Virus record (IMG/VR): IMGVR_UViG_3300027782_000035
Direction: 5' to 3' (one strand)
DNA: 64,000 nucleotides
Source: a virus
Shown here: positions 1 through 64,000 of the stretch, one piece after another
Layout: each line of letters begins with the position of its first letter
Position numbering within the stretch: position 1 is the first letter of the stretch
Translations under genes and position numbers: made by a program
Notes under the pieces: model-generated
Databases searched by the model: none
Told to the model about the DNA's origin: nothing
Seen by the model: the letters and a program-made list of their open reading frames with translations, nothing else

Positions 1-441
1 AGTTCCATCTTCTCTAATAGCAGCACTTGTATAATAACTATGAGCTGCTTGAATCCATTTATAGTTTACAGTGTCGTATGGATTAATTGGCGTTCTTTGT
101 CTACTAACTACGGTGTAATTTCCAATCTGCCCTTGCGACCCTCTTCCCCATATCCACAATTTTCCAGAATAGTCTATAGCCATTCCTGTACGCGAATAAC
201 CATTGCTAGTTGAAAAACGACTATACCTACCAGCAGGATGATAGATTCTTTTAGGCCATGATGCTGAAAACGTACCCGAACCGAAAGACGAGCCTTCTGC
301 GCCATCAATGCTATAACCCCACACCCACAAGTATGTAGGAATGTTTAAAGATGCGTAGTTATCCATCAGATATGCTTTAGAAACATATCTATCCTGCAGC
401 GCAGCGTCGTTAATTGTATAACCTAATTTTCCTAATGGCAT
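1..441 (-). CDS. RCC1/BLIP-II-like repeat protein (5' part; runs off the window), probable tail-associated beta-propeller
   Basis: Not in the ORF track. ATG at 441, immediately after the stop of 443..2275. Reads MPLGKLGYTINDAALQDRYVSKAYLMDNY...LWVWG...GMAIDYSGKLWIWGRGSQGQIG...SAAIREDGT, with RCC1-type 'AIxxxGxLWxWG' repeats. Confidence 0.75.
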   Translation of the reverse strand, partial: MPLGKLGYTINDAALQDRYVSKAYLMDNYASLNIPTYLWVWGYSIDGAEGSSFGSGTFSASWPKRIYHPAGRYSRFSTSNGYSRTGMAIDYSGKLWIWGRGSQGQIGNYTVVSRQRTPINPYDTVNYKWIQAAHSYYTSAAIREDGT

Positions 442-442
442 A

Positions 443-2275
443 TTAAATTTTTTCTATTAGATGATGACCTTGAAATGAATGTGATATACTCAAGAATTTT
501 TTATATTGATTATTAGTGGCGTAAAGACCATTGGCGCCGGCACCACCAATCTGTCCGCCAGATGAAGTTATATAACCTGGATTAAGTTTAACACTTTGTC
601 TAACATCAAAATAATATTTTACATAGTTTGGATCTGGCCAAACACCCCATATGTAAATACTGCCGTCATCTTTTAACCCAAGATAAGATGCATCATGAAG
701 AGTGGTGTTTGTATAAGTGCTATTATGTATATAAAGAGATTCGCTCGAATAATTTTTATAAACTATATCCATCCATCCCTGATGTCCAGATACTTCTTTA
801 AATCCTGTTTCAAGTGGAGGTTTTATAACATTTATCTGATTAGTCTTAGTGCGATAGTTTATTTGATTTATTGGAGGATAGGAGTATAAATTTAAATCTT
901 CTTCAACTATAAAAGAACCCAAACCTGTAGTTAAGGTTGTAGTAATTGCGTTGCTGCCCTGTAGCGTGTATCTAAAAGTCGTAGCACTCAACACAGTAAT
1001 AGCTATTGGATCATCTATATTTAGCTTCGCTTGCTGAGTACCAACGCACCCAACTACTCTTATTTTTGCGCCAGTAAGCAAAGTTGAAGTACCATTATGA
1101 GTTACTATGGCTGTGCTACCGCCTCCACTAGCCACACTTGTTACGTTTAGTTCAACAAGTGATTTTCTATCGATAGCATTGAACATTAAACTACCATCAG
1201 ACTTTATTATGTAATAACCATCACTTGAAAATGCTTTAGCTCCTACGGGATAAATTGTTAAACCAGTACTTTCAACGGTTTCGCTATAAACGTTAGATGC
1301 GCTAGTTCCAAATGATCCGAACACACCAACATCGCCATTCTTTTTGATACCACACCAATAAGATCCGTTATTAACAATATCTATCCACTCACCAGAATCA
1401 ACTAACACCGGTGTGTACGTATACAATTTACTAGTTCCAAAGATAGGAATAGTTCTTTTATAAGTGAAAGCTCCTACTTCACTAGTGGTACTGATGTTTG
1501 GATATGTTGTGCTAGGTTTTATTGGATACATTCCCCATGCCCATAATGAGCCATCTGCACGTATAGCCATTCCACTTCTATCTAAAGAATCAGTGTATAC
1601 AGAAGCTACAACAGCCTTTTTCCATGGACCGAGTTTATTAAGCTCTGTAGCCTTTGCAAATGTTTTTCTTTCGTCAAATGATGCTGCGGCCGCCGATGTA
1701 TAGTCTGCGTATTTTCCAAGAGTTACTGCAGATGCCGCATCTTCAGTGGTCCCGAAAACTGCTGTAGATTCACCTAACCACACATCGCCATTTTCATCAA
1801 TAGCGCTGAAGTGCATGTTCGCATTCTCGATCATACTTGTATTGTTTACAAATATATCTTTAAACTTTACTGAATATGATGGTCCACCTAATTTTCCGTA
1901 CGTATACCTTGGTGATACACCATCTTCTTTCCAACCATTTTTTTTAAAAATGCCCCAAGTATATGCAGTTCCATCATACTTAAGTCCAATCCTTTCGAAT
2001 ATAGTTGACGCTATTATTTTCTTCCAGCCTGAAGCTGCTGTACCATACGCATTAATTGCATTACCATCAGTAGTATCAATTGCAGTACCTAAAACTGCTA
2101 GTGCAGTGTCTCGGTCAAATACCGCCCCGTCAATTCTTCCATTACTACCGTAAAAATCTCCATAGCCACCGTTAAACCACACACGAGTTTGAGCGTTACT
2201 CTTATCGAGCAATTCATCATATCCTAATGCTAGACTTTCGTCTAAATCGATATTATTAAGTTTAAAACCGCTCAT
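443..2275 (-). CDS. RCC1/BLIP-II-like repeat protein with an inserted beta-rich module
   Basis: Repeats GLKYDGTAYTWG, AIRADGSLWAWG, GIKKNGDVGVFG, GLKDDGSIYIWG; lies in the tail-fibre cluster. Confidence 0.7.
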   Translation of the reverse strand: MSGFKLNNIDLDESLALGYDELLDKSNAQTRVWFNGGYGDFYGSNGRIDGAVFDRDTALAVLGTAIDTTDGNAINAYGTAASGWKKIIASTIFERIGLKYDGTAYTWGIFKKNGWKEDGVSPRYTYGKLGGPSYSVKFKDIFVNNTSMIENANMHFSAIDENGDVWLGESTAVFGTTEDAASAVTLGKYADYTSAAAASFDERKTFAKATELNKLGPWKKAVVASVYTDSLDRSGMAIRADGSLWAWGMYPIKPSTTYPNISTTSEVGAFTYKRTIPIFGTSKLYTYTPVLVDSGEWIDIVNNGSYWCGIKKNGDVGVFGSFGTSASNVYSETVESTGLTIYPVGAKAFSSDGYYIIKSDGSLMFNAIDRKSLVELNVTSVASGGGSTAIVTHNGTSTLLTGAKIRVVGCVGTQQAKLNIDDPIAITVLSATTFRYTLQGSNAITTTLTTGLGSFIVEEDLNLYSYPPINQINYRTKTNQINVIKPPLETGFKEVSGHQGWMDIVYKNYSSESLYIHNSTYTNTTLHDASYLGLKDDGSIYIWGVWPDPNYVKYYFDVRQSVKLNPGYITSSGGQIGGAGANGLYATNNQYKKFLSISHSFQGHHLIEKI

Positions 2276-2315
2276 TTCTTCTCCAATGTGATTTTGCGTT
2301 ACTGACTAACAAAAG

Positions 2316-2756
2316 TTAGTCAGTAGTAGAATATTCTGGCCAAACTATATTCCAAGGATCTTCTTGCTTCGTAATGTCTGCAAGAGATTGCATATATACA
2401 TGCATACTCAGAATGTCTGAATCTGTAAATGGTAATACTAAAGCAGCTTCACGATTATATCGTAAAATTTTCCATTCAAAATCATTCATAATTTTATCTC
2501 GTTGATTACGAATTTCTTGCCATTTGTGTTCATTAGTTACTTGGGCAATATTCCATTTACCAATGCCATCTTCCATAATCCATTCTAAACGCTCTCTGAG
2601 TGAATCATAAGAGGGTGGCTCTTCTATATATCTATACCCAGCATATGCAATATCTTCTTCTGTAAATGTAGAAGAATCAGTTTTGGTCATCCCATTAGAA
2701 AGACGTATTCTATGAGGAAGATCTTTGATAGGATATTCGTTATTGTAGCTGTACAT
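2316..2756 (-). CDS. Tail fibre assembly chaperone-like protein
   Basis: C-terminal WQEIRNQRD...YMQSLADITKQEDPWNIVWP, typical of phage tail-assembly chaperones; follows an adhesin gene. Confidence 0.7.
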   Translation of the reverse strand: MYSYNNEYPIKDLPHRIRLSNGMTKTDSSTFTEEDIAYAGYRYIEEPPSYDSLRERLEWIMEDGIGKWNIAQVTNEHKWQEIRNQRDKIMNDFEWKILRYNREAALVLPFTDSDILSMHVYMQSLADITKQEDPWNIVWPEYSTTD

Positions 2757-2819
2757 ATTTAATCTCTATTAAAGTTTATATTGCTTTTAAGTCCAATGAT
2801 GTTTGAATTTCTAATCATT

Positions 2820-5210
2820 TTATAATTTCTCTATAAGTACTGTTCCATAATATGATGCAACGTTGGCACTGCTTACTATAGCATCAATTCCATTCGTTAC
2901 TGTTGTCGAAGTAGCTGATGTACTCATATATGATGCACCACCACCGCCAGATGAGTAGTTGGTAGTACCACCACCACCTACACCACCAGAATAACCACCG
3001 CCACCACCACCACACACATGAGCACCACCACCACCACCAAAACCACCATTAGCTGCTGGTGAATTGAAGCCACCAGAAGTATTAGTACCTCCTACTAATC
3101 CATTTAACCAAGATTGTCCACCAGTCGTTGTACCATTGGTTGTACCAGTTCCACCATTAGTTAAAAATCCACCGCCACCGCCACCTGCATATGAACTCGT
3201 GCCAGCTGCTCCACCATTTCCTCCCGTAGTAGCAGTTCCAGTACCACCGCCAGATGTAGTAGCTGTAGTAGTGCTTGAAGCACCTTTACCATTTTGACCA
3301 CTACTATAACCAACTCCACTACCACCGCCAGCAATAACTAGAATATCACTATTAGTTGTTCCACCATATTTAACTACCCATGAACCGCCACCACCACCGC
3401 TACCATACTGACTTCCAGATATTCCCATTTGTCCAACTGCAATAGAGAGTTTGTCACCCATCACTAGCGCAAAAGTGCCCTGCATAGTAGCTCCACTACC
3501 AGCTAAAGCAGCAGCGCTATTGCTACCAGTAATTCCTGGAGCACCACCAGCACCTATGGCTGTTATTCTATAATTACCAGACGCAGGAATTGTCCAAATC
3601 TGTATTCCGCCCGTTACAGTAAAATATGCACTATTAGTTAACCATGGATATGTTGCTGTATTATATGCCGTCTGACATTGAGCAAGAGTTGGTCCTATTG
3701 TTGTTCGTAGACCCGTAGTAGTAAAAGTTAAACTAGTAAAAGAAAACAGCACTGGCGGTGGTGTACCAGAAGAAGTATCTGCAACTACAATAGTTGGAGA
3801 TGTTGCTAGTGTGGTTGAACTAAGCAAGGATCCTACTGGTGGTCTTATTGTTAGTGTATATGATTGTGTCCCTTCTGTATAACCATCATTTGCCCATGTC
3901 TTAGTCACAGATGCTGTATTACTAGTGACTGTAAGATTACCTGACATCAAAGCATCTGTAAAATCATAAGTTCCACTATAACTTCCTACTGTGGTATTCA
4001 TAAAATAAGGGAAGACAGTTCCATCTGGAACACCAGTAGTGGTAAGAGTAAATGTTACTGGATCACCTTCGTTTATAGAAGTAGCCGATGCAGCAATAAT
4101 TGGTGTTTGTACAGTATCTGCCACGGAAATTCGTGTTGTTGACCCAGTATACACTAGAGTAGTTGCTACTCCATCTCTATATAAATTTAATCCAAATGAC
4201 TTTGCTCCATCTGTAATATAATCACGACGTGCTGTTCTAGTGATAGTTGCAACACCATTACTACCCGACGCAGATATCGATGCTGTTCCACTCAAGACAC
4301 CATCTGTAAAATCATTGGCAGTCATTGTACCAGTAGTAGTCCAATATATCGTACCGCTAGTTGGACCTCCAGGAAACGTGACAGTAAATGTTACTGAATC
4401 ACCTTCGTTTATAGAAAGAGTAGATTCAGTAACAGTTGGCGTAAGTGAAGTGTCTACTGCAGTGTAAGTCGTAGATGCAAGAAGATACGTATTAGTACTA
4501 TCATATATTGATATCGTGTGGGTTTCATTACCCTCAGTAATCATATCTTGTTTAAGTGCGTATGGAAAAAATGCTGATGTCAAACCTGCTGTATAAGAAA
4601 AAGTACTTTGTGTCAAACCACCTGTATTATCATCTGCAGCATTACTAGATCTCCAATATAAAGTTTGAGTATTCCAGTTAGTGGCACTAAAATTAATATA
4701 CGGAGATGAGCCTTCATTATAAGTAGCTGCTCCCATGCTTACTGTAAATACAGGATTATTAATTGTTATAGTTGAAGATGTAAGTACTATTGGTCCAGAT
4801 GTGCTACCAGTTCTTATTTGTACTTGGAATGCATCGCCTGCTTCACTAGTTCCATCTGCTAATAATGTCTTTGTAAAGGTTCCAGTATTGGATGTTATTG
4901 CAAATGATCCAGTTATAACACTATCTGTAAAATCTCCTGTATTGACAGTGCCACCCACAGAACTTATTGAGTAATAAAGTGTTCCAGAAAGTATACCTTC
5001 AGTTGCTACAACTACAGTAATAGAACTTCCTTCATTTAATGATAATGGTGAAGTAGATGAATTTACAGTAATGCTTGAATATGCTATAGACGCTGGCCAT
5101 GTATTTGTTCTCTTTGATGAAAACGCGTCAAAGCTATCAAACACACCAGAAGCGCTTGTTAAAGAAGGAGTATACGGAAAACTATTAATAATTCCACTAT
5201 TTCTACGCAT
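2820..5210 (-). CDS. Tail adhesin: tandem Calx-beta/Ig-like repeats plus C-terminal glycine-rich domain
   Basis: Four ~100-120 aa repeats starting (S/T)xNEGxx with DxxTEG/D motifs; C-terminal GIQIWTIPASGNYRITAIGAGG followed by GGGGG runs (polyglycine-II type). Confidence 0.7.
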   Translation of the reverse strand: MRRNSGIINSFPYTPSLTSASGVFDSFDAFSSKRTNTWPASIAYSSITVNSSTSPLSLNEGSSITVVVATEGILSGTLYYSISSVGGTVNTGDFTDSVITGSFAITSNTGTFTKTLLADGTSEAGDAFQVQIRTGSTSGPIVLTSSTITINNPVFTVSMGAATYNEGSSPYINFSATNWNTQTLYWRSSNAADDNTGGLTQSTFSYTAGLTSAFFPYALKQDMITEGNETHTISIYDSTNTYLLASTTYTAVDTSLTPTVTESTLSINEGDSVTFTVTFPGGPTSGTIYWTTTGTMTANDFTDGVLSGTASISASGSNGVATITRTARRDYITDGAKSFGLNLYRDGVATTLVYTGSTTRISVADTVQTPIIAASATSINEGDPVTFTLTTTGVPDGTVFPYFMNTTVGSYSGTYDFTDALMSGNLTVTSNTASVTKTWANDGYTEGTQSYTLTIRPPVGSLLSSTTLATSPTIVVADTSSGTPPPVLFSFTSLTFTTTGLRTTIGPTLAQCQTAYNTATYPWLTNSAYFTVTGGIQIWTIPASGNYRITAIGAGGAPGITGSNSAAALAGSGATMQGTFALVMGDKLSIAVGQMGISGSQYGSGGGGGSWVVKYGGTTNSDILVIAGGGSGVGYSSGQNGKGASSTTTATTSGGGTGTATTGGNGGAAGTSSYAGGGGGGFLTNGGTGTTNGTTTGGQSWLNGLVGGTNTSGGFNSPAANGGFGGGGGAHVCGGGGGGYSGGVGGGGTTNYSSGGGGASYMSTSATSTTVTNGIDAIVSSANVASYYGTVLIEKL

Positions 5211-5911
5211 TATACAGTCCCTACTGAAAATCCCATATGAGTAATACTTAAACTATCATATTCAGCTCTTTTACCAAGTACTGTAGCAGCACCTGAGACA
5301 ATGGTTCCTCCAGTAGTAAACCATCCACCATTAGTGTGATTATAAGTTCCATCACCAGGAAGATCTAACACATATAATAATACCCATCCTAAAATTGAGC
5401 TAAATCCCCATACTCTTCCACGACTTACAGTAGCGCCATTACTTGCTCCATTGGTAGTGTTTTCACTACCAAAATACGCATAGCCTGCGGTAGTTGCCCC
5501 ACCATCAAAATCTCCTGTCCCGCCATTGAATCTAAATACAGTCCAATCTAGACCATCAACTGATCCATCACCTTGGATGATATTTACACCAGGTCTTTGC
5601 GTAAAATAGTTATTTGTTGTGATAGGACTATCAGTATATGCTAATGGTGTTATACCACTAAATGAATTGTTCCAATTTGTCGTGCCATCATTACCACTTG
5701 TACCGACAATACCAAAACTAGCAATATAATTTTGCATAGTTCTAGGACCGCTTGGCATAACTAAGTAAGAGAATGCAGTTGCACTAGTAGCGGTGATCGG
5801 AGTGATTGTAGTAATTGGCACACTTTTTGGCGAGTATAATCCAATCACTCCACTAGAAAAGTTAGCAGTGCTACCTACTTTACTATCATAATAGGTGTAT
5901 TTAAACGCCAT
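5210..5911 (-). CDS. Putative tail-tip/adhesin protein
   Basis: Beta-rich, Gly/Thr/Asn-rich ORF coupled to its neighbours; N-terminal SSGVIGL resembles the leaders of adjacent adhesins. Confidence 0.45.
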   Translation of the reverse strand: MAFKYTYYDSKVGSTANFSSGVIGLYSPKSVPITTITPITATSATAFSYLVMPSGPRTMQNYIASFGIVGTSGNDGTTNWNNSFSGITPLAYTDSPITTNNYFTQRPGVNIIQGDGSVDGLDWTVFRFNGGTGDFDGGATTAGYAYFGSENTTNGASNGATVSRGRVWGFSSILGWVLLYVLDLPGDGTYNHTNGGWFTTGGTIVSGAATVLGKRAEYDSLSITHMGFSVGTV

Positions 5912-6276
5912 TAACTTATCTCTTCGTAACTCACCAAGCCATGTAAATAACTATTCACACTGGCAGTTAAACTGATAATATCGCCTTCTTCGAGATAAAT
6001 GCTTGAATCTTTAGAAATTAATACAAGAGTCGCATCATTTGGAACAGCAATTGTGAATGCTAGATTATATGACGTAGTTACAGCTGCTTTATATACTGTT
6101 GCAGTAATATCTGCAGCTGAGACACCATTCACGTTGGCGATTATTAATGAATTTATTTTAAATACCTTACCGCTCGACGCAGCATTGGTAACTATTGCTG
6201 TTGCTGAAGTTGTCACAGCAAGTCCAGCAGACTTTGCTGTAATTGTTGCTACGTTTACTATATTAGGTGCTGCCAT
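5911..6276 (-). CDS. Small fibre adaptor protein (paralogue of 11244..11648)
   Basis: MAAPNIVNVATI...KINSLIIANVNG...LAFTIAVPNDATLVLISKDSSIYLEEGD aligns with 11244..11648. Confidence 0.65.
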   Translation of the reverse strand: MAAPNIVNVATITAKSAGLAVTTSATAIVTNAASSGKVFKINSLIIANVNGVSAADITATVYKAAVTTSYNLAFTIAVPNDATLVLISKDSSIYLEEGDIISLTASVNSYLHGLVSYEEIS

Positions 6277-6279
6277 ATG

Positions 6280-6615
6280 TTATCCTCCAAATACAATTGC
6301 CATGGCAATTGTCTTTCCTGTTGTTACGCCACCACCACCTGGTATTGATGCCCATGTCGCTGTTGTTCCATTAGAAGTTAAAACTTGCGTATTTGCACCA
6401 ATAGGCAATCTTGTTGCGCTGTTAGGTCCATTACCAATGATCAGATCGCCAGTTGTTGTTATTGGATACAGAGTAATCCATGAAGCAATAGTATTATTTA
6501 GATATACTCTTTGCTTAACGATATTAGTACTGGGATCTAACCACATATCACCAGCCTGAGAACCAACTGGTTCTGCCTGACTTGATGTAAATATTGGATA
6601 ATTTCTGGTAGACAT
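6280..6615 (-). CDS. Short fibre/connector protein ending AMAIVFGG
   Basis: PxxxxxGDMW motif and fibre motif TTTGDLI...TRLPIGANTQVLTSNGTTATW. Confidence 0.6.
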   Translation of the reverse strand: MSTRNYPIFTSSQAEPVGSQAGDMWLDPSTNIVKQRVYLNNTIASWITLYPITTTGDLIIGNGPNSATRLPIGANTQVLTSNGTTATWASIPGGGGVTTGKTIAMAIVFGG

Positions 6616-6617
6616 TA

Positions 6618-9461
6618 TTAAGCCTGTGCTTCTGTCCAGCTAAGACGAGCAACTGTCGCTGCAGCACCTGTTAGTGGAGTTACACACACTGTTAAAATAT
6701 CTGGACCATCTGGATACATATTAGTTGCAGTAGTTGGTACAGAAAGTGAAGTACCACCACCAAGAATACTTGTTCCTAAATCTCGCAATTGGCGAAGGTC
6801 AACAGTCTCAAAACCACCTGCAGGTGCAAAGAACGTATAGATGCTCTCTCCACCAGTTATTGATGCGCCAGTTCCATGATTAGAATATTGAGCAAGACTT
6901 GATCCACCCACTGGAACAAAAGCATTTGCAGAACTAGAAACACGACCATTTAAAATAAAGTCAATCTTAACACCAGAACCTGTTGGATATGCACCACAAC
7001 CCATTGGTTGTAATTGCATACGATTAATAACTTCTCTTGCGCCTAGTAAACCAGTTTGGCCATTATCGACTGATGGAGCCAAACGAATACTAAACATTGC
7101 ATATCTTGTACCCGCAGTAGGAAAAGAGACAGGTGCATTTAAACCATAGTTAAATTGTACTGATTTATCATCATCATAACGTCCATCCATAATAACAGAA
7201 GAACCCCAATGGCTGATTGTTGATGCCTGTGCAGGACTATAAGACTCAATAGTAATAGGTGCTGTTGCAGAATATGTAAATGTGGTTGCTGAACCTGTAC
7301 CACCACCAGAAGTAAATCCTTGGCCAGTTAAGTTTACAACATTACGGGTTAACCCTGTAAATGTAGTTGCAGTTTTACCAGTGTAACTAATATATTCAAT
7401 TGCACCAGTTGTATCAACTGCAGCGGAAACTAACAGAGTTCCCGCAGATGGAAACAATGTAGTATCTGCAACAGTCATCGACGCCGTAACACCACTAGTT
7501 AACGTGGCTCCTAAGATAGTTCTAATTGGTAATGTATTGGTTTCATAACGTGCAACTAAGTTACCAGAACGCATATATGCTTCAGTGTTTACGTTATTAT
7601 TTGGAACACGATGGCAGTAAATCACTTCACCACGATTGTTCTTAAATCCAAAACGAACTCCACCAGCACCGTACCATGTATAGTCGATGTAGAACATCTG
7701 CATCTTAGTTAAATCTAAGTTATATAATGATGCACCAGTGCCATCCATTTTATCAATATTCCATTGATTAGTTACACCAGATAAACTTGGTCCAGCATAT
7801 CTTGTGTCAATTGTTTTACTAACCTGACAGTTTGATGAAGTTGTTCCTCTATATTCTGGATAGATGTACAGTTGTGTATCAGAAGTAATAGTTTGAACCA
7901 AATAACTCATACCACGAATAACAATATAATCTCCAGGTTTTAATTGCGAACTAAATTTTGTATTTGTTCCAACAACAGAATTTGAAACATTAGTAACTGC
8001 CACAGCACCAGATGTTTGTGTGGTACTACTTCTCTTTACACAATAAATTGTTTGTCCATCATATTCAAAGAATATACCATTTTGTTGGTCAAATAAACCA
8101 ATACGATTTGAAGAACCATACCATGAATATGGACTTACTGTTAAAGGAAATCCTGTTGCTGGTGATGCAGAAGGTGTAGAAAGAGCAGTATATGTAAATG
8201 TCAATGTCGTTGCGGCACTAGCAACAGTAAATATTCCATTATATGCAGTTTCAGTACAACCAACAACTCTAATCTGAGCACCAACAGCCATACCATGTGG
8301 GAATTTTGATGTAACGGTAACTGTTGTTCCAGAACTGGTTATATTATCAATAGCTAAAGCTGGTTTTAAAATAGAACCAGTAGAGAACTGCATGGCTTTA
8401 CCAGACTGATAGCGGAACTGCCTACGTGTTTGTCTAATAACTTGATAACCATGTTGTGGAGATACGTTGGTAAATTGAACACCACCATCAAATGCACGAT
8501 GTTGAATATAACCCAATGAACGTGCATAAATTGATGCGTTTGACACTGTAGTGATTGTACCTGTTGCAGTACACGCAAACGTAAATGTATTTGTCGTTGG
8601 TGTTGTTGCTACAACCCATGAACTGTTTAGTGTGCCTGTCATACCTGTGGCACCAACAATATAGATACCATCACCAACACGCAACCCATGAGCATAAGTT
8701 GTTGTTACTGTTGCGATTGTGCCACTTAATGATATTGCGTTTGTGGCTGCTGGAATTGCTGCACCAGTAAAGAAGGATCCAGAAAAAACATATGTTTTAC
8801 TTGAATCATAAAGTGTTGCAGCAGGAGTATTTGTAACAGTATATGTGAAACTTACACCAGAGGAAACAGTTTCAACTATCCACCAACCACTCGCATTTGC
8901 ATCATCTAAAGTACCTTGTACAAAAATTGGTGTTCCTGCAACTGGCGGAGTTGTTGTTAATACTGTAACCACTTTAGCAGAAGCAGAGATACCCGTAATA
9001 ACCAATGGTGCAGTTACATCATTAAAAGCAGAAGGGCGATTATTTAATAAATTTAAACCTTCCCACTTTGTTGGTTGTGTACCATATTCAAAGTCAGTAT
9101 CAATCAATGCTTGACCCGTGCTCACACGAAGTTTATCAACAGGATCCCTAAAGGTTTCTGCTGGGATCATTTCTTGATATGTTTCTTCTGTTAGAATTGA
9201 TAACTTATCTCCAGACGACATCGCGGCAGTATTATAAGCAAGAACTATGGTTGTAGTTTCTTGTCCTATAGTTGTATCAATACTTGGAGTGACTGTGGTA
9301 GATGTAGCAAGAGAAGGATCTGAGAAATTATAGATTACTGTACCAAGAGTAGTATTTGTAATCAATAATAATTGCTCTCTTCGAATCGCTTTACCAGTTA
9401 CTACAATAGTTTTCGTAGATGGTGTGAAGGAATATCCTTCTAATATTACATGTTTTGCCAT
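6618..9461 (-). CDS. Large tail/virion structural protein with three small beta-barrel (FCCH-like) repeats
   Basis: Repeats such as TVTTTYAHGLRVGDGIYIVG...TFTF and TVTSKFPHGMAVGAQIRVVG...TFTY; Thr/Ser/Gly-rich. Confidence 0.6.
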   Translation of the reverse strand: MAKHVILEGYSFTPSTKTIVVTGKAIRREQLLLITNTTLGTVIYNFSDPSLATSTTVTPSIDTTIGQETTTIVLAYNTAAMSSGDKLSILTEETYQEMIPAETFRDPVDKLRVSTGQALIDTDFEYGTQPTKWEGLNLLNNRPSAFNDVTAPLVITGISASAKVVTVLTTTPPVAGTPIFVQGTLDDANASGWWIVETVSSGVSFTYTVTNTPAATLYDSSKTYVFSGSFFTGAAIPAATNAISLSGTIATVTTTYAHGLRVGDGIYIVGATGMTGTLNSSWVVATTPTTNTFTFACTATGTITTVSNASIYARSLGYIQHRAFDGGVQFTNVSPQHGYQVIRQTRRQFRYQSGKAMQFSTGSILKPALAIDNITSSGTTVTVTSKFPHGMAVGAQIRVVGCTETAYNGIFTVASAATTLTFTYTALSTPSASPATGFPLTVSPYSWYGSSNRIGLFDQQNGIFFEYDGQTIYCVKRSSTTQTSGAVAVTNVSNSVVGTNTKFSSQLKPGDYIVIRGMSYLVQTITSDTQLYIYPEYRGTTSSNCQVSKTIDTRYAGPSLSGVTNQWNIDKMDGTGASLYNLDLTKMQMFYIDYTWYGAGGVRFGFKNNRGEVIYCHRVPNNNVNTEAYMRSGNLVARYETNTLPIRTILGATLTSGVTASMTVADTTLFPSAGTLLVSAAVDTTGAIEYISYTGKTATTFTGLTRNVVNLTGQGFTSGGGTGSATTFTYSATAPITIESYSPAQASTISHWGSSVIMDGRYDDDKSVQFNYGLNAPVSFPTAGTRYAMFSIRLAPSVDNGQTGLLGAREVINRMQLQPMGCGAYPTGSGVKIDFILNGRVSSSANAFVPVGGSSLAQYSNHGTGASITGGESIYTFFAPAGGFETVDLRQLRDLGTSILGGGTSLSVPTTATNMYPDGPDILTVCVTPLTGAAATVARLSWTEAQA

Positions 9462-9466
9462 TTGTG

Positions 9467-9895
9467 TTAATCTCCTAATGCTATTGTAGTAGCTGAATAT
9501 GGGTATTTTCTTGTTTGTACACTAGACGAGTTATTTATAATCGTCACCGAAGCAGAATCTCCTATTGCTGGTGCGTTGTAAATAATAACATTCGCATCTG
9601 TAGATGTTGCCACTGCTCTAAATCCTCTATGTGAATCATATGGAGTTAACCATGGATACGTTACTTGATTTACATAAGGGGTTAATCTAAGACCATTAAT
9701 AACAACTTCAAGATCCTTTGAATCAGTAAAGTCACTGCTTGTTATATTTGTTTGATCTAATTTTAATGGAAATACGCAGGTTGTAAAATTAAATAAATTT
9801 GAAATATTATTTAGATTTGTAATTTCTATTCTTTTTACAGCACCAGACGCACTTACGTTTGGTGTTAGTAGTGATAGATTTCTGTTAATGGTCAT
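9467..9895 (-). CDS. Putative tail structural protein
   Basis: 142-aa ORF with LEVVINGLRLTP fibre-type motif; late promoter upstream. Confidence 0.55.
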   Translation of the reverse strand: MTINRNLSLLTPNVSASGAVKRIEITNLNNISNLFNFTTCVFPLKLDQTNITSSDFTDSKDLEVVINGLRLTPYVNQVTYPWLTPYDSHRGFRAVATSTDANVIIYNAPAIGDSASVTIINNSSSVQTRKYPYSATTIALGD

Positions 9896-9912
9896 TGTTG
9901 ATCCTTATTATG

Positions 9913-9920
9913 TATTTATA
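9913..9920 (-). promoter_or_regulatory. T4-type late promoter TATAAATA
   Basis: Exact gp55 consensus on - strand, about 18 nt upstream of the 9895 start. Confidence 0.7.
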
Positions 9921-10245
9921 ATAAAGGCGATAATATCTTCCACGAAATAGTGGACTCGTCCCATGTGTAATCATAAACAGAAGCATTTGTTGGAAAGGGA
10001 ACTGGAGCAGTCCACTGACAATCGCTATTTAAAATCCAACTCGGGAATAGTTGTGGAGGTATAAATGCATTTAGAGTTTCATCATAAGTGTATCCAACAC
10101 CTGCATAGTTTTTTCTTGGATTATTGATAGTATCAGTCCAAGTTTCGATCCATCCAGTACCAAACGCACCAGAATTAATAACCTCTTCCGACGCTACAAT
10201 CACATTGGTGACAATTCCATTTTCTACTTTAGCAAATAGTTGCAT
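9916..10245 (-). CDS. Small partner/chaperone of glycine-rich adhesin
   Basis: MQLFAKVENGIVTNVIVA...RKNYAGVGYTYDETLNAFIPPQLFPSW...W; a small-protein type that follows Gly-rich phage genes. Confidence 0.6.
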   Translation of the reverse strand: MQLFAKVENGIVTNVIVASEEVINSGAFGTGWIETWTDTINNPRKNYAGVGYTYDETLNAFIPPQLFPSWILNSDCQWTAPVPFPTNASVYDYTWDESTISWKILSPLL

Positions 10246-10257
10246 TTAAAATACCTT

Positions 10258-11247
10258 TTAAAATGTAATAGTGCCAGATGATGTTGTCCATCTGTAGATT
10301 CTGTATCCGCCACTAACAATTGGATATCCAGAATCTAATCCAGTTGTTGCTGTTGCAGCTGGGAATGTATCTGCATATCTAATAATACAAACACCAGAAC
10401 CACCACGACCACCCGCACCAGCGTTTGCACCACCGCCACCGCCACCGCCACCCAAGCCATCTGTTCCAGCAACTGCCACTGGAGTAGTGTCGTATGCACC
10501 AGCACCACCACCACCAGAACCACCAGCACCAGGTGTGCGTCCCAAATATGTTCCACCGCCACCACCGCCTGCATAATATGTAGATGTTCCTGTTATAGAA
10601 GAAAGCGTTCCTGAACCACCAGCACCACCTGCACCAGTAGATGCGTTACCGTTAAAACCAGAAACACCAGAAGCGCCACCGCCACCGCCACCGCCACCTG
10701 CTGCAAATGTAGCAGTGCCGAGACCAGCACCGCCTGATGTACCCTGTGCTGGTGATGTAGAAGGAGTATTTCCAGAACCACCAGTGTTTGTAGTTGAATC
10801 ATTACCGCCACCGCCACCGCCAGAACCACCATCCCTACCAAGATTCCCACCTGGTTGGTTCCCATCATGTCTAGTACCACCACCACCACCGCCAGTAGCA
10901 GTTATAGTTGAAAATACACTATCAGTACCATTAATACCTCTACCAAATACCGAAGTTGCACCTGCACCACTTGCACCAACTGTTACTGTGATTGGAGTAC
11001 CTGCAGTAACAGAAAAACTTGCTGCAGTTCTCATACCGCCACCAGCACCGCCACCAGCATGGTTACAGCCACCGCCGCCACCGCCAGCAACTACAAGATA
11101 TTCAACTGTTGGGGTAGGACTTCCTGGCCAAACACCGCCAGCTTTTGCCTGTGCTTGTGTGTTAGTTGTCCATATTCCCGTGGCGACCGAAGCCGATGTT
11201 GCTGCCACGATTGCAGAAATTTTACCTCCTGGCCATCTTAGACTCAT
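10258..11247 (-). CDS. Glycine-rich adhesin (polyglycine domain)
   Basis: VEYLVVAGGGGGG...YYAGGGGGG...GGSGVCIIRY, very high Gly content. Confidence 0.75.
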   Translation of the reverse strand: MSLRWPGGKISAIVAATSASVATGIWTTNTQAQAKAGGVWPGSPTPTVEYLVVAGGGGGGCNHAGGGAGGGMRTAASFSVTAGTPITVTVGASGAGATSVFGRGINGTDSVFSTITATGGGGGGTRHDGNQPGGNLGRDGGSGGGGGGNDSTTNTGGSGNTPSTSPAQGTSGGAGLGTATFAAGGGGGGGGASGVSGFNGNASTGAGGAGGSGTLSSITGTSTYYAGGGGGGTYLGRTPGAGGSGGGGAGAYDTTPVAVAGTDGLGGGGGGGGANAGAGGRGGSGVCIIRYADTFPAATATTGLDSGYPIVSGGYRIYRWTTSSGTITF

Positions 11248-11648
11248 GTTAGTGCCTCAAAATTAGCAACAAAACTTAATGCACTGGACACACTTGTTTG
11301 TACACCAATAGACTGATTCTCAGTCACATAAAGAGCATTGGTTTTATCTGTTACAATAATAGAAGCATTGGAAGGCACTGTTATTGCAAAGGCAACATAG
11401 TACGGTGTTCCGGAACCCCATGTTGCATTGTTTGAAATTGACACAGTGCATGCAGCATTACTGCCAGTAACATTTGTAACTACAATACTGTTTATTTTGT
11501 TGACTGTATTTGCAGCAGGTGTTAATCCTGTAAGTGCTGTAGTGCCATTGTATGTCCAACTGGTTTGTCCAGCCGTTGTGACAGCTGGTATAATATACGC
11601 TGTATTTCCACGAATTGTTGTTACACTAAGTAAATTTGGGTTTGCCAC
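11244..11648 (-). CDS. Small fibre adaptor protein (paralogue of 5911..6276)
   Basis: MANPNLLSVTTI...KINSIVVTNVTG...VAFAITVPSNASIIVTDKTNALYVTEN; GTG start. Confidence 0.65.
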   Translation of the reverse strand: MANPNLLSVTTIRGNTAYIIPAVTTAGQTSWTYNGTTALTGLTPAANTVNKINSIVVTNVTGSNAACTVSISNNATWGSGTPYYVAFAITVPSNASIIVTDKTNALYVTENQSIGVQTSVSSALSFVANFEALT

Positions 11649-11649
11649 T

Positions 11650-12417
11650 TTATATTCCTCCGAAAATCATTGATATGATAAAAGTTTGTGCTTTGGTATT
11701 TATTTCCGCACCATTAGAAAATATGCTACCTGCATACACTGCCCCAGCAATGCCAACACCGCCAGCCACAGTTAATGCACCTGTTGCGGTTGAAGTTGAT
11801 GCTGTTGTTCTTGTAATTTGCACCCTTCCAGCAGACCCTTGACCAGTACCCGCTTGTAAAACTATTGATCCACCAATTGCAGCAGCAGAGAGACTAGTTC
11901 CATTACCAGCTGTGATATTGACATTACCGGCAGTTTCGTCAGCGCTTCCACTTGTAAGTGTAATAGAACCACCAGCGAAAGTGTCGGTAGAACTTCCTGC
12001 ACTAATAGCAATAGATTTTCCTGGAGAGGTATCACCATAAGTGTAAATATTCCATACATTGGACTGCGATCCACCGTACGCTGCGCTGGCTAAATCATTT
12101 TGTATGGACAGCCTACCACCAATACTAGCACCACCACTGACTAATAGTGCGCCTGTTCCGACCGCAGTTGATGCAGTAGCATTAGTTATGGAAAGCGTAG
12201 TTGATGTAGTGGCACCACGTCCGGTTACAGTCGCAAGTGTATCTGCTTCTGCACCACCTCCGCCTGCAGCCCAACTTAAAGTACCGCTAGTATCTGATGA
12301 TAGTACATATCCATTTACAGCAGCAACTGCCGAAGGAAATGTTAAAGTATACGAACCGCTTGCGGCTGGCTTTAATGTTAGTGTACCAGCATTCGTGTTG
12401 TCAATTTGAATAGACAT
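11650..12417 (-). CDS. Short tail fibre ending ISMIFGGI
   Basis: Fibre motifs YTLTFPS...GYVLSSDTSGTLSW, DTLATVTGRGATT, and two ASTxxxTGALxVxGG copies. Confidence 0.6.
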   Translation of the reverse strand: MSIQIDNTNAGTLTLKPAASGSYTLTFPSAVAAVNGYVLSSDTSGTLSWAAGGGGAEADTLATVTGRGATTSTTLSITNATASTAVGTGALLVSGGASIGGRLSIQNDLASAAYGGSQSNVWNIYTYGDTSPGKSIAISAGSSTDTFAGGSITLTSGSADETAGNVNITAGNGTSLSAAAIGGSIVLQAGTGQGSAGRVQITRTTASTSTATGALTVAGGVGIAGAVYAGSIFSNGAEINTKAQTFIISMIFGGI

Positions 12418-12717
12418 TTATACTCCTATTGAGCCTTGCATATCAGGTTGTGTCATTACCCAAGCATAGCATTTGGCCAAGAAAGTAGTACCTTGACAAG
12501 ATTCTACTTCAGTTAATGCACAGTGATAGCGTCGAAATTCAATATCACGAGTGTCTTCATCTTGTGGCGCAGTTGCGTAACCCGCAACGTCAATCATAAC
12601 TGAATGGCGGTTATCTGGATTGCGTGTGCGAGAGATTGCTGCGGTGACAACACGGAAGTAGGCTCCTGTGAAAGGAACACCATATTGTGAATTTGTTAAA
12701 TCAATTTGAATTGCCAT
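12418..12717 (-). CDS. Small protein, probable fibre chaperone
   Basis: 99-aa ORF directly downstream of the YadA-like fibre. Confidence 0.5.
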   Translation of the reverse strand: MAIQIDLTNSQYGVPFTGAYFRVVTAAISRTRNPDNRHSVMIDVAGYATAPQDEDTRDIEFRRYHCALTEVESCQGTTFLAKCYAWVMTQPDMQGSIGV

Positions 12718-12728
12718 GTTTGTTTTCC

Positions 12729-14462
12729 TTATGCGTATGTAACTTCAGAAGTCTGTATTGTTGCAATCCATCTAATATTAGTTGATGCTGCACCTGTAGC
12801 TGTAATAGCAAGACTGCCATTAGTTGTATCTGCTGTCAATGCTATAGTCCATCCTGGAACATTACTTATTGTGTTAATAGCTGAAGCAACTAGCACCGTA
12901 CTTGCAGCAGTTCCTTCTCTGCGGATTAATCCTTCTACTCGCCATGCTGCTGAAGCAGTTCCACCCGCTGCTTGCTGACGAGCCACAATAGTGCCAAAAA
13001 ATGCAAATGCAGAATTATTAGGAAGTGTAACTTGACTCGAAGTGCTTGCAGCTAAGTAGCTATAAGAACTAAGAGCTGTAGGAGTTGCACCTGTAGTTGT
13101 CAAATTTAAAATTAACATTCCAGCCTGAGAATCTCCCGCACCAGAATTAGATGATCCACTGGAAAATGCGAATTTACCTTTAACATTAGATACTGCACCA
13201 TCTCCTAAAGCAAAAGATGAACTTTGAGATGCAGTTGCTCCCCAACCTGTACCTGCTCCAGCAATTACTACACTTCCACCCCCACTTGCATTGGCTGAAG
13301 CACCTAAAGCAATAGATTGAGTAGCAGAAGCGGTGGCTGTGCCTGTGGATGCTACAAAAGATTGCAAACCACTTGCTCGAGCAAGATTGCCTATTGCTAT
13401 ACTACTATTACCAGTTGCGCCATAACTACTCGTATTATTTGTCACACCAGCAGCAAACGAGTCTATACCAGAAGCGTAGGATCCACCAAGAGCCATTGCT
13501 CCTGCACCTGTTACTGCAACTGACGCTGTAGAACCAGAATTTGAGCCTATAGCACAACTATTTAAACTTGTTGCACTAGTAGATCCAGAACTACATGCAC
13601 CAATAGCTATTGCATGATGACCACTAGCAGTAGCGCCCCCACTCCTTGCGCCTATAGCAATTGCCGCCCATCCAGAAGCAATTGCTCCAGTGCCTTGTGC
13701 GGTATTGCCGCCGATAGCAACAGAACCTTCATTGGTACTTTGTGTATACGCACCGATAGCAACAGAACCCGCGCCAGTAGCTATTGGTCTTGTATCACCG
13801 TTTCCTATATTTTCAGCATACCCACGCATTGTTTTCTTATCGCCCGTCTGCCAATTTGTGCCATCGCACACAATCTGCATACCCTCACCACGTCGAAGAA
13901 TTAGGGTAGTTCGTCCATCAATAGTTTCAGAACCAGCAGGGTCAATAGTAATTGCATCAGCGGTAGTAGCGGAGGTATTCCAAATGGTTACGTTAAACCC
14001 TGCACCGAGTGTAGCAGCAGCAGTTAATGAAACTGTAAACGTACCAGAAGTGCAATTAATGATCGTGCCCAGATCACCTGCAATAACTGTATATGCAGCT
14101 GTTTTATTACTAATGGTTATCGCACTTACACCACCACCACCAGAAACTGTTGCCCATTGAACACCAGTTACAGTTGATTGTAGAACTTGTCCATTTGTAC
14201 CTACTCCGCCACCAGCGGTTAATGTTCCCGTAAGAACTGCAGCTGACAAAGTTTTATTAGTAAGAGTATCAGTGGTTGCTTTACCAACTAGCGTATCTGT
14301 TGCAGCTGGCAAGGTTAGTGTGGTTGTTCCTGCTGTAGCAGTTGCAAGCAGTGTGGTTGTTCCAGATGTTGATCCAGAAAAAATTGCAGATGTTCCCAGC
14401 GATAAAGTTGTATCTATCGTTGCCGATCCGTATATTCTTGTACCGCTATTTAATTTTGCCAT
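12729..14462 (-). CDS. Tail fibre with YadA/Hep-Hag-like head repeats
   Basis: Repeated AxGxxSxAIG units (ATGAGSVAIG, ASGHHAIAIG, ATGNSSIAIG) after a fibre shaft. Confidence 0.7.
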   Translation of the reverse strand: MAKLNSGTRIYGSATIDTTLSLGTSAIFSGSTSGTTTLLATATAGTTTLTLPAATDTLVGKATTDTLTNKTLSAAVLTGTLTAGGGVGTNGQVLQSTVTGVQWATVSGGGGVSAITISNKTAAYTVIAGDLGTIINCTSGTFTVSLTAAATLGAGFNVTIWNTSATTADAITIDPAGSETIDGRTTLILRRGEGMQIVCDGTNWQTGDKKTMRGYAENIGNGDTRPIATGAGSVAIGAYTQSTNEGSVAIGGNTAQGTGAIASGWAAIAIGARSGGATASGHHAIAIGACSSGSTSATSLNSCAIGSNSGSTASVAVTGAGAMALGGSYASGIDSFAAGVTNNTSSYGATGNSSIAIGNLARASGLQSFVASTGTATASATQSIALGASANASGGGSVVIAGAGTGWGATASQSSSFALGDGAVSNVKGKFAFSSGSSNSGAGDSQAGMLILNLTTTGATPTALSSYSYLAASTSSQVTLPNNSAFAFFGTIVARQQAAGGTASAAWRVEGLIRREGTAASTVLVASAINTISNVPGWTIALTADTTNGSLAITATGAASTNIRWIATIQTSEVTYA

Positions 14463-14488
14463 TTTATTATTTCATTTGGTTACTGTTG

Positions 14489-14496
14489 TATTTATT
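14489..14496 (-). promoter_or_regulatory. Late promoter variant AATAAATA
   Basis: Intergenic ATAAATA core upstream of the 14462 start. Confidence 0.55.
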
Positions 14497-14500
14497 GTCT

Positions 14501-16057
14501 TTAAATACCGTATCTTCCACGCAGTGCATTGAAATTTGTTGTGATTTCATCTGCTGTGAGTGCTCTGTTGTATACCATCTGGCTATAAATCTTTCCATTC
14601 AATAATTCACCACCATTAGCTGCACTACCAGTCACATCAGCACCCAATCTAAAATTAGCACCTACAAGAATTGATGATGACAATGTTCCTGAATTTACTT
14701 GTACTCCATTTTTGTAAAGTATTACTGACCCACCGGAATTTCTTGTTACTGCCATATGATATGTTCCTGCTGATAGTGGAGCGCCTGGAAAATAAACACT
14801 TCCATCTAAATAAACACCATATTCTCCAGCTATCCATAGGTAATTAGTAGTGTAACCAACCCCATAATTTCCAAATATTTCACCGCCATTGTTAGGAGCA
14901 GTTATTGTATAGAAACAAGAGAATGTGAATGGATTGGTTCCTGTTATTATATTATTTGTGTTTAAATCAACATAGTCATTCGATCCATCAAAGACTAATC
15001 CACCACCATTAGAACTATTAAATGCAACTCCGTTGTTTAATGTTCCATTATTTCCATTACCACTCAAATCAGTCCATGTTGAACCAGATCCTGAATAACT
15101 AGTAGTCTGTCCAGCATCAAGCCACAGCTTCAAACTACTATCAACAATAGGTGCTCCTGTGAATTCATCAAACTCACCATTTATTAATAAAGTACCTGAA
15201 CTCTGTTGTCGTTGAACCACTGGCATTTGAGTTGCTGTTATAGATGCTAATCCGTATCTACTTTGTAAAGCATTATAATTTTGTATCACTTCAGCTGCGG
15301 TCAATACTCGGTTGTAGAACCTGTAACTACCTATTCGTACATTAGCGTAACCTCCATATCCTGCACCTGGTCGGTTATATGTACCTAGAGTGTGTTCACC
15401 TGCATTACCACTTGGTCCACCAGTATATACTCCAGTAGTGGTTATTATTTCTTGATTACCGTTAATGTATACATTCTGTAAGCCGTTAGTCATAGTGACT
15501 GTAATATTATACCAAGAACCAGTGCTAAATGTAGTAGAGGATAGGGAGGTTGAAAAATATGCACCATCATCATAGAAATATATTTGTAATTTTCCTGCCT
15601 GAAAAAGCATTCGCAACTCAGGTTGATCGCTATTATCTACTATCCAAAAGTATCCGTTATCACTTATTCTCTTTATCCAATAATCTATAGTTAAACTGGC
15701 TGGTGCAAATCCAGTTACAGGAAGCGTGATATGATCGTTGGTACCATCCAGTTGAATACATCCGCCACCATCGTTACTAATAAAAGTCGGCGAATTGACA
15801 AGAGTACCATTGTTACCATTACCACTCAAATCTGTCCAAGTGGTTCCTGATCCACTGTAACTAGCAGTCTGACCAGCATCTAACCACAGCTTTAGACTAC
15901 TATCTACGACAGGTGCTCCAGTAAATTCATCCAGTGTGCCAGCATAAACCGTATTTGATGTTGTTCTAAACTTTGTCGGAGCAATGGAAGTATTCTCGTC
16001 AAAACTACCGTTGACTAATAATGTTCCTGTATTGGTGAGTCTTGTGGCTATTGGCAT
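14501..16057 (-). CDS. Tandem LamG/ConA-like lectin domain protein
   Basis: Two copies of LKLWLDAGQT.SYSGSG.TWTDLSGNGNNGTL...DG.ND...YNR.LTA.E...N.NAL..RYG. Confidence 0.85.
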   Translation of the reverse strand: MPIATRLTNTGTLLVNGSFDENTSIAPTKFRTTSNTVYAGTLDEFTGAPVVDSSLKLWLDAGQTASYSGSGTTWTDLSGNGNNGTLVNSPTFISNDGGGCIQLDGTNDHITLPVTGFAPASLTIDYWIKRISDNGYFWIVDNSDQPELRMLFQAGKLQIYFYDDGAYFSTSLSSTTFSTGSWYNITVTMTNGLQNVYINGNQEIITTTGVYTGGPSGNAGEHTLGTYNRPGAGYGGYANVRIGSYRFYNRVLTAAEVIQNYNALQSRYGLASITATQMPVVQRQQSSGTLLINGEFDEFTGAPIVDSSLKLWLDAGQTTSYSGSGSTWTDLSGNGNNGTLNNGVAFNSSNGGGLVFDGSNDYVDLNTNNIITGTNPFTFSCFYTITAPNNGGEIFGNYGVGYTTNYLWIAGEYGVYLDGSVYFPGAPLSAGTYHMAVTRNSGGSVILYKNGVQVNSGTLSSSILVGANFRLGADVTGSAANGGELLNGKIYSQMVYNRALTADEITTNFNALRGRYGI

Positions 16058-17736
16058 TATGCAAACACCGTATCCAAACCACCAGCGGTGGCATTATATA
16101 CCTGATATACTACGCTTACATTACTTGCGTTTACGAAACCTACTTTACTTGCTGAGCCAACATAAATGTTACCAGCCACACCTAAACCACCACCAATTTT
16201 TACTGCGCCAGTAGTGCTTGAAGTAGAAGCTGTTGTATCTGAGAAAGTTGGTGCACCAGTAAAAGTACCAGATACTGCACCACTATTAATTGTTGGTGAT
16301 GTTAAAGTTTTGTTGGTTAGTGTTTGAGAACCAGTTAGTGTGGCAACAGTTGAATCAATTGCAACAGTAACTGCAGCTGATCCATTAAAAGATGTACCAG
16401 AAAGTCCTGTACCAATAGTTAATGTATTGGTAACACTACCTGCAGATCCTGTAGTGTTCTGGTTAAGTGTAGGAATATCAAGAGCGACAAGTGCTCTAAA
16501 TGTTGGTGTGCCAGCTGCTCCACTTGGAGCAGCTAATACAGTATTAGCAGTTTGTGATGCAAAGTTTGCTGGAATAACTGATGTTAGATACGCTACGTTA
16601 CTTCCTGCAGTAGCTAAACCTTTAGCATTAATTGTTATGTTATTAAATGTTCCTACGTTACTATTAACAGTAGCTAGAGTTGTAGCAATAGATGTAGTAC
16701 CAGAACCGGTAATATCTCCAGTCAATGAAATAGACTGGTTGGCAGTTAAGTATGTATTAGTATCAATTACGTAAGTATCTTGAGCTGAGCGTTTAATGAA
16801 ACCAGCAGTTGCTGTTGTCATGAATGTAGCTAGATTAGTAATAGCTGGACCAACAACTGGATTGATTGTTACATTGGATGCTGAGTTAGCATTCCATGCA
16901 GCACTAAAGTTAAGGGCAATTGCAGTATTTGTTAAACCAGCAGTCGCTGCAGAAGCACCAAGTGTACCTGCATTAACAGTAGGAATATCACTAGTAAGAG
17001 CCATTGTGCCAGTTGTGGCTGGCATTGTAATGGTAGTAGTTCCTGCTGTAGCAGTTGCTTTAAGTACAGTAGTTCCAGAAGTGGAACCATTAAATGTAGC
17101 ACCAGTACCACCGATAGTAGGTAATGTTAAAGTCTTATTTGTAAGAGTTTGTGCACCAGTTAATGTAGCAACTGTTGAATCAATAGCAATTGTTACAGCT
17201 GAAGATCCATTAAAGGATGTACCAGAAAGTCCTGTACCAATAGTTAGTGCATTTGTAGTAGTACCACCGCCTGCAACGACAGTACCCCAAGATACTGTGC
17301 TTCCATCAGTCGTTAGATACTTTCCAGAATTTCCAGTTAAAGATGGAAGACCATAACCAATTGTTAGACTTGTGAATCCAACTAAGTTGACTATATCGCC
17401 AGCGGAACATGCAATAGATAATATCACATTACTACCACTAGTTGCAGTATAGTCTGCACTAGATAATCTAACGCCATTGACGTATACGTTTACGAATGGA
17501 GCAGTGTAGGATACTGAAAATGTTGTTTGACTTGCAGAAGCAGTGTATGTTTGAAAGTCAAGCGCAGCGCTTCCTCCAGCTCCGGCTGTAGTAAATGACT
17601 TAACTTGATTTAAGGAATTTTTGAAGTATAGCTTTTCGTCAGCATAGTTGATTGCTAACTCGCCATAATCAAGATCGGTCGTAAGAGGGACCTTAGCTGC
17701 TACTGAAGACTTCTTCAGCAAGACTTTATTTGACAT
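16057..17736 (-). CDS. Tail fibre protein
   Basis: N-terminal MSNKVLLKKSSVAAKVPLTTDLDYGELAINYADEKLYFKN (fibre attachment type); internal duplicated ~45-aa repeat. Confidence 0.75.
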   Translation of the reverse strand: MSNKVLLKKSSVAAKVPLTTDLDYGELAINYADEKLYFKNSLNQVKSFTTAGAGGSAALDFQTYTASASQTTFSVSYTAPFVNVYVNGVRLSSADYTATSGSNVILSIACSAGDIVNLVGFTSLTIGYGLPSLTGNSGKYLTTDGSTVSWGTVVAGGGTTTNALTIGTGLSGTSFNGSSAVTIAIDSTVATLTGAQTLTNKTLTLPTIGGTGATFNGSTSGTTVLKATATAGTTTITMPATTGTMALTSDIPTVNAGTLGASAATAGLTNTAIALNFSAAWNANSASNVTINPVVGPAITNLATFMTTATAGFIKRSAQDTYVIDTNTYLTANQSISLTGDITGSGTTSIATTLATVNSNVGTFNNITINAKGLATAGSNVAYLTSVIPANFASQTANTVLAAPSGAAGTPTFRALVALDIPTLNQNTTGSAGSVTNTLTIGTGLSGTSFNGSAAVTVAIDSTVATLTGSQTLTNKTLTSPTINSGAVSGTFTGAPTFSDTTASTSSTTGAVKIGGGLGVAGNIYVGSASKVGFVNASNVSVVYQVYNATAGGLDTVFA

Positions 17737-17741
17737 ACATG

Positions 17742-17781
17742 CTCCTAAAAAGGAATAATTTTAGGAGGATAAAAATCCTCC
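17742..17781 (-). promoter_or_regulatory. Double hairpin leader; the second hairpin pairs with the Shine-Dalgarno
   Basis: - strand reads GGAGGAT-TTTT-ATCCTCC, then TTCCT-TTTT-AGGAG, a few nt before ATG 17736. Confidence 0.5.
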
Positions 17782-17796
17782 ATCATATACTATATA

Positions 17797-20700
17797 TTAA
17801 TACGTGCCACCATCAATAGCAAATCCATCAAGTGTAGATGTTGCTGCTCCTGCACCTGTAATATTTGTTCCAACGTATATAGTCTTTGCTACTGATAAAC
17901 CACCCGATAGAACTACTGGAGCAGTACCCAATGCTGATGCATCGGTTGTAGAAGTAAATGTTACGTTACCAGATGCAGCAACTGTTGTACCACTGAAACT
18001 AGATAATGTAATCGTCTTATTACTTAGCGATTCGCTTCCTGCTAGAGTAGCTAGTGTGCCAGTCGTTGGTAGTGTTAATGTAGTTGCTCCAGTAGCAGTT
18101 AGTGTAGTGGCAAAGGCGCCTGCTGTACTAAAGTTACCTGCAATATCAATATTACCCGCAAGTTTAATACTTCTTGCGGCGTTAACCATATCAAGAGTTA
18201 AGGTTCTTCCAGCAGTAAGGACGGTAGAAGAAGTTGCTGCGATAGTTACATCGAATGCTGCAGAAGTATCACGAATTGCTAAAGTGGTAAGGCCAGAAGC
18301 CGCACCACCATTAATCGTAGGACTTGTTAAAGTTTTATTAGTAAATGTTTCTGAGCCAGTAAGTGTTGCTAATGTGCCAGTTGTTGGCAGTGTTACTGTA
18401 GTTGTTCCAGTAGCAGTCAGTGTAGTACTAAACGCACCAGCGGTTGCTAAAGTAGAACCATTAACTAGCGTTAATGTGCCAGTAGTACTTGTTATTGTTA
18501 AACCATTAACGGTTTTATTAGTCAATGCTTCAGAACCTGCTAGAGTTGCTAAAGTGCCAGTAGTTGGTAGAGTAACGCTAGTATTTGCAGTAGCAGTAAA
18601 CGTTTGAGTAAATGATCCAGCATAAGATACGTTACCCGCCAATGTTAATGTATTAGAACCATTATTAACACCAGTACCACCATAAGTAGAACCAATTAAA
18701 GAACCATTCCAAGTACCAGTACCGATAGTTCCAAGAGTAGTAATAGTTGCCTGACCGACATAAGCAGTAGAGATGTCAATTGCATCAGCTGCAACACTAA
18801 TTCTATTAGCAGTACCAACTGCATTAATAGTGTTACCGGATTTAGTAAGACCATCACCTGCAATAATTTGACCAGCGCCAGAGAACTGACTAAAGTTAAT
18901 TGCTGAAGTGCCAATAGTAATCGCACTATCGGTATTTATGACATAACCGTTATCTTGATTAGTAGCACCTTCTTCAACAAAGAAGAATACGCCTGGCCCA
19001 ACTTCAACACCTGGACTATTATCAAAGTCAGTGGCACGAGTAAGTACCCAGTTAACAGAAGCCGTACCAATTGTTGTAACAGTGTAGACACCATTTTGCA
19101 ATGCAGCTGCTTGATCTTTAACAAGAACACGATTGCCAACTGATAAGTTAATACCATCAAGAGCGAAAGCAGCTTGCGTACCAGAGTTGGTTAATGTGGC
19201 ACCAACACCAGCAGTACCATTATCATATGCTGCAGTTAATGCAATAGTTGTTGCTGCACGAACTGATTGTTTAACATCAAGACCGTTTGATAACGAATCA
19301 ACATATGCTTTAGTCGCAGCATCTTGTGCTTGAGTAGGATCAGCAACGGAAGTGATTCTCTTACTATTAACATCAACAGTACCTGTTCCTGTCGGAACCA
19401 AGCTGATGCTATTATTACCAGAAGCAGCAGTAATAGAAAGGTTACCAGTAGAACCAGTAATGCTAGTAGCAGTTGCAGCACCAATTGTTGGTGTTGTTAG
19501 AGTTGGACTGGTTGAGAATACAACAGTACCAGAACCAGCTTCGTCAGTAAGAGCAGAAGCAAGGTTTGCTGAACTTGGAGTTGCCAAGAATGTAGCAATA
19601 TTAGTGCCAAGACCAGAGATACCAGTTGCAACTGGAAGACCAGTAGCATTAGTAAGTGTAGCTGAAGATGGAGTGCCAAGAGCACCACCATTATAAAGAA
19701 CTGTACCACCAGCACCGAAAGCAACTGAAGAAGAATCAGTGCCAGTGAAGGTTAGAGTATTAGAAGCAGTAAGGGTTTTACCATCAGCAATAGTTAAAGT
19801 AGAACCACTCGCTGGAGCAGTGATTGTTACTTTGTTAATACTAGTAGCACTTGCAACACCAAGAGTAGGTGTTGTTAGCGTTGGACTAGTAGCAAATACT
19901 AAGAGACCAGAACCAGTTTCATCAGAAATTACGCCAGCCAATTCTGCTGAAGTAGTAGCAGAAAAAGCAGATAGTTTATTGCTTGTATATGTAACTGTAC
20001 CGCCAGCACCGAAAGCAATTGAAGAAGCATCAGTACCAGTAAATGTTAATGTGTTACTAACAGTTAGTGTTTTGCTATTTGCGAGTGCTAGAGTACCAGT
20101 GCTTGCATTTATTGTTAATCCATTAATACTAGTAGCACTTGCAACACCAAGAGTTGGAGTTACTAGAGTTGGGCTAGTAGAAAGAACAACTGAGCCAGTA
20201 CCAGTTGCAGTGGCAAACCCAGTATATTTTGCATCCCAAGATGCAGCACTAGTTCCAGAAGCAAGAATGCATAGAACATCAACTGATGTTCCAGGTAAAA
20301 CTGTTACTACTAAATTACCACCAGAAGAATTTACCGTTAAATTGCCAGTACTGTTATTCTCAATAAAGTATTGATCGCCAATCACCATAGTGCTAGCAAC
20401 AGGAAGAACAATAGTTTGTGTAGTACTACCGGTAAAGAATTGATTCTGTGTGCTTGCTGCAGTTAATGTAGTCGTACCAGCTGCAGTAGCAGTAGTTGTA
20501 TAACCTAGTCTAAGATTATTAACTGGAAGTGTAGAACCAGCAAAACCCGCTGTACCAATATAGCGATAACCGTAAATGTAAATTACACTAGAACCAGTCA
20601 TCCCAGTCGGGATTGTGCCACCCAAGAAGTGTAGTGTACCAGCTTGATAATCAAAATACCATTCGCCAGTTCCACCAGATCCGTCAGCAAAAATCTGCGT

Positions 20701-21093
20701 GCCGCCCGTAGAAGCAGGATTAGATACGCCAGCAGCACCATAATATACTTGAACACGATACGTATTCGTTAGATTTGCTGTATCAAATTCAGGTGGGATC
20801 CAATCTGTTAAACCAGTTTTCCATGTAGGATAAACGCTACCAATAACTGTAGTAGTTGTATCAGCCGTAGTTTGTATTCTTGCTGTTGTAGTATATGCTT
20901 GAACTACACCAGTAACAGCGGCCGCAGTCGTTGGGATTAAACCGGCCTGTGTCCATGTCTTATCGCCACGATTTATAAATGGACTTGCGGTAGCTTCATT
21001 CGATGCGCTTTTAAGCGCCGAAGTATCAGTCTTAGCGACGCCAAACAGCTTCTTGTATAATAAGTCTATTTTTGTTGGATCGGAGATTGCCAT
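17797..21093 (-). CDS. Long tail fibre protein
   Basis: VADPTQAQDAATKAYVD...LDVKQSVRAATT...GNRVLVKDQ...QNGVY domain, LPTTGTLATL repeats, C-terminal IDGGTY. Confidence 0.75.
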   Translation of the reverse strand: MAISDPTKIDLLYKKLFGVAKTDTSALKSASNEATASPFINRGDKTWTQAGLIPTTAAAVTGVVQAYTTTARIQTTADTTTTVIGSVYPTWKTGLTDWIPPEFDTANLTNTYRVQVYYGAAGVSNPASTGGTQIFADGSGGTGEWYFDYQAGTLHFLGGTIPTGMTGSSVIYIYGYRYIGTAGFAGSTLPVNNLRLGYTTTATAAGTTTLTAASTQNQFFTGSTTQTIVLPVASTMVIGDQYFIENNSTGNLTVNSSGGNLVVTVLPGTSVDVLCILASGTSAASWDAKYTGFATATGTGSVVLSTSPTLVTPTLGVASATSINGLTINASTGTLALANSKTLTVSNTLTFTGTDASSIAFGAGGTVTYTSNKLSAFSATTSAELAGVISDETGSGLLVFATSPTLTTPTLGVASATSINKVTITAPASGSTLTIADGKTLTASNTLTFTGTDSSSVAFGAGGTVLYNGGALGTPSSATLTNATGLPVATGISGLGTNIATFLATPSSANLASALTDEAGSGTVVFSTSPTLTTPTIGAATATSITGSTGNLSITAASGNNSISLVPTGTGTVDVNSKRITSVADPTQAQDAATKAYVDSLSNGLDVKQSVRAATTIALTAAYDNGTAGVGATLTNSGTQAAFALDGINLSVGNRVLVKDQAAALQNGVYTVTTIGTASVNWVLTRATDFDNSPGVEVGPGVFFFVEEGATNQDNGYVINTDSAITIGTSAINFSQFSGAGQIIAGDGLTKSGNTINAVGTANRISVAADAIDISTAYVGQATITTLGTIGTGTWNGSLIGSTYGGTGVNNGSNTLTLAGNVSYAGSFTQTFTATANTSVTLPTTGTLATLAGSEALTNKTVNGLTITSTTGTLTLVNGSTLATAGAFSTTLTATGTTTVTLPTTGTLATLTGSETFTNKTLTSPTINGGAASGLTTLAIRDTSAAFDVTIAATSSTVLTAGRTLTLDMVNAARSIKLAGNIDIAGNFSTAGAFATTLTATGATTLTLPTTGTLATLAGSESLSNKTITLSSFSGTTVAASGNVTFTSTTDASALGTAPVVLSGGLSVAKTIYVGTNITGAGAATSTLDGFAIDGGTY

Positions 21094-21113
21094 TTGTTAT
21101 TCCTATTGTTTTA

Positions 21114-23924
21114 TTAGACTGTTGAATCTCTTAAGTAAAGCTGCGTTATACTTTGGTTCGCAGTTAACTTGATTCTGACCCAAATTTCATTATTAGTTGC
21201 ATTAGTAGAACTCAATGTACCAAAAGAAGCATTCACCGTTTGTTGTGTAGTAGCACCTAAGTTAATATTTCCACCAAAAGCAGCACCATCGGCTAATGAA
21301 CTATCAATTCCTAGTGATAACCATTTGTTTAATGATGAAGTAGTTCCACTTGTTCCACCGGTTCCTGGCATTGCAACCCACATACCTGCAATTCCTGAAG
21401 GCGCAGTATATACGATACCAAACTTACCTACCGCAGTTCTGATAAACACGAAAGTAAAATATTGATTTGCATTGTGAGTTGAGAAATTAGGACCAGCTGG
21501 GTAATAACCAGTAGAGTAATTTGTTACATCATGTCTTAACGTGCCACCTACGATTTTAGCGTCATAGGTTTGTACTGTTCCTGACTGACTATTAAACGCA
21601 GTTTGACCAGCCGTAAATACAGGAGTGTCAGTAGATCCAGGGTTTGGAACACGGTATGCAGCAGGAGTTGATGCACCACCAACTAAAGCATTAAAGAAGA
21701 TGCTGTTTTCGTCTAATACTGTAGTTGAACCAGTCGTCGTTGATTTATAAAGAACGATTCCAGCCAGCGCTGTAGTGAAGGCTGAAGATCCAGTCGCATA
21801 ACTGTTTGCTACGCTTAATGTTGGACCAGTCGAACTTTGTCCGAAACCAGTGATAATTGAAGCAGTTGTAGGAATAGTTGCACTACCAGAAGCAACAAAT
21901 AAGTTTGCTGCTAGTGGAGTTGAAACACTAGCACCAGCATATGTTACTGTAGCAGGAGCATTAAACGCACCACCAGCACTACCAGTAGCAAAGTTATCCG
22001 AAGTTGGATACATGTCTCCGCTTAAACGATTAGCCGTTGCAGATAGCGTCCAGCTGTTCGCTGCAGCGCCATCAAAGTGAGCAACGCCACTACTATATCT
22101 ATAGTTTGGTGATGCTGGTGCAGTAATAGAAACTGGAGTGACAGTTGGAGTTCCTGGAGCACTAGAATCATAATACCATGAAGCAGTGTTAGTATTACCC
22201 GCACCACTGTGATTAATTTGAACAGTGTTCCAACCAGCTGGAACACTAGTACCACTTGCAGAGATATCGATAGTTTCCCAGAATCCTGGAGTACCAACTG
22301 GAGACGCAAGGTTGTTGGCAATAACTAAAGAAGTATTACTTGTAGTTGTTGTACCAGCATCACCTTGCGCAGTAAAGGTTAGAGTACCAGTAGCAGTAGA
22401 AGAAGCGCTAAAGTTAGCACCAATTGAACCACCATTAGTATTGTCGTATAATTTTATTGTGGCTTGATTCCCAGTAATAGACTGAACATAGTAGTAAGAA
22501 CCAGAAGCCAAACCACCGAAGCCAGTACCAGAAGCCAAGAACTTGTGTCCTGCTTGAATAACACCAGTAACAGGAGTAAGAGTAATAACTGCACTGGTAT
22601 TCGTAGTGGCAGAAGCAGTTGCGGTAACAACGGTTGCTGTAGTATTACCAACAGTTAATACATGGCTTGCAGTTGTAGATGTATTTCGTAAAACAGTAAT
22701 AGTACCATTATCTCCCGGACCTTGAGTAGATAAAGTGTTAGTACTAAATGTAGTTCCTCTTAGCGCAGAGACTGTAGAACCAGCGGCAACCTGCAATCCA
22801 GAGTTGCCATTAAGTACTTGGGATCCTTGAGCTACTGCAATGCGATAGCTCGTTACACCAGAAATCGTCAACGAAGCGGTTGGGAAATTTGATGGTTGAG
22901 TAGGAACGAGTTTACTTAAAATCTGATTCAAAGTACCAATCGTGTCTGTGACACTTGTTGCTGAAGTGAATGTTGCCGCACCGGTTAGTGTGCCAAGAGT
23001 TGGGGTGCCAACGGAAATACCAGTTGCACTTGGAGCAATAACAGTTCCGGTAAATGTTGGAGAGGCACTTAATACCATATTACCCGTACCAGTAACAGCA
23101 TTACTTAGAGTTACGCCACCATAAGTTAATGCAGACTGAAGAGTTGTTGCACCGGCAATATTTGAAGTACCACCAACCCATAAGTTTTCTGCAATACCAG
23201 CACCACCTGCAACAGTAAGAGCACCGGTAGTTATGCTAGTTGAAGTGGTTGTTGGAAGAACTGCTAAACGAGTTCTGTTTAAACCAAGATATTTTGTTGA
23301 AGTTGTATTATCTGCAGCAGCTGCAAAGAATTCTAATTCATCGTTTGAAGCACCAGAGGAAGTCTCAGCACGAATATATGTAAGGCCATCAACTGAACGA
23401 ACACCACCTAGTGATGTCCAAGCGCTTCCGTTATACCCTTCAAACGCAATATTATCACTATTAAAGCGAATAGCACCAGTAGTTGATGGTGATTGTTGAG
23501 CAGTTGTTCCAGATGGAATTACAAGCGCGTTAGTTCCAACGATAGAAACATAACCAGTGCCATTTGGATCTAAAACAATATTACCATTTGTATCACTAGA
23601 TGCAATTGTATTTGCTGCACCAGAACCACCAATATTTAAGTTCGTAGTTTTAAGTTGATCGACTTTACTATTTGAGTCAACTAGTATTGCAGAACTTGCT
23701 GTCAGTGTACCAGTGACATGATCTAACATATCAGTAAAGTATTTACCGCCAATCACATAATGGTTGGCTGCATCACCGGCAGTTTCTGTTCCAAAACCAA
23801 TATATAAGCGATCACCACCATTTGATTGCGTACCAGCTAAGGCAGAATACGCTATCTCGCCAGCTCCTAATGTTGATGGATTACCAGCGCTTGGTGATCG
23901 CTTAATTCTAATTATTGATGCCAT
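21114..23924 (-). CDS. Tail fibre/structural protein
   Basis: N-terminal MASIIRIKRS...LGAGEIAY...GGDRLYIG (Mtd_N-like attachment); PSGTTAQ...GAIRFN...FEGYNG motif. Confidence 0.7.
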   Translation of the reverse strand: MASIIRIKRSPSAGNPSTLGAGEIAYSALAGTQSNGGDRLYIGFGTETAGDAANHYVIGGKYFTDMLDHVTGTLTASSAILVDSNSKVDQLKTTNLNIGGSGAANTIASSDTNGNIVLDPNGTGYVSIVGTNALVIPSGTTAQQSPSTTGAIRFNSDNIAFEGYNGSAWTSLGGVRSVDGLTYIRAETSSGASNDELEFFAAAADNTTSTKYLGLNRTRLAVLPTTTSTSITTGALTVAGGAGIAENLWVGGTSNIAGATTLQSALTYGGVTLSNAVTGTGNMVLSASPTFTGTVIAPSATGISVGTPTLGTLTGAATFTSATSVTDTIGTLNQILSKLVPTQPSNFPTASLTISGVTSYRIAVAQGSQVLNGNSGLQVAAGSTVSALRGTTFSTNTLSTQGPGDNGTITVLRNTSTTASHVLTVGNTTATVVTATASATTNTSAVITLTPVTGVIQAGHKFLASGTGFGGLASGSYYYVQSITGNQATIKLYDNTNGGSIGANFSASSTATGTLTFTAQGDAGTTTTSNTSLVIANNLASPVGTPGFWETIDISASGTSVPAGWNTVQINHSGAGNTNTASWYYDSSAPGTPTVTPVSITAPASPNYRYSSGVAHFDGAAANSWTLSATANRLSGDMYPTSDNFATGSAGGAFNAPATVTYAGASVSTPLAANLFVASGSATIPTTASIITGFGQSSTGPTLSVANSYATGSSAFTTALAGIVLYKSTTTGSTTVLDENSIFFNALVGGASTPAAYRVPNPGSTDTPVFTAGQTAFNSQSGTVQTYDAKIVGGTLRHDVTNYSTGYYPAGPNFSTHNANQYFTFVFIRTAVGKFGIVYTAPSGIAGMWVAMPGTGGTSGTTSSLNKWLSLGIDSSLADGAAFGGNINLGATTQQTVNASFGTLSSTNATNNEIWVRIKLTANQSITQLYLRDSTV

Positions 23925-23942
23925 CTTTTATTTCTCCGAATA

Positions 23943-24200
23943 TTAATACTGTCCACCAGTTACATCTTGAGAGTCTAGCACTGTAGTGGTTGTCCATTTT
24001 TGTGTTGATGTTCTAAAAACTAAAACTGATCCATCGTTTAAATTAGAACGGTCAACGTCAATTGCATTATTAATTGCAAGTAGAGTCGCAGGACCTTGTA
24101 TACCCTGAGGACCTTGTATACCAACTGCAACAACTTCAGATGTGCCTTGCGTATTTACTACAACACTAGCTGGAATTGGTGTACTGACTTTTACTTTCAT
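23943..24200 (-). CDS. Small fibre connector with short collagen-like stretch
   Basis: GIQGPQGIQGP; C-terminal DVTGGQY, similar to the IDGGTY end of 17797..21093. Confidence 0.6.
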   Translation of the reverse strand: MKVKVSTPIPASVVVNTQGTSEVVAVGIQGPQGIQGPATLLAINNAIDVDRSNLNDGSVLVFRTSTQKWTTTTVLDSQDVTGGQY

Positions 24201-24535
24201 GGTATTCTAGTTATCTCTGGATTAAGTGTTATAATACCCTCGATTACACGAGTTTTAGAACCACCTGCAGCAATTATTTCAACATCATATAGATATCTTC
24301 CATGTTTAATTGCTGAGGATGCAACACCTGTAAGTGATAATCTTATCTTGCCTTGAAGCGCATTAGAAACTACGCATGTAAAAGCATACGCAGTAGCAGA
24401 TCCATAACTTTTTCTAAACTGAGAATACACTGTAACTCCAGTCAAATTCATAGCAATGCCATTATCGTTTTCGAGTGTTATTTCAGTTGTAAAATCAGAA
24501 CCCTGATCGATATCTAAATAAACGCTTGTAGCCAT
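24197..24535 (-). CDS. Fibre anchoring adaptor (BppU N-terminal-like)
   Basis: IDQGSDF...NLTG...GRYLYDVEI...RVIEGII...PEIT, a widespread myovirus adaptor type. Confidence 0.65.
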   Translation of the reverse strand: MATSVYLDIDQGSDFTTEITLENDNGIAMNLTGVTVYSQFRKSYGSATAYAFTCVVSNALQGKIRLSLTGVASSAIKHGRYLYDVEIIAAGGSKTRVIEGIITLNPEITRIP

Positions 24536-24538
24536 ATC

Positions 24539-26125
24539 TTATTTATCCAAACGTTGTTCTATAGATGTAAGTTTATCATCTATCTCTTTAATTGCTTCTA
24601 CAATTAGACCAAATAGAGAATCGTAGTTTAGCGTCATTCTATCTTCTGTTCCACCAATTGATTCTGGAGAAACTGGTTTAACATCCTGAGCGAGAAGACC
24701 TGCACTTCTCTTACCAGATTCAGTCATAGTGAATGTATATCCAGTCAATTGTCTGACTTTGGACAATGCACCTTTAATCTTTTCTAAATCAGTCTTAAAT
24801 CTTGCATCAGAAAGAGAATTAAATGTTGTAGAGTTTAAAGTGCCTGTACTAGGTTGATAATATAACTTTGTAGAAGAAACTTTTGTCGCAGTGATTGTTC
24901 CTGAGGTGACCGTAGTAAACTGGATATAATTCGTAGTAGCAGTAGACGAAGTATCATCTGTAACACTCTGAGCAGCATCAGCCCAGGAAGATGTAGTTCC
25001 ATTAGTGGTTAAAAACTTACCACTGTTACCAGTTTGACTTGGAAGCGAAATTGGAGCTGGTTGCCAAGCTGGAACTCCAGCAGTCACAGTTAGCAATTGA
25101 CCAGTTGATCCAATATTAAGTTTACTTAATGTATTTGTCGCTGAAGCATATAGAATATCTCCAGTAGCATATGTTCCTGTTCCTGTTCCACCAGAAGTAG
25201 CGCCAATAGTAGTGGCATTCCAAGTTCCCGTGGTAATGGTACCAACGCTTGCAAGGCTAGATAAAGTGGTTACAGCAGAATTTACCAAAGTTCCAGTTGT
25301 TGGAAATGTCACGGCCGTGTTGGCTGTTAATGTACCCGTAAAGGTGTAAGCTCCCGACATAGTGACGTTGCCACCAACGGTGATGGTACTTGATCCATTG
25401 TTGATTCCCGTTCCACCAGAAGTTGCTGGAAGAGCGTTAGTTAATACTGCAGAAGTTGCATAGACTGCACCACCAACACCAAGCCCACCTCCAACGATGA
25501 GAGCACCTGTATAAGTATTAGTAGAAGCAGTCGTTGAATTAATTGCAACAGTAGTGCCCTTTAAAGATACATCTGCAACAGTAGATGCACTAGAAAAATC
25601 GGTGACGCTGCTTCCATATGCGCCACCTACTCTAATGTACTGAGAAACTGAAGTGTTACCTGCTGTAATAACCATCGATGGATTCTGATCTATACCAACA
25701 GACCATGCTAAAGGATCTGCATGCAGCATCATGATGCCAGTAGCGGTCTTATTCGTATGCTGAATTATATATGGAGCAGTAAAAGAACCAGTAGTCGCAT
25801 TCCCTTGTATCCAGCGCGCTGTAAGATTTAACGCGTCAACGGTATCAACGCTAAAGTCTCCATTTACGTCTAAACTAGGTCTAAACACTAGTTTATTGAA
25901 ATTAGTGTTTAGATAACCACTTGTCGTAAATGCTTGCGCTGAGGTCTGATTACCAAATGTAACATTACCAATATGATTAGTAGTTCCACTATTTTCAAGC
26001 TTTCCATCGTTCAGAGAAGCGAAGTTACCATCGATCTCAGTGTTAGTGAGAGGCACATTACCCGCGGTCGTACTACCCGGTTTGGTCGGACTAGTTGTAT
26101 TTCCTCTAAACTTTAGAAATGCCAT
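24539..26125 (-). CDS. Tail fibre with C-terminal peptidase S74 intramolecular chaperone
   Basis: SDARFKTD...AGLLAQDV...PE...LNYDSLFGLIVEAIKEI; N-terminal PLTNTEIDGNF motif. Confidence 0.85.
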   Translation of the reverse strand: MAFLKFRGNTTSPTKPGSTTAGNVPLTNTEIDGNFASLNDGKLENSGTTNHIGNVTFGNQTSAQAFTTSGYLNTNFNKLVFRPSLDVNGDFSVDTVDALNLTARWIQGNATTGSFTAPYIIQHTNKTATGIMMLHADPLAWSVGIDQNPSMVITAGNTSVSQYIRVGGAYGSSVTDFSSASTVADVSLKGTTVAINSTTASTNTYTGALIVGGGLGVGGAVYATSAVLTNALPATSGGTGINNGSSTITVGGNVTMSGAYTFTGTLTANTAVTFPTTGTLVNSAVTTLSSLASVGTITTGTWNATTIGATSGGTGTGTYATGDILYASATNTLSKLNIGSTGQLLTVTAGVPAWQPAPISLPSQTGNSGKFLTTNGTTSSWADAAQSVTDDTSSTATTNYIQFTTVTSGTITATKVSSTKLYYQPSTGTLNSTTFNSLSDARFKTDLEKIKGALSKVRQLTGYTFTMTESGKRSAGLLAQDVKPVSPESIGGTEDRMTLNYDSLFGLIVEAIKEIDDKLTSIEQRLDK

Positions 26126-26154
26126 GATATTCCCTATGAAATTCTATTCTATTA

Positions 26155-26162
26155 TATTTATT
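26155..26162 (-). promoter_or_regulatory. Late promoter variant AATAAATA
   Basis: ATAAATA core overlapping the stop of 26158..26571, about 30 nt upstream of 26125. Confidence 0.5.
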
Positions 26163-26571
26163 GGTTTGAAAAAGAAGCTTCAATTGAATCTAACATTTCT
26201 AAAATTTTATTTAGTGCATCTTGAGTATGTTGAATTCTTAAATCTTGTATGATATCGTGCACGTATGTCTTGTAATAAAATGACCAAGTCTCTACACTAT
26301 TTCCATTCGAACCTTTTATTCTACGTACTAGTTTCTCTGATCTAATATAATATTCTAAAATCTTTTCTTCTGACGCGGTACCTCTTAAAGACTGAAGATA
26401 GATAACATCCATGTTATCATACGCATCATCATTATAGAGAATGGAATTCATAATAAGACAGTTGTCTTCACGACTTAATAAAGTGCTACGGCAATGATTG
26501 TCATCTCCGTGTTCAGTACATACTGGACATGCTTCTTTATTCTTTAGATACTCTTCAAGCGAAATTCCCAT
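26158..26571 (-). CDS. Small protein with CFI-box-CTERM-like domain and N-terminal CxxC/His motif
   Basis: CLIMNSIL...DV..LQSLR...ILEYYIRSEKLV..I resembles the pattern CFIAT...V..LR.FRD...YY..SP.IA. Recognised by eye only. Confidence 0.45.
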   Translation of the reverse strand: MGISLEEYLKNKEACPVCTEHGDDNHCRSTLLSREDNCLIMNSILYNDDAYDNMDVIYLQSLRGTASEEKILEYYIRSEKLVRRIKGSNGNSVETWSFYYKTYVHDIIQDLRIQHTQDALNKILEMLDSIEASFSNQ

Positions 26572-26574
26572 TAT

Positions 26575-28017
26575 TTAACTCCTGTCAAAAATTTTACGTA
26601 TTTTGTTGAATACTTTATCAATCATAGATATTGCACTAACAGCTACTAATAACACAGTGGTAATTCCCCAGATCAACGCAGTCTTGAGCCACATTGGTAA
26701 CTCTGTGTGCTTGTTAAAGCGTCCAATTGATCTACACATTGGCAACCCAATGTTCATGATAAAACGTCCAGCTGGATTGCTCTTGTCATATCCCTCAGCT
26801 TTCATGCGATAAGCCATTTCTTCAGCCCACGGTCTAGCGATAACGTCTAGATAATGTGCAACAATATTACTTTGAATCTGTTGACGACGTTGTTCATCTT
26901 GTACCCAGAACAATACAATCTTACGGAACCTCACACTGCCTTTGCCTTCTAGCAAATCAACTACAGGTTGTGCCCAACGCAAATAACCATTGAAAGCATC
27001 AGGATCTTGGTTTCGTAGCATTGCACCAAACTGTTGATCTGCAGCATTCATTGCCGAGTCAAAGAAGCCCATTTCTGCCAGTTTCTGGCAAATGATTTTA
27101 CAACTACCACCACCACCACCGGCAGGTGCAGGTGGTGGTGGTGGATAAGGAGTCATAGCTCCCGATATATTATTATATGCTACAGTTGAAGAAATTACAT
27201 TGGGTATATTGTTACCATAAACACGCTTCCAACTGCCAGAATCTCTTACGTATACATCCGTACACACATTCCACCATCCAAACCCTGAAGAATTCACGGC
27301 CTTAACATAAACTTCTTTAACATCTATTAGGTTTCCAGAAGAATTGTATTTAATGTCTGTTTGAGTAGAGTTAAACACGACAGCACCACCTGTACCATTG
27401 GCGCCATTTCCTCCAAGACCGCCTTGTCCAAAACCACCTCCTCCGCCATCAGCTAATAACGTATTATTGGACAATTCCATGTGCACAATATTTGCAAAGG
27501 TGCTCCCAAAATTTCCGCTCATAGCGCCATTATCGCCGTCAGGAATAGTTCCTCCAGTTCCACCGTTATATCCACCGCCGCCGCCGCCAGCTCCACCTCC
27601 ATCGCCTTGGTGATCTTGGCCATGTCCTCCGCGACCGAACGTAGTTTCTGAAATAGTCTTTTCATCATACGCTGATCGCGTTGTCCACATATATGTTGTC
27701 GCGCCTGGCGCAAGAGCAGACGCAGCAACTGAACTAATACCACCCCAATTTCTAGCATATACGTCTACGGTATGCCATCCAGCAGGAACGTAGTGATAAA
27801 AATCATGTGGTTGATAATCAGGTGCATCGGTAGGAGTATTTCCTATGTAATCTGCCACACCATTTACCTCACCATTATCAAGCCATAGAAACGCATAGTC
27901 ATCGGCAGCAATAGTAAATTTATAATTTCCACTTGTTGCAAAGTAAACTTCATACCTACTACGCTCGGCGAGATACTGTATACCGTAGTCATTTAAAAAT
28001 TGAGAATAATAGCTCAA
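26575..28017 (-). CDS. PA14-like plus Gly-rich adhesin with C-terminal poly-Gly-Cys domain and hydrophobic helix
   Basis: SGNYKFTIAADDYAFLWLDN...AGWHTVDV..RNWGG (PA14-like); Gly-rich block; PPPPPAPAGGGGGSCKIIC; hydrophobic WLKTALIWGITTVLLVAVSAI; TTG start overlapping the upstream TGA. Confidence 0.65.
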   Translation of the reverse strand: MSYYSQFLNDYGIQYLAERSRYEVYFATSGNYKFTIAADDYAFLWLDNGEVNGVADYIGNTPTDAPDYQPHDFYHYVPAGWHTVDVYARNWGGISSVAASALAPGATTYMWTTRSAYDEKTISETTFGRGGHGQDHQGDGGGAGGGGGGYNGGTGGTIPDGDNGAMSGNFGSTFANIVHMELSNNTLLADGGGGGFGQGGLGGNGANGTGGAVVFNSTQTDIKYNSSGNLIDVKEVYVKAVNSSGFGWWNVCTDVYVRDSGSWKRVYGNNIPNVISSTVAYNNISGAMTPYPPPPPAPAGGGGGSCKIICQKLAEMGFFDSAMNAADQQFGAMLRNQDPDAFNGYLRWAQPVVDLLEGKGSVRFRKIVLFWVQDEQRRQQIQSNIVAHYLDVIARPWAEEMAYRMKAEGYDKSNPAGRFIMNIGLPMCRSIGRFNKHTELPMWLKTALIWGITTVLLVAVSAISMIDKVFNKIRKIFDRS

Positions 28018-28595
28018 AATATGCCCCCGTTGTAGCCGGTGTTGGTATCGCCGCCACTATTATCTGTTACAGGACCTGTTGGTTGTGGTGGAGAAGCTGC
28101 ATAATAGTGTTTAATAGGTTGTATCGTATATACACTTGCATTGCTATAACCATTACTATAGTAACCTCCGCCACCTCCACCAGGTCCTCCAGGAGAAATC
28201 GCAATTATATTTGAAATACTTTGATAACCATTGACGCCATTTTTCCAAATTAAGCTTGCGCCACCGCCACCACCACCGCCACCTGAGCTCCCGGTCGGTC
28301 CAGCATTTCCTCCAGATCCTCCGGAATAATTATTAATCGCATATCCGCCAGCTCCACCAGCGTAACTGGCTAAATTTGCGCCACTACCAGGTCCACCAAG
28401 CGCGCAATATATTGTTTCGCCCGCTAAAAGCCGAATGCTACCAGTTGTGATTACACCATTATATCCAGGACTACCCGTAAGACGATCCGTGCCACCTGCG
28501 CCACCGCCGCCGCCAATCATTTGAAATTCTACAACACAATTCTTAGACGCAGTTATTTCGTAGACAACGTCTTTATTATATGATAGTAAGAACAT
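28014..28595 (-). CDS. N-terminal half of a glycine-rich adhesin domain
   Basis: VEFQMIGGGGGAGG...LLAGETIYCALGG...GGGGGGGGAS...IIAISPGGPGGGGG. Confidence 0.6.
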   Translation of the reverse strand: MFLLSYNKDVVYEITASKNCVVEFQMIGGGGGAGGTDRLTGSPGYNGVITTGSIRLLAGETIYCALGGPGSGANLASYAGGAGGYAINNYSGGSGGNAGPTGSSGGGGGGGGASLIWKNGVNGYQSISNIIAISPGGPGGGGGGYYSNGYSNASVYTIQPIKHYYAASPPQPTGPVTDNSGGDTNTGYNGGIF

Positions 28596-28598
28596 ATA

Positions 28599-30200
28599 TT
28601 AAATCTTAAACCAGAAGTCGCCATCGACAGCATCAGTAGGCTGAGCAGACTGAACGTATTTTCTAGATGTTCCCCATTTATTTTGTAATCCATCTACATA
28701 CGTAGTATTTGCCTTACTTGAAATTTTATTATCGATAGCTGTACCCATTTGAGTTGTAGTACTATAATTGGCGATAACGTCAGCTATCTTATCTGTAACG
28801 TGCTTAGTAGTAGCAATGGCTGTGCTACTTTCTATAGAAATCTGTGTAGGTGCTGTTGGAGTTCCTGTTAATGCAGGAGAAGCTAAAGGCGCCAATGGAG
28901 ATATTGCAGTAGAAATTGCAGTATCAGTTGCAGTAGACGTATAATAATTTTGAAGAGTTCTATTAATTCTACTGACTACGTATGCTGTATTTGCTAGCTT
29001 GGTTGTTCCAGCTTCATCTGTTCCATCTGTTACAGAAACTGTTGGCGCAGAAGGAGTGCCAGTAAATGCCGGAGAAGCGATAGGTGCTTTTAGATTAAGT
29101 GCAGTATTAATCTCAGTTCTATGTTTTTGAACATAAGCAGTATTTGCTAGCGAATTGCTATCACTACTAATGGCAATATCAACTGCAAACTGAGCACCAC
29201 CGGTAAAAATTGGAGCATTTAGAGGAGCAACAGTTTGTGTTACGTTACTTAATCTATAAAATACATTAGTAGAATCAGTCCATACGTCACCATTAGCAAG
29301 ACTTCCAACAGTAGCAATTCTTGAAGGTATGTTCAAAGATGCACCAGAGCTACCTCCTGCAACTAGAGTTAGTTTACCAACCATTGGAGTGTCACCGCCT
29401 ATGTGTACTACTCCGAGACTAGTTCTAGCGCCTGCTTCTGTAATAGCATTAGTTCCTCCATTAGCAATTGCAATTAAGCCATCAAAATTGTGTGCTAAGA
29501 TAGCAGAATCTGAAATGCCAGCATAATCGGCCTTTCCAACTAAGTCGCCTTGAAATTTTCTAGCAAATATGTCTGAATTAGTATCCCTAAGCGCTATTGT
29601 ACTTAACGTGGAACCAGTTGAAGGAGCATATCCTCTTAATTTCCATACATCTAAATTTGCAACTTCTGCAGTAAGAGCATTTATCTTATCACGAACGGAA
29701 ATAGAATTAAAATCAACTATGTTTAATTTTGTTACTAGGTTATCGGTAATGTATCTAAAATTATTATCTAGCTCAGTTACAGTGAGAGGATATCCCTTTT
29801 CGCCACGATAAGTAATGGATGATCCTATACTAGAACCAACTGGTGTTAAGTTAACGGAGAACTTAGCAAATTCAATCGCGGTAGTTCCAACCGTGATAAT
29901 TCCGTTGGTGCTAATAGTCCAACCAGTATCAGCAAATGTACTACCTTCTTGTACGAATATGATAGTACCTGCAGTTTGTGATGATGCTGCAGCAAAATCG
30001 CTCGCACGACTTAATCTGTAATTCGCTGATACCTGAGTTACGACGTATATGCCATTTTGTATTTTGTCAGATTGCGCTTTAACTAGTATTCTATCCCCAA
30101 TAACTACAGTAGTCCCATCAATTAGGATTGATTCTAGGTTAGTAGTAAGAGGTATATTTACTGTAGTAGCTAATCTTGCTTGTGTAAGAATCTGTGCCAT
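28599..30200 (-). CDS. Tail fibre protein
   Basis: GDRILVKAQSDKIQNGIY domain, PLTVTELDNNF, APIASPAFTGTPSAPT...LANTAYV repeats, C-terminal QPTDAVDGDFWFKI. Confidence 0.75.
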   Translation of the reverse strand: MAQILTQARLATTVNIPLTTNLESILIDGTTVVIGDRILVKAQSDKIQNGIYVVTQVSANYRLSRASDFAAASSQTAGTIIFVQEGSTFADTGWTISTNGIITVGTTAIEFAKFSVNLTPVGSSIGSSITYRGEKGYPLTVTELDNNFRYITDNLVTKLNIVDFNSISVRDKINALTAEVANLDVWKLRGYAPSTGSTLSTIALRDTNSDIFARKFQGDLVGKADYAGISDSAILAHNFDGLIAIANGGTNAITEAGARTSLGVVHIGGDTPMVGKLTLVAGGSSGASLNIPSRIATVGSLANGDVWTDSTNVFYRLSNVTQTVAPLNAPIFTGGAQFAVDIAISSDSNSLANTAYVQKHRTEINTALNLKAPIASPAFTGTPSAPTVSVTDGTDEAGTTKLANTAYVVSRINRTLQNYYTSTATDTAISTAISPLAPLASPALTGTPTAPTQISIESSTAIATTKHVTDKIADVIANYSTTTQMGTAIDNKISSKANTTYVDGLQNKWGTSRKYVQSAQPTDAVDGDFWFKI

Positions 30201-30440
30201 TTACTCGCCTTTAACTAATTGTTTAAGCAATTGCTTTATTTCTTGCATATCGCTTTTAAGTTCTTGTATTTCATGAGATTGCTTGTTAACAATATCTATC
30301 TGTCTTTTCTGAGCGTCTCGTCTTTTCTTATATTCTTCAAACTCATAATTGCTAGTAGAGATAATGGCATGAGAGGACATGTCTCTTATAAGAGACTCAT
30401 GTCCATCTACTTTCTTAAAGAGTGCCGTCATGCTGCACAC
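30201..30440 (-). CDS. Small coiled-coil protein downstream of the VrlC-like gene
   Basis: KVDGHESLIRD...AII...EIQELKSDMQEIKQLL; the start may be the second Met. Confidence 0.6.
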   Translation of the reverse strand: MCSMTALFKKVDGHESLIRDMSSHAIISTSNYEFEEYKKRRDAQKRQIDIVNKQSHEIQELKSDMQEIKQLLKQLVKGE

Positions 30441-33400
30441 GCTATAACTCTGAAGTCTTGTATACGAGGCACCTTAGCCTTATTCGTAGACTTCATTACT
30501 AGTTTAATTATTACGCTATCGAATAAATCTAAACCTTCTGCACTTGCTACTATTTCAGAAAACTCTGTAGATGACTTACTATAACTCGATGGAAGCATTT
30601 TATAATAACGTGATGCAATGAAGTCACCGTCTACACTATTTCCAGTCTTATAATAAATTTCAACTTCTGCTTCATTCGGTATCAGTGCTCCGAACATAAT
30701 GCGAAGCATATCAGATGTACGAGAAAAGTTTATCTTCTTAGTTACATATTTACTATGTGTAGATCCGCCAATTGATGCATACTCTGACTTAAAGTGAGAC
30801 ATCCAAGTAAGAGTTACTTGACTTGCAGATATAATAGGTTTACTAGAATCTAGTGCTTCTAAAGTTAGATATAAGTTTCCAGCACCGTCACGGCTCTTAT
30901 CCGAAATGATTGCGTAGCGAGTTGCATCAGTAATTCCAACGTATACAAATCTAATCATATCGCCAGCGCTCAGGTTATTGTTCAAGTTAGTGAATAGTGT
31001 TGCTGAGTTAGTAGAATTTACTAGCATAGTTGGATAACCATCTATCGTTGGCAATTCTATTGCGCTGCCTACGCCTATAGATACATTACCCGAAGATATT
31101 GGGAATACATCTAAAGCGGAATCATTTATAAGATAATCTGGAGAGTCTACTTTATTGCTAACCATAGTGAGAGCAATTCGGCTTAAGTCTATAACTGGAG
31201 ATATAGAATCTGTAGACCCTGGATTCAGCGTAGCTATCACACTAAGTCTACTTGGGAATGTAACACTTGGATAGTTGATCTCGGATGGATAAACTTGAGT
31301 AGCATCAAAGTCTCTGTTTTCCTTAGGTGTTATATTATATAAGACTGGCGCAGAAGACACCGAATAACTACTACTGTGAGGAATACTCTTTACCTGATAT
31401 GATACTGAACAACTAGCTGGAACAATCTCGCCAACCTCTAGTAATGCAGTTTGGAACTCGTAATTTTCACTTGCTGCTATATAGCCTCCGCCAACTTTTC
31501 CAGTTCCAGTAGAATTAACGCCAAAGTCAATTACATATGAATCAAGTTCTGCAGAAATAATTTCATGACCAGCTGATCTAAATATCGTCGTAGCTAATAT
31601 GCCATTTATAGAATTTACTATCTGTCTACTCATAAAGACTACTTTATTACCCACAACCATTCCATGATTTGGATGATCAACTCTACACTTGCCTGAGTCT
31701 GTTATAAGATTAAAAGGATTGAATCTTAGATTTGTGTATCCTAGCTTTGGAGGAATAAATTCAATTGTTTTTGATGATTGTGTAAACTTAGCTCTTCTAA
31801 TTACAAACTTCATATCTTGAGTTTGATCAGCAGTCCATGCAGATGCATTTTGTGACTTGAACAATACGCCATTATATGGTTGAGAAAGAATTTTTGTCCT
31901 AGTTAACACGTCTGTTTGATCGGTTTGAGAAATCCAAATCTTATAACTGTCAGAATCAGATAGCACAACTAGAGCATACTCTACGCCGTTTTGTACAAAT
32001 ACAGGTGATGAAAACTTAAATGTAGTTGCAACAATAGTAGTATTTCCACCAGCATCTGTTGTACTCAAGTTAACATCAGTCGCTTTCATTTCCACTCTAG
32101 AGAATGGTAACACTTTTGCACCAGGATATCCATTAACAACTTCTCGAATTTCTATACGGCATGGAATCTTAAGATTAGGATCTCTTGCTGCAAAGAATAA
32201 ATCAACAGATGTTAAGAATGCGCCGTTTTCTTGCTGAACTAAGAATGTTTGCGCGAGTGGATCAAACCATCCAGTATCGCGAGTTAATCTTTCGTTTGTC
32301 GTAACGATAGTTTGTTCATCTGAAACTTGTTGAGAAACAACATCAGCAGTTCTTGTGGAAATGATTGTTCTTTGCATAATCTCTACAAGACCATTAGCTT
32401 GATACATTGTAGAGCCATTTGTAGATTCAGTTGCTGCGCGTCCTGCGGCATCAGTAGATGGACTGTCAGAGAATCTTAATTCACGTGTACCGGTTCTAAA
32501 CTTTAAAATAGGATTACTTGGAATCTTAAATATGCCAAGAACTTGTCCAGTGTACGTACTAATTATGCCAGCACCTGGAGCATCCATTTGTACAAATTTT
32601 ACACGAGGAATTTCTCCAGCACCGGTATACTCTCCTCTTAATTCTGCATTTTCTGCTTTTGAGAATTGATTATCAGTGCCTTTGATATTTAATACGTAAA
32701 TGTAGTATTCGCCTTTGAACAATTCCTGTCCGACTACAATTGCGCTTTTTCCTGTTGCAATATTGCCTACATATTCTTTAATAACTTCGCCGTGGTTGAA
32801 TGCAACTTCTACTTCTGAAGTCATGTTATTAGGTTTAATAACTTTAATAGAAATATTTGCGCTACTGGCTGTTACGCCAGTGTAATTAGTCTTTAATGTT
32901 AGTGTAACGCCGCTAGTAACGCCGCTATTGCTAACAGACAATACTTCATAGCGCTGTGCTGCATCAACTACAATCGTGTCTCCAGCAGATATCTGAGTAT
33001 TAAACGATGTTCCAAGACCTTGTACAGTCGCACTTCCATTTGTAAATGTCACAGTTCCAGTCACTGGAATTCCATCAGAATAATATACTGTACGTTCTGC
33101 GTTACTTACTGCAGATCCAGCATTTCTTTCAGTGTCAAATCTAAGAGGATAGTATGTAGTAGGTGCGGCTTTAATTATAGGAGTAATTTTAATTCTAGTG
33201 CACGATTCTATGTAAGAATCTACTGGAATATTATCAAAGAACGCATACATCTTAGTCTCTGGCTTAAATCCAAATCCAGTGAATAATACTGAACGTGGTC
33301 GAATGTATGGTACTATTTGCGTTTCTACAACACGATCGTCTGCTACTCTCGAATCAACTTTATCGACAATGAAAGAGCGTGTTCCAGCGCGAGAGCTTTT

Positions 33401-36400
33401 TGTTTCTACTGCAGAAGTTTCAAGTGTAATTACGCGAGAACCAGCAACAGAATTTGCTTGGTCGCTCCAAACATTACGATCTGTATTTCCAATAAAATCT
33501 AATTCTTCTGCAGTGAATGTGCTACGACTTCTCCAGAATGTGCCTCCATTATTCGCACTACTTAAGATAGTCGTATCCGCCTGTGACCATGCGCCAAGAT
33601 TTTGTAATCTTGTTGCAAGTGATTTAGTTGAAGAGAAATTAACTTGCCAATTATTCCATACAGTACCTAATATTCCATCTGCTTCAGCTTTAGCCACAAT
33701 TGCGTTATATTGCCCTTCGTCATTAATTATAATATCTGGACGATGATGAGTGGAGAACCAAGTGTCAGACCAAGGATTAATAGATAGGATTCCCCTATAA
33801 GAATGCAGATTATAAGGATTTACAAATTCTGTAGTAGTAACTGCTCTCTGTTCTATTAGAACTTCTTCAGTATATGGAAGTGTTACTAAGTCTCCAGAAA
33901 CTTTATAACTTCTATCAACTGCTGAAACGTTTTCAAGCAGCGTCACTTGTTTTTGAGAGAAGAATGGTCTTAGTTCTTTGTTTTTAGAATCTATAGATGC
34001 GTTCCAATCATCAGATGACGCATTTCCAACACCTTGACCATCAAAAGAATCTACTAAGAAACCATTCTGATAGCGATCTAATCCACTAGAATCTACTATT
34101 CGCATATTCTTAGTTTCTAGTTCAGTTAAGCTTAATGCTGTATAATATTCTAGATCTTGTATTCTACGCTCTAGCTTACCAATGTCGCGCATCGTATAGC
34201 GTTTGTTTTCAGCTCTGTCAATTACTACGCCAGGCTTCTGACCATTTGTAAATGTATATGGTTCGTAAGTAATTCTAGCTAACTTCATACAATCATTTGG
34301 CACACGCGCACCAGATGAAGTACCTGGAATACCTCTTGATATAATATAATTTCCAGTACTACTCAATGAAATATCATCTATTCTAGATAGATAATTGTTA
34401 TAACTAAATGAGCCTGTACTACCATATTTTGGTAGATACTGTTCAGTGAATGTCGGTGTAGAACCAGACTGATATGGTCTAAAGTCAATAGAATCTCTCA
34501 GTGGTTGACCAGATACTGATAGGATCTGGTCATATGTCATATTAGACGCAGAGTGCGTATAAGTTCCAACTGCGTTAAATGATGATTTAGTACTTGAAGT
34601 TTTGTTTACATATTCATATTTTATTTGGATAGGACCAGCAGGTACTGTGGCTGAAGGATCTAATGTGAGCGTGCAAGATGCAAGATGAGTATCACGCTGA
34701 CCTGCGTCAAATAGATATCTGTTAGTGATATCAGTAGTATAAGTAGGACTTGCTGTGCCCCAAGCTTGACTAGACATTCTTACAGAAACTATTCTTGAAA
34801 CATATGACTGTTCAAGTGTGATTACATTAGCTTGAGCATCAATTTGTGTATTAATAGATTGCGTAGCATCTGTAATTGCACGAGTGTGTTGAATATTACT
34901 AGTGCCAACTCTTTTCATAGTTGCTAATACTTTATACGGTGTATTAGCAGCTAGTCCACCACTAATAGTTAATGTAGTACTAGTTGTAGCAATAGTCGTA
35001 GGAGTAACTATAGCGCCAGTTCCACTGTTTATAACGATATAGTTATCGTCATCTAATCCACTTTCAAATGTCATTCCGCCGAACGCAGTGTTATTATACG
35101 ATAAAGTTGGAGTAGCACCTGCTGTTGAATTTTGTTGTGGAAGCTGTACAACTACAATGTATTCAGCAGATGAAATCTCAGATACTGCATAATCAGGCAG
35201 TTTATAGATTAATGACGATTGCGAAGGATTATTAAGTACAGCTATTCCGGAATCTAAAATGATATCGGCTTTAAATTCAGTCGAGTTATTTGTAGCAATA
35301 GACTTAATTTCCGCGAATGAAAATCCTGCATTCATCGAAATATCGAATAGGAATGTCTTATAGTTAGTGTTACTTGAAAGATGTTTTTCAAATGCTCTGA
35401 CTCTAGCAGTGCCTACGCCAGTACCAGTTATTGTATATGTTAAACCAGTAGGTGTACCTGCAGCAGTTGTTACAGCGGTTCCACTAAGAGTTCCAATTCT
35501 GAATGTAGTTGAACCATTTGTTTCAATGATCACATACTGTGTTCCAGTTCCATTTGTGTACCCAGTAATAGGTGTTCCTGTTGGAGTTCCGGTTATAGTA
35601 ATTCTTTGTCCAATATATAAAGCTAGTCCAGAAGCACATGAAAACTGACCACTTGTTCCAGTTATTGCTACTGTTGCTAATGTTCCTCCATAATGGGAAA
35701 GAGCTTTAGTGACATAATGTAGATTTGTTCGTCCAAATGTGACTATATCTGGTAAGTATGCAGTATTATTAACTACTACATATGAACCCATAGACATATC
35801 AAATGTGGCAGTCTTTGTAGAAGAAATTGAATCTACTACAGCAGGAACAGTCGTAACAGCGTCAGTGCTACTAGCTAAACCGAGATATTTAGCTAAAGCA
35901 TTAGATCCTTGAGGAACATTTCTAGACTTATATGCATTTAAAAATTGTGTAGCTAGTTTTTCTATTTCGTAACCGCGAACATACGCTTTACCAGCTTCAA
36001 CGCCATGTGTAACCATTCCATTTAGATGTATATGATCATTTAAAGTAAAATTAGCATATTCGGAACTACCGGAAGTAAATGTTACTAAACCCTGATTAAA
36101 GTTTGGATAACGAGAATATTCCCATCTAACGCCATTATCATCTACATAATCTGCTGATCCATTTACGGCAGATGTAAAAGCAGTTGAAGGTCTAGTGTTG
36201 CCAGTCACTCCAGACTTTACAGCAACAAAATACCAAAATCCTAAACCGCCATCAGAAATTTTGATAAGATCGCCTTGAATAAACTTTTCTCCAGCAGCCC
36301 AATCTCCTCTGAGATTGTTTCTATATTCTTTAGCTTGAATATTGAATGGATCTAGTGCATAGTCTCCAGATTCATCATACGTTCTACGTGCAAGAGTTTT

Positions 36401-37264
36401 TTCAATCTCGGCATAATTTGTTCTATCGATCTTAAATATAACATTGCCATTTTGCAATCTTAATAGATCGATAAACTCTGTAGAAGTCTCTGAAGTTAAT
36501 GAAAGTTTTGTTAGGACTAAATCTACATAATGACGAGCTGCACCAGGCGCAGCGTAATTTGGAGATCCTAAAGCGTTGTCAAGAAGTTGTTCGTTGTCTT
36601 CTGGATAAATAACGCTTTCGTTAAATTGTAATCCAACTCTATAAGATGGACTATTCGTGTATTTGTCTAAAATAACAGTTTGTTCAGTTACAAGTACAAA
36701 CTTTTTCTTAATATAGTATATGCCGCGTTGAATCGTTGCAGCACATCCCTTTCCTATAGGAACAACAGTAGTTGCCGTTTCACCCGCAACAGTGACAGCT
36801 AATTCTGGATTTCCAGTAGGAGCAAGAGATTCTGCAACATCAAATGTGCTAATGTTATTTCCAGTAGCAGGATCTTGTACTGAATTAAGATACTTAACAA
36901 AAATAGTGGCAGGATCATCACCTTCTGGTAATGTATAATTCATTACTATTGCGCTAAGACCGGATGCGTTCTTAATCTCTAGTCCTACTAACTTACTTAA
37001 AATGGATTCTACGTTAGCGCCAGCAGAGAATGTTAGTGCAACATAATTATAATTCAAGTCATAAGCAATCTGGCCTGGGATAACCATAGCACCTTCTTTG
37101 AAGATGTGATCACCATGACGACGAATTTGCTCTTGAAGAATTGTTTGAAGCTGTGTTAGCTCTCGCGCCTGTACGGCATAACCAGGTCGAAAAAGAATTT
37201 TATGATATTTGTCATCTTCGGAATAATCGTCGAAGAATGGTTCAATAGAAAAGTCTAGTGCCAT
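30428..37264 (-). CDS. Large baseplate/virion structural protein (VrlC/DUF4815-like)
   Basis: PFFDDY...KILFRPGYAVQARELTQLQTILQ; RYTMRDIGKLERRIQDLEYY; DPLAQTF...FLTSVDLFF; WTADQTQDMKF. Confidence 0.85.
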   Translation of the reverse strand: MALDFSIEPFFDDYSEDDKYHKILFRPGYAVQARELTQLQTILQEQIRRHGDHIFKEGAMVIPGQIAYDLNYNYVALTFSAGANVESILSKLVGLEIKNASGLSAIVMNYTLPEGDDPATIFVKYLNSVQDPATGNNISTFDVAESLAPTGNPELAVTVAGETATTVVPIGKGCAATIQRGIYYIKKKFVLVTEQTVILDKYTNSPSYRVGLQFNESVIYPEDNEQLLDNALGSPNYAAPGAARHYVDLVLTKLSLTSETSTEFIDLLRLQNGNVIFKIDRTNYAEIEKTLARRTYDESGDYALDPFNIQAKEYRNNLRGDWAAGEKFIQGDLIKISDGGLGFWYFVAVKSGVTGNTRPSTAFTSAVNGSADYVDDNGVRWEYSRYPNFNQGLVTFTSGSSEYANFTLNDHIHLNGMVTHGVEAGKAYVRGYEIEKLATQFLNAYKSRNVPQGSNALAKYLGLASSTDAVTTVPAVVDSISSTKTATFDMSMGSYVVVNNTAYLPDIVTFGRTNLHYVTKALSHYGGTLATVAITGTSGQFSCASGLALYIGQRITITGTPTGTPITGYTNGTGTQYVIIETNGSTTFRIGTLSGTAVTTAAGTPTGLTYTITGTGVGTARVRAFEKHLSSNTNYKTFLFDISMNAGFSFAEIKSIATNNSTEFKADIILDSGIAVLNNPSQSSLIYKLPDYAVSEISSAEYIVVVQLPQQNSTAGATPTLSYNNTAFGGMTFESGLDDDNYIVINSGTGAIVTPTTIATTSTTLTISGGLAANTPYKVLATMKRVGTSNIQHTRAITDATQSINTQIDAQANVITLEQSYVSRIVSVRMSSQAWGTASPTYTTDITNRYLFDAGQRDTHLASCTLTLDPSATVPAGPIQIKYEYVNKTSSTKSSFNAVGTYTHSASNMTYDQILSVSGQPLRDSIDFRPYQSGSTPTFTEQYLPKYGSTGSFSYNNYLSRIDDISLSSTGNYIISRGIPGTSSGARVPNDCMKLARITYEPYTFTNGQKPGVVIDRAENKRYTMRDIGKLERRIQDLEYYTALSLTELETKNMRIVDSSGLDRYQNGFLVDSFDGQGVGNASSDDWNASIDSKNKELRPFFSQKQVTLLENVSAVDRSYKVSGDLVTLPYTEEVLIEQRAVTTTEFVNPYNLHSYRGILSINPWSDTWFSTHHRPDIIINDEGQYNAIVAKAEADGILGTVWNNWQVNFSSTKSLATRLQNLGAWSQADTTILSSANNGGTFWRSRSTFTAEELDFIGNTDRNVWSDQANSVAGSRVITLETSAVETKSSRAGTRSFIVDKVDSRVADDRVVETQIVPYIRPRSVLFTGFGFKPETKMYAFFDNIPVDSYIESCTRIKITPIIKAAPTTYYPLRFDTERNAGSAVSNAERTVYYSDGIPVTGTVTFTNGSATVQGLGTSFNTQISAGDTIVVDAAQRYEVLSVSNSGVTSGVTLTLKTNYTGVTASSANISIKVIKPNNMTSEVEVAFNHGEVIKEYVGNIATGKSAIVVGQELFKGEYYIYVLNIKGTDNQFSKAENAELRGEYTGAGEIPRVKFVQMDAPGAGIISTYTGQVLGIFKIPSNPILKFRTGTRELRFSDSPSTDAAGRAATESTNGSTMYQANGLVEIMQRTIISTRTADVVSQQVSDEQTIVTTNERLTRDTGWFDPLAQTFLVQQENGAFLTSVDLFFAARDPNLKIPCRIEIREVVNGYPGAKVLPFSRVEMKATDVNLSTTDAGGNTTIVATTFKFSSPVFVQNGVEYALVVLSDSDSYKIWISQTDQTDVLTRTKILSQPYNGVLFKSQNASAWTADQTQDMKFVIRRAKFTQSSKTIEFIPPKLGYTNLRFNPFNLITDSGKCRVDHPNHGMVVGNKVVFMSRQIVNSINGILATTIFRSAGHEIISAELDSYVIDFGVNSTGTGKVGGGYIAASENYEFQTALLEVGEIVPASCSVSYQVKSIPHSSSYSVSSAPVLYNITPKENRDFDATQVYPSEINYPSVTFPSRLSVIATLNPGSTDSISPVIDLSRIALTMVSNKVDSPDYLINDSALDVFPISSGNVSIGVGSAIELPTIDGYPTMLVNSTNSATLFTNLNNNLSAGDMIRFVYVGITDATRYAIISDKSRDGAGNLYLTLEALDSSKPIISASQVTLTWMSHFKSEYASIGGSTHSKYVTKKINFSRTSDMLRIMFGALIPNEAEVEIYYKTGNSVDGDFIASRYYKMLPSSYSKSSTEFSEIVASAEGLDLFDSVIIKLVMKSTNKAKVPRIQDFRVIACAA
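35425..35690 (-). repeat. Copy of the ~85-aa inserted module (GQFSC...TNGSTTF...TGL)
   Basis: Protein similarity to copies at ~38505-38777, ~39180-39430 and ~51890-52155; 35546-35597 matches 39296-39347 at 51/52 nt. Confidence 0.75.
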
Positions 37265-37276
37265 GTTTTTTTTCTC

Positions 37277-40144
37277 TTAAAAGCTAATTAGCGTTGATGC
37301 TACGAGTGTCTGTTCTGCTGATGAAGTAAACTTAGATCTGTTATCAATGTATACCAATTCCCCAGAATACTTGTTGAAATCAGGTTTGTTTATTGATGAT
37401 ATGGAGATACTATAACTATTACTTCCCGATATTTTATACACAGAATCACCAGTTGAAGGTAGATAGTTATCGTTTAACATCACTAACAAATAGTATTTAT
37501 CATCAATCTGAGACTTCTCAATGAGAGTAAATTGTTTAATTGATCCGGAAATAGAATAATAGAGCGTATCATCTAATGACAATTGCGAATACGTAGTAGT
37601 ATTAAGTGTATTTACATCACACGTAAATACGGCGCAAGGAGATCCAACTGCATTTCTATAAGAAGAATCTTCTGCAAAGATCTTTGGGTCTTTTAGAATA
37701 GTAATTTGACGATAATCGTTAGTAACATCAACACCTTTGTTTGTTTCTTTTGCAATCTTAGTCACAAACATAATTGTACTAGAATATAATTCTGACACTG
37801 CGTCTTTACCATGACCGCCTGGAGGAGAGATGATTGGTCTTAGTTGTGCTCCAGAACCTCCACCTCCACTTATACTTATTGATGCTATTGTATAACCAGA
37901 TCCTGCATTAGTTACGTTTATAGATACGATTTTACCGTTCGATATAACTGGAACTGCAGTACATCCACTACCATTTCCATTAATAGTTAGTACAGTATTA
38001 GAATCATAACCGTTTCCGCCATTTTCCACCTTAATTACATATATGGCGCCATCGACTGCTAATAATTCTACGTTAGACTGTTTAGTATCTAAATCGCCAA
38101 CACCAAACCCAAGTAAAATTGATGCTTTACTAAATCCAGAAACATATCCTTGATCATTACTAGGACTTCCGACTAAATCTGTATAGGGATTTTCAAGGTT
38201 TCCTTCTATTCTCTTTTTGCCAATAACTTCTATTTGCGCAAACGTATAACCAATCCCAGGTTTTGTAACAACATATCCACCGATTTCTCCTGCAGAAGTA
38301 AGAAGAGGAATTATCTCAGCTTCATTCTTCTGAGTAGAAGCGTTTAAGTTACAGGTAAATCCACTAGATGCTCCGCTACCATTATCCATAAGGGGCCCGG
38401 CAACAACGTTAGTTCCACTAGATCCTAATGTATTACCAAATATAAGAGGGAATGAGTAACCATAACCACCATCATTTACTGTTAAAGTGTCTACTTCGTA
38501 CGCTGTAATTCTATTAAAGGTTAATCCAGTAAATGTCCTAGCTGCAATAGTGTCAGTAGCAATTGCGCTTCCATCTATATTTGCAAGAGTAAATGTTGTA
38601 GAACCATTTGTCACAGTAATTTTATAAGTTTTTGGAGTCGTATATCCTGTTATAGATCCGGTTCCCGTATTAGTTCCGCTTATTACAACTTCTTGATTTA
38701 TCGCGAGAGATGTTGCAGTACAAGAGAATTGGCCCGTGCCAACAGTGCCAGCCGTCACGACTCCCGCTATTCCCATAGTCGTTTTTGTTCTAAACGCAGT
38801 ACTCACTGATGGGAATTTTCCGTATGGAAGATCTGGCGATGGCCATGTAAATAGATCACCGGCAGGTTTATTAATAAATGTTCCTCGATTAATTAAAGTT
38901 ATTGTCTTCAAGGAATATGGATTCTCTTCGTTGTAACCATCGCCAGTAACTTTAAGTTGCGTATACGCAGTGCTATATGTAACGTTATCATAATTTATAA
39001 TATATTCAAAACCACTACCTGCATTTTCAGCTGTATATGCTAATGTTGGAATTGGTTGACTTTCATATCCAGTTCCTGGATTTGTAATTATAACTTGATT
39101 TACAGCGCCGCTTGCTGTATATACTTGTGCAGTAGCACGAGTTCCACTATTTGGAGCAGGAAATGTTAGAGTAACACGCGGAATATAAAATTGAAGTCCA
39201 GTTAACGATGCCCCATTGCTAGTAACTATTGCAGCACCTGCCGATGTTGTTAACGTAAATGTTGTAGAACCGTTAGTAGCACTAATCTTATATGTAGTTC
39301 CATTTGTGTACCCATTAATAGGTGTTCCTGTTGGAGTTCCGGTTATAATAACTTGTTGATTCATTGCAAGAGATGTTGCAGCACAAGAAAATTGACCCGC
39401 GGTATTCGTTACAGATACGCTTGAAAGAATACTATCAGGGAATCCTACACCAGGAGTTTTAACAATGATATTTTTAATGCTCCACGTATTTGCAATGTAT
39501 CCTTTTCCTTTATTAGCAATAGATACAGTTTTAATCGCGCCACGTGAATAAAACTGATTTGTTAATGCCGTGGTTACGGGCATATGCGTTTTAGTTAAAA
39601 ATTTATTTCTTAACGAAAGAGGGATAGTATACATGAATTGCCATATATATCCATCATTCAATTCTATAGGCTCCACTGATGTGCCGGTTGGCATATGAGC
39701 TGAACCAACATTATTGTTATTATACAAACACTTGTATACGTTGAACTCAGTCGTTAAGACATAAAACTTTGCTTGATCTAAAGATGTAGCACCATTGTAC
39801 GATATGTTATCAGATGAATAATCGTCATACATATCGTACGTAAAACCAATGGACCAATTAATCCTATCAACAACAATGGCAACGTCGTTAGAATCAATAA
39901 GTTTAGCATATGTCATATTCTTGCGCGTTTCAAGTTCATACGGATATGAATCTGCAGGCGCAGGTGGAGAATCCTCGCTTGAAACAACGTACGTCTGATT
40001 ATTAGGATCAGTCGCAGTTACAGTTGGCCAAGGTTGAGGTCTTCCAAAAACATAGTAAAACCTAGATACTCGAGAAATAACCTCGAGAAATAATGATTTA
40101 GCGATATTAGTTTTTAATGAAAACTTTAATAGATTCGTTGCCAT
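37277..40144 (-). CDS. gp8: Baseplate wedge subunit gp8-like, expanded
   Basis: YDMYDD...FYVLTTEFNVYKCLYNN...PTG...DGYIWQFMYTI; ISPPGGHG.DAVSEL; YSGELVYIDNR. Confidence 0.85.
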   Translation of the reverse strand: MATNLLKFSLKTNIAKSLFLEVISRVSRFYYVFGRPQPWPTVTATDPNNQTYVVSSEDSPPAPADSYPYELETRKNMTYAKLIDSNDVAIVVDRINWSIGFTYDMYDDYSSDNISYNGATSLDQAKFYVLTTEFNVYKCLYNNNNVGSAHMPTGTSVEPIELNDGYIWQFMYTIPLSLRNKFLTKTHMPVTTALTNQFYSRGAIKTVSIANKGKGYIANTWSIKNIIVKTPGVGFPDSILSSVSVTNTAGQFSCAATSLAMNQQVIITGTPTGTPINGYTNGTTYKISATNGSTTFTLTTSAGAAIVTSNGASLTGLQFYIPRVTLTFPAPNSGTRATAQVYTASGAVNQVIITNPGTGYESQPIPTLAYTAENAGSGFEYIINYDNVTYSTAYTQLKVTGDGYNEENPYSLKTITLINRGTFINKPAGDLFTWPSPDLPYGKFPSVSTAFRTKTTMGIAGVVTAGTVGTGQFSCTATSLAINQEVVISGTNTGTGSITGYTTPKTYKITVTNGSTTFTLANIDGSAIATDTIAARTFTGLTFNRITAYEVDTLTVNDGGYGYSFPLIFGNTLGSSGTNVVAGPLMDNGSGASSGFTCNLNASTQKNEAEIIPLLTSAGEIGGYVVTKPGIGYTFAQIEVIGKKRIEGNLENPYTDLVGSPSNDQGYVSGFSKASILLGFGVGDLDTKQSNVELLAVDGAIYVIKVENGGNGYDSNTVLTINGNGSGCTAVPVISNGKIVSINVTNAGSGYTIASISISGGGGSGAQLRPIISPPGGHGKDAVSELYSSTIMFVTKIAKETNKGVDVTNDYRQITILKDPKIFAEDSSYRNAVGSPCAVFTCDVNTLNTTTYSQLSLDDTLYYSISGSIKQFTLIEKSQIDDKYYLLVMLNDNYLPSTGDSVYKISGSNSYSISISSINKPDFNKYSGELVYIDNRSKFTSSAEQTLVASTLISF

Positions 40145-40153
40145 TTAATTTAA

Positions 40154-40639
40154 TTAGCTAATTGTGATTGTCCAATTGATAGTCAATGCATCAGCAGCAG
40201 CTTTGGTAACTACGCTGAACACTGTACGGCAAAGCATGGTTCCATTAGTAACAGCTGTAAAAATACCAGCTTCTGTTAAAGCAACAGGGACCGTAGGAAT
40301 ATTTGCTGCGAATGTGGTAGAATATTTAACAGTCTTAGATGTTGCAACATCAGTGCCGGTGGTTTGACGAGCATAACCGTTACCAGACACTTCAGTACCA
40401 AGAGTTGAATCGCCTCCAACGCCTGAATTGACTGCGGTAGCGCCAGTACCAACGCCCATATGGGTCATAGAACCAGTTGGACTTGACGCGAATCTAGTAG
40501 CGATCCACGCTTTTCCACCATCAACAATAGTATTAGAGAAGTATTTTTCTTCTTTAATTTTGCCATTTGCATCAACTAGAATAATACCGACCGTGCCTTG
40601 AAGCTGCAGCGAATCTTTGTATTTTGGAATTAAAATCAT
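40154..40639 (-). CDS. Baseplate/tail-collar attachment-type protein
   Basis: NTIVDGG...MGVGTG...L.TE...R...TEAGIF...MLCRTVF..VTK...LTINWTI; AGGAG SD. Confidence 0.6.
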   Translation of the reverse strand: MILIPKYKDSLQLQGTVGIILVDANGKIKEEKYFSNTIVDGGKAWIATRFASSPTGSMTHMGVGTGATAVNSGVGGDSTLGTEVSGNGYARQTTGTDVATSKTVKYSTTFAANIPTVPVALTEAGIFTAVTNGTMLCRTVFSVVTKAAADALTINWTITIS

Positions 40640-40677
40640 TTGAGTTTCTCCTATTAGGAATTAAAAGTTTGTAGACG

Positions 40678-43600
40678 TTAGTCTAGTAAAGATCCAGGGC
40701 TGAGCAAATCTGTAGCAACACCGTACTCCTCTGCTGCATATGGATTTGCAACTATTGCACCTGCCATAGTTATATTTATTGCTTCTGTAAGACCCTTAAC
40801 TGAATTCATAACAATTGGGTCTGTCAGAGCAACGGTTTCGCTCATATTAGAGCTGTATGTCAGGACCAAGCCGCCGTTATCCGAAGACGTAGCACCTGAC
40901 GTGAATGGTTTTGAAAGAGTATTAGATAATTTTGACGTCGTTAACACTGGCATCAAAGTCATGTAATCGAGTAGAGTCCAGGTTTCAATAAACAATGGAA
41001 ATGCACTAGCCGATCCATATTTGCCATCAAACGTATTGCCGCGGCCTTGAGCTAATGCATTTGTCTGAAGCTGAAGCGATGTCATTCTATAAACTTGTCC
41101 ATTGCTGGGTGCAGTACCTACCGGTAGGTTACCATTTGCGCGATCGAACGTGAATTGTGCAGAACATGTAACAGTTTTAGCTACTACATCTATAGCAGTT
41201 ATCTTCCATCCATATCCATTTAGAATATAATAATAACTAGTAACGTCATATGAAGTATCTCCGTCTTCGCTTACTAAATCTCCTCCGGTAAATCCACTAC
41301 ACCATAAGTAATCTCCAACTGCTGCATTCAAGTTTGTAACATCACTCGAATTTGCAAAGGTGAACGTGCGTGTTCCAAAACTGTCTGAAGGATGCGTATA
41401 ATACCTGCTCACACCGCCTAAAGCATCTCCAGCAGCAGTTCTAGAAGAAGTCATCGATACGGTGTATGTTGCACTCTTAGGTTTGTAAGCAGTTACAATA
41501 TTTTCAATAACCTCACTTGCTATGTAATCCAAGGGAAAAGTCTGGCCTGAAAAATTAGTGTAAGTATTACCATTGCTAAATGTTGGAGTGTTTAGAGCAC
41601 CAAGTGGAGTAGAAGAATTTCCAGTAGTAGATTTACGCCTTGGAACATATAGACCATAACCAGTAAAGTCTTGTGTGCTATTTCCGTCAAGTGCTATTAA
41701 GTTACTACTAATATCAGAGAAGAATGATATGTTATCTGCTCGTGTTGCCGGCGTAGTATCGAACCCTGGAGAAAGTACGGTGTCGGTGAGTGGTTTAGTA
41801 GAACTCTTTATCATCGATACGACAGTAGCATTACCATTTACATCATAAATATTACTACCCTGAGCGAACGCAGTATCGCTGAAGTTAGGAGTAATACCTT
41901 TATACGGTGAATCTTCAAATGCTTGTGGGTCATTTATATTCTTTGCTAACGTATTAATGAATCCATTAATATCGCTTGCGCTAAATGCACCTGATGCTTC
42001 AATAGCTCTAGTCAGAGATGCTATAGAACCTAGAGTTATACTTTCATTTGGCATACCAAGAACAAATGACTTTGCTATATCTTCTGAATTATTTAGATTT
42101 ATAGTTTCAGTTAAACCCTTAAGTACATTTCGCACAAGGTCTATGTCCGAGAATAATACGCTGTCGCTTGCATTAATGATAGATTCTTTTATAATATCGG
42201 TGACTTGAGCAGATACGCTTTCTGTGAGTTCTTTAGAAGGAATTAGTGTAGGCGTACTATCAGTTGCCGTAAAGCTAAATGGTCCAAGTCGTAATAATGG
42301 TAAAATGAAGGCGATAGTAGATGCTAAACTTATATCATCGTCTACTCTCTTAATACTAGACATGCTGGATATCGCTGAACTAGAAGTTACAGGACTATCT
42401 TTACCAAGAGCAATACTCTTGGAACTTATACCAGAAGTTGGAGTTGTAAGAGGACTATCTTTACCAAGAGCAATATCCTTGGAACTTATACCAGAAGTTG
42501 GAGTTGTAAGAGGACTATCTTTAGCAAGAGCAATACTCTTGGAACTTATACCAGAAGTTGGAGTTGTAAGAGGAGTAGTTTTATTTAATATTGCGTTTAA
42601 CACTGCTCCAGACAATACTGATGTTACTGGTGATGAAACATTCTTTATCGCTTCTTTAGCAACTTCATCAGCAATAGATTGTGCCAAAGGAACAAACTTT
42701 TCTAGTATTTTACTCGATATACCTGATGTCGATGCAACACTACTCGATTCAATTTTTGTGAGTTCCTTTGCTACTATTTGAGTTACTATGTCTGATACAC
42801 TATGAGATAGATTTTTAATAAACTCTTTTATTATAAGATCATCAAGTGTTTGGGGACTAGTGGGTTGTTTGTAAAAATGCTTTACTATTTCAGTCGTTAA
42901 TGCAGAAGCTACACTAGAAGCAATCTTCTTGAAAAACAGTGAAGCTGCTCCTTGCGAAGAATATACAATGCTAGCGCCAGCTTCTGGAGACACAACCCAA
43001 TCTTGTAATATTTGTGAATACGTAGTCGTATAACTAGAATAAGATTCTCCTCTATCGCTAATACTAAATGTGTCTGCGCCATCGGTTGGCAATTGTAGTA
43101 CAGATTGAACGAGAACAGATCTAGCCGCAACGTTAATGATGTTGGTTATATTATACTCGGCAAATAATTTCATTCCGGCCGGATGTATTAATGCCTTTAC
43201 GATATCTGCGTATTTTCTAAGTTCTTCTTCTACTTTAATAACATAAGAAAATGCCTGATAATACTCTCCATCGTGAATATACATCTCATCAGATATAAAC
43301 CCATCAGATGTAGAATAATAACCTGGATATTTTGCAACTGCACCTAAATCGACTTGAATGATAGCTAAATCTTCTTTTATAGAATTATCGCTCTCATCAT
43401 AAAACGATCCTACAACTTCACCAACGTATGATCCATCTGCGAAAAGACGATCTGATGAATAGCTAGTTGACGCAATAGGAATATTCGTATCATCATAGAA
43501 ATATATCTGACGTGATGCATATCCGTAATTTGCTGTATTATCTAAAGGATCAGTATATGCGGGAGTCCACGTTGGTGTTGGATGATTTAGTCTAGCTGGA

Positions 43601-44451
43601 TGAACATATTCATATGCAATATCTCGAACGCTCGATAGATATGAATAAAATGTACTTACATAATCTAATCCAAATTTAATAAGCTGTATTGCCTTTATAC
43701 CACCATTCGAATCTATCTTTGTCACTTTAATAGTGCAACCTTGACCAAGTGCCGTCTTTAACGAGAAGATATCTCCGACCTTAAATCCACTTCCTGGCTG
43801 AAATATAGACACTTTAGAAGGACACGGCAAAACTACACCAGTATATGTTACACTGTCAATAGTTACAGACGCTATAGAACCTACTGTAATATTATTCTGA
43901 TATTCTCTTTCAATGAATACTTCGAATGTATCATTAGTGTATTCGGCGACGTTAGAAACATAAGTGGTAATGACTTTACTAGAAGTCGTTATCGTTATGA
44001 ATTTTCCTTCTAATGGAAATAGATTTTGCGTTGTGCCAGTAACTTTTAAGAAAATAGAAACATCTTGCTTCCATTTGCCATCCGACACTCGTAGTATTTG
44101 CGTGGAAGGATAAAATAATTCTGCTTCTTTTTCAAATAATGTTCTGAATAGGAACTTATAAGATTCTTCACTACCTCGTGATAGATAAAAATCACGTATA
44201 TTTTTCAATAAAAGACGCTTGTCAGAAACATTGTTTAGAGGAATGTTTTTAGCTAACTCCGATTTAAAGCTGTCAATAAATTCATCTAGCGAAGTATCTA
44301 TGTCACGAATTTTCTCGAGCTCTACGACTTGAGATTCTTGCATAAACTCATAATAGAGTTTAACAAATTCTACTAATAGTGGATAATTTTCTCTAATATG
44401 TTCAGGAAACTGTCGCTGAACTATATTGGATAATTTTGCTTTGTTTGACAT
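40678..44451 (-). CDS. gp7: Baseplate wedge initiator gp7-like with a long repetitive C-terminal extension
   Basis: QFPEHIRENYPLLVEFVKLYYEF; FYLSRGSEESYKFLFRTLF; DGEYYQAFSYVIK...HPAGMKLF; directly after gp6. Confidence 0.8.
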   Translation of the reverse strand: MSNKAKLSNIVQRQFPEHIRENYPLLVEFVKLYYEFMQESQVVELEKIRDIDTSLDEFIDSFKSELAKNIPLNNVSDKRLLLKNIRDFYLSRGSEESYKFLFRTLFEKEAELFYPSTQILRVSDGKWKQDVSIFLKVTGTTQNLFPLEGKFITITTSSKVITTYVSNVAEYTNDTFEVFIEREYQNNITVGSIASVTIDSVTYTGVVLPCPSKVSIFQPGSGFKVGDIFSLKTALGQGCTIKVTKIDSNGGIKAIQLIKFGLDYVSTFYSYLSSVRDIAYEYVHPARLNHPTPTWTPAYTDPLDNTANYGYASRQIYFYDDTNIPIASTSYSSDRLFADGSYVGEVVGSFYDESDNSIKEDLAIIQVDLGAVAKYPGYYSTSDGFISDEMYIHDGEYYQAFSYVIKVEEELRKYADIVKALIHPAGMKLFAEYNITNIINVAARSVLVQSVLQLPTDGADTFSISDRGESYSSYTTTYSQILQDWVVSPEAGASIVYSSQGAASLFFKKIASSVASALTTEIVKHFYKQPTSPQTLDDLIIKEFIKNLSHSVSDIVTQIVAKELTKIESSSVASTSGISSKILEKFVPLAQSIADEVAKEAIKNVSSPVTSVLSGAVLNAILNKTTPLTTPTSGISSKSIALAKDSPLTTPTSGISSKDIALGKDSPLTTPTSGISSKSIALGKDSPVTSSSAISSMSSIKRVDDDISLASTIAFILPLLRLGPFSFTATDSTPTLIPSKELTESVSAQVTDIIKESIINASDSVLFSDIDLVRNVLKGLTETINLNNSEDIAKSFVLGMPNESITLGSIASLTRAIEASGAFSASDINGFINTLAKNINDPQAFEDSPYKGITPNFSDTAFAQGSNIYDVNGNATVVSMIKSSTKPLTDTVLSPGFDTTPATRADNISFFSDISSNLIALDGNSTQDFTGYGLYVPRRKSTTGNSSTPLGALNTPTFSNGNTYTNFSGQTFPLDYIASEVIENIVTAYKPKSATYTVSMTSSRTAAGDALGGVSRYYTHPSDSFGTRTFTFANSSDVTNLNAAVGDYLWCSGFTGGDLVSEDGDTSYDVTSYYYILNGYGWKITAIDVVAKTVTCSAQFTFDRANGNLPVGTAPSNGQVYRMTSLQLQTNALAQGRGNTFDGKYGSASAFPLFIETWTLLDYMTLMPVLTTSKLSNTLSKPFTSGATSSDNGGLVLTYSSNMSETVALTDPIVMNSVKGLTEAINITMAGAIVANPYAAEEYGVATDLLSPGSLLD
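42390..42575. repeat. 60-bp in-frame tandem repeat (~3 copies; 20-aa unit TTPTSGISSKSIALGKDSPL)
   Basis: ggaacttataccagaagttggagttgtaagagga recurs at 42421, 42481 and 42541. Confidence 0.9.
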
Positions 44452-46283
44452 TAGTTTCTACTTGATGTAAACTTATAATTAGTTCCGCCAGCATATGTTC
44501 CAGAAGACTGTAGATCCTCAACAACGCTAACTGTTATTCTGTTATCAGGTATATTTACGATTTGGTTTCTTATTGATGCTACGTCGTATGATTGTGTCTT
44601 TATAATAAAGTAAAAGTTAGCATCTACTAAATTAACAATTGTCAAACCTTTGACATATATGTAACCATTTTTATAATCAATTGTTCCTATGGCGGGATTT
44701 TTAATAGACTTCTCGCCAGTTCCTTCTATGATCGTATATAGACGAATATTGCCAACCCCGTCATCGTCTAGGTAATATATGATATCAGTAGAGTCTATAT
44801 AAAATCCAGTAGTAGAAAATGCTTCTTCTGGAACAGATGCACTATAGATAGGATTTACTAGATTAAGTTTATATTCTGAATATGTATTATATTTAGGTAT
44901 AACTTCGCAATAAGCTTTAAACGTTGTTATACTACTTTCTATCGACTGATCTGTAGCATCTATTACAGAAGAAAATTTTGACATTCTAAAAACACCGTCA
45001 AACTTTTGTAAGTACGTATCATTGTAATTCTGAATAGCGTTAGTCACTGCTGTAATGAGTTGATCTGCAGATCTAGTTGTCTTATTCTTATTATAATACA
45101 CAGTTGTGTTAACTACCAAATCAATATACGAAGGATCTACAATTTGCGGTGACACAGAAACTATATTTCTAGATTTCAATATAGTTTCTGTAATATATGT
45201 TTTTTCAGATGGTGTTAAATATGGTTGATTCCTAGGCTTAATTGAAATAAACACTCTTCCATATTGAGGAGGATTATTATCCTCTCCACCCCATACACTG
45301 ATAGAATCTAAATTTGGATATAGTCTTGTAATGATAGAACTATAATCATTCGGCGTAACAGCCCTATTTTGATTATAATATGTTTTAGAAACATTGTATT
45401 TAATTTGGTCAACAGTTTCTTTATCTTGTCCACCGAGTGCAGATGATAGTGTAGAAGATGTAACGACACCACCTATTCCTTCACCAGTATATGTGAATAG
45501 AGAAGCACCATTTGGAGCATCTTTGCTACAAACCAAATATTGAACTGTCACAATATTACCTATTGCAATTGGTGTGCCTAAGCCATTTGAACCAAATGAA
45601 ACTTGATATGTAGAATCTTCAAGTTCTTTTATATAATACACTTTGCTATCAGGCGTTAAAGAAATGATATCACTAGCTAGTGTATATTTTTCATAGTCAG
45701 GTTGTTCACCAGTAAGTTGTACTGTAACGGATAAAGTTGAAGTATCAACGTCTGAATTTGGAAGAACAAATTTCTGATTTAATTCTGTGCATATGAACAC
45801 GAATGTCTGAGGTATTCCTTCATAAATTTTTACAGAAGGATAATAATAAATGTTAGCATTTCTTTCAGCTACATAATCTTGTAAAGTGTAAAACACATAA
45901 GGAATGCTATTATAAGTCGTAGAAAACGCCGAAAATTTAGGAATATATTTTAACTGTGCAGTCGCGTTTTGCTGATTTACTGTGACACTTAATGTAGCCT
46001 CAGAACTCTTTGCCGAGGTTGGCGTGTACGCATAATTATTAGCTATAGATACTACACTACTTCTCTTACTAGCTGAATCGAGAAACATTTCGTTAACAGC
46101 TAAGTTAGTGTAAAGCGCGTTATAATGCGTATTATAAGCAAGCAAATCGATTACCGTAGAAAGAGCAGATCCTTCGAAATCATAATCACTAAACTGTGAT
46201 TGACCTCGCATAAAAGTCTTTAGGTTTTCTCGTATCTGATTGTAATCTAGTTCAGATACTTGTATTCTGTTATTGGTGCTCAT
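44451..46283 (-). CDS. gp6: Baseplate wedge subunit gp6
   Basis: ELDYNQIRENLKTF...FSDYDFEGSALS..IDLLAYNTHYN; QNRAVT..DY; VWGGEDNNPPQYGRVFISIKP. Confidence 0.95.
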   Translation of the reverse strand: MSTNNRIQVSELDYNQIRENLKTFMRGQSQFSDYDFEGSALSTVIDLLAYNTHYNALYTNLAVNEMFLDSASKRSSVVSIANNYAYTPTSAKSSEATLSVTVNQQNATAQLKYIPKFSAFSTTYNSIPYVFYTLQDYVAERNANIYYYPSVKIYEGIPQTFVFICTELNQKFVLPNSDVDTSTLSVTVQLTGEQPDYEKYTLASDIISLTPDSKVYYIKELEDSTYQVSFGSNGLGTPIAIGNIVTVQYLVCSKDAPNGASLFTYTGEGIGGVVTSSTLSSALGGQDKETVDQIKYNVSKTYYNQNRAVTPNDYSSIITRLYPNLDSISVWGGEDNNPPQYGRVFISIKPRNQPYLTPSEKTYITETILKSRNIVSVSPQIVDPSYIDLVVNTTVYYNKNKTTRSADQLITAVTNAIQNYNDTYLQKFDGVFRMSKFSSVIDATDQSIESSITTFKAYCEVIPKYNTYSEYKLNLVNPIYSASVPEEAFSTTGFYIDSTDIIYYLDDDGVGNIRLYTIIEGTGEKSIKNPAIGTIDYKNGYIYVKGLTIVNLVDANFYFIIKTQSYDVASIRNQIVNIPDNRITVSVVEDLQSSGTYAGGTNYKFTSSRN

Positions 46284-46672
46284 CTAGTTCTCTCTAGGAT
46301 TAAATTGATGTTTAGTGGCGTTTCCGTATTCTTCAACTTAAACGCTATGCTGATGTATGCAGTATTATTTTCTGGACTAAATTTAACTGAAATGTTAAGA
46401 AGATTTACTCTTGGTTCGTAATTAACTATCGTATCTGCGATAGTTCTTTCTATCATAGAAGTTAAAAGCGGTGAGATTGGTTCAAAAAGAAGACCCTTGA
46501 CTTGACATCCAATATCACTTCTAAATGGTCTTTCAAAGTTTTGGGTAAGAATTAGATTTCGTATAGACTGTTTCACTGCATCTTCATCATAACGCGTGAC
46601 AACATCTGACGTTGCTGGATGCAAGCCAAAATTGAAGTCTAGATCTGAAAATGTTCTTGTATTTCGTGCCAT
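46280..46672 (-). CDS. gp25: Baseplate wedge subunit gp25
   Basis: FSDLDFNF...AVKQSIRNLILT...ERPF...IG...LLFE...NYEPRV...LERTR. Confidence 0.95.
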   Translation of the reverse strand: MARNTRTFSDLDFNFGLHPATSDVVTRYDEDAVKQSIRNLILTQNFERPFRSDIGCQVKGLLFEPISPLLTSMIERTIADTIVNYEPRVNLLNISVKFSPENNTAYISIAFKLKNTETPLNINLILERTR

Positions 46673-46679
46673 ATTCTTT

Positions 46680-46687
46680 TATTTATT
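46680..46687 (-). promoter_or_regulatory. Late promoter AATAAATA upstream of gp25
   Basis: Intergenic ATAAATA core 7 nt before the gp25 ATG. Confidence 0.6.
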
Positions 46688-46691
46688 TGAT

Positions 46692-46720
46692 TTTACAGGA
46701 CATCCAAGCTGTGGTATAAT
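46692..46720 (+). promoter_or_regulatory. Sigma70-like promoter (TTTACA-17-TATAAT, extended -10 TG), antisense to PAAR/gp5
   Basis: TTTACA at 46692-46697, 17-nt spacer ending TGG, TATAAT at 46715-46720. Confidence 0.6.
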
Positions 46721-46735
46721 GTATCTTCGATACTG

Positions 46736-47047
46736 TCAGTTACTAAAAACTCTAGGTGCACCGGAAATAATAGTGTTATCTCCATACTTGTCACCAATAC
46801 GACCTATCTTTTTTCCATTAGCAGAAACCCGAGAAGAAAAACTACTTAAAGTGGATATGTCTGGTACGCAGCCAGACTTATTGTGTACTCCTACTAAATC
46901 ACTAGCTACGACAATAGGACTTCCCATTGCAGTGACTCTAGTCTGACTAGGAACTCCGGTATTTGTAGTCATTGGCTGTCTACACTTATATCCTATTCCA
47001 TCAGGAGAAAATACAGAATCTGTGCCGGCACGAGCTACTGCTGGCAT
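46736..47047 (-). CDS. PAAR-like spike tip protein (gp5.4-like)
   Basis: MPAVARAGTD...H...SSRVSANGKKIGRIGD...GAPRVF; downstream of gp5. Confidence 0.8.
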   Translation of the reverse strand: MPAVARAGTDSVFSPDGIGYKCRQPMTTNTGVPSQTRVTAMGSPIVVASDLVGVHNKSGCVPDISTLSSFSSRVSANGKKIGRIGDKYGDNTIISGAPRVFSN

Positions 47048-47610
47048 TATATTGTTCCTTTAGCTAATGCAATTGCAAATCCCTGCAACGCTGGTATATA
47101 GTTCCAATATACATCTTGCAAAATAGTTATAGTTTCTTGTTCTTGTTGATTTAAGTTATTCATATATTTGAAAGCTATGACGTATGGTACATCATATAAT
47201 ATTTTAGTGGATGGAGGAGACCAACGCACAACTGCTAGTATCGGTTCGGTTGTATTACTCGGTAACACTTTTAAAGTATTATCTTTCATAACAAATTGAT
47301 AAAACGAATCTGTGAACACTTGCGTTGGAGATCCACTTATACGTATCTTATCTCCATTCTTGCTTATGCTAATTCCAGAAGGAGCATTAGTATTTACTAT
47401 ACTGGTGACTGGAACATCTGAATAGGTAATCTCTTCGCCTATACCTATTCCTAATTGAATTCCTATGTCAATTGAAAATTGACCACCATCTTCATATGCT
47501 CCTTCTAAAGCATTTGCTGGCAGGCCAGCGCCTTCAATATCGTTATATCTCGAAGGAATCGCTGGAACTGGAAAGCCAGCCGCATTACTCTTAACTATTC
47601 TAAGTGCCAA
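47047..47610 (-). CDS. Conserved protein between gp5 and PAAR (gp5.1 position)
   Basis: Synteny and translational coupling only. Confidence 0.5.
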   Translation of the reverse strand: MALRIVKSNAAGFPVPAIPSRYNDIEGAGLPANALEGAYEDGGQFSIDIGIQLGIGIGEEITYSDVPVTSIVNTNAPSGISISKNGDKIRISGSPTQVFTDSFYQFVMKDNTLKVLPSNTTEPILAVVRWSPPSTKILYDVPYVIAFKYMNNLNQQEQETITILQDVYWNYIPALQGFAIALAKGTI

Positions 47611-50320
47611 GATATGCTAATCCCATCTTATAGGTCTTATCATTTAAGAACGTGCGTAGATCTTTTCTACCAGTCCCCAAGTTGTTATAAGATATGTGCA
47701 ACCAATTAATTCTTTTACTATCCTTATTACCATTTATACCAGGATCGCGATACTCTAACAACATCTGATCGTAAGGTAGTATAGATGCTAACTTTACAGC
47801 TGCATCATAATTAGCCTTATACCCATAATTACCACCAATTGATATATCGACAGCACTACCAGTCATATGTTGAGAAGTTGGAGAGCCGCCATCAACTTTG
47901 GAACTTCTATAGCAAGACGTCATAACCCAAGACTTATTTACTGGACCGAGCGTTTCGTTCAATGGTCCTAAGATATTAACGCATAGCGCTTTTAGATTAC
48001 ATACGAGATCTTGTGTAGTGTAATCTTTTATCGGTGAGCCATATCTTCCAGGAGTCATTGAGTATTGACGAAGTACTTGGGCCATCGTCCAATTGTGTCC
48101 TGTTTTATCAGTGTGAAGTACATACGATGATGGGAATGATGACATGCCGTAAATAACATCACATCCTGGATTTGTGCTCCTTGCTGTATTTTCTGGCTTA
48201 GCGGTAGTCTCTATTTCGTTAGTTGCAGGTTTCTCTGCTCCAGTATCTCTATTTGAGTGATAATCCCTAGCATTATCTGACGTATTTTCTTCAGGAGTTT
48301 CAAATAATATTTCTTCTTCTAGATTGCGCGGAGGAGGTTTTAATTGCTCGAAAGTTTGTGAACTCTTAGTTCCTGCACTAATCGGATTACCTAAACCAGA
48401 TGTTTCTGCTGAGGCAGCACCTTCTGCAAGACGAACAAGAGCACCTTCAATATTAGCGTTACCGCCGGCATTAATTTCCATATTACCGCCAGACGTAAGT
48501 TTATTAGAGCCAGCAGTATATACATTGAAATCGCCAGTCGATTCAATGTTAACAGTAGAACCTTTCATAGAAAGGGTGCCGCCAACATTGACATTCATAT
48601 CAGAAGCAACATTTATACTACTGCTTCCGCCTATGTTAATTTTTGCATCACCGGTAACATCAATCGATGCATCAGCATTTACTAAAAGTCTTACGTTTCC
48701 ATTAACTGTTAAATTGCAATCACCGCCAACGTATACATATCCATTACGCTCCATGATATAATAACCATCGCCGACTATGCGATTTACTTGCGAACCATTA
48801 GCATCTATCTCGGTGTAGGTTCCTTTGCGGTGATAGAAGTGAACGCGTTCATTTTCTGGAGTATCGTCAAACTCCATAAGATGTCCTGATTCAGTTTCCA
48901 TTACTTTGTTATACGGATACTTTGCGTTATATGGAATATCTGGTTGTGTCCAACTGAAACCTCCACCAGTTTCAACTCCTTCCATTCTCTTACCATCTTT
49001 ATATTCGACTACAGTGCCGGCTATTTTTCCACGCGCTAAACGATTGGTATCAGGTTCTCCAATATAAGACCGTAAAGGATATTTCATATTAGGATCGTTA
49101 AATCCAATATTCAAATTCTGTTGTCGATCGGCAGGCAAGCCATTTGACGCAAGTGGCACTCCTTGAGCTTCATCGCCAGGTTTTGTAGATTTATCAGTCT
49201 GCTCTGGCGGAGGTGCTGCTTCACCTAGAAAGTATTGATAGTACGCGCGTTTTTTCTCATAGCCACCAGTACCAGCATCGTTACCCACGGCTCTAAGCGC
49301 TTTTTCTAAATAAGAAGGATCATCTGGCGATACTGATACTCTACGCTTCATATATGCAACAGCTGTATCAGCAGAAACATCATAATCTGTATTAAGTAAA
49401 TCTGGTTGAGAAATAATGTCTACACCAACTAGCTTTGCGTATACACCATAATTAGCTCTACCAGTTATTTGTATGAATCCTCTACCATAAAATCTACCAC
49501 CATCACCAGGCACGCTATTACCAAGCGATTTGCCATTGTTTTCTGGTGCATATACTAAGTCAAAGAATGACTCTCGCGTTCCCTTCCATCTAGCATATCT
49601 TTCTGCTAAATCTGGTTTATTAGCAAACGTATAACCAAAGACTTTCATCAATGTCGCAGCGGATGCATAATAGTATCCCTCTGCTTGAGGTATACATCCG
49701 CTTTCTCCCATTGCAATTCCTAGCAAAGAAGCTCTTCCATATTTTCCAGTAAACCCAGCTTTATCCATTGCTTTATTTAAAGCATCTATACCTTTTTTGG
49801 CGCTAGCACCTGGCACCTTCATCGACTTACTTGTAGCTGTAGTAACAGGAGTCGAAGGAGGAGGTGTTTCAGGTGTTGTTGTAGTAGGAGCTGTAGTAAC
49901 TGGATTGCCATTTCCATCTGTCACTATGTTGCCAGAGCCGTCTGTTACTACATCACCTTTTGGTGTTGATTCAGTTTTTTCTGGAATTCCATCTATAGAA
50001 ATAGATTCATCCTGATCTTCATCTATTGCTTTATTTTCTTCTTGAGGTATACCTCCAACGGTGCCAAGTATTATAGGTTGCTGAAGTTCATCCGGATCTC
50101 TGAACATTATAACAACCCAAGATCCTTCTACGACGCCAAGAGGAGAATATCCTATTCCATTTATAGCAGCAGATGTAATTGGCTGAAGAGGATATGCCCA
50201 AGGCAAATCCTCGGTTGGAAGTAAAGTCTTATCGTGCGTATGAATACCAACTACACGAACTTGGCATCTACCAAGTTTAAGAGGATCATTTCTATTTTCA
50301 ACGCATCCGGTATATAACAT
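47600..50320 (-). CDS. gp5: Baseplate central spike gp5 with GH19 lysozyme/chitinase and C-terminal peptidase M15 domains
   Basis: OB-fold VENRNDPLKLGRCQVRVVGIH...LPWA; GH19 GDGGRFYGRGFIQITGRANY; YPYNKVMETESGHLMEFDDTP plus beta-helix; M15 TSCYRS...SQHMTGSAVDI...WLHISY. Confidence 0.9.
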   Translation of the reverse strand: MLYTGCVENRNDPLKLGRCQVRVVGIHTHDKTLLPTEDLPWAYPLQPITSAAINGIGYSPLGVVEGSWVVIMFRDPDELQQPIILGTVGGIPQEENKAIDEDQDESISIDGIPEKTESTPKGDVVTDGSGNIVTDGNGNPVTTAPTTTTPETPPPSTPVTTATSKSMKVPGASAKKGIDALNKAMDKAGFTGKYGRASLLGIAMGESGCIPQAEGYYYASAATLMKVFGYTFANKPDLAERYARWKGTRESFFDLVYAPENNGKSLGNSVPGDGGRFYGRGFIQITGRANYGVYAKLVGVDIISQPDLLNTDYDVSADTAVAYMKRRVSVSPDDPSYLEKALRAVGNDAGTGGYEKKRAYYQYFLGEAAPPPEQTDKSTKPGDEAQGVPLASNGLPADRQQNLNIGFNDPNMKYPLRSYIGEPDTNRLARGKIAGTVVEYKDGKRMEGVETGGGFSWTQPDIPYNAKYPYNKVMETESGHLMEFDDTPENERVHFYHRKGTYTEIDANGSQVNRIVGDGYYIMERNGYVYVGGDCNLTVNGNVRLLVNADASIDVTGDAKINIGGSSSINVASDMNVNVGGTLSMKGSTVNIESTGDFNVYTAGSNKLTSGGNMEINAGGNANIEGALVRLAEGAASAETSGLGNPISAGTKSSQTFEQLKPPPRNLEEEILFETPEENTSDNARDYHSNRDTGAEKPATNEIETTAKPENTARSTNPGCDVIYGMSSFPSSYVLHTDKTGHNWTMAQVLRQYSMTPGRYGSPIKDYTTQDLVCNLKALCVNILGPLNETLGPVNKSWVMTSCYRSSKVDGGSPTSQHMTGSAVDISIGGNYGYKANYDAAVKLASILPYDQMLLEYRDPGINGNKDSKRINWLHISYNNLGTGRKDLRTFLNDKTYKMGLAYLGT

Positions 50321-50321
50321 C

Positions 50322-51599
50322 TTACGCCTTACTCAAATCAGTTAATGTAGAATTCTTTATTAGTTCTAAAGTGCACGTGTGATTTTCTCTATTAATGTAA
50401 TGACTTACTGCTGATACTAAATAGCGACCTGATATCATTAAATCGCGTGGGTCAGAGTCTGTCTTAACGATAACACCAGCTTTGGGTATATTTAATTCTA
50501 CGACTTGCCCAATAGTGTAGTCTGTTCTGCCAAGCACTTCTATAGTAACTCTAAATTTATTTAGATTCTGAAAGAAAGACATTCGCTTTTGAACAGTCTT
50601 AGCATTAGTAACATCAGTAAAGTTATTAAAATTGTTATAATATCTAGGCATCGTAATCATAGTACTAGAACTATTCGTAGTAGCATATTTTGAATAACCT
50701 GGATTGGGATTAAGCAACGTAGCGGGCAGAGGATCTTTCTTAACTGAATAATCTTTTGCAGTATATTTTTTAGTCACAATATCATAAGAAATCATTTTAG
50801 ATTTTAATCTACCTGTCTGAATATCATTCATATAGTCTGTGACAACTGGAATGCTTAATCCTAAGACTCTCTTATAATCTTCGCTAGGATCTTTTACACT
50901 ACCAACTCCACCAGATGTATCTACTTCTGTTCTTGTATAATTATCCTTAGTGAAAGTATGGTATGTCTTATCCATAAGCAAATCGTCTATAGCTTTAAAA
51001 TTAAAGCCTTCTCTATTTTCGTAAAATAGATATGAAGGAGACTTCTTCTGACTTACTGCGTTTGTTGAAAGATAATTTATACATTTTACTGGCGACCAAA
51101 ATGCTGCAACAAACTTAGTTACGTTTGATGTAGTTTGTACCAGTGTTTTCTTCTTCGTATTCAATCCTTCTTTTCCAAGAAGCTTAAATACATTTTCACT
51201 TATGCTTCCAGAATATGCTTTACTAATTTTATTATTAGCATCAACAAGATATTCTTCGGATATAGCCTTTATGATATACACAACTTCTCTTTCCTGAGTA
51301 TACTCACGATCTTCTATCTTGTAAATATAAAACTTGCCAATTATTGGCTTATCAGTTCCTGGAGTAACTATATCGATATCTACATATTCTTCTCCAATAA
51401 ATGGAAAAAGATTTAAGTAATCGATCGATTCTCTCAACACTATAGAAAGCGTAATGAAACTAGAAAATATATCTTCGTAGATCGATATACTTTCTACCTG
51501 ATTAATTACGTTTGCGACTTGACCATTAAGAGAGTGAAGTCTCACTTGTCTTAATGATACATCACCTGCAAATCTTAGGCTAGTAGTACTATCTTGCAT
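50322..51599 (-). CDS. Baseplate hub protein (gp27-like)
   Basis: ISIYEDIFS...FPFIGEE...YLFYENREGFNF...IGQVVELNIP...SGRYLVSAVSH; lies between gp53 and gp5. Confidence 0.7.
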   Translation of the reverse strand: MQDSTTSLRFAGDVSLRQVRLHSLNGQVANVINQVESISIYEDIFSSFITLSIVLRESIDYLNLFPFIGEEYVDIDIVTPGTDKPIIGKFYIYKIEDREYTQEREVVYIIKAISEEYLVDANNKISKAYSGSISENVFKLLGKEGLNTKKKTLVQTTSNVTKFVAAFWSPVKCINYLSTNAVSQKKSPSYLFYENREGFNFKAIDDLLMDKTYHTFTKDNYTRTEVDTSGGVGSVKDPSEDYKRVLGLSIPVVTDYMNDIQTGRLKSKMISYDIVTKKYTAKDYSVKKDPLPATLLNPNPGYSKYATTNSSSTMITMPRYYNNFNNFTDVTNAKTVQKRMSFFQNLNKFRVTIEVLGRTDYTIGQVVELNIPKAGVIVKTDSDPRDLMISGRYLVSAVSHYINRENHTCTLELIKNSTLTDLSKA

Positions 51600-51600
51600 A

Positions 51601-52620
51601 TTATGGTGTTACTAGTGTTTGGTATTCTCTTACGAATTGATCTATAAGATTACGAGAAAGTAGTTTTATTCTTCGCTTAGATTCGTTCTTTCGAGTTTCA
51701 AATTCTACATTTGTTATTGGGTTATATACATCACTTATTTGAAATGCATTAGCGCCTATGATAAAACTTCCAACACCTATGTACAAGTAACTATTGTTTA
51801 ACTCGACAAATCTAACTCCGTTCACCGAAACAGAATCACCTGTGCTTAATTTACCTTTTTGAATTGAGATCTGGGCTGTAGATACACTTGAAGTTGAAAA
51901 TATTAAGCCAGTAAAATTAGCACCAAATAATTGACTGGTTGTTATAGCGCTATCTGCTTGAGTGACTAATGTAAAAGATGTGCTGCCATTAGTTTCAGAT
52001 ATCTTATACAAGGTGCCAGGAACGTATCCATTAATAATACCTGTTCCAATATTATTTCCAGTTATAGTGATAGTTTGACCAATAGAAAGCAAAGTGGGGT
52101 CACACTCAAACTTTCCATTGCCAAATGAACCGCTTATTCTAACGTTTGAAATTCCAAGTCCAGTAATCTTAGCAGCTACACCAGAACTAGCGCACGTTAT
52201 AATATCATTTATCTTTAATGATGAATATACAGAAGTAGGAAATTTAAGTGAAGCTGTAGCTTCGCTCACGATTCCATTCTTTTCATAATGATGAATGTTA
52301 TAAATCTTATCTTCGCCATAATTGTCGATACACAATTGTATTAGTTCAACATTAGTCAAAGGGAAGTCGCCAACATAATCATATCGCTGATTCACTAACA
52401 TAATAACCCAATGCAATTCTGGATTACCATATACTTTTTCTGCTATGATTTCTGGCGTTTCGCCTTCTTGCATATCATATTCATCATATATAGTTACATT
52501 TTCTAATGCTTGTTTTCTAACTCTAACGTTAGTAGTAATGTCAGTTAGAATCTGAAGTGTATTTTCAGAATTCGCTTTTGGAAAATCATAATATATTTGC
52601 GGAAATTGTTTGAAGTACAT
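51601..52620 (-). CDS. gp53: Baseplate wedge gp53 (LysM-like) with inserted module
   Basis: MYFKQFPQIYY...EGETPEIIAEKVYGNPELHWVIMLVN...IHHYE...NESKRRIKLL. Confidence 0.9.
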   Translation of the reverse strand: MYFKQFPQIYYDFPKANSENTLQILTDITTNVRVRKQALENVTIYDEYDMQEGETPEIIAEKVYGNPELHWVIMLVNQRYDYVGDFPLTNVELIQLCIDNYGEDKIYNIHHYEKNGIVSEATASLKFPTSVYSSLKINDIITCASSGVAAKITGLGISNVRISGSFGNGKFECDPTLLSIGQTITITGNNIGTGIINGYVPGTLYKISETNGSTSFTLVTQADSAITTSQLFGANFTGLIFSTSSVSTAQISIQKGKLSTGDSVSVNGVRFVELNNSYLYIGVGSFIIGANAFQISDVYNPITNVEFETRKNESKRRIKLLSRNLIDQFVREYQTLVTP

Positions 52621-52621
52621 A

Positions 52622-53788
52622 TTAGGTGTATTTCTCGATTGTTTCCTTCGATAGAAGCATAAGTTCTTTGAAGGTAAGTGTTATGTTTATCTGAGTTGGC
52701 ATACCATTTGGAAAGGTATTAAATACGCCGTTTGGTGTATAGTTAACATTCATTTCAGTTAGAACACATGATGTGTGACGATGAATGTTAAGGTTTTCTT
52801 CGGTGCCCTGATAATAAACTATATCAAACTCAGACGGATATATGTACAAGAATGCATCAGAGCTTTTAAACTCCGGATGCATATGATACTTAAACGCTCT
52901 AATGATATTCTGAACATTTAGTGCTTCCGACTCAGAGCGTGGAGCAAATTGATATTCAAATGAAAACGTTCTAAAATCGACGTTCTTAAATGCTTGTTCT
53001 TTCTTAGGGTTAGCTGCTACACCTGCTGCTAATGCCATTTCTTTACCCATAGGTGCATTATTAATTGCTAATGCTGCGAGTATCTCCCCTGCAACTCCAC
53101 CAGTTCTTTTAACGTCTGCATTCCCGGTTAAAGTTTTTCCGATTTCGCTTCCCACTTTCGCCAGCATTGAAAATGCTGCAGTGTCTTCTTCTCCCCACCC
53201 AGCAGAATATCTTACTGATAACTGATTGGGAATATACAATCCAATAGCGGCCTTTAATCTTTTCTGTGGACGAGAGAATGTTGGTTCTTTCTTTTGGCCT
53301 TCTGGCACTTCAGCATTATTTGCTGAGTTTGCTATAGCAGCTGTTCCAAGAAGACCTACCCCTGCACCAACTGCTACACCTGTGCCACCTTTAACGCCTA
53401 GTGCTTGAGTTACTACTCCACCTGTTGCGCCACCTGTTGCAGCTGCTGCACCAGCAGCTTGAGCCGTTGTTACTTTTTGTCCCAACAATTGACTGCGTAA
53501 ATCACGTTGAACACCTTCTACCGTAGTAACTTGACTTCCCGACGCAAATACGCGAGAATCTACAGAAGTGTTGATATAAAATATTACACGACTACTGTTA
53601 TATTGTGGAGACGACATCAAGTCTTCGGGATACGATAATCCTTTAACATTATACTTACCGCTTTCGAAAGTAGAGGCAATATAATCAAAATTTGGTGCAA
53701 ACGGAGTCGTATCCTTACCGATCTGATTATTTTGTGCATCTACAGCTATTTGCTGGTCGACTTTTCTTATATCTGCTTGTGACGCCAT
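52622..53788 (-). CDS. gp48: Baseplate tail tube cap gp48
   Basis: IGLYIPN...NPKKEQAFKNVDFRTFSFEYQFAPRSESEA...YPSEFDI...CVLTEMNVNYTP...GMP...LTFKE. Confidence 0.85.
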   Translation of the reverse strand: MASQADIRKVDQQIAVDAQNNQIGKDTTPFAPNFDYIASTFESGKYNVKGLSYPEDLMSSPQYNSSRVIFYINTSVDSRVFASGSQVTTVEGVQRDLRSQLLGQKVTTAQAAGAAAATGGATGGVVTQALGVKGGTGVAVGAGVGLLGTAAIANSANNAEVPEGQKKEPTFSRPQKRLKAAIGLYIPNQLSVRYSAGWGEEDTAAFSMLAKVGSEIGKTLTGNADVKRTGGVAGEILAALAINNAPMGKEMALAAGVAANPKKEQAFKNVDFRTFSFEYQFAPRSESEALNVQNIIRAFKYHMHPEFKSSDAFLYIYPSEFDIVYYQGTEENLNIHRHTSCVLTEMNVNYTPNGVFNTFPNGMPTQINITLTFKELMLLSKETIEKYT

Positions 53789-53793
53789 AGTGG

Positions 53794-53826
53794 TATAAAT
53801 ATAGTTAGTTGTATAGTCTATTTATT
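53794..53826. promoter_or_regulatory. Overlapping late promoters for the two divergent late blocks: TATAAATA (+, 53794-53801) and AATAAATA (-, 53819-53826)
   Basis: Both lie in the 42-nt gap where the gp48 and gp4 blocks diverge. Confidence 0.75.
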
Positions 53827-53830
53827 ATAC

Positions 53831-54250
53831 ATGTATCATAAAAGAAAATACGTACCATTAAATCCCAAGAAGTATGCTGGTGACCCATCGAATATCGTAA
53901 TGAGATCGAGTTGGGAGACTAGGTTTGCTATATGGTGTGACAAGAATCCCTCTATAGTTAGATGGAGTTCTGAGGAAACCGTGATACCTTACGTATCTCC
54001 TCTTGATGGTAAAATTCATAGGTATTTTGTAGACTTTAAGATAGAAACCGTTAATAAGAAAACATACTTAATAGAGATTAAACCTAAGGCACAGACTATA
54101 AAACCTCAGGGAACCCGACAGACGACAAAGTTTCTAAAAGAAGCTACTACTTATTTAGTAAATCAGGCGAAATGGGAATATGCAAGCCGATATTCAAAGG
54201 ATAGAAATTGGGAATTTATTGTCCTAACGGAAGATGAACTAGGAATCTAA
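53831..54250 (+). CDS. gp4: Head completion nuclease gp4 (TnsA-like)
   Basis: NPKKYAGDPSNIVMRSSWE...WSSEE..IPY.SP.DG..HRYFVDF...IEIKP...NQAKW...TEDEL. Confidence 0.9.
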   Translation: MYHKRKYVPLNPKKYAGDPSNIVMRSSWETRFAIWCDKNPSIVRWSSEETVIPYVSPLDGKIHRYFVDFKIETVNKKTYLIEIKPKAQTIKPQGTRQTTKFLKEATTYLVNQAKWEYASRYSKDRNWEFIVLTEDELGI

Positions 54251-54831
54251 TGGCAGACAAGAAACAAACCTTGCAAACGATTTTCGAAAAACATAAATTC
54301 GATCAATCGATTGCAACTCAATCTAAAACCTGGTTTCAGCAACAGACTTTGTTGCTCGCGCGCAAGAGAATAGATACTAATAAGTTATTCACGCAACAGA
54401 GAGTAGTTACCAAACTAGTTCCCGGCAAGCTTTATATGTTTTATTATGATCCCAAATACAAGAATGAATTACCATATTATGATAGGTTCCCTCTTGTATT
54501 TCCATATTCAGCTACTAAAGATGGATTCATGGGATTAAACATGCATTATTTATCGCCGTACCATCGAGTGTTTTTAATGACAAAATTAATGCAGTTCGCT
54601 AATAATAAAAACTTCGATGATACAACTAGAATAAAGTATTCATGGAATTTAATATCAGGCATGAGTAGATTTAAGTTAGCAGAACCATGCATAAAGCATT
54701 ACTTAAAACCTCATGTAAAATCAATGTTTATTGAAATCCCTGGAGATCAGTGGCATACTGCAATGATGTTACCACTAGAAAAATTTGTAGGAGCCAATAA
54801 GATGACAGTATTCGGAGACTCATTAACATGA
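54250..54831 (+). CDS. gp2: DNA end protector protein gp2
   Basis: PGKLYMFYYDPKYKNELPYYDRFPLV...GLNMHYL...CIKHYL. Confidence 0.9.
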   Translation: MADKKQTLQTIFEKHKFDQSIATQSKTWFQQQTLLLARKRIDTNKLFTQQRVVTKLVPGKLYMFYYDPKYKNELPYYDRFPLVFPYSATKDGFMGLNMHYLSPYHRVFLMTKLMQFANNKNFDDTTRIKYSWNLISGMSRFKLAEPCIKHYLKPHVKSMFIEIPGDQWHTAMMLPLEKFVGANKMTVFGDSLT

Positions 54832-55586
54832 ATCAATTAAACGATTTTATAGCCAATGTAAAACAGGGAATGGCTAAGACTAGCTATTTCACGGTTGAAC
54901 TGTTGCTGCCTTCAAAACTTGTCAATGAAAAACAACCAATTCGTGAAAACCTTAGAGCTATTCAACTATTTTGTGATCAAACACAATTGCCGGGGATATC
55001 ATTTGGTACAGCTCAGGTTAGATCACATGGAGAATTCAAAGAAGTTCCATATGAGAAATTATACGAAGCAGTTACTATGAATTTTTATGTAGATAAAGAA
55101 CTAAATGTCAAATACTTATTTGATTCTTGGATGGATATTATTCAAGATGGAACTAGTAGAACTTTTAGTTATCCAAATACTTATACGTCTGATAAGATGA
55201 GAATCATAGTAGAAGATACAGAAGGTCAAGGACGATACGAGGTTAACCTCTTTAGATGTTATCCTAAATCCATTGCACCTATTCAATTAGACTATTCTTC
55301 TAAAGATGTGATGAAACTTCAAGTTACTTTCACATATCAATATGCAACATATGAAAGACTAGCACAACAAGGCTCTGATTCTTCTTCTTCAATGGAAGGA
55401 ACCGCACGTCAGTTACCTAACTATAACTATGGATATCCTTCAGAAACAGTAATTCCCGATAATTACTTTACTGATTTTAGAGGATTCCAAGATGAGTTCA
55501 ACGACTTCTCACTCGATGGAGTTAGAACTACCGATTCCACTGAAAACATTGGAGTATTTACGGGCTTTGGTGGAATTTTTAGTTAA
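54828..55586 (+). CDS. gp54: Baseplate tail tube initiator gp54-like (gp19 fold)
   Basis: LFCDQTQLPG...VTMNFYVD...FDSWMD...YPKSIAPIQLDY...LQVTFTY. Confidence 0.7.
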   Translation: MNQLNDFIANVKQGMAKTSYFTVELLLPSKLVNEKQPIRENLRAIQLFCDQTQLPGISFGTAQVRSHGEFKEVPYEKLYEAVTMNFYVDKELNVKYLFDSWMDIIQDGTSRTFSYPNTYTSDKMRIIVEDTEGQGRYEVNLFRCYPKSIAPIQLDYSSKDVMKLQVTFTYQYATYERLAQQGSDSSSSMEGTARQLPNYNYGYPSETVIPDNYFTDFRGFQDEFNDFSLDGVRTTDSTENIGVFTGFGGIFS

Positions 55587-55598
55587 TGTGTAAAAATT

Positions 55599-56003
55599 AT
55601 GAATATAGATGATAAACTGAGTCAAGTGTTCGAGATAGAACCTATAATTAAAAGTGAAGTGATAACTCACCAAGATATTGTTACGCATAAGAATGATAAG
55701 CTAGAATCAGACTATGAGACTACTCGAACAAATTTGCATGTGCTATTAATACAAGGACAAGACGCATTAAATCACGCGTTAGAAGTTGCTAAGGCTAGTG
55801 AACATCCTCGAGCTTTCGAAGTTGTGGGAGGTCTAATGAAACACGTAGCTGATATAAACACACAGCTTTTAGATCTTCATAAGAAGAAGCAATCTATCGA
55901 AGCGCCTGATAAGAAAACGCAAACCACTACCAATAATTCTATCTTTGTTGGTAGTACAACTGAATTGAGCAAAATGCTTAATGATTTAAGAAAAGGAAAA
56001 TAA
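55599..56003 (+). CDS. gp16: Terminase small subunit gp16
   Basis: DYETTRTNL...GQDAL...A..SEHPRAFEV...LLDLHKK...NNSIFVGSTTEL.KML. Confidence 0.85.
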   Translation: MNIDDKLSQVFEIEPIIKSEVITHQDIVTHKNDKLESDYETTRTNLHVLLIQGQDALNHALEVAKASEHPRAFEVVGGLMKHVADINTQLLDLHKKKQSIEAPDKKTQTTTNNSIFVGSTTELSKMLNDLRKGK

Positions 56004-56004
56004 C

Positions 56005-56718
56005 ATGGCTTTACCAGTAATGTCACAAGTGACATATGAATTGACTATACCGTCTACTAAACAAAAAATAAAATATAGACCTTTCCTAGTTAAGGAACAA
56101 AAAGATTTATTAATTGCACAGCAGAGCGATGATGAAAAGGTAATGATTGAAACTCTTAAGAATATCATTCGTTCATGCACGCTAGATAAAGTTGAAGTTG
56201 ACAACTTGGCGATGTTCGATATTGAATATATCTTTACTCAGCTTAGAGCTAAGTCAGTAGGAGAGTATTCTGATCTTACGTTTAATTGCCTCGAGTGCAA
56301 TGACCCAAAAGCAAAGATGAATGTTAGTATTGATTTGACTACTCTAACGGTAGAGTTTAATGAAAAGCATAAATCAATTATTCCTCTTTTCGATACAGTA
56401 GGAATAAAGATGAAGTATCCGGGTTTGGCACTCTTTGATAAGATGAATAAACTCGAAGGTAATCAAGTGGATATGATATTCGATGTCATAATTGAATGTA
56501 TAGATTCGATATACGACGAAGATACTGTATATCCAGCGCATGAACAAAGCAGGGAAGAATTAGAAACGTTTATCAACAATTTAACACAGGATCAGTTTCA
56601 AAAAGTTCAAAACTTCTTTGAAACAATGCCTAAGCTAGAAAAAGAAATAGAATTTGATTGCCCAATGTGTAAATACCACCATCAACATGTTGTTCGAGGA
56701 TTAAGCGGTTTTTTTTAA
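56005..56718 (+). CDS. gp26: Baseplate hub assembly chaperone gp26
   Basis: MALP...YELTIPS...KYRPFLVKEQK.LL...FDIEYIF.QLRAKSVGE; two CxxC motifs; FFETMPKL...GLSGFF. Confidence 0.9.
   Translation: MALPVMSQVTYELTIPSTKQKIKYRPFLVKEQKDLLIAQQSDDEKVMIETLKNIIRSCTLDKVEVDNLAMFDIEYIFTQLRAKSVGEYSDLTFNCLECNDPKAKMNVSIDLTTLTVEFNEKHKSIIPLFDTVGIKMKYPGLALFDKMNKLEGNQVDMIFDVIIECIDSIYDEDTVYPAHEQSREELETFINNLTQDQFQKVQNFFETMPKLEKEIEFDCPMCKYHHQHVVRGLSGFF
56709..56715 (+). other. Candidate -1 ribosomal slippery heptamer T TTT TTT at the end of gp26
   Basis: GGT TTT TTT TAA; the -1 frame is open from here into gp51; SD-like GAGGA at 56696-56700. Confidence 0.6.
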
Positions 56719-56756
56719 TAGCTCTTTGTCATGATAACTTAGCAAACTATTATAAA

Positions 56757-56900
56757 ATGAATTTTGCGCTCATGCAGTATCATAAATATAGTTTGTATGA
56801 CATTGAGAGTATGTTACCATTTGAGCGCGAAATATATGTTGCAATGTTAATCAAATTCTTAGAAGAAGAAAAAGAAAGACTAGAAAGACAGAAAAGATGA
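56757..56900 (+). CDS. gp51: Baseplate hub assembly catalyst gp51-like; reading frame extends upstream through the T8 run at 56709
   Basis: Not in the ORF track. (FFLIALCHDNLANYYK)MNFALMQYHKYSLYDIESMLPFEREIYVAMLIKFLEEEKERLERQKR; its stop overlaps the next ATG. Confidence 0.8.
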   Translation: MNFALMQYHKYSLYDIESMLPFEREIYVAMLIKFLEEEKERLERQKR

Positions 56901-59119
56901 AAACAGTCATAAGCAAGCAAAATGTACAAGAAGCTTCGAGCGCAAGCGTGCTGAAGGCTGAAGAAGTCGCTAAAAAATCTAGTGATCACATAGAAGCGGT
57001 TAATGTCACTCTGAAAAAAGGTCTTATTGAAGACAACGGAACTAGTTTAAATTCAAACGTATATAAGCTCTTTAAGGAAGTAGAAAAACAAACTAAGATT
57101 ATTAAAGAGAACAAAGATAAAGCGCCAACTATAGGCGCTGCAAAGGCTGAAGATATTACTAAAAAGTCTATGGGCCTGGAACAGTTCAAGACTATCGGCG
57201 AAAGAATGAGCGATTTCGGTAAAGGATTTAAAGACTTCTTTACAGTTAAGGGCTTCTTAAATAAGACTGGAATAGTCGATAAAGATAGTACCGGCATTGT
57301 TGGCACGGCCGTGAATCGCCGAGCTGCTAAGAAACAATACGTCGAAGATAGAATGAAAGTAGATCCTAACTACTTGAATCTTGCTAAAGGAAGTACTGAG
57401 AAAGAAAAGAAAGCTAACGCAAGAAAAACTTTCGAAAATCAATTTGATAAACAGCAGGAAATCAAAAAGCAACAAAGACAAAATGAAGGCGAAATATCTA
57501 GTCTTCAGAAAAGTGGTTATACTGAACAACAGATTAAAAGAAGTGGACTTTTAAAAACAAGAGAAGGTCTTGCTGAAAAACTTACTGCAGTAGATTCTAG
57601 AGTTCGTGACAATGCAGGTAGCGGAAATACCAAGAAAGACCTTGAAGTAGAATCTAAGAAAAAGCAGAAGACTACTGATACCATAAAAGAAGCTATGGAG
57701 TTTTCTGATGAAGGCCAAATAGAAGCTCAACGTAATTCAGAAACTCAGACTGCACTGCTAGCAAAGATCGAAGAAAACACTCGCTCTCTCCTAGGAAACC
57801 GTCGCGCATCATCAGCTGGCAAAGCCGATACCGGCGACAGCGGCGGTGGATTGCTTGATACTATTATGGGATTCCTTGGCCAAGGATTTATGACAGCGAT
57901 CAAGTTCTTGTTCAATCCTAAGAACTTGCTAAAAGCCTTTACTAGATTCCTAGCGCCTGCACTCATAATAGGCGCACTAGTAAATGGAATAATGGATGGC
58001 TTTAATAAATTCATGGAGACTGGCGATATTGGAGAAGCTCTTATTGCAGGTCTTGGTGGAATACTATCGTTCCTAACATTTGGGTTGTTTGATGCAGACA
58101 CTATTAGTTCGCTCGTAGACTGGTTCAGTAGCTTCGTTACTGACTTTATCATACAACCAGTTAAAGATTTCTTTGGATTTCTAGGTGATTCTTTTGACAA
58201 GTACATCGCTCAACCAATTATGGGAGCATTTAGTTCTATTAAAGATATAATGGGAACTCTCCTTGATGCTTATCTATGGTTACCGAGAAAAGTACTAGGA
58301 CTAATTGATGAATATATTGTAACTCCACTTAAAGAAGTATTTGCACCAGTGACAGATTTCTTTAAGAAAATTAAAGATCAGATATTTGGTTTCCTAGAAG
58401 ATTTTGGTATACCTGAAATTGGTTTCACTATTCCTATTATTGGCAAGAAAGTTTCTATCGGTCCGTTCTATCCATTCCGACCAAATGAAGGGACTGCAAA
58501 TGTTGGTGGTGGTACAGAATTATCTCAGACCTCTAGCGCAAGCGGAGAGACAGAGACATTTAGAAATAGTGTAGTTTCTACTGAAAAAGACGCTTCTTCA
58601 GTATTAGTTACCAATGAAAAAAGTTCTATTAATGCAAAGGGCGAATCTAAAACTGAATTTGGTGAGTCATTTGCACGATTTGATGTTAAAACTGGAAAAG
58701 CTTTATACTCTCCTGGCGCTGGAGGTGAAGCTGTTGATATCTCGGCTTCTACATTTAGAAAAGTAAAGTCAGCAGCAAAAGATGGTGCTGATACTGCTAA
58801 ATTAGATGAGATAGTAAAAGAAGACAAAGCGTATGAACAACTAAGCTTTTGGGATAAGCGCAAAGTTGATGTTGGATACGTTAAAGCATCTGATCTATTA
58901 GCAGCACAGCAAGGTACTGGAAAGTCAGATGTAGTATACAATAAGTCTTCTGATAACGCAGCGGCTGCAGCCGCACCTCCTCCTGCTATGGCACCAGTCG
59001 TTGTCAATGCACCAACTAATGTAAGCAATAGTAGACAAAATATAGCAATGCCTCAAGCTATACGTAATCCTGATAACGGATTTAATAAGTACGCTGGCTC
59101 GCGCGCAGTAATGCTATAA
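56897..59119 (+). CDS. Tape-measure-like protein (gp29 analogue)
   Basis: Long helical Lys/Glu-rich N-terminus, central hydrophobic/amphipathic F-spaced repeats, C-terminal PVVVNAPT; follows gp26/gp51. Confidence 0.65.
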   Translation: MKTVISKQNVQEASSASVLKAEEVAKKSSDHIEAVNVTLKKGLIEDNGTSLNSNVYKLFKEVEKQTKIIKENKDKAPTIGAAKAEDITKKSMGLEQFKTIGERMSDFGKGFKDFFTVKGFLNKTGIVDKDSTGIVGTAVNRRAAKKQYVEDRMKVDPNYLNLAKGSTEKEKKANARKTFENQFDKQQEIKKQQRQNEGEISSLQKSGYTEQQIKRSGLLKTREGLAEKLTAVDSRVRDNAGSGNTKKDLEVESKKKQKTTDTIKEAMEFSDEGQIEAQRNSETQTALLAKIEENTRSLLGNRRASSAGKADTGDSGGGLLDTIMGFLGQGFMTAIKFLFNPKNLLKAFTRFLAPALIIGALVNGIMDGFNKFMETGDIGEALIAGLGGILSFLTFGLFDADTISSLVDWFSSFVTDFIIQPVKDFFGFLGDSFDKYIAQPIMGAFSSIKDIMGTLLDAYLWLPRKVLGLIDEYIVTPLKEVFAPVTDFFKKIKDQIFGFLEDFGIPEIGFTIPIIGKKVSIGPFYPFRPNEGTANVGGGTELSQTSSASGETETFRNSVVSTEKDASSVLVTNEKSSINAKGESKTEFGESFARFDVKTGKALYSPGAGGEAVDISASTFRKVKSAAKDGADTAKLDEIVKEDKAYEQLSFWDKRKVDVGYVKASDLLAAQQGTGKSDVVYNKSSDNAAAAAAPPPAMAPVVVNAPTNVSNSRQNIAMPQAIRNPDNGFNKYAGSRAVML

Positions 59120-59120
59120 C

Positions 59121-59144
59121 AAAAAGGGAGGCAAAAGCCTCCCT
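59121..59144 (-). terminator. Intrinsic terminator between convergent genes
   Basis: AGGGAGGC-TTTT-GCCTCCCT followed by a T tract on the - strand (after gp32); possibly bidirectional. Confidence 0.85.
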
Positions 59145-59170
59145 GTATCTATCCACTCTTACGTGGAGTA

Positions 59171-60073
59171 TCACTCTTCCATAGCAATCTTCTTGAAGTA
59201 ACTCATCGCTTCTTCATCTGTACTATTTGATACAATCTTCACTGCTGGCTTCTTAACTTCGCGAACAGGAGGAGTGTAATCATCATCATCTTCTCCGCTT
59301 AGTGTAGCAGCCGTTGGCGTTGGAGATGCATCAGAATTTAGAACTGATGCAAGCTTACGCGAAAGTTCTTCATAAGACTTGAAGTTTTTACGATCCAAGA
59401 AGTCTTTCAATAGGAATTGCTTCTTAGAGATAATCATAATCTCGTCGTCATCTCCAAGAGCTGAAGGCTCCGTGAAAACAGACTGATCGTAATTAGGATA
59501 ACCATCAACCTTGCGCATACGAAGTTTGAAGTCTGCACCGTCCCAGTAATCAAACACGTTTACAGGTGTTTCATCTTCAAAGGTAGGCTTAGCTTTATCC
59601 ATGATCTTGTCGAAGATCTTTTTACCAAACTTAAACAGCATCACACGTCCTTCGTTTTCTGGATGCTTAGGATCCGAGATAACGAGAATGTTTGCGAAAT
59701 AAGCTAGGCGACGCTTTTGCTTGCGTGCAATTTCCTTATCAGCATCAGCACCAGAATTCCATAGGCGACTATTAAGTTCGCCGACAGGATCGTTCTCGCC
59801 GATAGTTGTAAGAGAATTTTCGATGTACCATTTCCCAGTCGGGCCTTGGAAGCCGTGATTGAAGATACGAACCCAAGGGAGTTCATCACCTTCTGTGCGT
59901 GGGAGGAATCGAATAGTTGCCGTACCATTACCTGCTTTGTCAGCTTCTAGCTTCCAAAAGCGATCATCTTGGTAGGATTTAGAATCGCTTTGAGGATTAG
60001 CGATCTTGTCAAACTCCGATGCAATTTTACCGAAGTCCATCTTAGCGTTTTTACGAAGTGTAGTAATATCCAT
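59171..60073 (-). CDS. gp32: Single-stranded DNA-binding protein gp32
   Basis: DDRFWKLEADKAGNGTATIRFLP...HGFQGPTGKWYIENSLTT...FKFGKKIFDKI...FDYWDGADFKL; acidic tail. Confidence 0.95.
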   Translation of the reverse strand: MDITTLRKNAKMDFGKIASEFDKIANPQSDSKSYQDDRFWKLEADKAGNGTATIRFLPRTEGDELPWVRIFNHGFQGPTGKWYIENSLTTIGENDPVGELNSRLWNSGADADKEIARKQKRRLAYFANILVISDPKHPENEGRVMLFKFGKKIFDKIMDKAKPTFEDETPVNVFDYWDGADFKLRMRKVDGYPNYDQSVFTEPSALGDDDEIMIISKKQFLLKDFLDRKNFKSYEELSRKLASVLNSDASPTPTAATLSGEDDDDYTPPVREVKKPAVKIVSNSTDEEAMSYFKKIAMEE

Positions 60074-60075
60074 TT

Positions 60076-60282
60076 TTATTTCCTTTTACGTTGTATTTGC
60101 GTTGTATTTGCGTTGTATTCATAATCTAAATCATCAGAATCGTCATACTTATAGTAATCTTCCTCCGACCATTTATTTATAACGCGCATTCCTTCATCTG
60201 ATAGATTTTTGGAATGTTTACTCTTGTAGCTTTTACGGCTACGCTCTTCATCATCGCGATGCTTATAAATTGTGCGTCCCAT
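60076..60282 (-). CDS. Small hypothetical protein
   Basis: 68-aa ORF between gp59 and gp32; basic N-terminus, acidic middle. Confidence 0.5.
   Translation of the reverse strand: MGRTIYKHRDDEERSRKSYKSKHSKNLSDEGMRVINKWSEEDYYKYDDSDDLDYEYNANTTQIQRKRK
60089..60119 (-). repeat. Three tandem 11-nt repeats (CAAATACAACG) just upstream of the gp32 RBS
   Basis: + strand cgttgtatttg at 60089 and 60100, and cgttgtatt at 60111. Confidence 0.8.
60174..60181 (-). promoter_or_regulatory. Late promoter TATAAATA upstream of gp32
   Basis: Exact consensus about 100 nt upstream of the gp32 ATG. Confidence 0.55.
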
Positions 60283-60283
60283 T

Positions 60284-60886
60284 TTATAACTCTGAAAATT
60301 CTTCCTTAAAGTTTCGATAGATTAATTGTACCTTATTAGAATCGTATTTTACAAACTTTTTTATCTTATTCAAGATCCGAAGTTCACAATCCCAATATCT
60401 TCCAATAGATCTCCAACTAGGTAAAAAGTTTTCAAACTCATCTAACAAAACTACAGTTTCTAAGTGTACGTGCCCGCCCACATACAGTTTAAGCAATTCA
60501 GGCACATTATTATCTATAAGAAATAGACTTTTATACCCCAGCTCAGACTGTTCTAAATGTCGACCTATTTCATTCAATTGCTGTTTAAATAGGTGACTTC
60601 TAGATTCTTTACGCGATATCCAAGTATCATAATATTGATCTGATTCGGAAGAATATATAACTCCCGTGTTACCATATGCAAAGTTTGCAACAAAGTATTC
60701 AATCAGTTGTCTTGGTTCGTTAAACTTGCGTCCTATCTTTTCAAATAGGAATTTATCATTTCTTTTTTCAAATGTTGCCAGTGATCCTGACACTCTGCCA
60801 TCAGATTCGAATACATCATAACGATCTGTAGTAAAGTGTAACTTTATAGCCATAAAGAACTTGTAAGTTCTAAAACCATCAATCAT
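60284..60886 (-). CDS. gp59: Helicase loader gp59
   Basis: GFRTYKFFMAIKLHFTTDRYD...FEKRNDKFLFEKI...YFVANF...LET; upstream of gp32. Confidence 0.9.
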   Translation of the reverse strand: MIDGFRTYKFFMAIKLHFTTDRYDVFESDGRVSGSLATFEKRNDKFLFEKIGRKFNEPRQLIEYFVANFAYGNTGVIYSSESDQYYDTWISRKESRSHLFKQQLNEIGRHLEQSELGYKSLFLIDNNVPELLKLYVGGHVHLETVVLLDEFENFLPSWRSIGRYWDCELRILNKIKKFVKYDSNKVQLIYRNFKEEFSEL

Positions 60887-61028
60887 TTATATTCTTTACG
60901 TATTCAATTATGTTAGTATACCACTGCACTGCATCATCCTCGTAATCAAAATGAGGACTTAGATGTTTCCCATCTTCCTCATCTATATAATAATAGACTT
61001 GATTAGTGTCATCACATATTAATTTCAT
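60879..61028 (-). CDS. Small hypothetical protein (49 aa)
   Basis: Not in the ORF track: MKLICDDTNQVYYYIDEEDGKHLSPHFDYEDDAVQWYTNIIEYVKNIND; overlaps both neighbours and fills the gap. Confidence 0.6.
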   Translation of the reverse strand: MKLICDDTNQVYYYIDEEDGKHLSPHFDYEDDAVQWYTNIIEYVKNIND

Positions 61029-61453
61029 GCTCTTACAGCTACTATCTTATCACTCATGTCCTCACCAAATGACATGTTCTCGCGAAACACTTTAGCTAAT
61101 CCTTTTCTACCTAGAGATTCAACTGCAACTAAAACACAGAACTGATTTGTGCGTTTGTGAATTTCGTCTTCATTACCTTGTTCTAATCCTTCAGCGACCG
61201 CTAGCATCTCAGCCATTAATACAATCTCGGAGAATTTAGGATCTTCTACATCTTCGCATTGATCAATTAGATATTGAACTTCTTCATCGTTTAGTCTTGC
61301 GAAGAAATCACCAATAGACATATACGGATTTTGCATCATGTCAACTGCCATACAACGAATTATGCGTGACATATTTTTATCAGAGATGATGTTTTGATAG
61401 TTAATTGTAAACGGAACATCAGCATCAAAATCTTCAAATTTGCTTTCACTCAT
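61025..61453 (-). CDS. Hypothetical protein
   Basis: 142-aa acidic ORF coupled to neighbours. Confidence 0.6.
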   Translation of the reverse strand: MSESKFEDFDADVPFTINYQNIISDKNMSRIIRCMAVDMMQNPYMSIGDFFARLNDEEVQYLIDQCEDVEDPKFSEIVLMAEMLAVAEGLEQGNEDEIHKRTNQFCVLVAVESLGRKGLAKVFRENMSFGEDMSDKIVAVRA

Positions 61454-61694
61454 TCCATTTCTCCGTTTGGCTAAAAGATTTTTCCTGCATAGTTAACTCT
61501 TTGAATATTTTCCTAGGACTAGCACACATAATACACTTTGGATTACCACAATCTAAAGCATGATGCTTGTGTAGCTTATGCGGTTCTTTAATAGTAATGC
61601 CGTGAGATTTAGCTATCTTTACTTGTTTTTCAATGTGCACTTCGTCGTCATGAAGACGCTTACTGTGTTTCAATTTGGAATGTTCGTCACTCAT
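61446..61694 (-). CDS. Small His/Cys-rich protein (putative Zn-binding)
   Basis: HKLHKHHALDCGNPKCIMC; GAGG SD. Confidence 0.6.
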   Translation of the reverse strand: MSDEHSKLKHSKRLHDDEVHIEKQVKIAKSHGITIKEPHKLHKHHALDCGNPKCIMCASPRKIFKELTMQEKSFSQTEKWNE

Positions 61695-61703
61695 GCTAAC
61701 CTC

Positions 61704-61919
61704 TTAAACGTCTAGTGTTGCTTGCTTTGGTAGCAAGTTTGCCTCTCTCATATCCATTTGAATTTTATCTTTTAATGGTTTATTGATAAGATGTTTTATG
61801 TCATCTGGTTCAAGAAAATTTTCTTTGCAGTATTTCAGTACTGCATCCATATGTGACATTCTACTTTTATTCGCTATCTCTTCGATGTGAATGGAAAATG
61901 CTGATGCGCCTTTGAACAT
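61704..61919 (-). CDS. gp33: Late transcription coactivator gp33
   Basis: FSIHIEEI...SHMDAVLKYCKEN.LEP..I..LINKPLKDKI......NLL; near gp59/gp32. Confidence 0.85.
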   Translation of the reverse strand: MFKGASAFSIHIEEIANKSRMSHMDAVLKYCKENFLEPDDIKHLINKPLKDKIQMDMREANLLPKQATLDV

Positions 61920-61920
61920 A

Positions 61921-62187
61921 TTATGGTTTCTTTAAATAGTATTCTGCTGTTTTAATAGACATATTTACATCTGAGTACTCTTCAGATTTTGCGTTATATA
62001 ATCTCCACACTGGATCAGTGTTCTTAGACGCGTTCATTTGTTCATCAAACATGTCGAGATATTTGTTGAACCAGCGATCTAGTCTACTTCGATAGTTAAT
62101 TAGATTAATGTAGATCTTTTGAATTTCAGACTTATCATTAAAGGTATGTGCCATAACGATTTGTGATTCGATTTGTTTTCTGTTCAT
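61921..62187 (-). CDS. Hypothetical early protein
   Basis: 88-aa ORF starting 5 nt after a TATAAT box. Confidence 0.6.
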   Translation of the reverse strand: MNRKQIESQIVMAHTFNDKSEIQKIYINLINYRSRLDRWFNKYLDMFDEQMNASKNTDPVWRLYNAKSEEYSDVNMSIKTAEYYLKKP

Positions 62188-62192
62188 AAGTT

Positions 62193-62221
62193 ATTATATA
62201 CCAGTTGTGAATATATGTACA
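62193..62221 (-). promoter_or_regulatory. Early sigma70-type promoter TGTACA-17-TATAAT
   Basis: TGTACA TATATTCACAACTGGTA TATAAT AACTT ATG. Confidence 0.75.
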
Positions 62222-62566
62222 TCAGCCACGACGCATTTTTGCTATCTCAATAGCTTCCTCGTCACTAAAGACTGGAACAGCGTTTGATTTGTGTAGAGTA
62301 CCAATGCCAATCATTTTAGTACCAGTGTAATACATCGTAGGCTTAGACGAAGCAATACCTTGACCAGTGTCACGACTTGGAAGACGTGGACCAGTGTCGC
62401 GAACATGGGGCTTTGGATTTAGAATAGACGCAGAGGCGACAATATTAGACGCAAGCTTTTTCTTGGGCTCGTATTTCTTGACAATAGCTTCCCACTCAGC
62501 AACAAGTTGACGTTGCACTGCTGTAGGTTTCTTTGGCTTGCGTTTGGGGATTGATACGTAAATCAC
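62222..62566 (-). CDS. Conserved basic hypothetical protein
   Basis: C-terminal YTGTKMIGIGTLHKSNAVPVFSDEEAIEIAKMRR; GTG start coupled to the upstream ORF. Confidence 0.65.
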   Translation of the reverse strand: MIYVSIPKRKPKKPTAVQRQLVAEWEAIVKKYEPKKKLASNIVASASILNPKPHVRDTGPRLPSRDTGQGIASSKPTMYYTGTKMIGIGTLHKSNAVPVFSDEEAIEIAKMRRG

Positions 62567-62790
62567 GAGATGATATCCTGAACAATGTACTTAGCTTCAG
62601 AAACAGACTTGCACTTATCGCCATTTACTACGATGTTACGAAAATTCATAATCTTAACTTTGATACCAGGAACTTCAAGCATGCGAAATTCTGGAGTTTT
62701 TTGCTTAACTGGCATTGTACCAGTTGCAAAGAACAATGTGTCCCATAATTCATCAGCTGCAATTTTACGCTGAAAGTGTACGTTAATCAT
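62563..62790 (-). CDS. Hypothetical early protein
   Basis: 75-aa ORF starting 5 nt after TATAAT. Confidence 0.6.
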   Translation of the reverse strand: MINVHFQRKIAADELWDTLFFATGTMPVKQKTPEFRMLEVPGIKVKIMNFRNIVVNGDKCKSVSEAKYIVQDIIS

Positions 62791-62795
62791 AATAT

Positions 62796-62824
62796 ATTAT
62801 ACCTCAAACACGAATATTTGTACA
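62796..62824 (-). promoter_or_regulatory. Early sigma70-type promoter TGTACA-17-TATAAT
   Basis: TGTACA AATATTCGTGTTTGAGG TATAAT ATATT ATG. Confidence 0.8.
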
Positions 62825-62834
62825 GGGTTGTACG

Positions 62835-62909
62835 TGGTCCGGCGTAGAGGAATCGAACCTCTATAATGACTTTAGAAGAATCATGTCCTATCCGTTGAAC
62901 GAACGCCAG
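62835..62909 (-). tRNA. trnR: tRNA-Arg (anticodon UCU), encoded CCA
   Basis: Cloverleaf: acceptor CTGGCGT/ACGCCGG, D arm GTTC/GGAC, anticodon arm TGATT-CTTCTAA-AGTCA, T arm AGAGG-TTCGATT-CCTCT, ACCA end; 75 nt. Confidence 0.92.
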
Positions 62910-62917
62910 ATAATTAT

Positions 62918-62946
62918 ATTATATCAAATATGCGAATATTTGTACA
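62918..62946 (-). promoter_or_regulatory. Early sigma70-type promoter driving the tRNA
   Basis: TGTACA AATATTCGCATATTTGA TATAAT. Confidence 0.8.
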
Positions 62947-62949
62947 GGG

Positions 62950-63609
62950 CTATTTTATTTTTTTCTCTGTAGTTTTCTTTGCGGGAGCCTTTTTCCTAGG
63001 TGCTCTCTTTGGCTTTTGAGATTCTTCAAATTCTTTAGATTTAGTTACAAGTCTTTTCTCAAGTCTTTTTACAACTTCTTCACCATCCATCCATATATCT
63101 TTATTCTCAAGCATAGATTTAATTTCCTGCTCTGTCATAAAATCTTTATAGATTTCATTCATCAAGCGTGCAGACCATTTTCTTTCATGCTGAAGTTGGT
63201 CAAACATTTCTCCACCTTTGCCAAACACTCCAGCGGAATAATTATGGAACATGAATACCGAATGAGGAGTTACTTCAAAGTTATCAGCACATAAGAAAAC
63301 CATAGTTGCTGCAGAGCAGCATGCGCCTTCAACAGAAGCTATAATAGTTGCTTCACTTTCGCCAAGCACTCGCATAAACTGAATTGCTGTGAATAAATCT
63401 CCACCTGGAGAATTGATATAAATCTTTACGATGTCAGTTTCTTCAGCATGGCGAATTAAATCAAACCATTCCATATATGTATCAGCTTCTTCAATTTCTC
63501 CACTTAAATAAAACTCATGCAAGTGTGCAATAGGTTTAGGCGGAAATTGACCATTAGAATGTATTTTCGGTTTACCAAGTTCAAGAACGTCGCCCATAGT
63601 GTACTCCAT
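62950..63609 (-). CDS. clpP: ClpP-like serine protease (S14)
   Basis: IYINSPGGD...GACCSAAT (Ser)...FMFH (His)...KDIWM (Asp); Lys/Pro-rich tail. Confidence 0.85.
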   Translation of the reverse strand: MEYTMGDVLELGKPKIHSNGQFPPKPIAHLHEFYLSGEIEEADTYMEWFDLIRHAEETDIVKIYINSPGGDLFTAIQFMRVLGESEATIIASVEGACCSAATMVFLCADNFEVTPHSVFMFHNYSAGVFGKGGEMFDQLQHERKWSARLMNEIYKDFMTEQEIKSMLENKDIWMDGEEVVKRLEKRLVTKSKEFEESQKPKRAPRKKAPAKKTTEKKIK

Positions 63610-63621
63610 GTTGTTTGTAAT

Positions 63622-63650
63622 ATTATATATTAGTTACGAATATAGTAACA
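63622..63650 (-). promoter_or_regulatory. Early-type promoter variant TGTTAC-17-TATAAT upstream of clpP
   Basis: TGTTAC TATATTCGTAACTAATA TATAAT; shares the ATATTC spacer motif with the other three. Confidence 0.65.
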
Positions 63651-63651
63651 A

Positions 63652-63897
63652 TCATTTCTTAGGAGTAGACAAAGTTCCTCCAGAAAAAGAATATGCCACA
63701 CAAACTGCATCATCTGTGCGCGCATACGAGCATCTAACTGTAAGAGGATTAATGCCAGCTGAAATAGCTTGTTGAATATTTGTGGCCATTAGATTTCTAT
63801 CGTTAACGTAATAGTGTATAGATCCAATAACTAAGAATAATAGAACTAGTGTGATACAAATGACTACAACAGAATCAATCTTTAGAAAATCTTTCAT
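63652..63897 (-). CDS. Small membrane-anchored protein
   Basis: N-terminal hydrophobic helix VVVICITLVLLFLVIGSI; GINPLTVRCSY...C. Confidence 0.6.
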   Translation of the reverse strand: MKDFLKIDSVVVICITLVLLFLVIGSIHYYVNDRNLMATNIQQAISAGINPLTVRCSYARTDDAVCVAYSFSGGTLSTPKK

Positions 63898-64000
63898 ATG
63901 CTTGTTCCTTTTTTAACATAAAATATGTGGCGACCGATAGTGGTTCTATGCTCGACGTTTTTCCATTTAGGATTTACATAATCGGCGTGATAAAATATAG
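63894..64000 (-). CDS. Cell wall hydrolase, SleB/Hydrolase_2 family (C-terminal end; partial)
   Basis: IFYHADYVNPKWKNVEHRTTIGRHIFY, the family's C-terminal signature; its stop overlaps the ATG at 63897. Confidence 0.8.
   Translation of the reverse strand, partial: IFYHADYVNPKWKNVEHRTTIGRHIFYVKKGTSI

Follow-up and report, generated by a model that had tools for sequence, protein, structure and literature searches.

The 64-kb window, i.e., the whole stretch of viral DNA that was analysed, carries a gp26-like gene that ends in a run of eight T residues directly before its stop codon, and a gp51-like reading frame lies in the -1 frame across the same run. The question raised by this locus is whether one gene gives rise to two proteins through a programmed shift of the ribosome, or whether the second frame is expressed in some other way. 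A tblastn search with the gp26-like protein gave matches in 1455 phage records, the best of them in cyanophages (44% identity), Pelagibacter phage Mosig (38%) and Pseudomonas phage pf16 (35%), and no DNA nearly identical to the window was found in the phage collection, which indicates that the window belongs to an uncultured T4-like phage. Based on the anatomy of the junction and on its comparison among relatives, we consider it highly likely that a programmed -1 frameshift in the gp26-like gene produces a chaperone pair of the G/GT kind, with a short and a long form.

According to the proposed mechanism, most ribosomes would read GGT TTT TTT and stop at the TAA, thereby releasing a 237-aa protein, while a minority would slip into the -1 frame on T TTT TTT (56709-56715), either by tandem slippage of two tRNA-Phe or by slippage of the P-site tRNA with the stop codon in the A site. 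The slipped ribosomes would translate 61 more codons in the -1 frame, giving a 298-aa protein with the gp51-specific helical domain. The two products would be the equivalents of T4 gp26 (short) and T4 gp51 (long); at the initiation of hub and tube, the body that both share would handle the tape measure, with the rare long form contributing a recruiting domain. The comparison of sequences suggests that, very probably, one gene yields both the 237- and the 298-residue protein. The occurrence of the shift, its efficiency, a fixed ratio of the two products and their binding partners are what we infer.

Anatomy of the junction

The following features were located at the junction:

56005-56718, + strand: gp26-like ORF, 0-frame product (putative short chaperone form), with a TAC-like N-domain (approximately residues 1-94) and a Cys4-containing body
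56696-56700, + strand: SD-like GAGGA, a possible stimulator that is not diagnostic, 8 nt 5' of the heptamer; duplex with the anti-SD -5.9 kcal/mol
56709-56716, + strand: T8 run
56709-56715, + strand: slippery heptamer T TTT TTT, proposed site of the -1 shift; X XXY YYZ in the phase of the 0 frame (GGT TTT TTT)
56716-56718, + strand: 0-frame stop TAA, abutting the heptamer
56715-56900, + strand: -1 frame extension, gp51-specific helical C-domain, 61 codons and TGA
56757-56759, + strand: ATG at Met17 of the domain; the -1 frame has no other canonical start, and this one is not conserved as such

The gp26-like ORF encodes 237 aa and its 3' end reads CGA GGA TTA AGC GGT TTT TTT TAA. The -1 frame opens at 56673 and closes with the TGA at 56898-56900; it overlaps the gp26-like ORF by 14 codons and reads ..FFLIALCHDNLANYYKMNFALMQ..., and the conceptual fusion is 237 + 61 = 298 aa long. 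The sequence-only reading of this locus had described a gp26 end of GGT TTT TTT TAA in which T TTT TTT fits X XXY YYZ (found at 56709-56718), a gp51-like frame that is exactly -1 and open across the T run (56673-56900), a GAGGA 8 nt 5' of the heptamer, an only -1-frame ATG at 56757 that lacks an SD (anti-SD pairing +1.3 kcal/mol) and conceptual products of 237 and about 298 aa; all of these sequence features proved to be correct. The window contains three T8 runs compared with 9.1 that were expected from shuffled sequences, and such runs are, if anything, avoided. The T8 run by itself is within chance, and its significance therefore rests on the comparison among relatives.

Predicted products of the two frames

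The 0-frame product matched PF12322 (T4_baseplate) over residues 10-237 with an E value of 3.5e-65 and 220 bits (cut-off 24.5 bits), and phrog_150 with an E value of 9e-69. The -1 frame translation matched phrog_634, the baseplate hub assembly catalyst gp51, with an E value of 3.7e-27; the match covered residues 10-74 of the stop-to-stop frame and positions 52-116 of the 121 in the profile, and it began 19 residues upstream of the Met at ATG 56757. This piece had a further match in the gp26 profile phrog_150, at positions 228-278 of 282, where that profile has its C-terminal end. Every one of the 120 protein clusters closest to the 0-frame product was 230-238 aa long, so that they contain no read-through variants. 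A search among the close relatives for long proteins that bear the C-domain found none, which is weak evidence.

Conservation of the frame and the slippery run

The comparison set comprised 80 IMG/VR loci at 40-96% identity and the annotated regions of cultured phages. The gp51 domain lay in the -1 frame in 83 of the 83 loci that had both parts (IMG/VR relatives, 40-96% identity), and the same signal was found in cultured phages of nine lineages, namely S-CREM1, Pelagibacter phage Mosig, S-RIM8, pf16, Yut2, X1, phi-Grn1, AsFcp_4 and RHph_Y68. It spans Kyanoviridae, Chakrabartyvirus (pf16), Schizotequatrovirus (phi-Grn1), Angelvirus (AsFcp_4) and Menderavirus (Yut2), and is also present in Xanthomonas phage X1 and in a Pootjesviridae phage, in which TTTTTTG is combined with a TGATG start. 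The loci collapsed to 65 unique junctions from relatives that are not phylogenetically independent. Within this related set, an in-phase T TTT TTN heptamer was found at all 65 unique junctions, as TTTTTTC in 38, TTTTTTT in 24, TTTTTTA in two and TTTTTTG in one. The codon before the Phe-Phe was NNT in all 65, with five types being used (AGT, TCT, AAT, GGT and GAT), and the 0-frame stop followed the heptamer by 0-1 codons in 64 of them. The GC-rich phages X1, Yut2 and pf16 retain GAT TTT TTY. The point at which the -1 frame opens varied from 0 to 25 codons upstream across the unique junctions, and in 11 of them a -1 frame stop is located immediately 5' of the heptamer, which means that the two frames can be joined only there.

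The conservation of the protein changes frame at the heptamer as well: it follows ..G-L-x-x-F-F in the 0 frame and then F-F-x-I/L-x-L-x-H..N-Y-Y in the -1 frame. Over the 14 codons from the shift site to the Met, 7508, 5741 and 11411 pairwise differences were counted at the first, second and third -1-frame codon positions, respectively, and this third-position excess is the same coding signature that characterises the remainder of the domain. The sequence-only reading had proposed that homologues would keep the slippery run and a fixed -1 relation, and that their protein sequence would already be conserved 5' of the first Met. The comparison bears this out, with the -1 frame fixed in the 83 loci and in the cultured phages, the run being kept, N13 invariant and Y15 at least 90% conserved. 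Neither random frame relationships nor a conserved SD with its own ATG, named beforehand as signs against a shift, were seen; the frame is fixed and the ATG is limited to a clade.

There are exceptions. In Vibrio phage K447 and Ackermannviridae phage VAP7 there is no T6 run, and the small ORF starts at a TAATG overlap, which indicates that the fusion is not obligatory in every relative. Klebsiella phage Madison has neither the T-run nor a start for the small ORF. Evidently, there are also other ways of supplying the C-domain, a separate peptide being one of them. The annotation in GenBank reflects none of the proposed fusions: the small ORF was annotated separately, and the two ORFs were joined in none of the 16 records that were inspected.

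Sequence elements around the heptamer

No conserved RNA structure was found downstream of the heptamer, since RNAalifold predicted 0 pairs for 22 diverse junctions and two pairs for 21 junctions of the window's clade, with no covariation in either set. The idea of a conserved downstream stimulator was dropped because of this result. In the window alone, a hairpin that starts 5 nt past the heptamer was predicted (-23.2 kcal/mol, z -2.78); it is common only to the close relatives and has no covariation support.

Upstream, an SD-like purine motif is positioned 8-9 nt before the heptamer in 63 of the 65 junctions. Pairing with the anti-SD at -4 kcal/mol or below was found at 63 of the 65 junctions compared with 11% of the control windows, with medians of -6.8 and -0.9 kcal/mol, respectively. 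The non-shifting T4-type gp26 genes, however, have an SD-like motif at the same place with pairing of -5.8 to -7.5 kcal/mol, where it is present because it encodes the conserved R/K-G-L. The GAGGA was rejected as a diagnostic sign of a selected stimulator, since T4-type genes without the T-run keep an equally strong motif; the internal SD of the earlier proposal may help the shift, without being evidence of selection for it. What is conserved in the signal is the heptamer in its phase and the stop next to it. With only these two, the efficiency of the shift may be low.

Alternatives to a ribosomal shift

The 298-aa protein could also be made by transcriptional slippage, in which RNA polymerase would add one U on the T8 run and the edited mRNA would be translated without any shift. 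The product would be identical, and the RNAalifold analysis revealed no downstream RNA stimulator that would point to ribosomal shifting. Furthermore, T8, as found in the window and its nearest clade, is the longest run in the family, and bacterial RNA polymerases start to slip on runs of about this length. The distribution of run lengths argues in the other direction: 38 of the 65 junctions have only T6 (T TTT TTC) and two have T TTT TTA, which is too short for efficient polymerase slippage. The conserved phase of the heptamer, with its preceding NNT, matters for tRNA re-pairing and not for the polymerase. We therefore rate transcriptional slippage as improbable, with a minor added contribution being possible in the T8 clade. 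Because most of the relatives have only T6, ribosomal slippage is predicted to be the mechanism that the family shares.

A second alternative is that there is no fusion at all and that a separate 47-aa gp51-like peptide is made from ATG 56757 by weak initiation or re-initiation, with the T-run being nothing else than AT-rich coding of Phe-Phe. The ATG is conserved in the window's own clade, the small ORF is an entry of its own in the GenBank records, and in K447, VAP7 and RHph_Y68 its start overlaps the gp26 stop (TAATG or TGATG), which suggests a free-standing small protein in some lineages. Against this, the ATG is located 39 nt beyond the 0-frame stop and has no SD; the pairing of the 17 nt upstream of it with the anti-SD (+1.3 kcal/mol) is worse than the 90th percentile (+0.84) of the 44 ORF starts in the window. 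It is kept only in the window's own clade. Elsewhere, position 17 of the domain is V, T, N or G, which are not start codons, and the first ATG falls within the NFALMQ motif, with the position of the first -1-frame ATG varying from 3 to 28 codons. Conservation at the protein level, together with the coding substitution pattern, extends over the 16 residues that precede the Met; N13 is invariant there, and the conservation of L6 and Y15 reaches at least 90%. In the AF2 model of the C-domain (63 residues, pLDDT 85.5), helices were predicted at residues 2-7, 11-24, 29-32 and 37-62, and because Met17 lies inside the second of these, initiation there would cut a helix. The starts annotated in the relatives are inconsistent (TTG, GTG or none, with AsFcp_4 and Madison having no annotated ORF), the GC-rich X1, Yut2 and pf16 still carry GAT TTT TTY, and T4-type gp51 is colinear with the fusion. 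An account without any fusion is therefore even less probable than polymerase slippage; some independent initiation of the 47-aa peptide in the window's clade is possible.

Least credible, to the point of being nearly negligible, is that the split reflects a sequencing or assembly error (a true run of T9) or a pseudogene in which an indel divided one 298-aa gene: homopolymer runs are prone to errors, but the same T8 and TAA recur in five independent metagenome contigs (L005-L009, 73-96% protein identity), which excludes an assembly error for the junction, all 65 unique junctions are split alike with differing run lengths, this split also occurs in cultured, finished genomes, none of the 120 closest protein clusters falls outside a length of 230-238 aa and, as weaker evidence, no long C-domain protein was found among the close relatives.

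Fold of the body and neighbouring genes

The reading that we favour would place the gp26-like gene among the tail assembly chaperones (TACs), and the predicted fold is consistent with this. The AF2 model of the 237-aa body had a pLDDT of 84.7 and a pTM of 0.79. A VIA-align comparison with 48,161 chains placed 3fgx (Z 7.7; rmsd 3.8, 85 aligned), 3klu/YqbN (Z 6.9) and 2ob9, the HK97 TAC (Z 6.8; rmsd 4.2, 84 aligned), at the top, with the matches falling in residues 1-94 of the model and the next row having a Z of 4.8; Z values of 7-8 are in the middling range and can be reached by a common arrangement alone. All three of these structures are phage tail assembly chaperones (PMC9603447). The model thus provides support for, rather than proof of, a TAC-like fold in the N-terminal ~90 residues. 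A Foldseek search of the PDB with the body model returned nothing significant, with 2ob9 as the only match (E 2.3), and sequence profiles of both domains had no match in the PDB. A complex prediction for the C-domain and the tube-fold protein that is encoded upstream scored 0.00 in a run without controls, which argues neither for nor against binding.

Two neighbouring genes define the position of the junction:

54828-55586, + strand: tube-fold protein (gp54-like tail tube initiator), 252 aa; match to phrog_45 tail tube, E 1.5e-31
56897-59119, + strand: probable tape measure (gp29 analogue), 740 aa; its ATG overlaps the -1 frame stop (ATGA, 56897-56900)

The tube-fold protein scored 26.9 bits against PF23849 (Phage_TTP_2), slightly under the cut-off of 27 bits, and the gene at this position in the relatives is annotated as a baseplate tail tube initiator or a tail tube protein. 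In this phage, a small-terminase-like ORF is located between the tube-fold gene and the gp26-like gene. The 740-aa ORF is probably the tape measure. Its neighbours in the ESM Atlas were a 'Tail length tape measure protein' (0.95) and the PF25671 T4_Tape_measure cluster (0.93), which we treat as a lead only, and the syntenic downstream gene in S-CREM1, pf16 and phi-Grn1 matched tape-measure PHROGs. The protein itself gave nothing usable against Pfam and PHROGs even at an E value of 10 and no match by tblastn, and Pfam had no match for the downstream genes of seven relatives. The ESM lead and the syntenic PHROG matches agree with the earlier statement that the junction is positioned just before the tape-measure gene, as the 740-aa ORF lies directly downstream. 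That statement was part of the proposal that gp26/gp51 is the T4-superfamily counterpart of G/GT, which gains support from the TAC-like fold of the N-domain and from this tape-measure-like gene.

T4 gp26 and gp51 as counterparts

Both T4 proteins, gp26 (208 aa) and gp51 (249 aa), appear in the T4 literature as chaperones of hub assembly, and the T4 particle does not contain gp51 (Leiman et al. 2010, PMC3004832). In the T4-type phage PP01, genes 26 and 51 adjoin and are divergently transcribed, and the two proteins share approximately 20% identity. The T4-type gp51 (249 aa) matched the whole PF12322 profile (E 4e-55) and, with residues 147-246, phrog_634 (E 8e-24). The T4-type gp26 (208 aa) matched PF12322 alone and has the C-terminal end ..RGLKEFFELL. 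An HMM that was built from 64 conceptual -1 fusions aligned the T4-type gp51 as a single domain (hmm 23-282) that was gapless through the junction, and the T4-type gp26 over hmm 10-239, ending two residues past the FF. One copy of PF12322 was found in each of the complete genomes of S-CREM1, Mosig, pf16 and phi-Grn1, and two copies in PP01. Four Tevenvirinae genera encode the same Phe-Phe as TTC TTT after GAR and have no slippery run.

The window's 0-frame product thus resembles the T4-type gp26 in its membership of PF12322/phrog_150 and in the common end ..R/K-G-L-x-x-F-F, and its conceptual long form is colinear with the T4-type gp51, i.e., a PF12322 body followed by the phrog_634 C-domain. 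They differ in that the T4-type phages have two diverged genes, while the window would have one gene and a -1 shift, with identical bodies in both products. Judged by these alignments, T4 gp26 and gp51 are the counterparts of the predicted short and long products, respectively. This modifies the sequence-only reading, in which gp51 was equated with the small downstream piece: the piece is indeed the gp51-specific domain, but T4 gp51 is a complete gp26 paralogue plus this piece, and it therefore equals the whole frameshift product. The T4-type phages would have swapped recoding for a duplicated gene, or the reverse; the direction could be either.

Relation to known frameshift systems

A conserved -1 frameshift is well established for the genes of tail assembly chaperones (Levin 1993; Xu 2004, 2013 and 2014; all as summarised in PMC5009743), and the G-T frameshift was described as conserved in long-tailed phages 'except T4' in the review by Atkins et al. 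(2016, PMC5009743). The position of the gene, the TAC-like fold of the N-domain and the chaperone literature on T4 gp26 and gp51 make it most likely, by analogy, that the two forms function as lambda gpG/gpGT or P2 E/E+E' do. The hallmark of a G/GT-type pair is a short form that attaches to the tape measure and a long form whose extension attaches to the tube protein, with both missing from the virion. [quoted passage not shown] P2 also uses a T-rich heptamer, TTTTTTG. In contrast to G/GT, the window's protein has no detectable sequence similarity to the G/GT families, and it is approximately twice the size of a typical TAC, with an extra Cys4-containing body. The tau/gamma shift of E. coli dnaX is similar in its homopolymeric heptamer and its upstream SD-like element approximately 8-10 nt away; dnaX, however, has a strong downstream stem-loop, whereas the window's family has no conserved one, and the SD-like motif of the window also occurs in non-shifting T4-type genes.

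A full-text literature search, which had most subscription journals outside its reach, found no report of a gp26/gp51 frameshift. The locus is the first candidate, as identified by sequence comparison, for a member of the known class of tail-chaperone -1 frameshifts in the T4 superfamily. The tail assembly chaperone frameshift is among the most widely conserved recoding events in viruses and, if our reading is true, the T4 superfamily would be no exception to it. The frameshift would be used by most of the T4-superfamily lineages, including cyanophages, pelagiphages, KVP40-like phages and phages of Aeromonas, Pseudomonas, Stenotrophomonas, Xanthomonas and Rhizobium. It would also give gp26 and gp51 a concrete mechanistic model, that of G and GT, and predict a stoichiometry-sensitive step in hub and tube initiation. 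Moreover, this reading would correct how the small ORF is annotated in over a thousand phage genomes, where its start is arbitrary or the ORF was not called.

The start of the probable tape measure gene

The frameshift might set not only the ratio of the short to the long chaperone but also the dose of the tape measure, via re-initiation at the ATGA; we regard this as doubtful, with a modest chance of being correct. The ribosomes that terminate at the -1 frame stop would be mainly the shifted ones, and these could re-initiate on the tape measure, in which case one recoding event would tie two low-copy proteins together. An SD is nearly lacking before the tape-measure-like ORF (-0.9 kcal/mol), and in 57 of the 62 unique loci this ORF starts between -5 and +15 nt relative to the -1 frame stop.

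Discussion

The heptamer at the end of the gp26-like ORF and the start of the probable tape-measure gene are associated with the following features.

56721-56810: local RNA hairpin (MFE -23.2 kcal/mol, z -2.78)
56897-56900: ATGA, in which the -1 frame stop (TGA) overlaps the start codon (ATG) of a tape-measure-like ORF of 740 aa

The hairpin begins 5 nt 3' of the heptamer in the window, and in its outer stem the ALCH codons are paired with the YDIE codons. It is common to the window and its closest relatives; across the wider clade, neither conservation nor covariation of this hairpin was found. The Shine-Dalgarno sequence of the 740-aa ORF itself is very weak (-0.9 kcal/mol), and in 57 of the 62 unique relatives a long downstream ORF starts -5 to +15 nt from the -1 frame stop. 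Translation of the tape measure could be coupled to the shifted ribosomes.

The T6 run is missing from Vibrio phages K447 and VAP7 and from Klebsiella phage Madison. In both Vibrio phages, the gp26 stop overlaps the start of the gp51-like ORF as TAATG; the small ORF that is annotated in the K447 record is a different one and is probably spurious. The gp51-like frame of Madison, which is not annotated in its record, has neither a start nor a slippery heptamer.

The chaperone-like protein and its upstream neighbour were characterised by two further features.

56005-56718 (+): gp26-like ORF with four conserved cysteines in two CxxC pairs (residues about 95-98 and 219-222)
55599-56003: ORF of 134 aa with hits to families of the small terminase subunit (phrog_445, E 2.8e-43; PF11053, E 8e-13)

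C95 is invariant, while C219 and C222 are at least 90% conserved. The arrangement of the four cysteines in CxxC pairs suggests a putative zinc ribbon that clamps the chaperone body, and these pairs account for the name "rubrerythrin" that homologues carry in some JGI records.

In the window the small-terminase-like gene lies in the middle of the tail module, flanked by the tube-fold and gp26-like genes; in Mosig, S-CREM1, pf16 and phi-Grn1 this position holds no gene at all.

Residues 32-141 of the T4-type gp26 of phage PP01 weakly matched phrog_1140 (E 9e-4), the "baseplate hub distal subunit" family (gp28), and gp28 may be a third paralogue in the gp26/gp51 family.
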